Positions 1-51,341 of a stretch of DNA of 51,341 bases are shown here, piece by piece; within the stretch, counting starts at the first letter, position 1; the number at the start of each line of letters is the position of its first letter. Position numbers and translations under genes: made by a program. The notes beneath the pieces were generated by a model that saw nothing but the letters and a program-made list of their open reading frames with translations, was not told the DNA's origin and did no database searches. The DNA is from Clostridia bacterium. Lineage in GTDB: Bacteria > Bacillota > Clostridia > TANB77 > CAG-508. The DNA is taken from the NCBI GenBank assembly GCA_045602065.1, contig JAZSAX010000094.1, positions 1 to 51,341 on the forward strand, in the 5' to 3' direction.

Positions 1-1
1 T

Positions 2-310
2 GCTTTGCGAATTGTGAACGGTCTGTGGACACTCGATTATGTTGCAAATAATTCTTCGAGTGCAGGCAATTACAGAAATGCACCTGGAGCTACTCATTCT
101 ATGGAAAGAACGGGAGCAAGAAAGTGTGGTGGATTCTGTGACGGACAGGGTAACAGCTACAAAATTGTAACCCGCGAAGGCGGTTATGCGCTTGTGGGCG
201 GTGGTTACGTTGATAATGGGAGCAATTATCCTGTGGCGGATGTCAGTTACGACAACTATCCGGACTATATTCGGGACGACAGCTCTGGTGTTTTGGTGCT
301 TACAAAGTAG
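2..310 (+). CDS. Partial CDS (3' end only; the ORF is open to the left window edge). Unidentified protein with atypically high GC.
   Basis: Frame 2 is open from nt 2 to TAG at 308-310. Hand counts give about 44% GC (nt 1-100) and 52% (nt 101-200), versus about 31% in a housekeeping block (29461-29560). It uses CGC, GCG, GGC, CTG and CGG codons that native genes here avoid. The G/N/D/Y-rich C-terminus only loosely resembles FGE-sulfatase-type C-termini and is not assignable. Confidence 0.5.
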   Translation, partial: ALRIVNGLWTLDYVANNSSSAGNYRNAPGATHSMERTGARKCGGFCDGQGNSYKIVTREGGYALVGGGYVDNGSNYPVADVSYDNYPDYIRDDSSGVLVLTK

Positions 311-334
311 CGCTGACCACTGAACACACAACAT

Positions 335-380
335 AAAAGAAAGTACAAATTTGAAATTTCAAGTTTGTGCTTTCTTTTTT
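335..380 (+). terminator. Long hairpin plus T-tract terminator after the GC-rich partial gene
   Basis: AAAAGAAAGTACAAATTTGAAA pairs with TTTCAAGTTTGTGCTTTCTTTT (G-U pairs allowed). A T-run follows. Confidence 0.6.
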
Positions 381-384
381 GCTT

Positions 385-410
385 TGTCGAAAACTTCCAT
401 CGATTCGACA
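385..410. promoter_or_regulatory. Inverted pair of Spo0A-box heptamers upstream of spoIIAA
   Basis: TGTCGAA (385-391) and its exact reverse complement TTCGACA (404-410) lie about 85-110 nt upstream of the spoIIAA start. TGTCGAA is the established 0A-box consensus. Confidence 0.55.
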
Positions 411-492
411 AAACTTCTATTTTTTTACTCTTGGAAAAATATGGAAGAAGATATATAATTTCATCAATAGTTATAAAAAGAAAGGAGAATAT

Positions 493-807
493 ATGGAAAG
501 TTTCTATAAAAAAGAGGACAAGCAATTAATCTTCAAAATGGATGAAGAAATAGATGAATGTACAGCACAAAAGATAAGGAGGAAATTAGATAATGAAATT
601 GAAAGATACATGCCAAAAGAAATTATATTTGATTTTAACAATGTTTCTTTTATGGATAGTGCAGGAATAGGGTTAATCATAGGAAGGTATAAGTTAGCAA
701 ATATGTTAGGTGGAAAAGTACAAGTTGCAAATATGACAACACCAGTAAGAAAGATATTTGAAATGAGTGGAATGCAAAGAATTATAAAGGAGGTGCAATA
801 TGAATAA
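493..807 (+). CDS. spoIIAA: Anti-sigma-F factor antagonist SpoIIAA (STAS domain)
   Basis: [21 protein letters not shown]...[15 protein letters not shown] is typical STAS/SpoIIAA sequence. RBS AAAGGAG lies 6 nt upstream of ATG 493. The track's upstream extension from 367 lacks an RBS. The gene order spoIIAA-spoIIAB-sigF supports the call. Confidence 0.9.
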
Positions 808-1279
808 TACATATGACAATGAAATGAAAATAGAATTTTTAAGCAAATCAAATAATGAAGCATTTGCAAGGATAGCAGTAGCAGCATTTGTAGCACAATT
901 AGACCCAACACTTGAAGAAATAGCAGACCTAAAAACAGCAGTATCAGAAGCAGTAACAAATTCAATAATTCATGGATATGAAGAAAGACAAGGAATAGTC
1001 AAACTAATCTGCAAAATAAGAGAAAAAGAAGTGTTTATAGAAATATCTGATTCAGGAAAAGGAATTGAAAATGTAGAAATGGCAAAACAGCCATTATATA
1101 CAACAAAAGCTAATTTAGAAAGGTCTGGAATGGGATTCACAATAATGGAAAGCTTTATGGATGATGTAGAAGTTGAATCAGTATTAGGCTTAGGAACTAA
1201 AGTTACAATGAGAAGAAAAATAAAAAGCAATTCTCAGAAAGAAGAATTTGCAGTAGCTACAATAAGGGGAGAGGAATAG
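800..1279 (+). CDS. spoIIAB: Anti-sigma-F factor / serine kinase SpoIIAB
   Basis: HATPase-type motifs are present ([31 protein letters not shown]). It overlaps the spoIIAA stop by 8 nt. Confidence 0.93.
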
Positions 1280-2007
1280 TGTATGAAAATGATGTGAAAA
1301 TCATCGAACAAGCCCAAGAAGGTAGCAAAGAAGCAATGACAAAATTAATCGAAGACAATAATGGACTTATTTGGAGTATAGTTCGAAGATTTGGTGGAAG
1401 AGGATATGAAATTGAAGATTTATATCAAATTGGAAGTATAGGTTTTATAAAGGCAATACAAAGATTTGACACAAGTTTTGAAGTTCGACTTTCAACATAT
1501 GCAGTACCATACATTTTAGGAGAAATAAAAAGACATATAAGAGACGATGGACCAATAAAAGTAAGTAGAAGTATAAAAGAATTAAACGTAAAAATATTAG
1601 AATTACAAAAACAGTATTTTAACAGATATGGAAAAGAAATAACTTTGGAGGAGATTTCAAAAGAATTAAAAATTTCAAAAGAAGAAATTACAATGGCACT
1701 AGATTCTACAAGACCAGTAGATTCTATTGAAAGTGCCAAATATACAGATAGCAAAACAGATAAAACTATTAGTATATTAGAACAAATTTCAACAGGTAAA
1801 GATGAGCAAACAGAAATTACAAATAGATTAGCAATCAAAAATTTGATTGGTGAGTTAAGTGATAGAGAAAAAGAAATCATAATGCTTAGATATTATAAAC
1901 AAAAAACACAAATGCAGGTTTCTAAAATCTTAGGAATAACTCAAGTTCAGGTATCTAGAATCGAACGAAAGGTACTTGATAATATGAGGAGGAAACTTAG
2001 TGTATGA
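1279..2007 (+). CDS. sigF: Sporulation sigma factor F (sigma-70 family)
   Basis: Sigma-70 region 2, 3 and 4 motifs are present (DLYQIGSIGFIKAIQRFD, YAVPYILGEIKRHIRD, TQMQVSKILGITQVQVSRIERK). The GTG start overlaps the spoIIAB TAG (TAGTG). Its position after spoIIAA/AB supports the call. Confidence 0.9.
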   Translation: MYENDVKIIEQAQEGSKEAMTKLIEDNNGLIWSIVRRFGGRGYEIEDLYQIGSIGFIKAIQRFDTSFEVRLSTYAVPYILGEIKRHIRDDGPIKVSRSIKELNVKILELQKQYFNRYGKEITLEEISKELKISKEEITMALDSTRPVDSIESAKYTDSKTDKTISILEQISTGKDEQTEITNRLAIKNLIGELSDREKEIIMLRYYKQKTQMQVSKILGITQVQVSRIERKVLDNMRRKLSV

Positions 2008-3002
2008 AAAAGATATTAATATATTTTAGTGGCTTTTTATTGGTGTTTTTTATAATACCAGTAATGTGCACAATTACGCCTAACAAAGAACCAGTACAAG
2101 AAACTTTATCTACTGAAGTTTTAAATGAAGATACCGAACATGAAAAATATAAAACAATAAAATTACTACACCAAGAGACATCTCAAATAGAAGAATTAAA
2201 TATTGATGAATATCTATATGGAGTGGTGGCAAGCGAAATGCCTGCAAGTTTTGAATTAGAAGCATTAAAAGCACAATCAGTAGTTGCAAGAACATATACA
2301 ATATATCAAGCAATTCATAATAGTGGGAAACATGAAAATGCAGACATATGTGATGATTTTAACTGTTGTCAAGCATGGATAAGTAAAGATGAGAGATTGG
2401 CAAAATGGGAGCCAGCAGAAGCTGAAAGTAACTGGAACAAAATTGTTCAAGCAGTTGATTCAACAAAAGGAAAAATAGTAACTTATGAAGGACAACCTAT
2501 AAATGCATTTTTTCACGCAAACAGTGGAGGAATTACAGAAAGCTCATTAAATATATGGGGAGGAATAGATTATCCATATTTAAAATCTGTTGAAACTGCT
2601 GGAGAAGAGGGATATACACAATATAGTTCACAAGTTACATTAACTCATCAAGAACTAATTGATAAAATCAGGACAAAATATGAAGATTGTGAAATAGATT
2701 TTACAAAAGAAAATTGTATTCAAATTTTAGAATATACAACAAGTGGAAGAATAAAAGTAATCAAATTTGGAAACAAAGAAATTGCAGGAACAGAGGCAAG
2801 GACATTACTAGGATTAAAATCTACTAATTTCACATTTTCGAATGATGGGCAAAATATTACATTTACAGTAACAGGATATGGTCATGGAGTAGGTATGAGT
2901 CAAACAGGTGCTGATAGCATGGCGAAAGCAGGCTCAAATTATGAGGCTATTGTAAAACATTATTATACAAATGTGGCAATAACTGAAGTAAATTCTCTTT
3001 AA
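2004..3002 (+). CDS. spoIID: SpoIID/LytB-domain protein (stage II sporulation protein D-like)
   Basis: It has an N-terminal TM followed by EYLYGVVASEMPASFELEALKAQSVVARTYT ... NAFFHANSGGITE ... GHGVGMSQTGA, which is characteristic SpoIID amidase-enhancer domain sequence. The start overlaps the sigF stop (ATGA). Confidence 0.85.
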   Translation: MKKILIYFSGFLLVFFIIPVMCTITPNKEPVQETLSTEVLNEDTEHEKYKTIKLLHQETSQIEELNIDEYLYGVVASEMPASFELEALKAQSVVARTYTIYQAIHNSGKHENADICDDFNCCQAWISKDERLAKWEPAEAESNWNKIVQAVDSTKGKIVTYEGQPINAFFHANSGGITESSLNIWGGIDYPYLKSVETAGEEGYTQYSSQVTLTHQELIDKIRTKYEDCEIDFTKENCIQILEYTTSGRIKVIKFGNKEIAGTEARTLLGLKSTNFTFSNDGQNITFTVTGYGHGVGMSQTGADSMAKAGSNYEAIVKHYYTNVAITEVNSL

Positions 3003-3062
3003 ATGAATAATCTTTGAAAAAAAGTAAATACTTGTATTAATAAAATATCAAGGAGGAAATTT

Positions 3063-3863
3063 ATGAAAAGAGGAAAAAGATTTTTAGAAAATGATAATAT
3101 GTTTATATATGTTGGAACAGCTATTTTTATTTTACTAGCTATATCAATAGGTATTATTATGTATATGACAACAAGAACAGGCGTCAGAATAGAAAATGCT
3201 GACAAGTTCAGTAAAGAGACTCAAAACAATACAGAAACTGTAAATACAGAAATGGGCAAAACTATAGAAGAACAACAAAGTTCAACACAAAATGAAGTTC
3301 CAAATGAAGAAGTGCCAGCCAACGAAACTACAGAAACAAATACTGAAGTTGTTGAGGATGTTCAACAACCAGAAACAACTGTCACACCTGATGAACCAGA
3401 TACAGTAACTGACACAAATGCACCAACAGAAAATGAAACAACAGAAATTAAAAAAGAAATAACTTTTGCAAAACCTACAGAAGGAGAGATAATCTGTGAA
3501 TATGCAAAAGATAATTTAATATATTCTGAGACATTAAAAGAATGGATTACACATACTGCTATAGATATAAAAGCAGACAAAACAAGTGTAATAAAATCAG
3601 CTGCAGATGGAGTCATAAAATCAATTGTAAATGACCCAAGATATGGTTTAACTGTTGTAATAACACATGAAGGTGGATACGAAACAGTATATTCAAATTT
3701 ATTAACAGCAGAATTTGTTGTTGAAGGAGAAGAAATTACACAAGGACAAACTATAGGAACTGTTGGAAATACAGCTGCATTTGAAAGCGAAATGGAATGT
3801 CATCTTCATTTTGAATTATTAAAAGATGGAGAATATTTAGATCCAAGTATTCATTTAAAATAG
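3063..3863 (+). CDS. Membrane-anchored M23/LytM peptidase, SpoIIQ-like
   Basis: It has an N-terminal TM, a T/E/N/P-rich linker and a C-terminal LytM domain. The HxxxD motif (HTAID) and HxH motif (HLHFE) are both intact. It lies next to spoIID, as I recall for spoIIQ in Clostridioides. The SpoIIQ identity is an inference. Confidence 0.7.
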   Translation: MKRGKRFLENDNMFIYVGTAIFILLAISIGIIMYMTTRTGVRIENADKFSKETQNNTETVNTEMGKTIEEQQSSTQNEVPNEEVPANETTETNTEVVEDVQQPETTVTPDEPDTVTDTNAPTENETTEIKKEITFAKPTEGEIICEYAKDNLIYSETLKEWITHTAIDIKADKTSVIKSAADGVIKSIVNDPRYGLTVVITHEGGYETVYSNLLTAEFVVEGEEITQGQTIGTVGNTAAFESEMECHLHFELLKDGEYLDPSIHLK

Positions 3864-3956
3864 TTTAATAAAACAAGCCTCAATATATAATGTAGGCTTG
3901 TTTTTCGTTTTTCTAAGAAAAAACGACTTGTTGAAAATTGTAATATATGATAAAAT

Positions 3957-4008
3957 GCCCAAAAAGGACTGTCCCAAAATTCACGAAAAAAAGGACCGTC
4001 CCCAAATT
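3957..4008 (+). repeat. Two tandem direct copies of the A-tract + GGAC(N)GTCCC(C) + AAATT repeat unit (dispersed family, copy A)
   Basis: The sequence is GCCCAAAAAAGGACTGTCCCAAAATT followed by CACGAAAAAAAGGACCGTCCCCAAATT. It matches the reverse complement of 32589-32643 nearly base for base. It sits between a TGaTAAAAT -10 element and the dxs RBS. Confidence 0.8.
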
Positions 4009-4022
4009 AGTAGGAGAAAAAA

Positions 4023-5846
4023 ATGTTAGAACAAATAAACTCACCAGAAGATGTAAAAAAATTAACACTAAAACAAAAGAAACAATTAGCTGAAGAAATA
4101 AGAAAATATATATTAGAAGTTGTATCAGAAAATGGAGGGCATTTAGCATCAAATTTAGGAGTAGTAGAATTAACAATAGCACTACACTCTATATTTAGTG
4201 TGCCAGAAGACAAGATTATTTGGGATGTAGGACATCAAAGCTATGTACATAAAATAATAACAGGCAGAAGAGAACAACTAAAAGATATAAGAAAAATGAA
4301 TGGTATAGCAGGATTTCCTAAAACAAAAGAAAGCGAAGCAGATTGTTTTAATACAGGGCATAGTAGTACATCGATTTCAGCAGCGCTTGGAATGGCAAGA
4401 GCAAGGGATTTGCAAGGAAAAGATAATAATGTTATTGCAGTAATTGGAGATGGCGCTTTAACAGGTGGAATGGCTTTAGAAGCTTTAAATGATGCAGGAT
4501 TTAGTAAATCAAAAATGACTGTAATATTAAATGATAATGAAATGAGCATTTCTCAAAATGTAGGGGGATTGAATCAATTTCTAGGAAAATTAAGAACTAA
4601 GAAATTATATACTAGAACTAATAATCTTATTAAAAAGCACATATCAGCAATACCTCTTATAGGTAAGCCAACTGTTAAAATAATTCAAAAAATAAAAAGA
4701 GCAATAAAACAATTAGTGATACAAAGAATGTTTTTTGAAGATATAGGATTTACATATTTTGGGCCTGTTGATGGACACAACATTGAAAAACTTGAAAGTG
4801 TATTAACAATGAGTAAACAAATAAATGGACCTGTATTGATTCATGTATTAACAACAAAGGGGAAAGGTTATGAAATCGCAGAAAAAAATCCGGATAAATT
4901 TCATGCAATATCTCCATTTAACGCCGATACAGGAGAATTAAAAAAAGCCAAAAGCAAAGATTATTCTAAAGTATTTGGAGATAAATTAGTAGAATTAGCA
5001 AAATCAAATGAAAAAATTGTAGCAGTAACAGCATCAATGAAAGATGGCACAGGGCTAACCAAGTTTAGTCAGGAATTTCCATACAGAACTTTTGATATAG
5101 GGATAGCAGAACAACATGCAATTACAATGGCAGCAGGAATGGCTAAAGAAGGAATGATTCCAGTTGTACCAATATATTCATCATTTTACCAAAGAGCTTA
5201 TGATCAAGTGATACATGATGTTGCAATTCAAAACTTGCCTGTAATTATGTGTGTGGATAGAGCTGGAATTGTAGGCGCTGATGGTGAAACGCATCAAGGA
5301 TTATTTGATATGGCGTTTTTTAGATTAGTTCCAAACTTAACAATAATGGCACCAAAAGATTTTAAAGAATTAGAAGATATGTTGGAATTTGCGGTACAAC
5401 TTAAAAAGCCAGTAGTAATAAGATATCCAAGAGGTGGAGAAGATTCAGATATAAAATTTGAAAAACACAAAGAAATACAAGAAGGAAAAGTAGAAGTCAT
5501 ACAAAATGGCGAAGATATAACTATAATTGCAATTGGAAAAATGGTTGCAAAAGCTATGAAAATGGCGCAAAAACTAAAAAGTGAAGAACAAAAAAGTGTA
5601 GAAGTTATTAATGCTAGATTTTTAAAACCATTAGATCAAGAAACAATAAAAGCAAGTATAGAAAAAACAAAAAACGTTATTACAATAGAAGATGGAACTA
5701 AAATAAATGGTCTTGCTACAGCTGTAAAAGAATTGATTATAGATAATAATCTGCAAGATATAAAAATAAAAACTTATACATATCCAGATGAGTTTATAGA
5801 GCATGGCAGTGTAGATCAATTAGAAAAACGTGTTTTTGACAATTAA
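4023..5846 (+). CDS. dxs: 1-deoxy-D-xylulose-5-phosphate synthase
   Basis: The sequence is full-length DXS: GGHLASNLGVVELTIALH, WDVGHQSYVHKIITGR, the TPP motif GDGALTGGMALEALN, and IAEQHAITMAAGMA. Confidence 0.95.
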   Translation: MLEQINSPEDVKKLTLKQKKQLAEEIRKYILEVVSENGGHLASNLGVVELTIALHSIFSVPEDKIIWDVGHQSYVHKIITGRREQLKDIRKMNGIAGFPKTKESEADCFNTGHSSTSISAALGMARARDLQGKDNNVIAVIGDGALTGGMALEALNDAGFSKSKMTVILNDNEMSISQNVGGLNQFLGKLRTKKLYTRTNNLIKKHISAIPLIGKPTVKIIQKIKRAIKQLVIQRMFFEDIGFTYFGPVDGHNIEKLESVLTMSKQINGPVLIHVLTTKGKGYEIAEKNPDKFHAISPFNADTGELKKAKSKDYSKVFGDKLVELAKSNEKIVAVTASMKDGTGLTKFSQEFPYRTFDIGIAEQHAITMAAGMAKEGMIPVVPIYSSFYQRAYDQVIHDVAIQNLPVIMCVDRAGIVGADGETHQGLFDMAFFRLVPNLTIMAPKDFKELEDMLEFAVQLKKPVVIRYPRGGEDSDIKFEKHKEIQEGKVEVIQNGEDITIIAIGKMVAKAMKMAQKLKSEEQKSVEVINARFLKPLDQETIKASIEKTKNVITIEDGTKINGLATAVKELIIDNNLQDIKIKTYTYPDEFIEHGSVDQLEKRVFDN

Positions 5847-5926
5847 CATAAAATATGGTAAAATATAGATAGTTGTATAAAAATACACTATTCGCGCAAT
5901 TCAAAAAAACAAAAAGGAGAAACAAA

Positions 5927-6340
5927 ATGAAAACACAAGAATATGGCGAAATTATGGTATTATTCCCAGGGGAAAAAATTTCTGATGGAATAGTGCTTCG
6001 GCAAGGAAAAGAAAAATCTGTAGTGTTAGAACAACACTATGGTGAAAAAAACGTAGATGTTTTGCACTTGTTCGAATTTTGTAATCTTCACAACAAAGAA
6101 GATTTTGTAGATTGCATAAGAATTGCAAGACAATATGAAGGAAACCTAGACATTCCAATTTACATTTCTGCAGAAAAAAGAGTAAGTGTACCTGCAGAAG
6201 TAGGAAAAGTCAAGTCTCACAAAGATCCAAAAGCTGAGTGTATGAAATGCATGCTAGACTGGAACCTTCGACATCCATGGAGTATGAGCACTCCTATAGA
6301 AAAATGTGAAAAATGCCTGAAGCATAAAACAAGTGAATAA
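5927..6340 (+). CDS. Hypothetical 137-aa protein with a C-terminal CxxC...CxxC zinc-ribbon-like motif
   Basis: RBS AAAAGGAG lies 7 nt upstream of ATG 5927. It has its own extended -10 (TGGTAAAAT, about 5857) and its own hairpin terminator (6345-6374). The motifs are CMKC ... CEKC. Usage of C/G-ending codons is higher than in the flanking genes. I recognise no family. Confidence 0.7.
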   Translation: MKTQEYGEIMVLFPGEKISDGIVLRQGKEKSVVLEQHYGEKNVDVLHLFEFCNLHNKEDFVDCIRIARQYEGNLDIPIYISAEKRVSVPAEVGKVKSHKDPKAECMKCMLDWNLRHPWSMSTPIEKCEKCLKHKTSE

Positions 6341-6374
6341 TACGAAAGGGATTTGCTAATGCAAATCCCTTTTC

Positions 6375-6403
6375 TTGACTTTTCTTCCAAAATATGTTAT
6401 AAT
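6375..6403 (+). promoter_or_regulatory. Sigma-A-type promoter of the RNase J gene
   Basis: TTGACT (6375-6380), a 17-nt spacer and TATAAT (6398-6403). This leaves a leader of about 215 nt before ATG 6626. Confidence 0.6.
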
Positions 6404-6625
6404 TTAAAACAGAGTGCCAACAGGGCCAAAAAAGAGATTTTATTTTAATGTATTAAAGAGATAAAAAAAGCGAATAATTAAGAGAACGGAAAAAACAGAA
6501 TATAGAAAAAGTTTATAATCATGAAAGAGCGGTAGTTCATGAAAACATAAACTTTCTTTGTTCTATTTTTAAAATGCACGTAAAATGAAATTTAAAAGAG
6601 AAAAGAGAGGAGAAAAAATTAAATT

Positions 6626-8413
6626 ATGACAGAGGAAAAGAATGTTCCTATAGAGACAACAGGAACAAACACAGAAAAAAAACAAAACACACGTAAAAAA
6701 CAAACACCAAGAGGAAAAAGAACAAGAAGTTCACAAAATCAAGAAATATTTAAAAAATCAAATATTAAGATAATTCCATTAGGTGGATTACATGAAGTTG
6801 GTAAAAATATAACAGTATTTGAATATGAAGATGAAATTATAGTAGTAGACTGTGGAATTTCATTTCCAGAAGATGATATGTTAGGTATAGATTTAGTAAT
6901 ACCTGATGTAACATATCTATTAAAAAATCAAGAAAAGATTAAAGGAATGATAATAACACATGGTCACGAAGACCATATAGGAGGAATTCCATATTTCCTA
7001 AAACAAATAAATGTGCCAATATATGCAACAAGACTTGCAGCAGGTTTAATAAGTAATAAACTTGAAGAACACAAATTATTAAGAAGTACAGAAATGCATA
7101 TAGTAACACAAGGACAAACAATAAAATTAGGAAATAACTTCAAAATTGAATTTATAAGAAGTTCACATAGTATACCAGATTCAGTAATGTTAGCAATTAC
7201 AACACCAACAGGAACTATATTACACACAGGGGACTTCAAAGTCGATTATACTCCAATAGATGGACAAATTATGGATTTAGGAAGAATTGCAGAAATTGGG
7301 CAAAAAGGAATACTAGCATTAATGTCAGATAGTACAAACGCTGAAAGAAAAGGATTTACAATGTCTGAAAGATCAGTTGGAGATGTATTTGATAAATTAT
7401 TCTTAAACTGTACAAAAAGAATTGTAGTAGCAACATTTGCATCAAATGTACACAGAATCCAACAAATTGTGAATTCAGCAGTTAAATATGGCAGAAAAAT
7501 AGCTGTATGTGGAAGAAGTATGATAAACATTATATCAACATCAATAGAATTAGGATATATCAAATGTCCAGAAAATTTATTTATTGATATAGATATGATA
7601 GGAAGTTATACAGATGACCAGCTTGTAATAATAACAACAGGAAGCCAAGGAGAACCAATGTCAGCATTAACAAGAATGGCTGCAGGTGACCACAGAAAAG
7701 TGAAAATAACGCCAAATGATTTAATAATAATATCAGCAACACCAATTCCAGGAAACGAAAAATATGTTTCAAAAGTAATTGATGATTTAATGCAATTAGG
7801 TGCAGAAGTTGTATATAGCGCATTAGCAGATATACATGTATCTGGACATGCTTGCCAAGAAGAACAAAAATTGATAATGGCATTAGCAAAACCTAAATAT
7901 TTTATACCAGTTCATGGTGAATATAGACAATTAAGAGCACATGCTGAAACAGCGCAACTTATGGGGATTGACAAAGATGACATATTCATGTTGACAAATG
8001 GTAGAGTATTAGAAATGAATGAAAATGAAGCAAAATTCAATGGTTCAGTACCAAGTGGAAGAATATTAGTAGATGGTTTAGGTGTTGGAGATGTTGGAAA
8101 TATTGTTTTAAGAGACAGACAACATTTAGCACAAGATGGATTAATAGTAATTGTATTGACAATGGATTCATCAACAGGTGAAGTAGTTGCAGGCCCTGAT
8201 GTAATATCAAGAGGATTTGTTTATGTAAGAGAATCTGAAAATTTAATGGATGATGTAAAAAGTGTGGTAAAACACGAAATTTCAAAATGTGAACAAAGAG
8301 GAATTCGTGATTGGTCAACTATAAAATCAACAGTAAAAGAAAATTTACGTGATTATATATTTATAAAAACAAAGAGAAATCCAATGATAATTCCAATAAT
8401 AATGGAAGTTTAA
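6626..8413 (+). CDS. rnj: Ribonuclease J (beta-CASP metallo-beta-lactamase) with a basic N-terminal extension
   Basis: KIIPLGGLHEVGKNITVFEY and the HxHxDH motif ITHGHEDHIGG are present, with a beta-CASP and C-terminal domain across the full length. The first 45 or so aa are K/R/T-rich and precede the canonical start of the fold. Confidence 0.93.
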   Translation: MTEEKNVPIETTGTNTEKKQNTRKKQTPRGKRTRSSQNQEIFKKSNIKIIPLGGLHEVGKNITVFEYEDEIIVVDCGISFPEDDMLGIDLVIPDVTYLLKNQEKIKGMIITHGHEDHIGGIPYFLKQINVPIYATRLAAGLISNKLEEHKLLRSTEMHIVTQGQTIKLGNNFKIEFIRSSHSIPDSVMLAITTPTGTILHTGDFKVDYTPIDGQIMDLGRIAEIGQKGILALMSDSTNAERKGFTMSERSVGDVFDKLFLNCTKRIVVATFASNVHRIQQIVNSAVKYGRKIAVCGRSMINIISTSIELGYIKCPENLFIDIDMIGSYTDDQLVIITTGSQGEPMSALTRMAAGDHRKVKITPNDLIIISATPIPGNEKYVSKVIDDLMQLGAEVVYSALADIHVSGHACQEEQKLIMALAKPKYFIPVHGEYRQLRAHAETAQLMGIDKDDIFMLTNGRVLEMNENEAKFNGSVPSGRILVDGLGVGDVGNIVLRDRQHLAQDGLIVIVLTMDSSTGEVVAGPDVISRGFVYVRESENLMDDVKSVVKHEISKCEQRGIRDWSTIKSTVKENLRDYIFIKTKRNPMIIPIIMEV

Positions 8414-8440
8414 TTGTTACCATGGGGACCCATGCCTATA

Positions 8441-9649
8441 ATGGTAAGAGAGGATGTAGAATTGAATAAAGAATTTTTAGAACAAATAGAAAAAGAATTT
8501 TTGATAAGAAGAATAAAGACAGCAACTGTAATATCTTCAGGAAATGTTAATTCGACATATAGAATAGAGGCTGATGGTGCAAATTATATTTTACAAAAAG
8601 TAAATAAATTTGTATTTAAAAAACCAGAAGAAGTAATGCAAAATATAAGAAGAGTTAGTAGATTTTTAGAAAATAAAGTATTAAAAGAAGGGGGTAATCC
8701 TCAAAGAGAAGTATTACACCCAATAGATACTTTGAATGGAAGTCGATTTGTGATAGATTCTGATGGTGAATATTGGAGAATGTATGACTTAATAGATGGG
8801 GCTGTTACTTATGATACAATTGACAGTGAAAAAATGTTTTATAAAGTGGGTCAAGCTTTTGGAAGATTTCAAAATAGGCTTGTAGATTATGATACAGATA
8901 CTTTACATGAAGCAATTCCAGATTTTCATAATACACCAAAAAGATTTACAGATTTTCAAATAGCTATTGTTGCTGATAAAGCTGGAAGACTTGAAAAGAT
9001 AAAAGGACAGCCAAATCATCCTCTTAAAAAAGCAATTGATTATATTTTAAGCCAGGAAGATGAGTTAAGACTAATTGAAGTTGGTAAATTATCTGGAAAG
9101 CTACCAATAAGAGTAACACATAATGACACTAAAATTAATAATGTAATGATTGATAAACAAACAGGAGAACCAATATGTATCATTGACCTAGATACAGTAG
9201 GACCTGATTCAAGTTTAGTAGATTTTGGAGATGCAATACGTTCAGGAGCTAATAGAGCTGGCGAAGAACCAGAACAATTAGATGATGCTAAATTAGACAT
9301 GGATTTATTTAGAGCATATACAAAAGGATATTTATCACAAACTTTATTAGTAGATGAAAAAGGAAATATAAATAATATCCCACAAAAAGGACTAACACAA
9401 GAAGAAATACAATTATTACACAAAGCTCCAAAAATATTAACTCTAGAATTGTCAATGAGATTTTTAGAAGATTATTTAAATGGAGACGAATATTTTAAAT
9501 TAAAGCCAAATCAGCCGGAAGATATTAATTTACGAAGAGGGCTTACACAAATGTATTTAGCACAAGATATGGCTTCAAAAGAAGCAGAGATGAGAAAAAT
9601 TGTAGATGCAATTGTTGTTGAAAAAATAAAATCTGAAGAAGAAAGATAG
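8441..9649 (+). CDS. APH-family sugar kinase, N-acetylhexosamine 1-kinase (NahK/LnpB)-like
   Basis: RVTHNDTKINNVMID, IIDLDTVGPDSSLVDFGDAIRSGAN, FHNTPKRFTDFQ and MRFLEDYLNGDEYF closely parallel the Bifidobacterium NahK sequence as I recall it. The start is uncertain: the track gives TTG 8414, ATG 8441 is used here, and TTG 8462 is also possible. Confidence 0.75.
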   Translation: MVREDVELNKEFLEQIEKEFLIRRIKTATVISSGNVNSTYRIEADGANYILQKVNKFVFKKPEEVMQNIRRVSRFLENKVLKEGGNPQREVLHPIDTLNGSRFVIDSDGEYWRMYDLIDGAVTYDTIDSEKMFYKVGQAFGRFQNRLVDYDTDTLHEAIPDFHNTPKRFTDFQIAIVADKAGRLEKIKGQPNHPLKKAIDYILSQEDELRLIEVGKLSGKLPIRVTHNDTKINNVMIDKQTGEPICIIDLDTVGPDSSLVDFGDAIRSGANRAGEEPEQLDDAKLDMDLFRAYTKGYLSQTLLVDEKGNINNIPQKGLTQEEIQLLHKAPKILTLELSMRFLEDYLNGDEYFKLKPNQPEDINLRRGLTQMYLAQDMASKEAEMRKIVDAIVVEKIKSEEER

Positions 9650-9659
9650 GAGAAGAAAT

Positions 9660-11309
9660 ATGGATTATAAAGATTTAGCAAATTTAATCTTTCCAGATGT
9701 GAAAGAAATATCATACTATGAAGAAAGATACCCTGAAAGAAATTTACCAGAAGGAGCAGTTGTAACAAGATTTGCTCCTAGCCCAACAGGGTTTGTACAT
9801 ATAGGTGGATTGTACCAAGCATTAGTTGCTAGAACAGTAGCTCAAAAAACAGGAGGAGTATTTTTCCTAAGAGTTGAAGATACAGACCAAAAAAGAGAAG
9901 TTGAAAATGGAGTAACAGGAATTGTAAATTCATTAAAAGATTTTGATATGGCACCAGATGAAGGAATGATTACTGATACAGAAGAAATCGGAAATTATGG
10001 ACCATTTAAACAAAGTTTAAGAAAAGAAATATATCAAGCATATGCGAAATATATGATAGAACAAGGCAAAGCATATCCATGTTTCTGTACACCTGAAGAT
10101 GGTGAAGAAATTCGTCAAAAACAAGAAGCGGCAAAAATAAGACCTGGATATTATGGCGTATGGGCAAAATGTAGAAATCATACAGTTGAAGAAATGGTTG
10201 AAAGAATTAAAAATGGAGAAAATTATATAATAAGATTTAAATCACCTGGCAGAGAAGATAGAAAGATCAAACACAAAGATGTAATCAAAGGAAATGTTGA
10301 ATTCCCAGAGAACGATTTAGATATAGTTATAATAAAAGCTGATGGATTGCCAACATATCACTTTGCACATGCAGTTGATGATCATTTAATGAGAACAACA
10401 CATGTAATAAGAAGTGATGAGTGGTTATCATCAGTTCCATTACATTTACAACTATTCCAAGAATTAGGATTTAAAGCCCCTAAATATGCACATATTTCAC
10501 CAATTATGAAAAATGACAATGGTGGAAAACGTAAATTAAGTAAAAGAAAAGATCCAGAAGCGGCAGTAGAATATTACAAAAAAGAAGGAATTCCTTCAGA
10601 TGCAGTTAAAGAATATTTATTAAATATAGCAAACTCTACATTTGAAAATTGGAGAAGAGCAAATCCAGATGCAAAAATGGAAGAATTCGATTTCCAATTA
10701 AACAAAATGAGTGTAAGTGGAGCATTATTTGATATGGTAAAATTACTAGACATTGGTAAAACAGTAATTTCAAAAATGACTGCTGAACAAGTTTATGAAA
10801 AAACACTAGAATGGGCAAAAGAATTTGATGCAGAATTAGCAGAAATGTTAGCTGATAAAGAATATGCACTAAAAGTATTTGGTATTGAAAGAGGAAATAA
10901 AAAACCTAGAAAAGATATTGCAAAATGGTCAGATGTCAAAGAAAATATTGAATATATGTATGATGATAAATTCTATGGAAAAGCTCAAGAATATCCATAT
11001 CAAGTAATATCAGAAAAAGAAGATTTGGAAAAAATATTTAAATTATATATTGAAAAATATTATGATGAAAATGATGACAAACAAACTTGGTTTGACAAAA
11101 TTAAAGCTTTAGCAGTTGAAATGGGATATGCTGGAGAAGTTAAAGAATTTAAAGCAAATCCAGACATGTACAAAGCACATGTTGGAGATGTAAGTACAGC
11201 AATTAGAGTTGCCTTAACATCTAGAACAAATACACCAGATATGTATGAGATAATGCAAGTTTTAGGAAAAGATGCAGTTGCTAAGAGATTAGAAAAGGCA
11301 ATAGGGTAA
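9660..11309 (+). CDS. gltX: Glutamate--tRNA ligase (long, about 550-aa form)
   Basis: Class I motifs are present: RFAPSPTGFVHIGG (HIGH-type) and KLSKRK (KMSKS-type), plus VEDTDQKR. Confidence 0.93.
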   Translation: MDYKDLANLIFPDVKEISYYEERYPERNLPEGAVVTRFAPSPTGFVHIGGLYQALVARTVAQKTGGVFFLRVEDTDQKREVENGVTGIVNSLKDFDMAPDEGMITDTEEIGNYGPFKQSLRKEIYQAYAKYMIEQGKAYPCFCTPEDGEEIRQKQEAAKIRPGYYGVWAKCRNHTVEEMVERIKNGENYIIRFKSPGREDRKIKHKDVIKGNVEFPENDLDIVIIKADGLPTYHFAHAVDDHLMRTTHVIRSDEWLSSVPLHLQLFQELGFKAPKYAHISPIMKNDNGGKRKLSKRKDPEAAVEYYKKEGIPSDAVKEYLLNIANSTFENWRRANPDAKMEEFDFQLNKMSVSGALFDMVKLLDIGKTVISKMTAEQVYEKTLEWAKEFDAELAEMLADKEYALKVFGIERGNKKPRKDIAKWSDVKENIEYMYDDKFYGKAQEYPYQVISEKEDLEKIFKLYIEKYYDENDDKQTWFDKIKALAVEMGYAGEVKEFKANPDMYKAHVGDVSTAIRVALTSRTNTPDMYEIMQVLGKDAVAKRLEKAIG

Positions 11310-11331
11310 AAAGGGACCAGGTCCCTTTTTT
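11308..11331. terminator. Perfect palindromic, bidirectional terminator-like hairpin
   Basis: AAAAAGGGACCAGGTCCCTTTTTT lies directly after the gltX stop. The same palindrome recurs at 14001-14024. Confidence 0.7.
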
Positions 11332-11353
11332 CCTAAATGCAAAAGGAGGCAAT

Positions 11354-11527
11354 ATGGACTATAATGTTGGAGATATTATAAGAACTAAAAAGCCACATCC
11401 TTGTGGTAGCAAGTTATGGGAAATTACACGTGTTGGTGTTGATTTCAAATTAAAGTGTCAAGGTTGTGGACATATTGTTGTTCTAGAAAGACCTAAAGCA
11501 CTAAAAATGATAACTAAAAAAATGTAA
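11354..11527 (+). CDS. DUF951-family small protein (57 aa, below the ORF-track cutoff)
   Basis: The product is MDYNVGDIIRTKKPHPCGSKLWEITRVGVDFKLKCQGCGHIVVLERPKALKMITKKM. RBS AAAGGAGG lies 5 nt upstream. The pattern matches my recollection of DUF951 (HPCG...C.GCG). Confidence 0.8.
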   Translation: MDYNVGDIIRTKKPHPCGSKLWEITRVGVDFKLKCQGCGHIVVLERPKALKMITKKM

Positions 11528-11577
11528 AATAGGGGAGGGTCCTTTTTTTCGCGAAAAAAAGGACCGTCCCTATTTTT
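11527..11577. repeat. Inverted pair of the GGACCGTCCC / A7 / CGCG repeat unit forming a >20-bp hairpin (dispersed family, copy B); acts as a terminator
   Basis: AAAATAGGGGAGGGTCCTTTTTTT-CGCG-AAAAAAAGGACCGTCCCTATTTT uses the same unit as 3957-4008 and 32589-32643, but here in head-to-head orientation. Confidence 0.8.
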
Positions 11578-11580
11578 ACA

Positions 11581-11620
11581 ATGTAACAAAAAAGTAATGG
11601 AAATGTAATAAAAATGTAAT
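11581..11620 (+). promoter_or_regulatory. Four direct heptamer repeats (ATGTAAC, AAGTAAT, ATGTAAT, ATGTAAT) with exact 11-bp phasing
   Basis: Repeat starts are at 11581, 11592, 11603 and 11614. The array is upstream of the Big_2 surface protein gene (ATG 11739). The same array type is at 19739-19756 and 41580-41619. Confidence 0.6.
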
Positions 11621-11738
11621 AAAGCACCAATACGCTGAAAACAGACACATAGACCGATTAGTGAAATAAAAAGAGGTTGTCTTTGAAATAAAAAAATGTT
11701 ATTCTAAAATAGGAAATATTGTAAAAAGGAGAAGAAAA

Positions 11739-13367
11739 ATGAAACTAAATAATAACAAAAAAATATTTATTATAACATTAATGGCAATACTTTTTATAAT
11801 TATATTTAATGTGAAAGTATATGCAGAAAATGAGCCATTTACATTATCTGCAGAGAGTAAAGAAGTACGCTTAAATGGTACAACTTACCTTTACTATACT
11901 GGAGGCGATTATAGTGAAAAAGTAACATGGTCAAGTAGTGATGAGAGTGTAGCAACTGTAGATGGTGGAAAAATAACAGGTCTAAAAATAGGAACAACTA
12001 CAATAACAGCTACTAGAGGAAATGAAACTGATTCTTGTGAAGTTAACGTAGTATATTCATTGATTCAAATTGGTGGAAATTCGAGCAATAATATAACTTC
12101 AGTAAATTTAGTATTAAATGAACATGATACTGAAAATTTATATGCAACAGTAGAAGATGATGATTACGTAGAAGTTCAAAACGCAGAAGTAAAATGGGAG
12201 AGCAGTAATCCAAGCATAGTTACAGTTAATGAAAATACAGGAACTATTACAGCGGTTAGTGCAGGAACAGCTACAATAACTGCATCAGCAGCAGGTGTAT
12301 CTGACACTTGTAATGTAACAGTTGTAAATGGACCAAAATTCACAGACTTTTCTAATGCAAAATATGAATTACTTTATGACTTTGAGGTAGATTTGAAAAT
12401 TGCAGATGTTAATCCAAATGATGAAAATAGTTACTACTATATAATAACTTCTAGTAATACAAAGCCAGAAATATCAACAACTTCATACGGAGCACTTGAT
12501 ACAGAGAAGGTAACAGATGCTACTTACTTAAGTGTTAATATAGAGGACAATTATATATATGCAAGAAATTTAGATAGATATGCAGAACTAAATCAAGATT
12601 TATATTTATGGGTAATTGAAGATATTAGATTAGAGGCTTCATATGCTAAAGATGAAGAAAATAATATTTCACATTCTACAAAATTTGTAGTAGAAGGAGA
12701 AAAATTAACAAGGCCAGAATTGCCACAATTAAACTTAATATTACAGACAATTAACATTGGACACTGGGCAAATGATACAACTGGTGAAAATTCTAATTAT
12801 ACTTATATAAATTTTAATTTTCCAACAGAACAGGAAAATAGAAAGTTTACATTAAAAATAGGTAAAGTTACAGATATTAATATATTAACAAAAATTCAAA
12901 ACAATGATTATTCTGGAATAACAGAACTATTGTCTTATGCAAAAAATAATGAAGCAGTGTTTTCAAAAACATTAACAACAACAAGTGCAGCATATTTTAG
13001 AAGTGATGATACTTTATTTGACGGAAATGCCTTGTTAGAAGATGATGCATATTATTTTATTTATGCACAATTTGATGATGAAAATGGTAAATATTATCCA
13101 ATAGAAGGTGTTACTTTAGGACAAGCTTGGAAATCAAATAGTGATTCAAACTGGTGGGACTTATGGGCTTATACTTCAGATAACTTTGATTGGAATAACT
13201 TAAAACCATCTAATACTCCTACCGAGCCAAAACCTGAAGATCCAACAGTAGCACCATCAGTAATACCAAATGCGGGAAATAAAACTGTAATTGCTATGGT
13301 AGCATTTGTTGCAATAGTTAGTGTAATACTATATAAAAAATACAACAAATTTAGTGATATAAAATAA
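11739..13367 (+). CDS. Secreted/surface protein with two N-terminal Big_2 (bacterial Ig-like group 2) domains and a C-terminal IPNAG-TM-YKKY anchor module
   Basis: It has a signal peptide (MKLNNNKKIFIITLMAILFIIIFNVKVYA) and Big_2 signatures (VTWSSSDESVATVDGGKITGLKIGTTTITAT; VKWESSNPSIVTVNENTGTITAVSAGTATITA). The C-terminal 34 aa are IPNAG, a hydrophobic stretch, then YKKYNKFSDIK. Confidence 0.85.
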   Translation: MKLNNNKKIFIITLMAILFIIIFNVKVYAENEPFTLSAESKEVRLNGTTYLYYTGGDYSEKVTWSSSDESVATVDGGKITGLKIGTTTITATRGNETDSCEVNVVYSLIQIGGNSSNNITSVNLVLNEHDTENLYATVEDDDYVEVQNAEVKWESSNPSIVTVNENTGTITAVSAGTATITASAAGVSDTCNVTVVNGPKFTDFSNAKYELLYDFEVDLKIADVNPNDENSYYYIITSSNTKPEISTTSYGALDTEKVTDATYLSVNIEDNYIYARNLDRYAELNQDLYLWVIEDIRLEASYAKDEENNISHSTKFVVEGEKLTRPELPQLNLILQTINIGHWANDTTGENSNYTYINFNFPTEQENRKFTLKIGKVTDINILTKIQNNDYSGITELLSYAKNNEAVFSKTLTTTSAAYFRSDDTLFDGNALLEDDAYYFIYAQFDDENGKYYPIEGVTLGQAWKSNSDSNWWDLWAYTSDNFDWNNLKPSNTPTEPKPEDPTVAPSVIPNAGNKTVIAMVAFVAIVSVILYKKYNKFSDIK

Positions 13368-13382
13368 TAAAAAATGAGGAAT

Positions 13383-13982
13383 TTATTCCTCATTTTTTTT
13401 GTTAATGTATTGTTCAATTATTTCCCAGACATCATCACTATAAACTTTTCTTTCAGAAGAGAAAGGGAGAGTAGGAATATCTCCAATAGGATTTAACTGT
13501 TTTTGAATGTTTTTACAAGTTTCATCAACTTTAGTTTTTGCAATTTTGTCAGCCTTATTAGTTAGAATGATACAAGGTAAACCACTTCTAATAACATAAT
13601 CATACATTAAGAAATCATTTGAAGTAGGGTCATGTCTAATATCAACTAAAAAGATGATAAGACAAATTTCTTTTCTGTGAGCTAAGTAATGTTCGATAAA
13701 TTCACCAACTTTAACTTGTTCTTGTTTAGACATCTTACTATATCCATAACCAGGTAAATCTACAAAATAAAATAAGTTATCCATATTATAAAAATTAAGT
13801 TGACGAGTTTTACCAGGTTCACTGCTTGTACGAGCTAATTTTTTTCTATTAATCATTGTATTAACAAAACTTGATTTTCCAACATTAGATTTTCCAACTA
13901 AAACAACTTCTGGTAAACCATTTTTGGGATATTGATTTTCTCTAACAGCTGAAACTTCAAATTGTGGATTTTTTATTATCAT
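13383..13982 (-). CDS. engB: Ribosome biogenesis GTPase EngB/YsxC
   Basis: G motifs are present (GKSNVGKSS, DLPGYG, TNKADK). The start is set at MIIKNPQFE, where AAAGGA lies 9 nt upstream. The track's start at 14000 abuts the terminator. Confidence 0.9.
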   Translation of the reverse strand: MIIKNPQFEVSAVRENQYPKNGLPEVVLVGKSNVGKSSFVNTMINRKKLARTSSEPGKTRQLNFYNMDNLFYFVDLPGYGYSKMSKQEQVKVGEFIEHYLAHRKEICLIIFLVDIRHDPTSNDFLMYDYVIRSGLPCIILTNKADKIAKTKVDETCKNIQKQLNPIGDIPTLPFSSERKVYSDDVWEIIEQYINKKNEE

Positions 13983-14000
13983 AATTTTTAGTCCTTTCAT

Positions 14001-14024
14001 AAAAAAGGGACCAGGTCCCTTTTT
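14001..14024. terminator. Palindromic hairpin, second copy of the AAAAAGGGACCAGGTCCCTTTTT element
   Basis: AAAAAAGGGACCAGGTCCCTTTTT lies between serS and engB, both on the minus strand. Confidence 0.65.
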
Positions 14025-14030
14025 CTTTTT

Positions 14031-15317
14031 TTATTTTAATGGAATCAATTTTTCTTTTCCACCCATATAAGGTTGTAAAACTTTTGGAATATTTACACTT
14101 CCATCTTCATTGTAATTACATTCTAATAATGCTATTAAAGCTCTAGGTGTTGCTAAAACCGTATTATTTAAAGTATGTACGAATTTATTTCCTTCTTTAG
14201 TTTTGTATCTAATACCTAAACGTCTAGCTTGAGCATCTCCTAAAGTAGAGCATGAGCAAACTTCAAAATATTTTTGTTGACGTGGGCTCCAAGCCTCAAT
14301 GTCACAAGATTTTACTTTTAAGTCAGCCATATCTCCACTACAGCAATCTAATTGTCTAACTGGAATATCTAAGTTTTGGAATAATTTAATAGACATTTCT
14401 TTCATTTTGTTATACCAATTCATAGATTCTTCAGGCTTGCAAAGAACTATCATTTCTTGTTTTTCAAATTGATGAACTCTATATAATCCTCTTTCTTCAA
14501 GACCATGTGAACCGATTTCTTTTCTGAAACAAGGAGAGTATGAAGTTAAGGTAATAGGTAGTTTTGCTTCATCTACCATTTGGCCTTGGAATCTACCAAT
14601 CATACTATGTTCAGAAGTACCAATTAAGTATAAATCTTCGCCTTCGATTTTGTACATCATTGCTTCCATTTCATCAAAAGACATAACTCCTGTTACAACA
14701 TCACTTCTTATCATAAATGGTGGAATGCAATAAGTAAATCCATTATCAATCATGAAATCACGAGCATATGCAAGCATTGCTTCATGTAATCTTGCTATAT
14801 CTCCAACTAAATAATAGAATCCAACACCACTTGTTCTACCAGCACTTTCTTTATCTAGTCCATCAAATTTTGCAATTATATCTGCGTGATGTGGTATTTC
14901 ATAAGATGGAACTATAGGCTCTCCAAATTTTGCAACTTCGACATTCTCACTATCATCTTTTCCTATAGGAACGGAATTATCAATTATGTTTGGAATTTTC
15001 ATCATTCTAGTTTTGATTTCTTCTGAATATTTTTCTTCCAAACTTTCATTTTCAAGTAAGGCATCATTAACTTTTTGAACTTCTTCTTTAACTTTGTTTG
15101 CTTCATCTTTTTGACCAGATTTCATCAGGTTACCAATTTGTTCACTTAGTTTCTTTCTTTCAGATCTAAGATTATCACCGTTCAATTTAGCTTCTCTATT
15201 TTTTCTGTCTAATTCTAAAACTTCATCTACTAATATTAATTTATGTTCTTGGAATTTTTTCTTCATATTTCCTTTAACTAATTCTGGATTTTCTCTAATT
15301 AATTTTATATCTATCAT
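14031..15317 (-). CDS. serS: Serine--tRNA ligase
   Basis: It has an N-terminal coiled-coil arm (MIDIKLIRENPE...) and class II core motifs (FRKEIGSHG, RVHQFEKQEM, TLNNTVLATPRALIALLE). Confidence 0.95.
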   Translation of the reverse strand: MIDIKLIRENPELVKGNMKKKFQEHKLILVDEVLELDRKNREAKLNGDNLRSERKKLSEQIGNLMKSGQKDEANKVKEEVQKVNDALLENESLEEKYSEEIKTRMMKIPNIIDNSVPIGKDDSENVEVAKFGEPIVPSYEIPHHADIIAKFDGLDKESAGRTSGVGFYYLVGDIARLHEAMLAYARDFMIDNGFTYCIPPFMIRSDVVTGVMSFDEMEAMMYKIEGEDLYLIGTSEHSMIGRFQGQMVDEAKLPITLTSYSPCFRKEIGSHGLEERGLYRVHQFEKQEMIVLCKPEESMNWYNKMKEMSIKLFQNLDIPVRQLDCCSGDMADLKVKSCDIEAWSPRQQKYFEVCSCSTLGDAQARRLGIRYKTKEGNKFVHTLNNTVLATPRALIALLECNYNEDGSVNIPKVLQPYMGGKEKLIPLK

Positions 15318-15448
15318 TTAAATCGCTCCTTTTATTTACAATTAACAAACATATTATACAATAAAAATGTAGAAATATCAATATATTTCATGGATAAAAC
15401 CGGAAATGTTTGCATATAATAGTAGCAAATCTGGGAAGGAGAGCTACT

Positions 15449-15736
15449 ATGCAGGAAGAATATTTATTAGAAAAGATGATAAAGGGGAAAACTGAAAAAG
15501 AAAAAGAGATAGAACTTATGCAAACTATAATTGAAACAAAAGAAATGTTAAAAATAGCAATAAGTAATTTTGAATATGCTGAAGATGATTTGATTGATTA
15601 TTATACTTATCAAATTAAGGCTAATCAATCTAAACTAGATTATTTAATTAAAATTGCAAAACGTAAAGGATTAGTAGTTAGTAGAATTAATGAATTAAAG
15701 GCTAGGTTGTATAGAAAAAATAATATGGCAGGATAA
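15449..15736 (+). CDS. yaaL: YaaL-like protein (DUF2508)
   Basis: RBS GGAAGGAGAG precedes ATG 15449. The pattern is as in B. subtilis YaaL, and the gene is adjacent to bofA as in Bacillus (yaaL-bofA). Confidence 0.65.
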   Translation: MQEEYLLEKMIKGKTEKEKEIELMQTIIETKEMLKIAISNFEYAEDDLIDYYTYQIKANQSKLDYLIKIAKRKGLVVSRINELKARLYRKNNMAG

Positions 15737-15799
15737 GTAATATTTGTCCAATAAATAACATAGAAATATTACTAATAGAATGTTTCTAGAGGTGATAAT

Positions 15800-16060
15800 G
15801 TGGATATTAATACTCTAATAATTATATCTTGCATATGTGTATTGTTTGTAATAGGTAGAATATTTATAGTTCCAATTAAATGGATTTTAAAATTGGTTTT
15901 TAACTCTATATTAGGAGCGGTTCTTATTTGGATTATAAACTTTATTGGAGGAGTTTGGGGATTTCATATTGGACTTAATATATATACATCGCTGCTAGTT
16001 GGCATATTAGGAATTCCTGGAGCGATTTTTTTGATTTTATTGAAATTAATAGTTGGCTAA
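15800..16060 (+). CDS. bofA: Pro-sigma-K processing inhibitor BofA
   Basis: This 86-aa protein with two to three TM segments carries PIKWILKLVFNSILGAVLIWIINFIGG ... GILGIPGAIFLILLK. That closely parallels B. subtilis BofA (KPLKWIG..., SGILGIPGIAALVV). It has a GTG start after AGAGGTG. Confidence 0.85.
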   Translation: MDINTLIIISCICVLFVIGRIFIVPIKWILKLVFNSILGAVLIWIINFIGGVWGFHIGLNIYTSLLVGILGIPGAIFLILLKLIVG

Positions 16061-16105
16061 AATAAAAACTCCTGCCACTAATAAATAGGGCAGGAGCAGG
16101 ATGGT

Positions 16106-16408
16106 TTAGAAAATATCGCAGTTACCCATCCAAATCATGTAGACTTCATTGTCTGCTTTTTGCGTTAGGACAACGGTCAGGTCCAACTCATCAGTTGTTT
16201 CACATGCGCGCAGGATTTCCTGGGTAATAGCATCGGTATACTTGAAACTTTCACCAACCAGCTCGCTACGCTTGACGCTATAGCCAGTATTGGTTGCAAT
16301 AAAGGTTACATAGAACCGATCGCTTTTGTTGTCATAACACACGACAATATCAGGGTTAGTCAGCTCAGCGCTGATAAGCGGATTGTTGTTAGTAATAGTG
16401 TAAGCCAT
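16106..16408 (-). CDS. Hypothetical acidic 100-aa protein with foreign (about 44% GC) composition
   Basis: The product is MAYTITNNNPLISAELTNPDIVVCYDNK... By my count it has 15 acidic and 7 basic residues. CTG, CGT, CGC, CGG, ACC, AGC and GGC codons are frequent, unlike host genes. It has its own AT-rich -10 (TATAAT within GTTATAATAAG) and terminator 16064-16097. Confidence 0.7.
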   Translation of the reverse strand: MAYTITNNNPLISAELTNPDIVVCYDNKSDRFYVTFIATNTGYSVKRSELVGESFKYTDAITQEILRACETTDELDLTVVLTQKADNEVYMIWMGNCDIF

Positions 16409-16469
16409 GGTGTATACCATCCTTTCAAAATATTATGATGTACTTATTATAACATAATATAAAATAAAA

Positions 16470-16505
16470 AACAAGGGGTAGCAACATATTGTTGCACCCC
16501 TTGTT
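16470..16505 (-). terminator. Hairpin terminator separating the two GC-rich small genes
   Basis: AACAAGGGGTAGCAACA-TAT-TGTTGCACCCCTTGTT, a stem with one bulge. Confidence 0.65.
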
Positions 16506-16513
16506 TGCGAAGG

Positions 16514-16765
16514 TTAACTTCGGATTTCATCGCTGATGCAGTTGAAATCCGTGATATTCCGGATACGCTCGAGAGCGTCAGCAGATACTTTGCATTTAGT
16601 TTTGCCAGGAAACTGTTCACAGAAGAAATTCATTACAGAGCGATCAACTATGAACTGAGGATCGTGGAAAAGAATGCTTTTGTATTCATGCCGAATGCCG
16701 GTATCAGGGTCTGTGACCGCAAAACGGTCGTTTTCAGTGAGTCGGACATTGATGATTTTAGACAT
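16514..16765 (-). CDS. Hypothetical 83-aa protein with foreign (higher-GC) composition
   Basis: The product is MSKIINVRLTENDRFAVTDPDTGIRHEYK... It has a strong RBS (AGGAGG, 7-nt spacer) and the consensus promoter at 16800-16828. Codon usage is rich in CGA, CGT, CGG, CTC, GGC and ACC. I recognise no family. Confidence 0.7.
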   Translation of the reverse strand: MSKIINVRLTENDRFAVTDPDTGIRHEYKSILFHDPQFIVDRSVMNFFCEQFPGKTKCKVSADALERIRNITDFNCISDEIRS

Positions 16766-16799
16766 AGAAGTAACCTCCTAATAAAATATAGATACTTAT

Positions 16800-25212: not shown

Positions 25213-26402
25213 TGAGTATAAGAGAAAGATTAAGTGGAAATGAAGCAACAGCAATTGCGATGAAACAAATAAATCCAGATGTTGTAGCAGCATTTCCAAT
25301 AACACCATCAACAGAAATACCACAATATTTTTCAACATTTGTTGCTAATGGAGATGTTGATACAGAATTCGTAGCAGTAGAAAGTGAACATAGTGCAATG
25401 TCAGCAACAATAGGAGCGTCTGCTGCAGGAGGAAGAGCTATGACAGCTACATCTGCAAATGGATTATCACTAATGTGGGAAATGATTTATATTGCATCAA
25501 GTTTACGTTTACCAATAGTTATGGCACTAGTAAACAGAGCTGTATCAGGACCATTAAACATCCACAATGACCACTCAGATGCAATGGGAGTTAGAGATGC
25601 AGGGTGGATAATGTTATTTTCAGAAAATAATCAAGAAGCATATGATAATATGTTAATGGCACATAGAATAGCAGAACATAAAGAGGTATTATTACCAGTA
25701 ATGGTATGTCAAGATGGATTTATAACATCACATTCAATTGAAAATATTGAATTAGAAAACGACGAAGATGTAAAAAAATTCGTTGGAGAATATAAGCCGG
25801 AACATTACTTATTAAATGCAGATGAACCGATAGCAGTTGGTCCATTAGATTTACAAGGATATTTATTCGAACATAAAGCTCAACAAGCAGATGCAATGAG
25901 AGCTGCTAAAAATGTAATAAAAGAAGTATCAGCAGAATTTGAGAAATGGACAGGAAGAAAATATGATTTCTTCGAAGAATACAGATTAGATGATGCAGAA
26001 GTTGCAATAGTTTGTATGAACTCAACAGCAGGAACAACAAAAGCCGTTGTAGATGATTTAAGAGAAAAAGGAGTAAAAGCAGGATTACTAAAAGTAAGAA
26101 TGTATAGACCATTCCCAGCAGAAGAAATTGCAGAAGCTTTATCACACCTAAAAGCAGTTGCAGTTTTAGATAAATCAGATTCTCTAAATGCAGCAGGTGG
26201 AGCGTTATTTGAAGATGTTACATCAGCAATGTATGTAAATGAAAGATATGTACCAATGGTAAATTACGTATATGGAATTGGTGGAAGAGATACAACAGAA
26301 AAACAACTAGAATCAGTATTTTTAGATTTAGTAGAAATTGCTCAAGTCGGAAAAGCTGACAATATATATAGATACTTAGGACTAAGAAAGGGGGAAAACT
26401 AA
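25212..26402 (+). CDS. porA: 2-oxoacid:ferredoxin oxidoreductase, alpha subunit
   Basis: LSGNEATAIAMKQINPDVVAAFPITPSTEI...ESEHSAMSA is typical alpha subunit sequence. The start is set at ATG 25212, overlapping the porD stop. The track's extension from 25146 overlaps porD. Confidence 0.92.
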   Translation: MSIRERLSGNEATAIAMKQINPDVVAAFPITPSTEIPQYFSTFVANGDVDTEFVAVESEHSAMSATIGASAAGGRAMTATSANGLSLMWEMIYIASSLRLPIVMALVNRAVSGPLNIHNDHSDAMGVRDAGWIMLFSENNQEAYDNMLMAHRIAEHKEVLLPVMVCQDGFITSHSIENIELENDEDVKKFVGEYKPEHYLLNADEPIAVGPLDLQGYLFEHKAQQADAMRAAKNVIKEVSAEFEKWTGRKYDFFEEYRLDDAEVAIVCMNSTAGTTKAVVDDLREKGVKAGLLKVRMYRPFPAEEIAEALSHLKAVAVLDKSDSLNAAGGALFEDVTSAMYVNERYVPMVNYVYGIGGRDTTEKQLESVFLDLVEIAQVGKADNIYRYLGLRKGEN

Positions 26403-26403
26403 T

Positions 26404-27357
26404 ATGGCATACGATTTAAAAGATGTAGTGGCAAATAAGCCATCAAGATTTACAGAAGGACACAGAATGTGTGCAGGTTGTGGAGCCCCAGTAGTTGGAA
26501 GAATGATAATGTGAGCATTAAAACCAGAAGACCATGCAGTTGTAACAAATGCAACAGGATGTATGGAAGTTTCTACATTTATATATCCATATACAGCATG
26601 GACAGACTCATTTATACACACAGCATTTGAATGTGCTGGTGCAACAGCTTCAGGAACAGAAGCTGCATATAAAGCAATGAAAAGACAAGGTAAACTACCA
26701 GCAGATAAAGATACAAAATTCATAGCATTTGGTGGAGACGGAGGAACTTATGATATAGGTTTACAAAGTTTATCAGGTGCAATGGAAAGAGGTCATGACA
26801 TGGTGTATGTATGTTATGACAATGGTGCATACATGAACACAGGAATTCAACGTTCATCAGCAACACCACAATTTGCAGATACAACAACATCACCAGCTGG
26901 AAAAGTTATCCCAGGAAAAATGCAACCAAGAAAAGATTTAGCAAAAATAATGGTAGGACATCATATACCATATGTTGCTCAAACACTTGCAATGACAAAT
27001 TTCAAAGATTTATATGAAAAATCAGAAAAAGCATTTTACACACAAGGAGCAGCATTCTTAAATGTATTAGCTCCATGTCCAAGAGGATGGGGATATCCAA
27101 CAGAAGATTTAATGAAAATTAACAAGTTAGCAGCAGACACATGTTACTGGCCATTATATGAAGTGGTAGATGGAAAATATAAAATAACATATAAACCAGC
27201 TAAAAAACTTCCTATTGAAGAATTCTTACGTCCACAAAAACGCTTTAGACATATGTTTAAAGAAGGTAATGAATGGATGATTGAAGAATTTCAAAAAGAA
27301 GTTGATGCTAGATGGCAAGAACTTTTAGATTTAGAAGAAATAACAAACAGAGAATAA
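26404..27357 (+). CDS. porB: 2-oxoacid:ferredoxin oxidoreductase, beta subunit (TPP-binding), interrupted by one in-frame TGA at 26512-26514
   Basis: ATG 26404 lies 1 nt after the porA stop. It encodes MAYDLKDVVANKPSRFTEGHRMCAGCGAPVVGRMIM, then TGA. The same frame continues ALKPEDHAVVTNATGCMEVSTF... into the track ORF 26563-27357 (GGDGGTYDIG TPP motif). The conserved N-terminal CxxC cluster ligands lie upstream of the stop. Confidence 0.8.
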
Positions 27358-27362
27358 TTTTG

Positions 27363-27389
27363 AAAAAAGAGGGTCTGTCCCTCTTTTTT
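27363..27389 (+). terminator. Intrinsic terminator after porB
   Basis: AAAAAAGAGGG-TCTGT-CCCTCTTTTTT. Confidence 0.75.
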
Positions 27390-27403
27390 CGAAGGAGGAG
27401 AAA

Positions 27404-27910
27404 ATGAAACTAAACATAGTAATGGTAGAGCCAGAAATACCACAAAATACAGGAAATATAGCAAGAACGTGTGCAATAATAGGTGCAAAATTACATTTAA
27501 TACATCCGTTAGGTTTTAAAATAGATGACAAATCAATAAAAAGAGCTGGTTTGGATTATTGGGACAAAGTTGAAATTGAAGAACATGATAGTCTTCAAAA
27601 ATTTCTAGAAAAGCACAAACCAGAAGAGAATAATATGTTTTTTTCCACAACAAAAGCACAACACTGTTATGCAGATGTTGATTATAGCAAATTTAAAGAT
27701 GAAGATGTATTCATTTTATTTGGTAAGGAGACTAAAGGATTACCAGAAGATTTATTGCAAAAATATATAGATAAAACAATAAGAATTCCTATGAGACCTG
27801 TTTTAAGATCATTAAATTTATCAAATTCAGTATGTGTAATAGCTTATGAAATATTAAGACAAGTTAATTTTGAGGGGCTTGAAGGAGAAAGTCAATACTT
27901 TGAAAACTAA
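27404..27910 (+). CDS. trmL: tRNA (cytidine/uridine-2'-O-)-methyltransferase TrmL (SpoU/TrmH family)
   Basis: MKLNIVMVEPEIPQNTGNIARTCA...LHLIHPLGF...KRAGLDYW...SLNLSNSV. Confidence 0.88.
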   Translation: MKLNIVMVEPEIPQNTGNIARTCAIIGAKLHLIHPLGFKIDDKSIKRAGLDYWDKVEIEEHDSLQKFLEKHKPEENNMFFSTTKAQHCYADVDYSKFKDEDVFILFGKETKGLPEDLLQKYIDKTIRIPMRPVLRSLNLSNSVCVIAYEILRQVNFEGLEGESQYFEN

Positions 27911-27932
27911 ATAAAAAAGTTTATACAAAATG

Positions 27933-28065
27933 TTGACAAATATTGATAAATATGGTAAAATTGATAACTGTAATCCGCTTAGTCAAGGTAACTAAAAGTT
28001 ATGAAATATTTAACTGCCTTAATTTAAGGATTAGCGAGTATACAAATAAGGGAGGTGCATTTTAA
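27933..28065 (+). promoter_or_regulatory. Promoter plus about 100-nt structured leader of rplU (possible L21-type ribosomal protein leader)
   Basis: TTGACA (27933-38), a 17-nt spacer, TGgTAAAAT (-10 at 27956-61). In the leader, TAATCCGCTTAG can pair with TAAGGATTAGCGAG. The leader class is assigned from memory of Firmicute L21 leaders and is not verified. Confidence 0.35.
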
Positions 28066-28431
28066 ATGTACGCAGTAATTGAAAGTTGTGGAAAACAATA
28101 CAAAGTAGCACAAGGAGATGTAGTATTTTTCGAAAAACTAGATGTTGAAGAAGGAAAAAAAGTTTCTTTTGACAAAGTTATTTTAGTATCTGATGATGGA
28201 AAAGTACAAGTTGGAAATCCTTATGTTAAAGGTGTAAAAGTTGAAGGTAAAGTTGTTTCTCACGGAAAAGGTAAAAAAATCATAGTTTTCAAAATGAAAG
28301 CTAAGAAAAACGAGAGAACAAAACAAGGACACAGACAACCATACACTAAAGTTGAAATCACAGGAATAAAAACAGCAGCTAAAAAAGCAGCAGCTGAAAA
28401 AACTGAAACAGCTGAAAAAGTTGAAGCTTAA
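28066..28431 (+). CDS. rplU: 50S ribosomal protein L21 with a K/A/E-rich C-terminal tail
   Basis: [25 protein letters not shown]...[11 protein letters not shown]. Confidence 0.95.
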
Positions 28432-28521
28432 TTCAGCAAAATTAATTAGATTTTAATTGAGAAAATATAACATGGTCGGTGAAGAGCACAGACTAGATTA
28501 GAACCGAAAGGAGTGAGAAGC

Positions 28522-28788
28522 ATGGCACATAAGAAAGGGCAAGGTAGTATTAAGAACGGTAGAGACAGTGAATCTAAACGTCTTGGTGTCAAAAGAGCTG
28601 ATGGTCAATTTGTACTAGCTGGAAATATCTTAGTTAGACAAAGAGGAACTAATGTACATCCAGGAACTAATGTTGGAATAGGTAAAGATGATACATTATT
28701 TGCATTAGTAGATGGTACAGTTAAATTTGAAAGAAAAGGTAGAGACAAAAAACAAGTAAGTGTTTACCCAGTTGAAGAAAATGTATAA
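28522..28788 (+). CDS. rpmA: 50S ribosomal protein L27 (no N-terminal propeptide)
   Basis: [34 protein letters not shown] lies 8 nt upstream of ATG 28522. The track start at GTG 28513 overlaps the RBS. Confidence 0.93.
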
Positions 28789-28856
28789 ATTATAAAGAGA
28801 ATCACGTTTTAGGACGTGATTTTTTTATGATAAAATCAAAAAAATAAGTAAAACAC

Positions 28857-28884
28857 TTGAAAAAAAAAAAAAATATGTTATAAT
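28857..28884 (+). promoter_or_regulatory. Promoter of the T-box/DUF1653/ileS operon, with an A14 homopolymer spanning the 3' end of the -35 hexamer and most of the spacer
   Basis: TTGAAA (28857-62), a 16-nt spacer, TGtTATAAT (-10 at 28879-84). The A-run covers 28860-28873. Confidence 0.55.
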
Positions 28885-28891
28885 AATAGAC

Positions 28892-29170
28892 ATAAATATA
28901 AAAAACAATAACAAGGACACGACAAATAATAAAATATCTTAAGAGAGAATCAAACAAATGGTGTGAGTTTGAAAGTAAAAATTATTTGTTATCACCTAAG
29001 TTAAGTTGCAGAGCTGAACATATATCAAAAAGTAGGTTTTGCCGTAAATCTGCGTTAAAGATAAACAAGAGAGTATTAATAAAGTACTAAAATAGGTGGT
29101 ACCGCGGAATAGAGTCATTTCGTCCTAATATGCTATCCGGCATATTTTGATGAGATGGCTTTTTTGTTTT
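28892..29170 (+). promoter_or_regulatory. T-box leader riboswitch, isoleucine specifier (AUC)
   Basis: The AGAGA and GGTGTGA stem I elements are present. The specifier is ATC followed by A at 28991-28994. The T-box sequence AATAGGTGGTACCGCGG lies at 29091-29107. A terminator follows: AGTCATTTCGTC ... GATGAGATGGCT plus TTTTTTG (about 29112-29170). Confidence 0.85.
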
Positions 29171-29190
29171 GAAAAAAGGAGGTTTTAAAA

Positions 29191-29436
29191 ATGCAAGAAC
29201 TAAAAATTAAGGGGATTTACAAACATTTCAAAGGAGATTATTACTTAGTTGAAGACATAGTAAAATATTCAGAAACAAAAGAGGAAATGGTATTATACAG
29301 ACAATTATATGGAGATTGTACATTATGGGTTAGACCAAAAGAAATGTTTTTATCAGAAGTAGATCACGAAAAATATCCAAATGTAACACAAAAATATAGA
29401 TTTGAGTTACAAAACATAGAAAGTGTAAACAAATAA
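29191..29436 (+). CDS. DUF1653-family protein
   Basis: [43 protein letters not shown] matches the DUF1653 pattern as I recall it (Y+H.KG..Y.V...A.HSET.E..V.Y..LY....WVRP..MF). Confidence 0.8.
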
Positions 29437-29451
29437 AAAGGAGGAATATAT

Positions 29452-32400
29452 ATGTACAAAAAAGTTGAATTGAAAAACGGATTTGTAGGAATGGAAAGAG
29501 AAGTTGCAGAAATGTGGAAGAAAAAAGACATCATCAAAAAGAACTTTGATATGAACAAAGGTCAAAGATATTTCACATTTTATGATGGACCACCAACTGC
29601 AAATGGAAAGCCACACGTTGGGCATATCGAAACAAGGGTAATGAAAGATATTATCCCAAGATATAAAGTAATGAAAGGTTATCATGTTGATAGAAAAGCT
29701 GGATGGGACACACATGGATTACCTGTTGAGCTAGAAATAGAGAAAAAATTAGGAATATCAGGGAAAGAACAAATTGAAGCATATGGTGTAGAAAAGTTCG
29801 TAAAACAATGTAAAGAAAGTGTATTCACATATGTAAAAATGTGGGAAGAAATGACTAACAAAGTAGGGTTCTGGGTAGATATGGACCATCCATATGTAAC
29901 ATATCATAATAATTATATTGAATCAGTATGGTGGGCTTTAAAAGAAATGTGGAAAAAAGGCTTGCTATATGAAGGCCATAAAGTAATGCCATATTGCCCA
30001 AGATGTGGAACAGCATTATCATCACATGAAGTTGCACAAGGTTATAAAGATGTAAAAGACATGACATGTACTGCAAAATTCAAAGTTGTAGGCAAAGAAA
30101 ATACATACATCTTAGCTTGGACAACAACACCATGGACATTACCATCAAACCTAGCTCTATGTATTAACAAATCATATACATATGTTGAAGTAAAAGCAAA
30201 TATTGGAACAGATGATGAACCAAAATATGAAAACTATATTTTAGCTAAAGATTTATTAACAAATGTGTTAAAAGAAACACCATATGAAATTGTAAAAGAA
30301 TTCAAAGGTGCAGAGCTTCTAGGAACAAAATATGAACAATTAATGCCATTTGCAAAAGTTGATGGAAAAGCATTTGAAGTAATTCATGGAGACTATGTAA
30401 CATTAGAAGATGGTACAGGAATTGTACACATTGCACCAGCATATGGTGAAGATGACAGTTTAGTTTCAAAACAAAATGGAATTACATTTGTAAATTTAGT
30501 AGATAAAGCAGGAAAATTTGTTGAAGAAGTAGAACCTTGGGCAGGAAGATTTGTAAGAGATTGTAATGAAGATATATGCAAATGGATGGCAGAACAAAAC
30601 AAATTATTCTCTAAAGAGAAACATTTACACTCATATCCACATTGTTGGAGATGTGACACACCACTTCTATATTATCCAAAAGAGAGCTGGTTTGTTGCAA
30701 TGACAAAATTAAGAGACAGATTAGTAGAAAACAATAATACAATCAAATGGTATCCTGACACAATCAGAACAGGAAGGTTTGGAAAATTCCTTGAAAATGT
30801 AATAGACTGGGGAATATCAAGAGACAGATATTGGGGAACACCATTACCTGTATGGAAATGTGAATGTGGTCATGAAGAATGTATAGGTTCAATAGCAGAG
30901 TTAAAAGAAAAAGCTATAGATTGTCCAGAAGAAATTGAATTACATAAACCATATATAGACAATGTTCACTTAAAGTGCTCAAAATGTGGAAAAGAAATGG
31001 AAAGATTCAAAGAAGTAATAGATTGCTGGTTTGACTCAGGTTCAATGCCATTTGCACAATTACACTATCCATTTGAAAATAAAGAATTATTTGAAAAGAA
31101 TTTCCCAGCACAATTCATATCTGAAGCAATTGATCAAACAAGAGGATGGTTTTACACATTACTTGCAATATCAACATGTTTATTTGATAAATCATCATAT
31201 GAAAACTGTATAGTTTTAGGACACGTTTTAGACGAAAAAGGACAAAAAATGTCTAAATCAAAAGGAAATGGTGTAGACCCAATGATGCTATTAGATGAAG
31301 TGGGAGCAGATGCTACAAGATGGCATTTCTATACATGTAGTGCACCATGGTTACCAACAAGACTTGGACTAAATAATGTACAAGAAACACAAAGAGGATT
31401 TTTAAGTACATTGTGGAATGTATATTCATTCTATGTTTTATATGCAGAAATAGATCAATTCAATCCAAATAAATATGCAGACTTCAAGTCAAATAATATA
31501 ATGGATAAATGGATATTATCTAAACTTAATACATTAACAAAAGAAGTTGATGAAAAATTAGAAAAATATGATATCACAGGAGCAGCAATTCAAATAGGAG
31601 AATTCACAGATGAACTTTCAAATTGGTATGTACGTACAAATAGAGAAAGATTCTGGGGAGAAGAATTAACTGATGATAAAATCGGTGCATATACAACATT
31701 ATATAGAGTACTTACAAACTTAGTAAAAATTGCAGCACCATTTGTACCATTTATGGCTGATGAAATCTATCAAAACTTAGTAGTAAGCTTAGATGAAAAA
31801 GCTCCAAAAAGTGTACATTTATGCTTATGGCCAGAAGTTAATGAAAGTGAAATAGACAAAAAATTAGAAAATGAAATGGGATTAGCATATTCAATAGTAA
31901 AACTTGGAAGAAGTGCAAGAAATGCTTCAAATATGAAAAACAGACAACCACTTTCAAAAATGTTAATATCAGCAGATGCACTACCTGAATACTATGGAAA
32001 CATTGTAAAAGAAGAATTAAATGTTAAAGAAGTAGAATTAGGTGCAAATATGTCTGAATATGTTCATTTTGAAATAAAACCAAACTTACCAGTTCTAGGA
32101 AAAGAATATGGAAAACTGATTCCACAAATAAGAGCAGCAATAGCTAACTTAAATCAAATGGATTTAGCAAATAAAGTTAAAAATGGTGGAACAGAATATA
32201 TAGAAATAGATGACACTCAAATAGCTTTAACTGCAGAAAATTTACTTGTAACAATGCAAGGAAAAGAAGGATTTGCATTTGCTGGAGAAGGCGAAATTGG
32301 TGTAGTACTAGATACAACAATAACACCAGAACTAAAAGAAGAAGGATATGTAAGAGAAATTTTATCTAAAGTTCAAAACATGAGAAAAGATAAAGGATTT

Positions 32401-32589
32401 GAAGTATTAGATAAAATCAACTTATATGTTGCAGAAAATTCAATCCTAGAAGCAGTTGTTAAAAAATATGAAAATGAAATAATGAAAGAAACTTTAACTA
32501 AAAATGTGTTATATAATGAAAAAAGAGATTCTTATACAGAAGTTAGTATAAATGGAGAAAAATTAATGCTTGATGTTGAAGTAATGTAA
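29452..32589 (+). CDS. ileS: Isoleucine--tRNA ligase (type 2, 1045 aa)
   Basis: The HIGH-type motif [12 protein letters not shown] and the KMSKS motif are present, along with a CP1 editing domain and zinc-binding cysteines (CPRCG, CWRCDTP, CECG, CSKCG). Confidence 0.96.
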
Positions 32590-32643
32590 ATTTGGGGACG
32601 GTCCTTTTTTTCGCGAAATTGGGGACGGTCCTTTTTTTGCCTA
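32589..32643 (-). repeat. Two tandem direct copies of the GGACCGTCCCC repeat unit (dispersed family, copy C; reverse orientation relative to copy A)
   Basis: The plus strand reads AATTTGGGGACGGTCCTTTTTTTCGCGAAATTGGGGACGGTCCTTTTTTTGCC. It lies between the ileS stop and the queA promoter (TTGCAA, 17 nt, TACAAT). Confidence 0.8.
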
Positions 32644-32713
32644 CTTTTTTGCAAAAATCTTGCAATTTTATGCAAAAAATAGTACAATATATACGTAGAA
32701 AAGAGGGAATAAA

Positions 32714-34874
<2,161 letters not shown>

Positions 34875-34885
34875 GAGGAAAAATT

Positions 34886-36220
34886 ATGGAATTGTATGAT
34901 GAAAAAATAGAGGAAAAAAAGTCAAAAGTGCCAATGATTATAGGAAGTTGTACTGTTGCACTAATACTTATAATGATATTAATTGTTATAGGGATAGTTT
35001 ATTTGAAGGGATCTGCAACAATAATAAAAATAGATGGAGCTAAAAACAATCAAATAGAAAAAATGCTTTATATAGAATCAACAGAAGAGGGATTACAGAT
35101 ATATGTTCCGATATTAAAAATAGCACCTATTTTAGGCTACCAAGGTTTTAATGGGGATTATTTAAATAAATCTGAAGATAAAACGAAATGCCATGTTGTA
35201 AGTGAAAATGAGACAGCAATGTTTACTAAGGATTCGGATACATTAATAAAAATAGCTGAAGGCTCAGAAATTGAATATATGACATTAGATAAAGCAGTAT
35301 TCGAAAAAGATGGAGAACTATATACAACAATAGATGGAATTCAAAAAGCTTTTAATATAATGATTGCACATGATGAGAAATTTAAAAACATTGATATGTT
35401 TTCAATGGATTATTTAGTTCAATATTATGCAACAAAATTAGGCTTAGAAGGAGAAACAGAGAGCCAAAAAAAATATTCAACAGAATTCACAGATAAGAAA
35501 GCAATATTTGAAGACATGATTATAATAGAAGAAAATAACAACTATGGAGTTATAAATGTAACAACAGGAGATAATGTATTAGAAGTAAAATATGAAGAAA
35601 TTGAATATTTGCCAGCAACAACAGATTTTATAGTGAAAAGTAATGGGAAATATGGTATTGTCAAAAAAGATGCAACAGTAAAAGTAAGAACAATATATGA
35701 TGATATACAAACAATGGATAATAAGAATGGACTATATCTAGTAAAGCAGAATAATTCATATGGTGTAATAAATATAAATGGTGATGTAGTTATTGCTCCA
35801 GAATATAAACAAATAGGATTGAATATTGGAAGTTATGCTCAAAATGGAGTGGATAATTCGTTTGTTTTATTAAATAAAATAATACCAATACAAAATCATG
35901 AAAATTTATGGGGGTTCTTCGATGTAAATGGAACTCAAATAAATGAATTTAAATATACTGGAGTAGGATGTAATACATCATTTGCAAGTAATTCGTATCC
36001 TGCATTAATTATACCAAGTTATGAAATGATTGTGGTACAACAGAATAAATTCTATAATATAGTAACATCTGCCGGAGAACAATTAGTGCCTGACAATACA
36101 CTAAATGCAGTATATTTAAAAACTAATGCAGAAACTGGTGAAAATCAATATTTCATGACATATAACGAAAACCAAAAAGTAATAAATGTAGAAGAATATT
36201 TAAAAAGTACAGGAAGATAA
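34886..36220 (+). CDS. Membrane-anchored WG-containing-repeat (KWG-like) protein
   Basis: It has an N-terminal TM. Repeated modules are present: NNYGVINVTTGDNVLEVKYEEI, NGKYGIVKKDATVKVRTIYDDI, NNSYGVININGDVVIAPEYKQI and NLWGFFDVNGTQINEFKYTGV. Confidence 0.7.
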   Translation: MELYDEKIEEKKSKVPMIIGSCTVALILIMILIVIGIVYLKGSATIIKIDGAKNNQIEKMLYIESTEEGLQIYVPILKIAPILGYQGFNGDYLNKSEDKTKCHVVSENETAMFTKDSDTLIKIAEGSEIEYMTLDKAVFEKDGELYTTIDGIQKAFNIMIAHDEKFKNIDMFSMDYLVQYYATKLGLEGETESQKKYSTEFTDKKAIFEDMIIIEENNNYGVINVTTGDNVLEVKYEEIEYLPATTDFIVKSNGKYGIVKKDATVKVRTIYDDIQTMDNKNGLYLVKQNNSYGVININGDVVIAPEYKQIGLNIGSYAQNGVDNSFVLLNKIIPIQNHENLWGFFDVNGTQINEFKYTGVGCNTSFASNSYPALIIPSYEMIVVQQNKFYNIVTSAGEQLVPDNTLNAVYLKTNAETGENQYFMTYNENQKVINVEEYLKSTGR

Positions 36221-36248
36221 AATATAAGAAAAAATGGAGGAATAAAAA

Positions 36249-36506
36249 ATGGCTACAAGAGATAAAAATTTGATGGTTATATTATTTATATTTGCAGGGC
36301 TAGTTATTGGAGGATTGTTAGGAGAAGTTGCAGCACAAGTTGATTGGCTTGGGTGGCTAGCATATGGGCAAACATTTGGAATTGAAAATCCTTTTGTATT
36401 AGATTTTAATGTTTTAAGTTTAACATTTGCATTTGCATTACATATAAATATAGCAAGTATAATAGGGATGGCAATAGCAATATTTTTGTATAGAAAAGCA
36501 TATTAA
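36249..36506 (+). CDS. DUF4321-family small membrane protein
   Basis: This is an 85-aa protein with two hydrophobic segments and an LGE...FG...P..LD motif. The family is assigned from memory. Confidence 0.6.
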   Translation: MATRDKNLMVILFIFAGLVIGGLLGEVAAQVDWLGWLAYGQTFGIENPFVLDFNVLSLTFAFALHINIASIIGMAIAIFLYRKAY

Positions 36507-36572
36507 ATTAATTACAAACCGGTTCTTTGCTATTGTCAAGAACCGGTTTTTTTAAAAAAAGGAGAAATAAGT

Positions 36573-37643
36573 ATGGAAATGAATGGGGAAAGAATCGTAA
36601 AAAGAGGTAAGAAAACAGCACAATGGATAATTTGGGGATATGTAATTTGTGTTTTAGCAATAATAGGTGCAGGATTTTGGATAAACTATAGAGTCGAAAA
36701 TGAAACACCTGAACCAATAGACTTTACAACAGATGGAGCTGTTGGAATGGCAACAGAGCAATATGCATATTTTGATGTACAAGGTTTATCTGATGAAGTT
36801 GCAATATATGGTGATATAGAAAATGAATATAGTTCTGAAAATGATAGATATTATATTGCATTTAATGAAGGATATATGTATGTATTAGACTTAGATTTTG
36901 ATACAATAGATTTATTAAAACCATGGCAAGACTATACATTTTCTACTGAAGAAAATCCTGTTGAGCCAGAACCGGTAACAGTTTATGGAATGACAGAATC
37001 AATATCAAGTGAATTAAAAACAATGATTTTAGACTATTATAATGAAGGGATAAGTGAAGAATATCAAATAAGTGAAGAACAGTTTGAGCTTTATTTTGGA
37101 AGTGTGTTATTAAATGTAAGAAGAGAGCCAGTTGACACAAGTTGGCAAGTATTAATAATAGTTACTGCAATATGTGTAATGGTTATAATAGCTATAATTC
37201 ACATTGCTATGGCAATAGAAAAAAATAGAGTAAAAAAATATTTGAAGAAAAATGAATATGAAGAAGATTTAGCACGTCAATTAGATGATTTTGTTGAGGA
37301 AAAACATTACAAAGATAGAGTAATATTAACAAGAGACTTTTTTGTGGATATAAAATATGGGGCACTTGTTGCATTTAAATATTCAGATGTTAAATGGGTA
37401 CATATTCATAATGTAAAAACTTATGGAATAACTGCGTCTTCTAGTTTAATAGTATATTTGAAAGATGGAAAAACAAAAGTAGGATGTGTAGAAATAAAAG
37501 GTGCACCAACAGAAGAATTTATAGGAATCCTAAATAAAATTTGTGAAAAAGCACCAACTGATTGTTTAAAAGGGTATACACCTGAAAATAAAAAAGCATT
37601 TAAACAATATAAAAAAGAATTGAAAAATAATAGGGAGCAATAA
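36573..37643 (+). CDS. Hypothetical two-TM membrane protein (acidic extracytoplasmic domain, C-terminal cytoplasmic domain)
   Basis: RBS AAAGGAG is present. TM segments lie at about aa 17-38 and 193-214. I recognise no family. Confidence 0.65.
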   Translation: MEMNGERIVKRGKKTAQWIIWGYVICVLAIIGAGFWINYRVENETPEPIDFTTDGAVGMATEQYAYFDVQGLSDEVAIYGDIENEYSSENDRYYIAFNEGYMYVLDLDFDTIDLLKPWQDYTFSTEENPVEPEPVTVYGMTESISSELKTMILDYYNEGISEEYQISEEQFELYFGSVLLNVRREPVDTSWQVLIIVTAICVMVIIAIIHIAMAIEKNRVKKYLKKNEYEEDLARQLDDFVEEKHYKDRVILTRDFFVDIKYGALVAFKYSDVKWVHIHNVKTYGITASSSLIVYLKDGKTKVGCVEIKGAPTEEFIGILNKICEKAPTDCLKGYTPENKKAFKQYKKELKNNREQ

Positions 37644-37644
37644 A

Positions 37645-38229
37645 ATGAGTAAAACGAAGAAAAGCGGTCCGGCAATATTTATGTATTGTGTAATTGGTAT
37701 CACACTTATTGCATCAATAATTTGTTTTTATTTATATTATGGGAATACATATAGAACTGAAATGATTTTATGGATAGGAATAATAGCATTTACAATAATG
37801 TATCATTTTTGGGTAAGAATTATTATGGGAAATGTTTCTAAACTATTTAAGAAACATATAAATTATAAGCAATGGTGGTTTAAAGAAAAAAGTTTTGAAA
37901 AAGGTTTATATAAATTATTACATGTAAAAGAGTGGAAGGGGAAAGCTTTAACATATAACCCAGAATCATTTTCTTTAAAAGAGCACACACTACAAGAAAT
38001 TGCAAATACTATGGTAAAATCAGAAATTGACCACTGGATAAATGAAATAATTTCACTATCAACATTATTATTTATAATTCCATGGGGAAAAGCATGGGCA
38101 TTTGGAATATCTGCAATTGCTGCTATGATTTTTGATAGTCAGTTTATTATTATTCAAAGATATAATAGACCAAGAATATTAAATGTTTTAGAAAAGCAAG
38201 AAATGCATAAAATAAAAAGCACTATTTGA
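37645..38229 (+). CDS. CrtO-like glycosyl-4,4'-diaponeurosporenoate acyltransferase family membrane protein
   Basis: KSEIDHWINEI and IIIQRYNRPRI parallel S. aureus CrtO (RAELIHWISIL; IIVQRYNRPRL) as I recall it. The start overlaps the upstream stop. The TGA stop lies in the loop of the terminator AAAAGCACTATT-TGAA-AATAGTGCTTTT. Confidence 0.65.
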   Translation: MSKTKKSGPAIFMYCVIGITLIASIICFYLYYGNTYRTEMILWIGIIAFTIMYHFWVRIIMGNVSKLFKKHINYKQWWFKEKSFEKGLYKLLHVKEWKGKALTYNPESFSLKEHTLQEIANTMVKSEIDHWINEIISLSTLLFIIPWGKAWAFGISAIAAMIFDSQFIIIQRYNRPRILNVLEKQEMHKIKSTI

Positions 38230-38248
38230 AAATAGTGCTTTTTTAATA

Positions 38249-38650
38249 TTATCTCTTTGAGAATTGTGGTGCTTTTCTAGCTTTTTTCATACCGTATTTT
38301 TTTCTTTCTTTCATACGAGGATCTCTTGTTAAGAATCCATTTGATTTTAAAGCAGGTCTGTATTCTGAGTTAGCTTCATTTAAAGCTCTAGCAATACCAT
38401 GTCTAATAGCTCCAGCTTGACCAGAAATTCCTCCACCATAAACTGAACAAATTACATCATATTTTGTTAATGTATTTGTAACTGTTAATGGTTGTCTAAC
38501 AATAACTTTTAAAGTTTCTAAATCGAAAACTTCTTCAATATCTTTTCCGTTAATTGTTATTTTTCCTGTTCCTTCAACTAATCTTACTCTAGCTACTGAA
38601 CTTTTTCTTCTACCTGTACCCATATATACGATTTTATTTGACTTAGCCAT
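38249..38650 (-). CDS. rpsI: 30S ribosomal protein S9
   Basis: [14 protein letters not shown]...[19 protein letters not shown]...[17 protein letters not shown]. Confidence 0.96.
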
Positions 38651-38668
38651 TATATTAGTTCCTCCTTA

Positions 38669-39103
38669 TTAATAATTCCAGATTTCTGGTTTTTGTGCTT
38701 GAAGATTGTGTTCGCTTCCAGCGAATACTCTTAATTTTGTTGCCATTTTTCTTCCTAAAGAAGTATGAGGTAACATTCCTTTTACAGCTAATGTCATAGC
38801 TTTTTCAGGATTTTTTTCAAGCATTACAGCTGCTGGAGTTTCTTTCATTCCTCCAATGTAACCTGAATGATGTCTGTACATCTTTGAATTAATTTTATTT
38901 CCTGTTAATATAACATCTTTACAATTGATAATTATAACATTATCTCCTGTATCAACATTTGGTGTGAAAGTTGGTTTGTGTTTTCCTCTTAATAATCTAG
39001 CAGCTTCTGTAGCAACTCTACCTAATGGTTTGTTTGCTGCATCAATTATTAACCATTTTCTTTCAACTGTTTCTTTTTTTGCACTATATGTAACGTTATT
39101 CAT
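38669..39103 (-). CDS. rplM: 50S ribosomal protein L13
   Basis: [41 protein letters not shown]...GMLP. Confidence 0.96.
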
Positions 39104-39294
39104 GGTAATATATACCCTCCTATTTTTTATTTTTTCTAAATTCTAATAAATTGGTGTCTAAGGTTCAATTTATATAGAAATTTATTTGATATATATGAAA
39201 TTTAAATCTAAAACTACCGGGGAGAAGTTTCATATTTAAATCATATTTCATAATAATACCCCATAATTTTAATACAAAAATAGAGATTTGTCAA
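39104..39294 (-). promoter_or_regulatory. rplM promoter and about 155-nt leader (possible L13-type ribosomal protein leader)
   Basis: On the minus strand: TTGACA (39294-39289), a 17-nt spacer, TAAAAT (39271-39266). The leader contains GGGG...CCCC and ATGAAATATGA/TCATATTTCAT-type pairings. The leader class is not verified. Confidence 0.35.
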
Positions 39295-39343
39295 TAAATT
39301 TAATGAAAGTTCTTGATAAATTTTACATTTTTGATATATAATG

Positions 39344-39444
39344 GATTCAAATCTTTATATATTATTATTCCGTGGTCAAAACATATCACGGGTCTTCGAG
39401 TAGGTCTTGACCTTACTTCATAATAATATACAAAGATTTGAATC
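39344..39444 (+). ncRNA. Unclassified structured element: 25-bp closing stem around a 51-nt core with internal pairings, immediately downstream of a promoter
   Basis: Promoter: TTGATA (39313-18), an 18-nt spacer, TATAAT (39337-42). Arm 1 GATTCAAATCTTTATATATTATTAT (39344-68) pairs with arm 2 ATAATAATATACAAAGATTTGAATC (39420-44) at 24/25 positions. The core contains CCGTG...CACGG, and GGTCAA is complementary to TTGACC. Confidence 0.4.
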
Positions 39445-39498
39445 TAAAATATATACTAAAAAAAGTTATTTATCATAGAATTTAACATAGGAGGAATT

Positions 39499-41109
39499 AT
39501 GGCAGCGAAAAAAGAAACGTTTATGCAAGGTGTCGTAACAGTAATGTTCTCACAGATATTAATAAAAATATTAGGATTAATATATACATTATATTTAACA
39601 AATAGAGAAGGCTTTGGAGATGCTGGAAATGCGATATATGCTAGTGGATATCAAATATATGCATTATTATTAACAATATCTTCAATAGGAGTACCAAATG
39701 CAATATCAAAACTAGTATCAGAAAGATTAGCATTAGGAGATAATAGAGGTGCAAACAAAATCTTCAAAGTAGCATTAGCAACATTTGGATGTATAGGTGC
39801 TATCGGAACAATGTTATTATTTTTTGGTGCACATACAATTGCATATAACTGGATTCAAATTCCAGAAGCAGAGTTAACACTTGTAGCACTATCACCAGCA
39901 ATTTTCTTTGTATCAATATCATCAGTATTTAGAGGATATTTTAATGGAAGAAGAAGCTTGAAAACAACTGCAAGGGCACAAACGTTAGAACAAATATTTA
40001 AAACAATATTGACAATTGTAATCGTTGAAATAGTGGCAATTATAACTTCAACATCAACAGAGATGATGGCTGCAGGGGCTAATATAGCAACAACACTTGC
40101 AACATTTTCAAGTTTTGTATATTTATTTATATATTATAGAATTAGAAGAAAAGAAATTGGAAACGAAATAGAAAATTCTACAAATTACAAATATGAAAAT
40201 GTAAAAGCAATTATAATGAAAATATTAATGGTGTCAATTCCTTTAACACTAAGTTCAATAATGACATCATTTAATAAAAATATAGACTCATTTACAGTTA
40301 AAAGAATTTTAAGTACATATTTATCATCAGATGTTGCAACAAAATTATACGGCCAGTTAGCAGGAAAAGTAGATACATTGACAAATTTGCCATTAGCTAT
40401 AAATATTGCATTTGCAACAGCATTAGTACCAGCTATAGCAGCTGCAAAAGCAACAAATGATAAAGAAACAGCAACTAAAAGAACATCATTTTCATTATTA
40501 ACATCAATGTTAATAGGATTACCTTGTGTAGTAGGAATGATAATATTTGCACAACCAATATTAAATTTATTATACCCAAATGCATCACAAGGAGCGTTAC
40601 TATTACAGATGATAGCATTCTCAGTATTATTCTCAATACTTAATCAGACAATAAATGGTGCATTACAAGGCTTTGGGAAAGTAATGATTCCTGCAATAGC
40701 ATTAGGAATAGGGTGTTTAGTAAAATTGATTTTAAATTTAGTATTATTACCAATACCAGAATTAAATGTTTATGGAGCTGCAATAGGATCAATATCATGT
40801 CATGCTGTTGCATTTATAATTGTATTTTGTGTATTAAAGAAATATGTTAAATTAGATTTGCCATTTAAAAAGTTTGTATTAAAACCAGTTTTAGCAACAG
40901 GAATAATGGGAGTTTGTTCTTATACAATATTTACTTTGTTAAATGGAATAAATTTTGGTAATAAGGCAACAATAATTTCAATTATCTTAGCTGTAATAAT
41001 ATATTTAGCATCTGTTGTGGCATTAAAAATTTACAATAAAGAGGACATATATATGTTACCAAAAGGTGAAAAAATATATAAAATTTTAGAAAAATTAAAA
41101 ATATATTAA
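39499..41109 (+). CDS. MOP-superfamily flippase (SpoVB / MurJ-like polysaccharide biosynthesis protein)
   Basis: This is a 536-aa polytopic membrane protein. The N-terminus FMQGVVTVMFSQILIKILGLIYTLYLTN...G.A.Y..GYQIY is typical of the SpoVB/MurJ family. Assigning it to spoVB or murJ would be inference. Confidence 0.75.
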   Translation: MAAKKETFMQGVVTVMFSQILIKILGLIYTLYLTNREGFGDAGNAIYASGYQIYALLLTISSIGVPNAISKLVSERLALGDNRGANKIFKVALATFGCIGAIGTMLLFFGAHTIAYNWIQIPEAELTLVALSPAIFFVSISSVFRGYFNGRRSLKTTARAQTLEQIFKTILTIVIVEIVAIITSTSTEMMAAGANIATTLATFSSFVYLFIYYRIRRKEIGNEIENSTNYKYENVKAIIMKILMVSIPLTLSSIMTSFNKNIDSFTVKRILSTYLSSDVATKLYGQLAGKVDTLTNLPLAINIAFATALVPAIAAAKATNDKETATKRTSFSLLTSMLIGLPCVVGMIIFAQPILNLLYPNASQGALLLQMIAFSVLFSILNQTINGALQGFGKVMIPAIALGIGCLVKLILNLVLLPIPELNVYGAAIGSISCHAVAFIIVFCVLKKYVKLDLPFKKFVLKPVLATGIMGVCSYTIFTLLNGINFGNKATIISIILAVIIYLASVVALKIYNKEDIYMLPKGEKIYKILEKLKIY

Positions 41110-41231
41110 AATTTTCAAAAAAAAGAGGGGAATTTAATTTATTTTGGAGAATAAGATAAAATAGAAGTACAAATATTGCTACAAACTGCAATATAAGTAC
41201 ATATACAAAAATTTATAGGAGGTAATGTATA

Positions 41232-41507
41232 ATGAACAAAGCTGAATTAGTAGCAGCTATCGCTGCAAAAACAGGTGATTCAAAAAAAGCAACAGAAGCA
41301 TTAGTTAATGCATTCACAGGAGTTGTAGCAGAAGCATTAGCAGGAGGAGACAAAGTTCAATTAGTTGGATTTGGTTCTTTCGAAGTTAGAAAAAGAGCTG
41401 CTAGAAAAGGTAGAAATCCTCAAACAAAAGAAGAAATCAAAATACCTGCATCTAAAGCTCCAGTATTCAAAGCTGGTAAAGCATTAAAAGATTTAGTAAA
41501 CGGATAA
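41232..41507 (+). CDS. hup: DNA-binding protein HU
   Basis: [18 protein letters not shown].....V.AF......[46 protein letters not shown]. Confidence 0.96.
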
Positions 41508-41533
41508 TTATAAAAAATATATAAATATATGAT

Positions 41534-41563
41534 AGAGCTAGAGCAATCTAGCTCTTTTTTTTG
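41534..41563 (+). terminator. hup terminator; 25/26 identical to the terminator at 44927-44952
   Basis: AGAGCTAGA-GCAA-TCTAGCTCT plus T8. Confidence 0.8.
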
Positions 41564-41579
41564 TCGGAAAACAATATAA

Positions 41580-41619
41580 AAGTAATTAAAATGTAATATA
41601 AATGTAACTGAATTGTAAT
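41580..41619 (+). promoter_or_regulatory. Four direct heptamers (AAGTAAT, ATGTAAT, ATGTAAC, TTGTAAT) with exact 11-bp phasing, abutting an extended -10
   Basis: Repeat starts are at 41580, 41591, 41602 and 41613. The last repeat ends 10 nt upstream of the TATTAT hexamer (41630-35) within TGgTATTAT (41627-35). No separate -35 is present. Confidence 0.65.
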
Positions 41620-41684
41620 GAAAAAATGGTATTATTTATATATAAAAAGAATTATAAAAAGAATTATAAAAAGGGAGATTAACT

Positions 41685-44600
41685 ATGAAAAAGTTTTTGA
41701 AAAAACAAATTGTAATAATAGCATTAATAATGTTTTTTATTTTGCCGATAATTACTATCGCAAATAGTGAAACATATTTAGAATTAGTGCCTAAAAAATC
41801 AGCTTCATATGAACAATGGGAGAAATTAGACAAAGAGGAAAAAAACACAATAATTCCACCAACATATATTGATATAAATTTTAAAGATAGCATAAAAAGA
41901 TCAAAATATAATCAATATATACTAAAAAGTGAAGAGGAAGGAACTTCTTCATACAATTTAAAAACGGAATTGGCTAAAAGTAATATAGGTATATATGTAA
42001 AAAATCAACAACAAACAGGATCTTGTTGGGCATTCTCGTTTTCAAATATGATAGAGACAACAATTGCAAATAAATTTAAAAGAACAGTAAAAGAATATTC
42101 TCCAATGCATATAGATTATATGGCAGGGGCGTTATATAATAGAATAGTAGGTGATGGAGGAAACTATTTAATGGCATTAGCTTACGGGACATCTGGTTTG
42201 GGACCTGTATATGAAGAGGATTTTTCTTTTGAGAGTGTTTATGATGAAGTCGAAAATAGTTCACAACCATATTTCTTAACTAATATTAGTAATGTGCAAT
42301 TAGATAAAGAAGCAAAAGCTAGAATAAAAGATGCAACTATATTTGCGCCAATATATAAAAGTTATTCAACAAATTCTATAACATATAAAGATAGTAGTGC
42401 GTGGATAGGATATAATGAATATGAACCAGAAGAAGTTCAAGCGCTAAGACTACTGGTAAAAGAACATATAAAAGAAAACGGAGCAATTACAGCTATGATG
42501 TATACAAATAGTGGCAATATAACAAGTATGTACAATAGTACTACAAAAGCATTTTTTAATAATAGTAGTTTTTCTAATCCGGATCATGCTGTAACAATAG
42601 TAGGATGGGATGATACTTTCCCAAAAGAGAATTTTTTGGAAGGCAAAAGACCTATAAATGATGGTGCATATATAGTACTAAATTCTTGGGGAGAAGAATT
42701 TGGAGATTCAGGGTATTTCTATATATCTTATGATGATGCTGTTATAGAGCAAGATTTATGTGGAATTGTTGATATATCTGAAAAAGAAGATGAAGAAGAC
42801 TCTTATGACAATATATACGCATATGATGAATTGGGTGCAAATTACTCGGTGTATGTAATAAATGATGAGGGAACCCAATATTTAGATAGCGGATATGCTG
42901 CAAGTGTTTTTTCAAGAGAATCTAAACAATCAACTGAATATTTATCAGAAATTGGAATATTCTTATTTAGTGCACATGGAATAGAAATATACGTAAATCC
43001 TAATGATGGTAAATTAGAAGATTGTGAATTGGTTGCTACATTTACAGCTACACAAGCATTAGAAGGTGGATACCATTCATTAAAATTATCATCTCCGATA
43101 CAATTAACTGGTGACAATTTTGCAATTAAAATAAAATATATAAACTCAACAAGAACAGAAATACCGCTAGAATATAATGGTTATGCTAGTGGTTCGGCTG
43201 AGGAGGATGATCCTTATGCTACAGCAACAGCATCTCCAAATGAAAGTTTCATTTCTTTTAATGGCACAGTATGGTCTGACTTAGATGACTATAGTAAAAC
43301 GTATTATGCGGGAACTAGTGACGAGACAACTATTGTATTAAAAGATACAAGTGCATGTATCAAAGCCTTTACAACATTAAGTGAAGGAACAACAACGGTG
43401 CCAGTAACAGGAGTAACATTAGATAAAGAAACAGTAACAATAAAAGAAGAAGAAACAGAAACATTAGTAGCAACAGTAACGCCAGAAAATGCAACAAATC
43501 AAAATATAACATGGTCAAGTAATAATCAAAGTGTAGCAACAGTAGCAAATGGAGTAGTAACAGGAGTATCAGAAGGAACAGCAACAATAACAGTAACAAC
43601 ACAAGATGGAAACTTTACAGATACATGTGTTGTAACAGTAGAAGAAAAAGTTGTAACACCACCAACAGTAGCAGTAACAGGGGTGACATTAAATAAAGAA
43701 ACAGTAACAATAAAAGAAGAAGGAACAACAACATTAGTAGCAACAGTAATGCCAGAAAACGCAACAAATCAAAATGTAACATGGTCAAGTAGTGATAATA
43801 CAATAGCAACAGTAGAAAATGGCGTAGTAACAGGAGTATCAGCAGGAACAGCAACAATAACAGTAACAACACAAGATGGAAGCTTTACAGATACATGTGT
43901 TGTAACAGTAGAAGAAAAAGTTGCAACACCAACAACAGTAGCAGTAACAGGAGTAACACTAAATAAAGAAACAGTAACAATAAAAGAAGAAGAAACAACA
44001 ACACTAGTAGCAACAGTAACGCCAGAAAATGCAACAAACCAAAATGTAACATGGTCAAGTAGTGCTGAAAGTGTAGCAACAGTAGCAAATGGAGTAGTAA
44101 CAGGAGTATCAGAAGGAACAGCAACAATAACAGTAACAACACAAGATGGAAACTTTACAGATACATGTGTTGTAACAGTAGAAGAAAAAGTTGTAACACC
44201 AACAACAGTGCCAGTAACAGGAGTAACATTAGATAAAGAAACAGTAACAGTAAAAGAAGAAGAAACAGAAACATTAGTAGCAACAGTAATGCCAGAAAAT
44301 GCAACAAACAAAAATATAACATGGTCAAGTAATAATGAAAGTGTAGCAACAGTGGCAAATGGAGTAGTAACAGGATTATCAGCAGGAACAGCAACAATAA
44401 CAGTAACAACACAAGATGGAAGTTTCACAGATACATGTGTTGTGACAGTAGAAGAAGCAGTTTTATCAGTAAAAGTAACAGGAATTGAACTTGATAAAAC
44501 AGAATTAAAAATGCAAGTTAGTGAAAAAACAAATTTAGTGGCAACAATAAAGCCAACAAATGCAACAAATAAAGAGGTAGTATGGACAAGTTCAAATACA

Positions 44601-44912
44601 GATGTTGCTACAATATCAGAAAATGGTATAATAGAAGCATTAAAAACAGGGAAAACAACCATAACAGTAACAACAAAAGATGGAAATTATAAAGCAACTT
44701 GTAAAATAACTGTTTCAGAAAAAACAAACAATGATGATGATATTTATGCAGAAAAAGAACCAGGAAAAATTGAAGAAGGTAAAGATACAACAATCATTGA
44801 TGGAAATATTCCAAATGCAGGATTACAAACTCTTATGATGGTATTAATTATAGTTGCAATAATAGTATTTGTAACATATAAAAAGTATAAAACATTTGAA
44901 GATATAAAATAA
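41685..44912 (+). CDS. Secreted papain-family (C1) cysteine peptidase fused to five Big_2 repeats and a C-terminal IPNAG-TM-YKKY anchor module
   Basis: It has a signal peptide. Catalytic motifs are QQQTGSCWAFS (Cys), DHAVTIVGWDD (His) and NSWGEEFGDSGYFYISY (Asn). Five Big_2 units follow (VTGVTL.KETVT...ATNQNVTWSS...ATV.NGVVTGVS.GTATITVTT). The C-terminal 34 aa are IPNAG, a hydrophobic stretch, then YKKYKTFEDIK. Confidence 0.88.
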   Translation: MKKFLKKQIVIIALIMFFILPIITIANSETYLELVPKKSASYEQWEKLDKEEKNTIIPPTYIDINFKDSIKRSKYNQYILKSEEEGTSSYNLKTELAKSNIGIYVKNQQQTGSCWAFSFSNMIETTIANKFKRTVKEYSPMHIDYMAGALYNRIVGDGGNYLMALAYGTSGLGPVYEEDFSFESVYDEVENSSQPYFLTNISNVQLDKEAKARIKDATIFAPIYKSYSTNSITYKDSSAWIGYNEYEPEEVQALRLLVKEHIKENGAITAMMYTNSGNITSMYNSTTKAFFNNSSFSNPDHAVTIVGWDDTFPKENFLEGKRPINDGAYIVLNSWGEEFGDSGYFYISYDDAVIEQDLCGIVDISEKEDEEDSYDNIYAYDELGANYSVYVINDEGTQYLDSGYAASVFSRESKQSTEYLSEIGIFLFSAHGIEIYVNPNDGKLEDCELVATFTATQALEGGYHSLKLSSPIQLTGDNFAIKIKYINSTRTEIPLEYNGYASGSAEEDDPYATATASPNESFISFNGTVWSDLDDYSKTYYAGTSDETTIVLKDTSACIKAFTTLSEGTTTVPVTGVTLDKETVTIKEEETETLVATVTPENATNQNITWSSNNQSVATVANGVVTGVSEGTATITVTTQDGNFTDTCVVTVEEKVVTPPTVAVTGVTLNKETVTIKEEGTTTLVATVMPENATNQNVTWSSSDNTIATVENGVVTGVSAGTATITVTTQDGSFTDTCVVTVEEKVATPTTVAVTGVTLNKETVTIKEEETTTLVATVTPENATNQNVTWSSSAESVATVANGVVTGVSEGTATITVTTQDGNFTDTCVVTVEEKVVTPTTVPVTGVTLDKETVTVKEEETETLVATVMPENATNKNITWSSNNESVATVANGVVTGLSAGTATITVTTQDGSFTDTCVVTVEEAVLSVKVTGIELDKTELKMQVSEKTNLVATIKPTNATNKEVVWTSSNTDVATISENGIIEALKTGKTTITVTTKDGNYKATCKITVSEKTNNDDDIYAEKEPGKIEEGKDTTIIDGNIPNAGLQTLMMVLIIVAIIVFVTYKKYKTFEDIK
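43398..44477 (+). repeat. Four in-frame tandem 270-nt (90-aa) near-identical Big_2 repeat units; a fifth diverged unit follows to about 44720
   Basis: GTGCCAGTAACAGGAGTAACATTAGATAAAGAAACAGTAACA occurs at 43398 and again at 44208, which is 3 x 270 nt apart. The units start at 43398, 43668, 43938 and 44208. Confidence 0.9.
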
Positions 44913-44926
44913 TAAAACTAAATTAA

Positions 44927-44952
44927 GGAGCTAGAGGAATCTAGCTCTTTTT
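44927..44952 (+). terminator. Terminator of the C1/Big_2 gene, near-duplicate of the hup terminator
   Basis: GGAGCTAGA-GGAA-TCTAGCTCT plus T6. Confidence 0.8.
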
Positions 44953-45010
44953 TATTCACATAATTAATCTCCAAGAATATAATATAATAAAAATATTGGA
45001 GGAAATCATA

Positions 45011-45157
45011 ATGAAAATCTTAAAAAAGACATTTGGAGTATGCTTAGTAGGATTTGGATTGGGAATATTACTAGTGTTATTCCTGCCAGCTATTTGGTGG
45101 TTAATTTTAATAGGTATAATAGTAATATCAGTAGGAATGTTATGGTTGCTCTGCTAA
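45011..45157 (+). CDS. Small hydrophobic protein (48 aa, two predicted TM segments), below the ORF-track cutoff
   Basis: MKILKKTFGVCLVGFGLGILLVLFLPAIWWLILIGIIVISVGMLWLLC. RBS TGGAGGAAA lies 7 nt upstream of ATG 45011. Confidence 0.5.
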   Translation: MKILKKTFGVCLVGFGLGILLVLFLPAIWWLILIGIIVISVGMLWLLC

Positions 45158-45171
45158 AAGGAGGTCTACAT

Positions 45172-51341: not shown

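Follow-up and report, generated by a model that had tools for sequence, protein, structure and literature searches.

The four phased repeats at positions 11581-11620 of the window, by which the whole analyzed stretch of 51,341 nucleotides is meant, are probably a tandem site for the WalR/YycF-type response regulator of the OmpR family that is encoded in the same genome, as judged from sequence. The half-sites ATGTAAC (11581-11587), AAGTAAT (11592-11598), ATGTAAT (11603-11609) and ATGTAAT (11614-11620) start 4 nt past a hairpin at 11527-11577 and are found 119-158 nt upstream of the ATG at 11739; the copy number, the 11-nt period, the position next to the hairpin and a distance of about 120 to 160 nt had all been reported in an earlier note on this DNA, and re-reading of the sequence gave the same layout. 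From the end of the array to the ATG, the distance is 118 nt. The locus is composed of the following elements:

11527-11577, strand not given: palindromic hairpin, the terminator of the DUF951 gene and member of a dispersed repeat family (from folding)
11581-11620, plus strand: array of four half-sites, (A/T)(T/A)GTAAY, with an exact 11-nt period (from the sequence)
11582-11598, plus strand: upstream dimer site, TGTAAC-AAAAA-AGTAAT
11604-11620, plus strand: downstream dimer site, TGTAAT-AAAAA-TGTAAT
11677-11710, plus strand: predicted sigma-A core promoter (consensus match only)
11728-11731, plus strand: GGAG ribosome-binding site, 7 nt before the ATG (from the sequence)
11739-13367, plus strand: gene for a secreted protein of 542 amino acids (from domain searches and tail comparison)
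13371-13400, plus strand: hairpin with T-run, the terminator of the 11739 gene (from sequence and synteny)

The consensus of the WalR/YycF box of B. subtilis, which has also been used for C. difficile, is given as TGTWAH-N5-TGTWAH in PMC9210968, and ChIP-seq of S. aureus WalR yielded TGTHH-N6-WGTNDD (PMC10746227). The downstream pair at 11604-11620 is an exact direct repeat of the strict hexamer, TGTWAH-N5-TGTWAH, whereas the upstream pair at 11582-11598 has one mismatch to it in its second hexamer, AGTAAT, and fits the S. aureus consensus. The array can be read as two adjacent WalR-type dimer sites, which are arranged in helical register and consist of head-to-tail half-sites. Hexamer, direct repeats and 11-bp period are all the same as in the WalR boxes of other Bacillota, among which promoters with two sites also occur, for instance, those of isaA and ssaA in S. 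aureus and of cd630_27680 in C. difficile. In contrast to the single dimers of WalR boxes, the arrays here usually consist of three or four half-sites that follow each other in phase and without a gap in the series. Most likely, the array represents one more case of a type of control site that is already known; taken by itself it is a modest finding, since both the motif and the regulator family are well described.

Two related sites are found in the same window:

19740-19756, plus strand: TGTAAT-ATAAA-TGTAAT, 21 nt upstream of TTGACT-18-TATACT, the promoter-like sequence of a gene for a GH73-SH3b-dockerin autolysin
41580-41619, plus strand: four-copy array overlapping the -35 position of the promoter of the C1-peptidase/Big_2 gene at 41685

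The GC content of the genome is 28.7%, and short AT-rich repeats are common in such DNA, which would favor the idea that the four copies are a low-complexity repeat produced by chance or slippage and have no function; the nearest orthologues of the 11739 gene, which are not preceded by an array, point in the same direction. However, TGTAAY-N5-TGTAAY occurs four times in the window (once in the 11581 array, twice in the 41580 array and once as the two-copy site at 19740) compared to 0.09 expected occurrences, and none of 100 shuffles reached four. In the complete 1.31-Mb assembly, 20 matches were counted at period 11 and between 0 and 12 at other periods; among all periods from 6 to 24, chains of four copies were found exclusively at period 11, where there are four of them. 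Furthermore, non-coding DNA, which makes up roughly 11% of the genome, harbors 25 of the 28 best-scoring dimers, while single TGTAAT hexamers are not enriched in the non-coding DNA of the genome, indicating that the phased arrangement is what selection acts on. By these counts, the four repeats are genuine regulatory DNA beyond chance; a chance or slippage origin is already strongly disfavored by the statistics, and we consider it highly improbable.

The same picture emerges from comparison with relatives, in which arrays are conserved across the genus and control patterns are absent. A triple array, TGTAAY-N5-TGTAAY-N5-TGTAAY, is present in 40 of 41 genomes of the genus with 1 to 12 copies each, and the reversed pattern used as control was found in none of the 41. 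Among 150 other genomes of the class, 19 contain the triple array, again with a count of zero for the reversed control. Arrays are also found in front of orthologous genes, namely veg in four genomes, nrdD and a conserved coiled-coil protein in three each, and spoVAC and a small conserved protein in two each. Together with the counts for genus and class, this identifies the motif as a conserved cis-element with an unusually high abundance in the genus. A position weight matrix built from the relatives is dominated by the way in which the sites were ascertained, with the core fixed: by construction, all 90 training half-sites contain TGTAAY (complement RTTACA), and the only further information in the matrix is that an A is preferred behind the hexamer (flank consensus W-TGTAAY-A). 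The four-copy array associated with veg (G000:C112:9374-9412) overlaps with the stop codon of the preceding gene; its position, around 100 nt ahead of a veg promoter that is close to consensus, is conserved in four species (orthologous loci L024, L029 and L041).

Which protein might bind the array can be narrowed down, because the assembly of approximately 1.3 Mb, estimated to be 95.9% complete, encodes only two OmpR-family regulators. For the first one (G000:C89:493-1242, hereafter the C89 regulator), the best NCBIfam match is resp_reg_YycF with 314.7 bits, a score below the equivalog cut-off of 340, followed by MtrA with 240 bits. Among PDB entries, its DNA-binding domain is best matched by B. 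subtilis YycF (2d1v), E. faecalis VicR (2hwv) and S. aureus WalR (2zxj). Its recognition helix, GDIRTVDVTVRRIRERIE, is almost identical to that of these solved structures, GDVRTVDVTVRRLREKIE, with the stretch RTVDVTVRR being identical, and a single copy of the regulator with 67-91% identity is found in 37 of 40 genomes of the genus. The genome thus appears to encode a WalR orthologue, the recognition helix of which is of the WalR type, and it has this feature in common with the systems of known WalR boxes. The gene itself is an orphan located beside sigE, spoIIGA, ftsZ and ftsA.

No kinase gene was found downstream of the C89 regulator gene, which, unlike in WalR systems, lies outside any walRK(HIJ) operon. 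Its partner is likely a WalK/PhoR-like PAS kinase (G000:C74:1471-2652) of 393 amino acids with one transmembrane helix, whose gene belongs to the dcw cluster for cell wall synthesis and overlaps with the end of murG; this kinase scores 334.5 bits against WalK and 335.6 bits against PnpS, both below the respective cut-offs, and the other kinase reaches 186. A short kinase with one transmembrane helix that is encoded within the dcw cluster would likewise set the system apart from WalR systems described so far.

The second OmpR-family regulator (C55:7297-7995, hereafter the C55 regulator) is encoded next to a kinase gene and could bind the array in place of the WalR-like protein, in which case the repeats would be a site of the Pho-box type or of another OmpR-family member. 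Four direct repeats with an 11-bp period are the classic core of PhoP promoters in B. subtilis, in which the half-site is TT(A/T/C)ACA and occurs four times at this period, while E. coli PhoB recognizes CTGTCAT-N4-CTGTCAT. The architecture of the array fits this well, and its half-site differs in a single base from E. coli CTGTCAT as well as from the complement of B. subtilis TTAACA; with PhoP and PhoB half-sites within one base, sequence alone cannot separate the paralogous regulators. In addition, PhoB is the best NCBIfam match of the C55 regulator (207 bits), and this protein is as conserved in the genus as the C89 regulator, so that the distribution does not separate the two either. As at PhoP and PhoB promoters, the sister array at 41580 replaces the -35 element. 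However, the score of 207 bits is far below the PhoB cut-off of 296, and the recognition helix of the C55 regulator, SRTIDSHIKKIRHKL, differs from that of the C89 regulator and resembles no regulator with known TGTAAY specificity, whereas the C89 helix matches that of WalR proteins with established TGTWAH specificity; the matching recognition helix in this genome is hence of the WalR type and not of the PhoP type. The array neither lies in front of a phosphate gene nor contains a TTAACA/TTTACA or CTGTCAT half-site, and the orientation of the repeats on the coding strand is opposite to that at PhoP-activated promoters. None of about 16 array-bearing genes here is phosphate-related, nor are those in relatives; PhoU was not found in the assembly (estimated completeness 95.9%), and the only PstS-like gene has neither an intergenic region nor an array and is located outside any pst operon. 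Based on the regulon content and the absence of PhoU, the Pho reading was rejected, and binding by the C55 regulator is regarded as improbable.

The genes that follow strict sites are in part those expected for a WalR-type regulator. In the window, these are the 11739 Big_2 gene, the 41685 C1-peptidase/Big_2 gene and the GH73-SH3b-dockerin gene; elsewhere in the genome, strict sites precede veg, spoVAC, the gene for an HD-GYP response regulator, dnaA, sepF, ftsA, where the site lies between sbp (DUF1290) and ftsA, and several genes for membrane or secreted proteins of unknown function. The earlier note had put forward the idea of a regulon, which gains support from the presence of the phased motif before the genes at 41685 and 19830, before about a dozen more genes and throughout the genus; the motif itself is not new, as it corresponds to the WalR/YycF box. 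Autolysins and dnaA are under the direct control of WalR in S. aureus, and the mixture of autolysin, surface protein, division and replication genes observed here seems to resemble published WalR regulons. Like WalR boxes, the arrays are intergenic and lie ahead of the promoters of some genes for the envelope, for division and for replication, namely those for the autolysin, the surface proteins, FtsA and DnaA. A similar mixture of cell wall hydrolases, division genes and dnaA is regulated by MtrA of Actinobacteria, the second-best NCBIfam match of the C89 regulator and an essential regulator related to WalR; MtrA boxes, however, have a different half-site sequence and belong to another phylum.

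The agreement with WalR regulons is incomplete. Among genes for the cell wall and cell division, sites precede ftsA, sepF and the genes of the GH73 autolysin and of two sortase-type surface proteins, but none was found for seven M23 peptidase genes and one Amidase_3 gene; among the peptidoglycan hydrolase genes, only the GH73 gene has one. An NlpC/P60 gene or domain was not found in the assembly, which is estimated to be 95.9% complete. The regulon therefore bears only a weak resemblance to the classic WalR regulon, which is rich in autolysins: unlike in WalR regulons, most peptidoglycan hydrolase genes have no site here, and veg, nrdD and spoVAC are conserved targets.

Another DNA-binding protein, such as Spo0A or an uncharacterized global regulator, might recognize the repeats, or they might be phased, intrinsically bent, AT-rich DNA that resembles an UP element and works without a dedicated regulator. 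Indeed, the targets spoVAC, dnaA and ftsA are also linked to the control of sporulation, the spacers are A/T tracts in helical phase, and many arrays lie farther upstream than would be expected of a simple activator of class I or class II. Spo0A is present in the genome; however, its canonical box TGTCGAA is a separate motif that is itself enriched in non-coding DNA (37% intergenic), and the array is devoid of this 7-mer. The Spo0A reading was rejected because of the separate presence and enrichment of the canonical 0A box. Curvature is difficult to reconcile with a TGTAAY core that is invariant while the spacers vary, and the reversed pattern, which has an identical composition, never occurs; both observations argue for base-specific recognition and not for curvature alone. 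Furthermore, the arrays occur in both orientations relative to their genes, which speaks against this group of explanations and agrees with WalR boxes, which are orientation-independent. Taken together, another binder or bent DNA is given little credence compared to the WalR-type regulator.

A reading of the repeats as elements of an alternative sigma promoter was also rejected. Three of the copies mimic TTGTAA-17-TGTAAT and could be mistaken for the promoter of an alternative sigma factor; A at position 2 of the -10 element is essential, and the repeats have a G there. The -35 element of the ECF factor sigma-X is TGTAAC, and no CGAC or CGTC -10 element follows the repeats.

With regard to the actual promoter, TTGTCT (11677-82), followed after 17 nt by TG-t-TATTCT (11697-11705), had been put forward in the earlier note; it is present and was also the best match of our own scorer. 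A promoter scan additionally returned TTGAAA-16-TAAAAT (11683-11710), which overlaps it, and depending on the candidate, 56-62 nt separate the end of the array from the -35 element. The note had also described this geometry as distal, in contrast to that of the 41580 site. The distance is not exceptional, since the 118 nt between array and ATG are in the middle of the range of about 50-160 nt covered by arrays of the genus, most of which are located 10-85 nt upstream of an evident -35 element (TTGACA/TATAAT promoter). A helical phasing between array and promoter was not detected across 26 promoters, which are consensus matches only (Rayleigh p = 0.2-0.95). Many arrays are positioned around 100 nt upstream of the -10 element, which is far for direct contact with RNA polymerase and distinguishes them from WalR boxes.

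In S. aureus, WalR sites located upstream of the -35 element are associated with activation, and their orientation is irrelevant. By analogy, the position of the array upstream of the -35 element would predict activation of the 11739 gene. In the proposed mechanism, the phosphorylated C89 regulator would bind cooperatively to the array, 56 nt upstream of the -35 element, and would most likely raise transcription of the gene for the sortase-anchored Big_2 protein; expression of this protein would thereby be tied to envelope growth and division, together with that of the GH73 autolysin, the second surface protein, ftsA, sepF, dnaA and veg. We infer from sequence comparison both that the C89 protein binds the array and that activation is the sign of the regulation. 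The array provides a testable regulatory assignment for an uncharacterized surface protein in an uncultured, gut-type lineage of Clostridia, and with it comes a clean and conserved collection of candidate WalR sites from a genome that encodes no more than two regulators of the OmpR family. Provided that the binding is confirmed, the genus would be a compact model of an essential WalR system that links envelope, division and replication genes. One may speculate, tentatively and with considerable doubt, that in this genus of uncultured Clostridia with small genomes the WalR-type regulator has become a general regulator of growth and division, which uses long phased arrays, each with three to five half-sites and located far upstream (about -100 to -140), as platforms for cooperative oligomerization at veg, nrdD, dnaA, ftsA, sepF and spoVAC, and that such arrays travel with accessory surface protein genes as self-contained cassettes of hairpin, array, promoter and gene, for example, 11527-13400.

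In the closest relatives, G003 and G004, engB directly follows the DUF951 gene, which marks the stretch of hairpin, array, promoter, gene and terminator (approximately 11527-13400) as an accessory segment; the terminator at 13371-13400 is the end of the segment absent from these relatives. The block thus seems to behave as an accessory cassette. The hairpin at 11527-11577 folds with -32.5 kcal/mol (z = -7.3), and G003 and G004 each contain more than 10 similar copies of its family. Orthologues of the 11739 gene with 40-59% identity are present in about 15 of 300 genomes of the genus. Of about 11 that were examined, three are preceded by arrays (those of G076, G161 and G126), and no array was found before the orthologues of G114 and G023, the two best matches, or those of G293, G190, G127 and G082. 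Some of the orthologues without an array are located behind another gene with almost no spacer. Membership of the 11739 gene in the regulon is therefore patchy. The earlier note had suggested a check for relatives that keep the gene and not the array, which gave a mixed outcome: the closest relatives lack gene and array together, and arrays are present before 3 of about 11 of the distant orthologues.

The protein encoded at 11739 consists of a signal peptide, two Big_2 domains, around 300 amino acids without a family match and a tail with IPNAG, a transmembrane helix and KKY. A C-terminal anchor shared with the 41685 protein, as pointed out before in the earlier note, was recovered in the form of this IPNAG-TM-KKY tail with 44% identity over 43 amino acids (E = 1e-7). 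Tails in which [IL]PxAG is followed by a transmembrane helix and a basic end are encoded at 13263-13364 and 44808-44909 of the window and on contigs C50, C69 and C88 of G000; the variants are IPNAG (twice), IPHAG, IPDAG and LPKAG. The [IL]PxAG tail looks like the organism's own variant of the LPXTG sortase signal, and the genome contains six sortase-family genes. Based on the IPNAG, transmembrane and KKY ends, the related tails elsewhere and these sortase-family genes, the two Big_2 proteins are probably anchored to the cell wall. The 19830-21590 product (586 amino acids) comprises a GH73 N-acetylglucosaminidase domain, for which PDB entries 5wqw and 6fxo match with E-values of around 1e-15 and the Pfam match is below threshold, an SH3b domain and a type I dockerin domain. 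An autolysin-type enzyme that carries a cellulosome-style dockerin is an unusual combination.

Follow-up and report, generated by a model that had tools for sequence, protein, structure and literature searches.

A probable family-specific variant of the LPXTG sorting signal on surface proteins of CAG-508-type Clostridia

Two otherwise different secreted proteins encoded in the window, a 51,341-nucleotide stretch of DNA that makes up one contig (C94) of an uncultured Clostridia bacterium known only from metagenome assemblies, end in the same C-terminal module. Judged from its sequence and its relatives, this module is very probably a family-specific variant of the LPXTG sortase anchoring signal in the CAG-508-type Clostridia family. 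It does not represent a novel type of sorting machinery, and the known sortase mechanism is unchanged; what is new here is the set of conserved flanks around the motif, a blind spot of the standard signal models, and a sub-clade in which all signals carry alanine at position 4.

The first window protein consists of a signal peptide, two Big_2 Ig-like domains (Pfam, E=4.8e-20), an uncharacterised region of ∼300 residues and the sorting module; its middle domain, residues 201–500, gave nothing significant in a PDB search. The signal peptide, recognised by inspection, has a basic n-region, a hydrophobic core and a VYA cleavage-like site. The second combines a Peptidase_C1 domain with five Big_2 domains and the module (Pfam), and begins with a signal peptide read by inspection of the translation as MKKFLKKQIVIIALIMFFILPIITIAN/SET. 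Each tail opens with IPNAG, continues through 18 hydrophobic residues and closes with YKKYxxFxDIK, so that motif to stop is exactly 34 residues. The shared tail had been described in a sequence-only reading of this DNA, and the translations confirm it, a position-by-position count giving identity at 17/34 residues. The terminator-like hairpin downstream of the first gene sits between that gene and a convergent minus-strand ORF (13383-14000).

Table 1. Features of the two module-bearing loci in the window.
Feature	Position	Strand	Basis or remark
Gene for 542-aa secreted surface protein (window protein 1)	11739..13367	+	ORF list; Pfam; translation
Promoter-like site, window protein 1 gene	11683-11710		
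Sec-type signal peptide MKLNNNKKIFIITLMAILFIIIFNVKVYA / ENE	11739..11825	+	Read by inspection of translation
Pre-motif DPTVAPSV (Asp -8, Thr -6, Ala -4 relative to pentapeptide)	13239..13262	+	Conserved in family tails
34-aa C-terminal tail IPNAGNKTVIAMVAFVAIVSVILYKKYNKFSDIK, then stop	13263-13364	+	Translation
Pentapeptide IPNAG, LPXTG variant; predicted scissile bond Ala-Gly	13263..13277	+	
Hydrophobic membrane-spanning segment NKTVIAMVAFVAIVSVIL	13278..13331	+	Hydropathy scan of all ORF C-termini
Basic cytoplasmic tail YKKYNKFSDIK, conserved	13332..13364	+	Family tail pattern
Bidirectional terminator-like hairpin	13369..13398	no strand	13-pair stem, T-runs on both strands
Gene for 1075-aa secreted papain-family (Peptidase_C1) protein (window protein 2)	41685..44912	+	ORF list, Pfam
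Pre-motif copy 2, DTTIIDGN (Asp -8, Thr -6)	44784..44807	+	
34-aa C-terminal tail IPNAGLQTLMMVLIIVAIIVFVTYKKYKTFEDIK, then stop	44808-44909	+	Translation
Pentapeptide IPNAG, copy 2	44808..44822	+	
Hydrophobic segment LQTLMMVLIIVAIIVFVT, copy 2	44823..44876	+	Hydropathy scan
Basic tail YKKYKTFEDIK, copy 2	44877..44909	+	
Motif-spanning stretches of module, putative sortase target region: DPTVAPSVIPNAGNK; DPTVAPSVIPNAGNKT			

The full module is longer than these tails. It spans ∼49 residues at the C-terminus and is made up of a pre-motif, the pentapeptide, a membrane segment and a tail, which follow the pattern D-x-T-x-A-x-G-K, [L/I/M]-P-x-[T/A]-G, ∼18–20 hydrophobic residues and [Y/F]-x-K-Y-x-K-x-x-[D/N/G]-I-(K). 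Conservation begins 8 residues upstream of the pentapeptide: Asp -8 and Thr -6 occur in both window copies and in 41/66 and 40/66 of the lineage tails respectively, while the best global matches have Asp -8 in 143/147 and Thr or Ser at -6 in 144/147, and no sequence of alignments A3 or A5 lacks Asp -8. Within the pentapeptide, every sequence of alignments A1, A3 and A5 has Pro2 and Gly5, and across relatives position 1 is L, I or M and position 4 is T or A; the consensus motif of the best global matches is LPQTG. The distance from motif to end is 34 or 35 residues in 127/147 of those matches, and among the best 150 the module lies at or within ∼5 residues of the C-terminus in all except P0123. 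The tail itself follows [YF]-x-K-Y-x-K-[FLY]-x-[DNG]-I-(K) in the family. Its conservation beyond the basic residues had already struck the sequence-only reading as unusual for LPXTG signals, and proves to be a trait of the lineage, as is the upstream D-x-T pre-motif, which that reading overlooked. Pre-motif and tail probably extend the region used for recognition or retention, and probably diverged together with the sortases.

The distribution of the module was established with a 49-position profile searched in genomes. Word-indexed homolog search cannot cope with so short and simple a tail: with the last 47 residues it found only the query protein itself. The host genome (1.3 Mb, 30% G+C, 96%-complete) contains six copies, with the motifs IPNAG (twice), LPKAG, IPHAG, IPDAG and LPHAG; all six proteins carry a signal peptide and all six have Ala at position 4. 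The module is present in 18/18 sampled genomes of the same genus and in 52/52 of the family, compared with 6/98 in the order's other families and 0 of ∼293 genomes from other families of the class (E≤1e-5). Among 1.84 billion proteins, 1574 cluster representatives match it (E≤0.001), and its carriers include small 55–140-aa proteins and vWA proteins. The proposal that the signal is specific to this lineage therefore holds for the module, although not for Ala4 itself, for which LPXAG precedents exist.

These counts also bear on whether chance, the composition of an AT-rich genome, or a recent local duplication of two genes could explain the resemblance of the two tails. The tail is indeed dominated by K, N, Y, I and F, residues with AT-rich codons, as a genome of this G+C content might favour, but the six host copies and the profile matches throughout the family, with none elsewhere in the class, argue against chance. 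The window copies are not a recent duplication, because only 85/147 columns of their DNA are common to both. We regard such an origin as having a negligible probability and reject it. The sequence-only reading had named, as findings that would count against its proposal, a module confined to two recently duplicated proteins and a genome with no sortase-like enzyme; what is found is six proteins, no recent duplication, and sortases.

Six sortase genes are present in the host genome (PF04203, above cut-off), all on contigs other than that of the window, which has none. One of them, C103, passes the class B model TIGR03064 (159.2 bits, cut-off 153.75) and is the only one for which assignment to classes A–F succeeds. 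The other five lie far below the cut-off of every curated class, so that pairing of enzymes with substrates by class rules is impossible. Every one of 60 sampled family genomes has the C55-type sortase and 59/60 have the C31-type, whereas the order's other families mostly have few or no sortases. The module thus co-distributes with sortases. Since the window proteins have no adjoining sortase and both types are near-universal in the family, their likeliest enzymes are of the C55 (22823-23575) or C31 (7383-8060) type. The same reading had offered a variant sortase or an exosortase-like signal; the six sortases, and the adjacency of one to an IPHAG substrate, favour the former, and we reject the latter, as PF09721 has no match at E≤0.1 in the 96%-complete host genome while a control genome was positive.

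That adjacency involves the C69 sortase (4694-4038, minus strand), which directly follows the IPHAG substrate. The pairing is kept in 10/12 related loci, where the substrates bear LPYTG, LPQTG, LPATG, LPKTG, MPQTG, IPYTG or IPKAG between the same flanks. As the motifs vary in this way beside the same sortase type, we conclude that substrates of a single enzyme type can exchange Thr for Ala, and Leu for Ile or Met. A C28 neighbour that ends in LPVTGM is not kept beside the orthologous sortase in G003, G004 and G015.

The conserved C69 pair resembles a pilin operon, and the module could on this account be a signal for polymerisation of pili or fibres by a pilin-type (class C-like) sortase, not for direct wall anchoring. 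The C69, C55 and C31 sortases do find their best curated match in class C, and Ile1 recalls the IPNTG of BcpB, which is cleaved only by a pilin sortase (PMC8225981). Those class C matches are, however, well below the cut-off, which no sortase reaches, the highest score being 70.9 bits against 160. Moreover, the window genes have neither a sortase nor a pilin partner on the 51-kb contig, their cargo, a C1 protease joined to Big_2 domains, is unlike a pilin, and the same module is carried by the small proteins and the vWA proteins. A role in polymerisation is consequently highly improbable.

Other homologous proteins show the Thr/Ala swap too. A small one of 112 aa bears LPxAG in G000, G003 and G004, and LPxTG in ten further species sampled (LAKTG in G015). 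Relatives of window protein 1 end in LPYTG (G005) or LPKAG (G003), while window protein 2 has a full-length ortholog in G004 (49% identity, IPYAG) and a relative in G013 that matches residues 4–582 (42% identity) and ends in LPNTG. Ala is found in 14/14 sampled signals of a three-species sub-clade formed by the host genome and its two closest sampled relatives, including homologs that have Thr everywhere else sampled. Every such Thr-to-Ala change requires A to become G, which runs counter to the AT-rich composition of the genome. The C55-type sortase differs beside its catalytic His, with CIIAHNYRRKGVFF in the all-Ala sub-clade and CI[VA]GHNYRN..-FF in relatives; this difference is only a lead, because in three close relatives it is confounded with phylogeny. 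It is conceivable, if doubtful, that the whole repertoire of the sub-clade was rewritten from LPxTG to [I/L]PxAG as a housekeeping sortase, for which the C55 type is a candidate, shifted to prefer or require Ala, possibly reading the D-x-T pre-motif.

Neither window tail is matched by the standard models TIGR01167 (LPXTG_anchor, curated cut-off 15.9 bits) or PF00746 (Gram_pos_anchor, 20 bits). Two of the six host tails pass TIGR01167 (C50 at 17.8 and C88 at 17.3 bits), with C99 scoring 13.9 bits, and ∼14/35 family tails match it at E≤0.015, which is roughly its cut-off. No existing NCBIfam model covers the module; Rumino_NPXTG (NF033846) gives the IPHAG tail a weak, sub-threshold 13.2 bits against a cut-off of 23.5. 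Because the standard models overlook both proteins of the window and some 60% of the family tails to which they were applied, the wall-anchored surface proteome of the family, with its proteases, Ig-like adhesins and vWA proteins, is under-called.

The failure of these models to score the window tails would suit a plain C-terminal membrane anchor, for which a hydrophobic segment and basic tail would suffice; the proteins would then be uncleaved type I membrane proteins, and IPNAG a conserved juxtamembrane linker. Such a linker does not account for the invariance of Pro2 and Gly5 at a fixed 34–35 residues from the end of hundreds of otherwise unrelated proteins, nor for the co-distribution of the module with sortases and its place beside one in a conserved gene pair. 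Homologous tails that bear canonical LPxTG do, furthermore, reach TIGR01167. We therefore consider a plain anchor very unlikely. If the module is a sortase signal, Sec would export the protein, and the hydrophobic segment and basic tail would retain it in the membrane. A membrane sortase would then cleave IPNAG between Ala4 and Gly5, forming a thioester to Ala, and pass the protein to a peptidoglycan precursor, so that the Big_2 protein and the C1 protease would come to be held covalently on the wall. A point against this reading is that Ala at the scissile position makes a poor substrate for the prototype, S. aureus SrtA.

The CAG-508-type family comprises common but uncultured gut Clostridia, in which a dedicated 49-position profile recovers the module specifically. 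Across its species the scissile residue (Thr/Ala) and position 1 (Leu/Ile/Met) drift under conserved sortase types, one sub-clade having become fixed on Ala, and this natural series lends itself to the study of how signal and enzyme co-evolve. Should the enzyme of that sub-clade prove truly Ala-specific, nature would have supplied a sortase with changed specificity, orthogonal to the LPXTG enzymes and of interest for protein-ligation chemistry.

Comparison with the LPXTG signals described by TIGR01167 and PF00746 shows the same tripartite layout, with Pro2 and Gly5, at the extreme C-terminus of proteins that also carry a signal peptide, in genomes that encode sortases, and many family tails have LPxTG itself. 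In contrast to those signals, both window copies have Ile1 and Ala4 in place of Leu1 and Thr4, and among the six signals of the host Ala occupies position 4 without exception and Ile is frequent at position 1. The module also has a conserved D-x-T-x-A-x-G-K pre-motif and, instead of a short basic run, a long, positionally conserved tail, [Y/F]xKYxKxx[D/N/G]I(K). On the enzyme side, the nearest solved relative of the C69 sortase is PDB 4d70 ('sortase family protein', E=1.3e-11), which we take to be Clostridium perfringens SrtD, preferring LPQTGS. The relationship is distant, C69 reaching no curated class cut-off, although the LPQTG consensus of the family is similar.

Ala4 has precedents in the LPXAG signals of S. 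aureus SasF and SasD and of S. uberis (PMC3436756, PMC2657157, PMC3398289), and SasF (LPKAG) is wall-associated (PMC3398289). Position 4 varies among the SssF-like orthologs, being Thr in four (LPXTG), Ala in five and Ser in one, and in S. aureus LPxAG is rare, being found in 2 proteins against 19 with LPxTG (PMC3398289, PMC3436756, PMC2657157). The present module resembles these signals, including S. uberis SUB0207 and SUB0241, in Ala4 and in the interchange of Thr and Ala among orthologs; with SasF it has only the motif feature in common, there being no homology. Unlike the staphylococcal exception, Ala4 here extends to every signal sampled from the host and from its two nearest relatives, and is combined with Ile1 and family-specific flanks.

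B. cereus BcpB, whose IPNTG the sequence-only reading had rightly mentioned, is encoded in the bcpA-srtD-bcpB pilus operon (PMC8225981). IPNAG shares its Ile1 and Asn3, but has Ala4 where BcpB has Thr4, and neither a sortase nor a pilin gene adjoins the window genes. Like Rumino_NPXTG (NF033846), the module represents a taxon-restricted sub-family of sortase signal that merits a profile of its own.

The C-terminal module shared by the two window proteins is real and non-random, as the sequence-only reading had proposed. An independent count bore out the tail length of 34 residues in each protein and the 17 identical positions. In a six-frame scan of the window, the second copy was the one IPNAG tail besides the first. 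The shorter protein carries two Big_2 domains and the longer a Peptidase_C1 domain and five Big_2 domains (Pfam). At the DNA level the copies agree in 85 of 147 columns, indicating that they are old and have been evolving separately. The gene of the shorter protein looks monocistronic.

The genome assembly to which the window belongs (G000; 1.31 Mb, 113 contigs, 30% G+C, estimated 96% complete) was scanned in six frames for P-x-[ASTG]-G with a hydrophobic stretch behind it close to a stop, and, in a second scan, for proteins whose C-terminus combines a hydrophobic segment of any kind and a basic tail. Both scans gave six proteins of one kind, all with an N-terminal signal peptide and with Ala at motif position 4; neither found a canonical LPXTG protein in G000.

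Features of the window and module proteins of its genome (C, contig)
Feature	Location	Strand	Basis or remark
Copy 1, tail IPNAGNKTVIAMVAFVAIVSVILYKKYNKFSDIK then stop	13263-13364	+	translation; end of 542-aa ORF 11739-13367
Copy 2, tail IPNAGLQTLMMVLIIVAIIVFVTYKKYKTFEDIK	44808-44909		six-frame scan; end of 1075-aa ORF 41685-44912
Promoter-like site, gene of 542-aa protein	11683-11710		
Bidirectional terminator hairpin, 13 pairs, same gene	13369-13398		
IPNAG, two proteins	C94, two genes		window copies
LPKAG	C50:27033-27728		
IPHAG	C69:6338-4698	-	adjoins sortase
IPDAG	C88, true start MKKKIALMV...		vWA-type protein
LPHAG	C99:6452-6790		112-aa protein

Sixty-six tails were compiled from G000, 17 other genomes of the same genus and related loci. 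Position 1 is Leu in 51, Ile in 13 and Met in 2, position 4 is Thr in 36 and Ala in 30, and the distance from motif to stop is most often 34 residues. The conserved stretch reaches beyond the limits first assigned to copy 1, with Asp at -8 (41/66), Thr at -6 (40/66), Ala at -4 and Gly-Lys at -2/-1; the Asp and Thr are present in both window copies (DPTVAPSV, DTTIIDGN). The tail had been called unusual, and it does follow a family-wide pattern, [Y/F]-x-K-Y-x-K-[F/L/Y]-x-[D/N/G]-I-(K). One ortholog of the 112-aa protein (L085, G015:C9:12932-13487) has LAKTG, not LPKTG, with Ala at position 2 and the tail unchanged (YSYKKVNDYKKI).

A profile of 12 tails, solely from the window and related loci, was compared with 1.84 billion cluster representatives and matched 1574 proteins at E<=0.001, 93 of them at E<=1e-10. 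The best 150 of the 1574 match at the C-terminus or within about 5 residues of it, with one exception (P0123). Among the 147 of these with a recognisable pentapeptide, Asp at -8 is found in 143 and Thr or Ser at -6 in 144, and 67 have 34 and 60 have 35 residues to the end; position 4 is Thr in 121 and Ala in 25, a Thr-biased count from a mostly Thr-type query. At E<=1e-4 the 49-position module profile has matches in 52/52 genomes sampled from the family CAG-508 (14 genera) and in 6/98 genomes from the order's other four families, several on short contigs. When 300 genomes were drawn evenly from the class and a capped number of candidates was scored in each, the profile matched 7/7 family genomes and, at E<=1e-5, none of about 293 from some 75 other families.

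Existing models capture this signal in part. TIGR01167 (LPXTG_anchor) places the C50 and C88 tails above its cut-off, gives the C99 tail 13.9 bits and matches neither window tail, and PF00746 finds nothing significant. Since 14 of 35 family tails match TIGR01167 at about its cut-off, the module overlaps the known LPXTG family, yet is largely invisible to its model.

A search for further module proteins and a co-occurring sortase had been proposed; beside the six module proteins, G000 has six sortase genes above the curated PF04203 cut-off, on C14, C69, C55, C28, C31 and C103, and none on the window contig. The C103 enzyme is class B (TIGR03064), and the other five fall far under the cut-offs of classes C, D, E and F. 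An exosortase-like signal, the other reading first offered, is excluded, as G000 encodes no exosortase-family protein. The C55-type sortase (conserved N-terminus MNQILVTEKIY...) is present in 60/60 family genomes, mostly as full-length matches 40-55% identical, and the C31 type in 59/60; both are thus near-universal, and stand without an adjacent substrate. The order's other families have mostly few or no sortases, and we conclude that the family-confined module and the C55/C31 sortase repertoire travel together. A further well-conserved type, ending ...YTCYPFNNIGYATQRYVVYAELEK, has the top PF04203 scores in relatives (L090/G003, L098/G004, L114/G013, L120/G009); a counterpart in the G000 assembly was not detected.

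Only 4 bases separate the stop of the IPHAG protein from the start of the C69 sortase (4694-4038, minus strand). Twelve C69-type loci were fetched from species-representative genomes, named 'Clostridium sp. CAG:508' or 'uncultured Clostridia/Clostridium MAG' and derived from projects on the gut of human, rabbit and mouse. The substrate-sortase pair is kept in 10 of the 12, where the signal-peptide protein upstream carries, between the same flanking residues, the motif LPYTG, LPQTG (several), LPATG, LPKTG, MPQTG, IPYTG or IPKAG. Beside one sortase type, therefore, position 4 alternates between Thr and Ala and position 1 between Leu, Ile and Met, and this alternation is the strongest single argument for IPxAG as a sortase motif. 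The kept pair, the six sortase genes and the family-confined module together uphold the proposal of a lineage-specific variant sortase signal. By analogy with the known chemistry of the sortase family, a module-bearing protein would be exported by Sec, retained in the membrane, cleaved between Ala and Gly of the motif and transferred to peptidoglycan.

The restriction to Ala is shared with the nearest of the sampled relatives by far, G003 and G004, whose seryl-tRNA synthetases are 88% and 87% identical to that of G000 (G016 77%, others ∼70%). Among the signals sampled, Ala is found in 6/6 of G000, 5/5 of G003 and 3/3 of G004, and Ile at position 1 in 9 of their 14 compared with 2 of 45 tabulated from other genomes of the genus. 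A Thr-type-only tail profile, which readily detects Thr-type modules in G015 and G016, finds no extra one in the three. LPxAG ends the 112-aa protein only here, LPxTG being the form in ten further species (LAKTG in G015); relatives of the first window protein have LPYTG (G005) and LPKAG (G003), and those of the second LPNTG (G013) and IPYAG (G004). Other species are all-Thr (G015 4/4, G009 3/3) or mixed (G017, Ala 7, Thr 2); evidently, either residue is acceptable to the sortases of the family. The genomes differ in their use of Thr and Ala more than chance would give (over-dispersion, permutation p ∼0.0005, with relatedness ignored and sampled rather than complete sets). The all-Ala sub-clade could be an extreme of drift; a shift in sortase specificity is an unlikely explanation. 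Beside the catalytic His the C55-type sortase reads CIIAHNYRRKGVFF in the sub-clade versus CI[VA]GHNYRN..-FF in relatives, but in three close relatives cause is confounded with ancestry.

In the sub-clade enzymes (G000 C55:22823-23575; L092/G003; L099/G004) Gly is replaced by Ala directly before this His, compared with L111, L104 and L121, and one residue is inserted past it (CIIAHNYRRKGVFFSD versus CI[VA]GHNYRN[SK][KR]-FFSK). The 340-aa protein beside the C14-type sortase (C14:2240-3262, minus strand) has LPITYDS, where the G015 copies (L078, L086) have LPITGDS and LPITGDN; this Gly to Tyr change at position 5 is common to G000, G003 (L079) and G004 (L080), so that the sub-clade that fixed Ala altered a second signal too.

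Other C-terminal signals occur in G000. The C28-type sortase (7887-8444, minus strand) is immediately followed by a secreted protein of ∼410 residues (C28:6655-8004, minus strand) that combines a thioester-like motif, YC...TKQAVY, with a Cna_B-like domain and ends ...ELPKLPVTGM then stop. As none of the frames continues into a hydrophobic segment, its LPXTG motif lacks a membrane anchor, and this neighbour is not kept beside the orthologous sortase in G003, G004 and G015. Two giant proteins (C8:14398-18960, 1520 aa; C50:1599-6854, 1751 aa) have in common a proline-less [I/V]-S-T-G-[A/G] stretch just N-terminal to the membrane segment at their C-terminus (AISTGAIKTYF..., LVSTGGGSTIAY...). Before the class B sortase (C103:9927-10721) lies a 486-aa protein whose C-terminus reads ...DETPKMGEMNISFVWATLAVIALVGIATTKKVSKHSK (region C103:8403-10721), and in a 1459-aa protein (C50:6860-11239) TPPTG is followed by a membrane segment and a final KKKVLTK. 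Both tails are possibly TP-x-[T/M]-G signals of class B type and recall the (S/P)PXTG motif of C. difficile.

Our literature search found no paper tying CAG-508 to sortase. Ala at position 4 has precedents in two LPXAG proteins of S. aureus (PMC3436756), in two of S. uberis, where the motif is described as 'occasionally LPX(A/S)G' (PMC2657157), and in staphylococcal SssF-like orthologs, in which position 4 is Thr in four, Ala in five and Ser in one, the LPKAG protein SasF being wall-associated (PMC3398289). The IPNTG signal that the sequence-only reading named for BcpB is likewise documented (PMC8225981). The module helps annotation and neatly illustrates how a motif drifts, but it adds a new sequence variant to a well-known type of signal and is not a new system.

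Follow-up and report, generated by a model that had tools for sequence, protein, structure and literature searches.

Three short arrays of TGTAAY-type hexamers, repeated at an exact 11-bp period, lie upstream of genes for secreted or surface proteins in the window, that is, in the whole stretch of 51,341 nucleotides analysed here. They can be best explained as binding sites of a response regulator of the OmpR/PhoB family, most likely of the WalR (YycF/VicR) orthologue, a reading to which we assign a probability of roughly 60%. An earlier note on this DNA had recognized the arrays and their placement before three genes for secreted or surface proteins, both of which hold up, and had proposed an undescribed regulon. 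The latter proposal is not borne out, as half-site and spacing are those of the published WalR/VicR consensus and one of the targets is a GH73 autolysin, which most likely makes this a further case of a regulon already known. The arrays amount to a well-supported prediction of a regulatory site and do not represent a new kind of element.

The source of the window is an uncultured Clostridia bacterium that forms spores and has a G+C content of 30%; the window contains the sporulation genes spoIIAA-AB-sigF, spoIID and bofA. Its intergenic DNA amounts to 5.3 kb at 28% G+C. The earlier note had placed the regulator gene outside the window, and neither annotation nor synteny indeed revealed a response regulator gene in these 51 kb. 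Related contigs from public metagenome assemblies (labelled L plus a number) provide the material for comparison. The relatives' loci for footprinting were obtained by exact-protein look-ups in these assemblies, since a scan of reference-genome contigs with peptidase A, the product of gene A, yielded distant homologs alone (best 36% identity). An exact look-up of the 1075-aa peptidase A itself gave no record.

Composition and phasing of the repeat units

The three arrays, numbered by their position in the window, are the following.

41581 to 41619, + strand: array A, four hexamers at an 11-bp period (AGTAAT 41581-86, TGTAAT 41592-97, TGTAAC 41603-08, TGTAAT 41614-19)
11582 to 11620, + strand: array B, TGTAAC, AGTAAT, TGTAAT and TGTAAT at an 11-bp period
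19740 to 19756, + strand: array C, TGTAAT-ATAAA-TGTAAT, an exact match to the WalR consensus, 20 nt upstream of a -35 element

Read as the heptamers of the earlier note, the arrays span 41580-41619, 11581-11620 (four units) and 19739-19756 (two units), each at the exact 11-bp period, and TRF calls period-11 arrays at sites A, B and C. The phase of the heptamer unit stands, but its register does not. A profile of 30 repeat units, collected in the window and at independent related loci, places the information in TGTAAY and in an A at the next position. This A directly follows the hexamer in 24 of the 30 units; on so AT-rich a background, it can be no more than supportive. The first base of the heptamer carries 0.24 bit, which is near-zero information. 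Spacers are A-rich at fixed positions of the profile and vary between units, whereas the hexamers do not.

The phased pair WWGTAAY-N4-WWGTAAY occurs seven times in the window against 0.13 expected from whole-window shuffles; in intergenic DNA alone, the same seven stand against about 0.01-0.05. First-order Markov simulations of the intergenic DNA give an expectation of 0.013, and none of 2000 reaches seven phased pairs, a count far above the rate in random AT-rich intergenic DNA. Each of the seven matches is intergenic and reads on the + strand, where it directly follows a terminator and precedes a + strand gene. A relaxed motif with one mismatch displays no enrichment (38 matches against 34 expected), indicating that the signal is confined to exact, phased arrays. 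Separately, coding regions show an excess of GTAAY spacings of 21, 30 and 36 nt, on the + strand only, which presumably reflects the repetition of Big_2 modules within gene A and has no relation to the 11-bp arrays.

Functionless arrays, arisen by recent 11-bp tandem duplication or by chance, would find a favorable background in intergenic DNA of such AT content, in a window with many short low-score TRF repeats and with a clearly neutral 12-nt duplication adjoining array A. Against this, the observed count is never reached in the simulations, the hexamer is common to three unrelated loci, and it is conserved both in orthologs of 71-91% identity and in six diverged veg promoters; 62 of 80 triple-hexamer loci among the metagenome matches listed are intergenic. 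Simple tandem duplication was rejected, as the hexamers are kept while the spacers differ between units and as orthologs conserve the hexamers. Simulations, GH73 footprints and veg promoters together effectively refute the chance reading.

Agreement with WalR sites

The WalR/YycF/VicR consensus TGTWAH-N5-TGTWAH is known from B. subtilis, S. aureus and S. mutans (PMC9210968, PMC4168254), and the refined VicR site of S. mutans reads TGTWAHA-N4-TGTWAHA (PMC4168254). The 30-unit profile, TGTAAY followed by A, equals this refined form. Exact matches to TGTWAH-N5-TGTWAH begin in the window at 11604, 19740, 41592 and 41603, and one-mismatch pairs complete the arrays around them; in array A, the second and third and the third and fourth hexamers form exact pairs, and the first and second a pair with one mismatch. 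These four exact matches in 5.3 kb of intergenic DNA compare with only 29 in all intergenic DNA of the C. difficile genome, which has a similar G+C content (PMC9210968). Judged by sequence, the element qualifies as a WalR box array.

Hexamer, 5-nt spacer, direct-repeat orientation and the A at position 7 are identical to those of WalR boxes, and the two have in common the use of either orientation, a variable distance to the promoter and, among their targets, an autolysin and surface proteins anchored to the wall. Two-box promoters likewise exist for WalR (lytE, isaA, ssaA). WalRK is present in all Firmicutes (PMC9210968), and cell-wall hydrolases occur in every WalR regulon examined (PMC7299342). 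Such a hydrolase is the target at site C; sites A and B agree in part, their targets being LPXTG-like surface proteins of the envelope.

Several points speak against WalR. Canonical sites have two hexamers, whereas the arrays here are contiguous and contain up to four, and those at clostridial veg genes three to six; two of the three targets in the window are accessory sortase-type surface proteins rather than hydrolases. The C. difficile WalR sites are themselves predictions. The veg and nrdD genes, which carry like arrays in other Clostridia, are not classic targets, and the reverse complement of the hexamer resembles the PhoP box of B. subtilis. Beyond PMC9210968, a literature search yielded nothing on TGTAAT repeats in Clostridium or on the binding of WalR in Clostridia.

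The closest known case is C. difficile cd630_27680, a sortase-anchored NlpC/P60 hydrolase that is repressed about 4-fold on WalR overexpression (PMC9210968). It has two predicted TGTAAT-N5-TGTAAT sites about 100 nt upstream (PMC9210968 Table S4) and resembles gene A in that it encodes, in a clostridial genome of low G+C, a papain-fold cysteine peptidase with a sortase anchor, which for protein A is probable. It differs in that its sites are reversed, that it is repressed in Wal-ON cells, and that the enzyme is of the NlpC/P60 and not the C1 type. Predicted WalR sites are also present at C. difficile cwp2 and dltD.

The attribution of the direct-repeat, 11-bp layout to the OmpR/PhoB family, already made in the earlier note, is supported, and the layout is generic to this family (PMC6222199, PMC3798270). 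GTAAY-like half-sites are common to several of its members. In C. difficile, the OmpR-family regulator RR_1586 uses the 11-bp layout with the half-site DRTTAAG (PMC6222199); it shares the layout but not the half-site, which indicates that the half-site discriminates between regulators. RR_1586 was rejected as a candidate here, its DRTTAAGNWWW repeats having a half-site unlike TGTAAY. Most sites of E. coli ArcA consist of three to five direct repeats with 11 bp from center to center (PMC3798270), showing that the family's regulators are able to work with arrays that exceed a single dimer site; organism, half-site and physiology are different for ArcA, which is mostly a repressor.

Another family member might read the arrays, either PhoP on the opposite strand (ATTACA against TT[A/T/C]ACA) or a paralogue with a WalR-like recognition helix, in which case the surface-protein, veg and nrdD genes would form a regulon apart from that of WalR. 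Apart from the generic layout, this is favored by the overlap of the consensuses: those of PhoB and WalR have been called very similar (PMC4168254), and scans of S. epidermidis with the WalR consensus pick up pstS and phnD in reverse (PMC5405149). The arrays at veg and nrdD in other Clostridia, with C. difficile nrdD not responding to WalR, point in the same direction. Nevertheless, we regard another regulator as rather unlikely. None of the targets is phosphate-related, the coding strand reads TGTAAY in the WalR orientation at all three sites of the window, and the GH73 autolysin belongs to the hallmark targets of WalR. In the literature searched, no other Firmicute regulator has a TGTAAY half-site.

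Under the WalR reading, one winged-helix domain of the phosphorylated regulator would contact each TGTAAY(A) hexamer, with head-to-tail dimers on hexamer pairs one helical turn apart. Two hexamers would thereby accommodate one dimer, and four would accommodate two. The likely sign of regulation depends on position. In S. aureus, ChIP-seq data indicate that WalR sites upstream of the -35 element activate, whereas those located in the -35/-10 interval or further downstream repress (PMC10746227).

Site C and the autolysin operon

Array C lies upstream of a complete promoter.

19777 to 19806, + strand: promoter of the autolysin operon, TTGACT-18-TGaTATACT, conserved in all orthologs
19830 to 21590, + strand: gene C, with signal peptide, GH73 N-acetylglucosaminidase (autolysin), SH3_3 and dockerin
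21638 to 23287: gene with a cadherin-like domain, downstream of gene C

Structure matches of the gene C product comprise PDB entries 5wqw, 6fxo, 6fxp and 4pi7 (E 1e-11 to 1e-16) and a SagB model, in line with its resemblance to the solved autolysins Acp, Atl, AtlE and SagB. Its true start is likely GTG 19857, not the ATG 19830 of the ORF caller: this codon is in frame, is preceded by the RBS GAGGTG and aligns to the ATG of the orthologs. The pair of gene C and the cadherin-like-domain gene is conserved across the lineage, and the two probably share an operon. The dockerin of gene C is of type I and is borne by a peptidoglycan hydrolase, which suggests cohesin-mediated surface display of the autolysin; no cohesin partner is visible in the window.

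Footprinting at this site is the most informative. In GH73 orthologs with 71-91% protein identity and two upstream contexts, TGTAAY-N5-TGTAAT is kept exactly 20 nt from the -35 element. The hexamers and TTGACT-18-TGaTATACT are invariant (alignment A1), while the spacer, the flanks and everything upstream diverge. Similar to the prediction for gene B below, a dimer bound upstream of this complete promoter would activate the operon during active wall growth; activation follows from the S. aureus position rule for both.

A GTCT block 4-7 nt upstream of the -35 element (19768-19776) is likewise invariant in all GH73 promoters of alignment A1 and is out of phase with the hexamers.

Site A and the peptidase gene

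At site A, the array would take the place of a -35 element.

41534 to 41562, + strand: intrinsic terminator of hup (41232-41507), directly upstream of array A
41627 to 41635, + strand: extended -10 element TGgTATTAT, with 10 nt between the last repeat and TATTAT
41641 to 41673, + strand: 12-nt perfect tandem repeat TATAAAAAGAAT, 2.8 copies, 100% identical (TRF)
41685 to 44912, + strand: gene A, 1075 aa, with signal peptide, C1 papain-like peptidase, lectin-like domain and five Big_2 domains

The heptamers AAGTAAT, ATGTAAT, ATGTAAC and TTGTAAT begin at 41580, 41591, 41602 and 41613; reading the sequence confirms their 11-nt steps and the 10 nt before TATTAT. No -35 element is found at 16-18 nt from this -10, and a sigma-70 scan gives no + strand -35/-10 pair, in agreement with the earlier note. 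That note had the array substitute for the -35 element in general, which would hold for site A only: array C lies 20 bp upstream of a complete promoter and array B about 60 bp upstream. The extended -10 element of site A is also kept in the close relative L003.

The predicted transcription start lies near 41642, which would place the hexamers at about -61/-56, -50/-45, -39/-34 and -28/-23. PhoP is the closest paralogue of WalR, and promoters activated by B. subtilis PhoP carry four TT[A/T/C]ACA repeats on the coding strand with an 11-bp period, at about -61 to -23 and with no -35 element. Site A, with its four 11-bp-period repeats predicted to span about -60 to -20, would have this same geometry, another point in favor of a regulator other than WalR. 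The strand, however, is opposite: ATTACA/GTTACA matches TTHACA at five of six positions, whereas the WalR match is exact, and gene content of the Pho type is absent here. A PhoP box of the B. subtilis type was rejected, as the coding strand reads TGTAAY.

Site A alone also resembles the E. coli Pho box of PhoB, in its 11-bp unit of conserved core and AT-rich spacer and in direct repeats that end 10 bp upstream of a -10 without a -35. The core of that box is CTGTCAT and not TGTAAY, sites B and C do not replace the -35 element, and the targets here are an autolysin and surface proteins in place of phosphate genes. An E. coli-type Pho box was accordingly rejected by sequence and targets, with a TGTAAY core and no phosphate-starvation genes.

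If WalR is the regulator, the two proximal hexamers would overlie the -35 position together with the spacer, in a promoter that has an extended -10 but no -35 element. By analogy, activation of the PhoB-like class II is modestly favored over occlusion or repression, but is not assured, since the S. aureus rule makes the same placement repressive.

The promoters of site A, site B and the peptidase gene in L057 are homologous modules (alignment A2). Within this alignment, the fourth hexamer of site A (TTGTAA) pairs with the -35 elements of site B and L057 (TTGTCT/TTGTTT), hinting that the fourth repeat may be a former -35 element brought into phase by deletions. A cryptic -35 at TTGTAA (41613-18), separated by an 18-nt spacer from TATATA (41637-42), was set aside, because the final conserved T is absent and the scan did not call it; it is kept as a weak alternative promoter for site A.

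The 12-nt repeat noticed earlier is real and lies in the predicted 5' UTR, between the predicted transcription start and the RBS GGGAG of the peptidase gene. Its suggested relation to the array is not supported, the repeat being strain-specific, with only about one copy in L003 against 2.8 in the window. Therefore, it is probably a recent slippage product that lengthens the 5' UTR and is neutral.

Gene A is accessory and sits between hup and a Clp ATPase gene, in an islet bounded at 41508-44990. Gene and array are jointly absent in L001, L002, L007, L008 and L009, where hup is followed straight by small ORFs and the Clp ATPase gene.

Site B and the shared tail of the surface proteins

Array B lies about 60 bp upstream of two candidate promoters (11677-11710).

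11677 to 11705, + strand: candidate promoter 1 of gene B, TTGTCT (11677-82)-17-TGtTATTCT (11700-05)
11683 to 11710, + strand: candidate promoter 2 of gene B, TTGAAA (11683-88)-16-TAAAAT (11705-10)
11739 to 13367, + strand: gene B, 542 aa, with signal peptide, two Big_2 domains, an unassigned domain and an IPNAG-TM-YKKY..DIK tail

The array is homologous to that upstream of the L057 peptidase gene, and its position further upstream of the promoter would make it activating for gene B. Gene B is accessory as well: together with array B it is absent at the syntenic loci in L046, L048 and L050, where DUF951 leads straight to an engB-like GTPase gene. The bounds of this islet are 11528-13380.

Proteins A and B share a C-terminal tail of IPNAG, a hydrophobic segment and YKKY..(E/S)DIK (44800-44912 and 13260-13367). 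Homologs carry LPFTG or LPYTG at the position of IPNAG, and P0121 carries IPKAG. The IPNAG tail resembles a degenerate form of the LPXTG sortase signal in which Ile replaces Leu and Ala replaces Thr, and proteins A and B are, in view of the LPFTG/LPYTG of their homologs, probably sortase-anchored wall proteins. Neither gene is a recognizable peptidoglycan hydrolase. If WalR binds the arrays, this uncultured gut lineage of Clostridia would couple an autolysin and strain-variable wall-anchored proteins to the essential system of cell-wall homeostasis.

Conservation and mobility of the arrays

Orthologous promoters point at purifying selection on the hexamers rather than on spacers and flanks, both in alignment A1 and at other loci. 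At site A, L003 keeps all four hexamers, while its flanks and one spacer differ. Homologs of the peptidase with 46-63% identity occupy four unrelated chromosomal positions, and phased hexamers are found at all four. L057 has four forward hexamers and L061 three, ending 22 nt from TGaTATAAT; in L058 and L060, the hexamers are inverted (ATTACA, 11-bp period). WalR sites function in either orientation (PMC10746227; PMC4168254 Table 1), and the inverted arrays agree with WalR for this reason. In other genomes, the peptidase cassettes follow rpoC or a hexapeptide-transferase gene, or lie within the dcw cluster. The arrays hence move with accessory genes to unrelated chromosomal positions, sometimes in inverted form, and no recombinase or transposase gene is present beside the cassettes at the loci examined.

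The inverted arrays in L058 (about 9880-9935) and L060 (about 9880-9945) end in a perfect hairpin of 11-12 bp, in which the last ATTACA unit pairs with a forward (T/A)GTAAT; a T-run follows 14-15 nt before the -35 element. It looks like a terminator built from the regulatory repeat.

Such terminator-like last units, the A-rich spacers at fixed positions and the company that arrays A and B keep with accessory genes at different loci could also reflect a structural element (phased A-tract curvature or an UP-like sequence) or the remnant of a cassette insertion mechanism. However, it is the G and T of TGTAAY that are conserved and not the A-rich spacer, and the non-mobile promoters of GH73 and veg preserve the arrays just as well, with a constant distance to the -35 element; these two observations disfavor both versions. 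In addition, the cassettes are devoid of a recombinase or transposase gene, and a position 55-60 bp upstream of the -35 element is beyond the range of UP elements. We therefore consider a structural or remnant origin very improbable.

An argument from helical phase was discarded. The last forward hexamer lies 10 nt from the -10 element at site A, 22 nt in L061 and 44 nt at site C, but 37-38 nt in L058/L060; the cases are too few and the -10 elements were chosen by ourselves.

Arrays at other clostridial loci

A metagenome scan for three phased TGTAAY hexamers gave at least 80 loci; all figures are from the matches listed, among which the array is intergenic at 62 of 80 triple-hexamer loci. We took 26 low-G+C intergenic cases from the matches listed, which also contain high-G+C contigs, a caution that half-sites like GTAAY serve several regulators of the OmpR/PhoB family. 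On at least six independent low-G+C contigs, three to six hexamers lie about 55 nt upstream of the promoter TTGACA-17-TGnTATAAT of veg (PF06257). Hexamers and promoter are invariant across the six veg loci, and the intervening DNA is variable.

L096:538-767, - strand: veg array
L114:7308-7537, - strand: veg array
L115:13774-13993, - strand: veg array
L121:1814-2032, - strand: veg array
L122:5113-5332, - strand: veg array
L124:5964-6193, + strand: veg array
L098:7443-7470: array upstream of nrdD
L101:11988-12015: array upstream of nrdD

The nrdD arrays thus occur on at least two contigs; C. difficile nrdD displays no response to WalR perturbation. Given the arrays at veg, nrdD and other loci, the element is widespread in Clostridia and not limited to surface-protein genes.

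We tentatively hypothesize that TGTAAY arrays of three to six hexamers mark a conserved clostridial regulon much broader than the textbook WalR set, comprising veg, nrdD, the GH73-dockerin autolysin and the mobile sortase-anchored cassettes, which would bring along an array of their own and at times a terminator hairpin made from it, and run either by WalR with cooperative binding of several dimers or by a WalR-like global regulator. This is possible, though we doubt it more than WalR binding itself in the window. If correct, it would be the first sequence-defined direct regulon for an essential WalR-type system in Clostridia, which would be of value because work in C. difficile found few convincing sites. 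The direct WalR regulon is poorly defined even in that species, and, should WalR bind them, multi-hexamer arrays would offer a practical handle for its prediction in Clostridia. The linkage of WalR-type arrays to mobile sortase-type surface-protein cassettes, the contiguous arrays of four to six hexamers and their recurrence at clostridial veg are mildly new.

Two further settings were observed. On at least two contigs (L076, L085), reverse-oriented arrays precede, by about 150 nt, the gene of an unannotated protein of 540 aa that begins M..CLG.Y...NIIKYAKVSK. On at least one contig (L111:1038-1065), the array is located between divergent LysM-G5 and DUF1256/YyaC-like genes.
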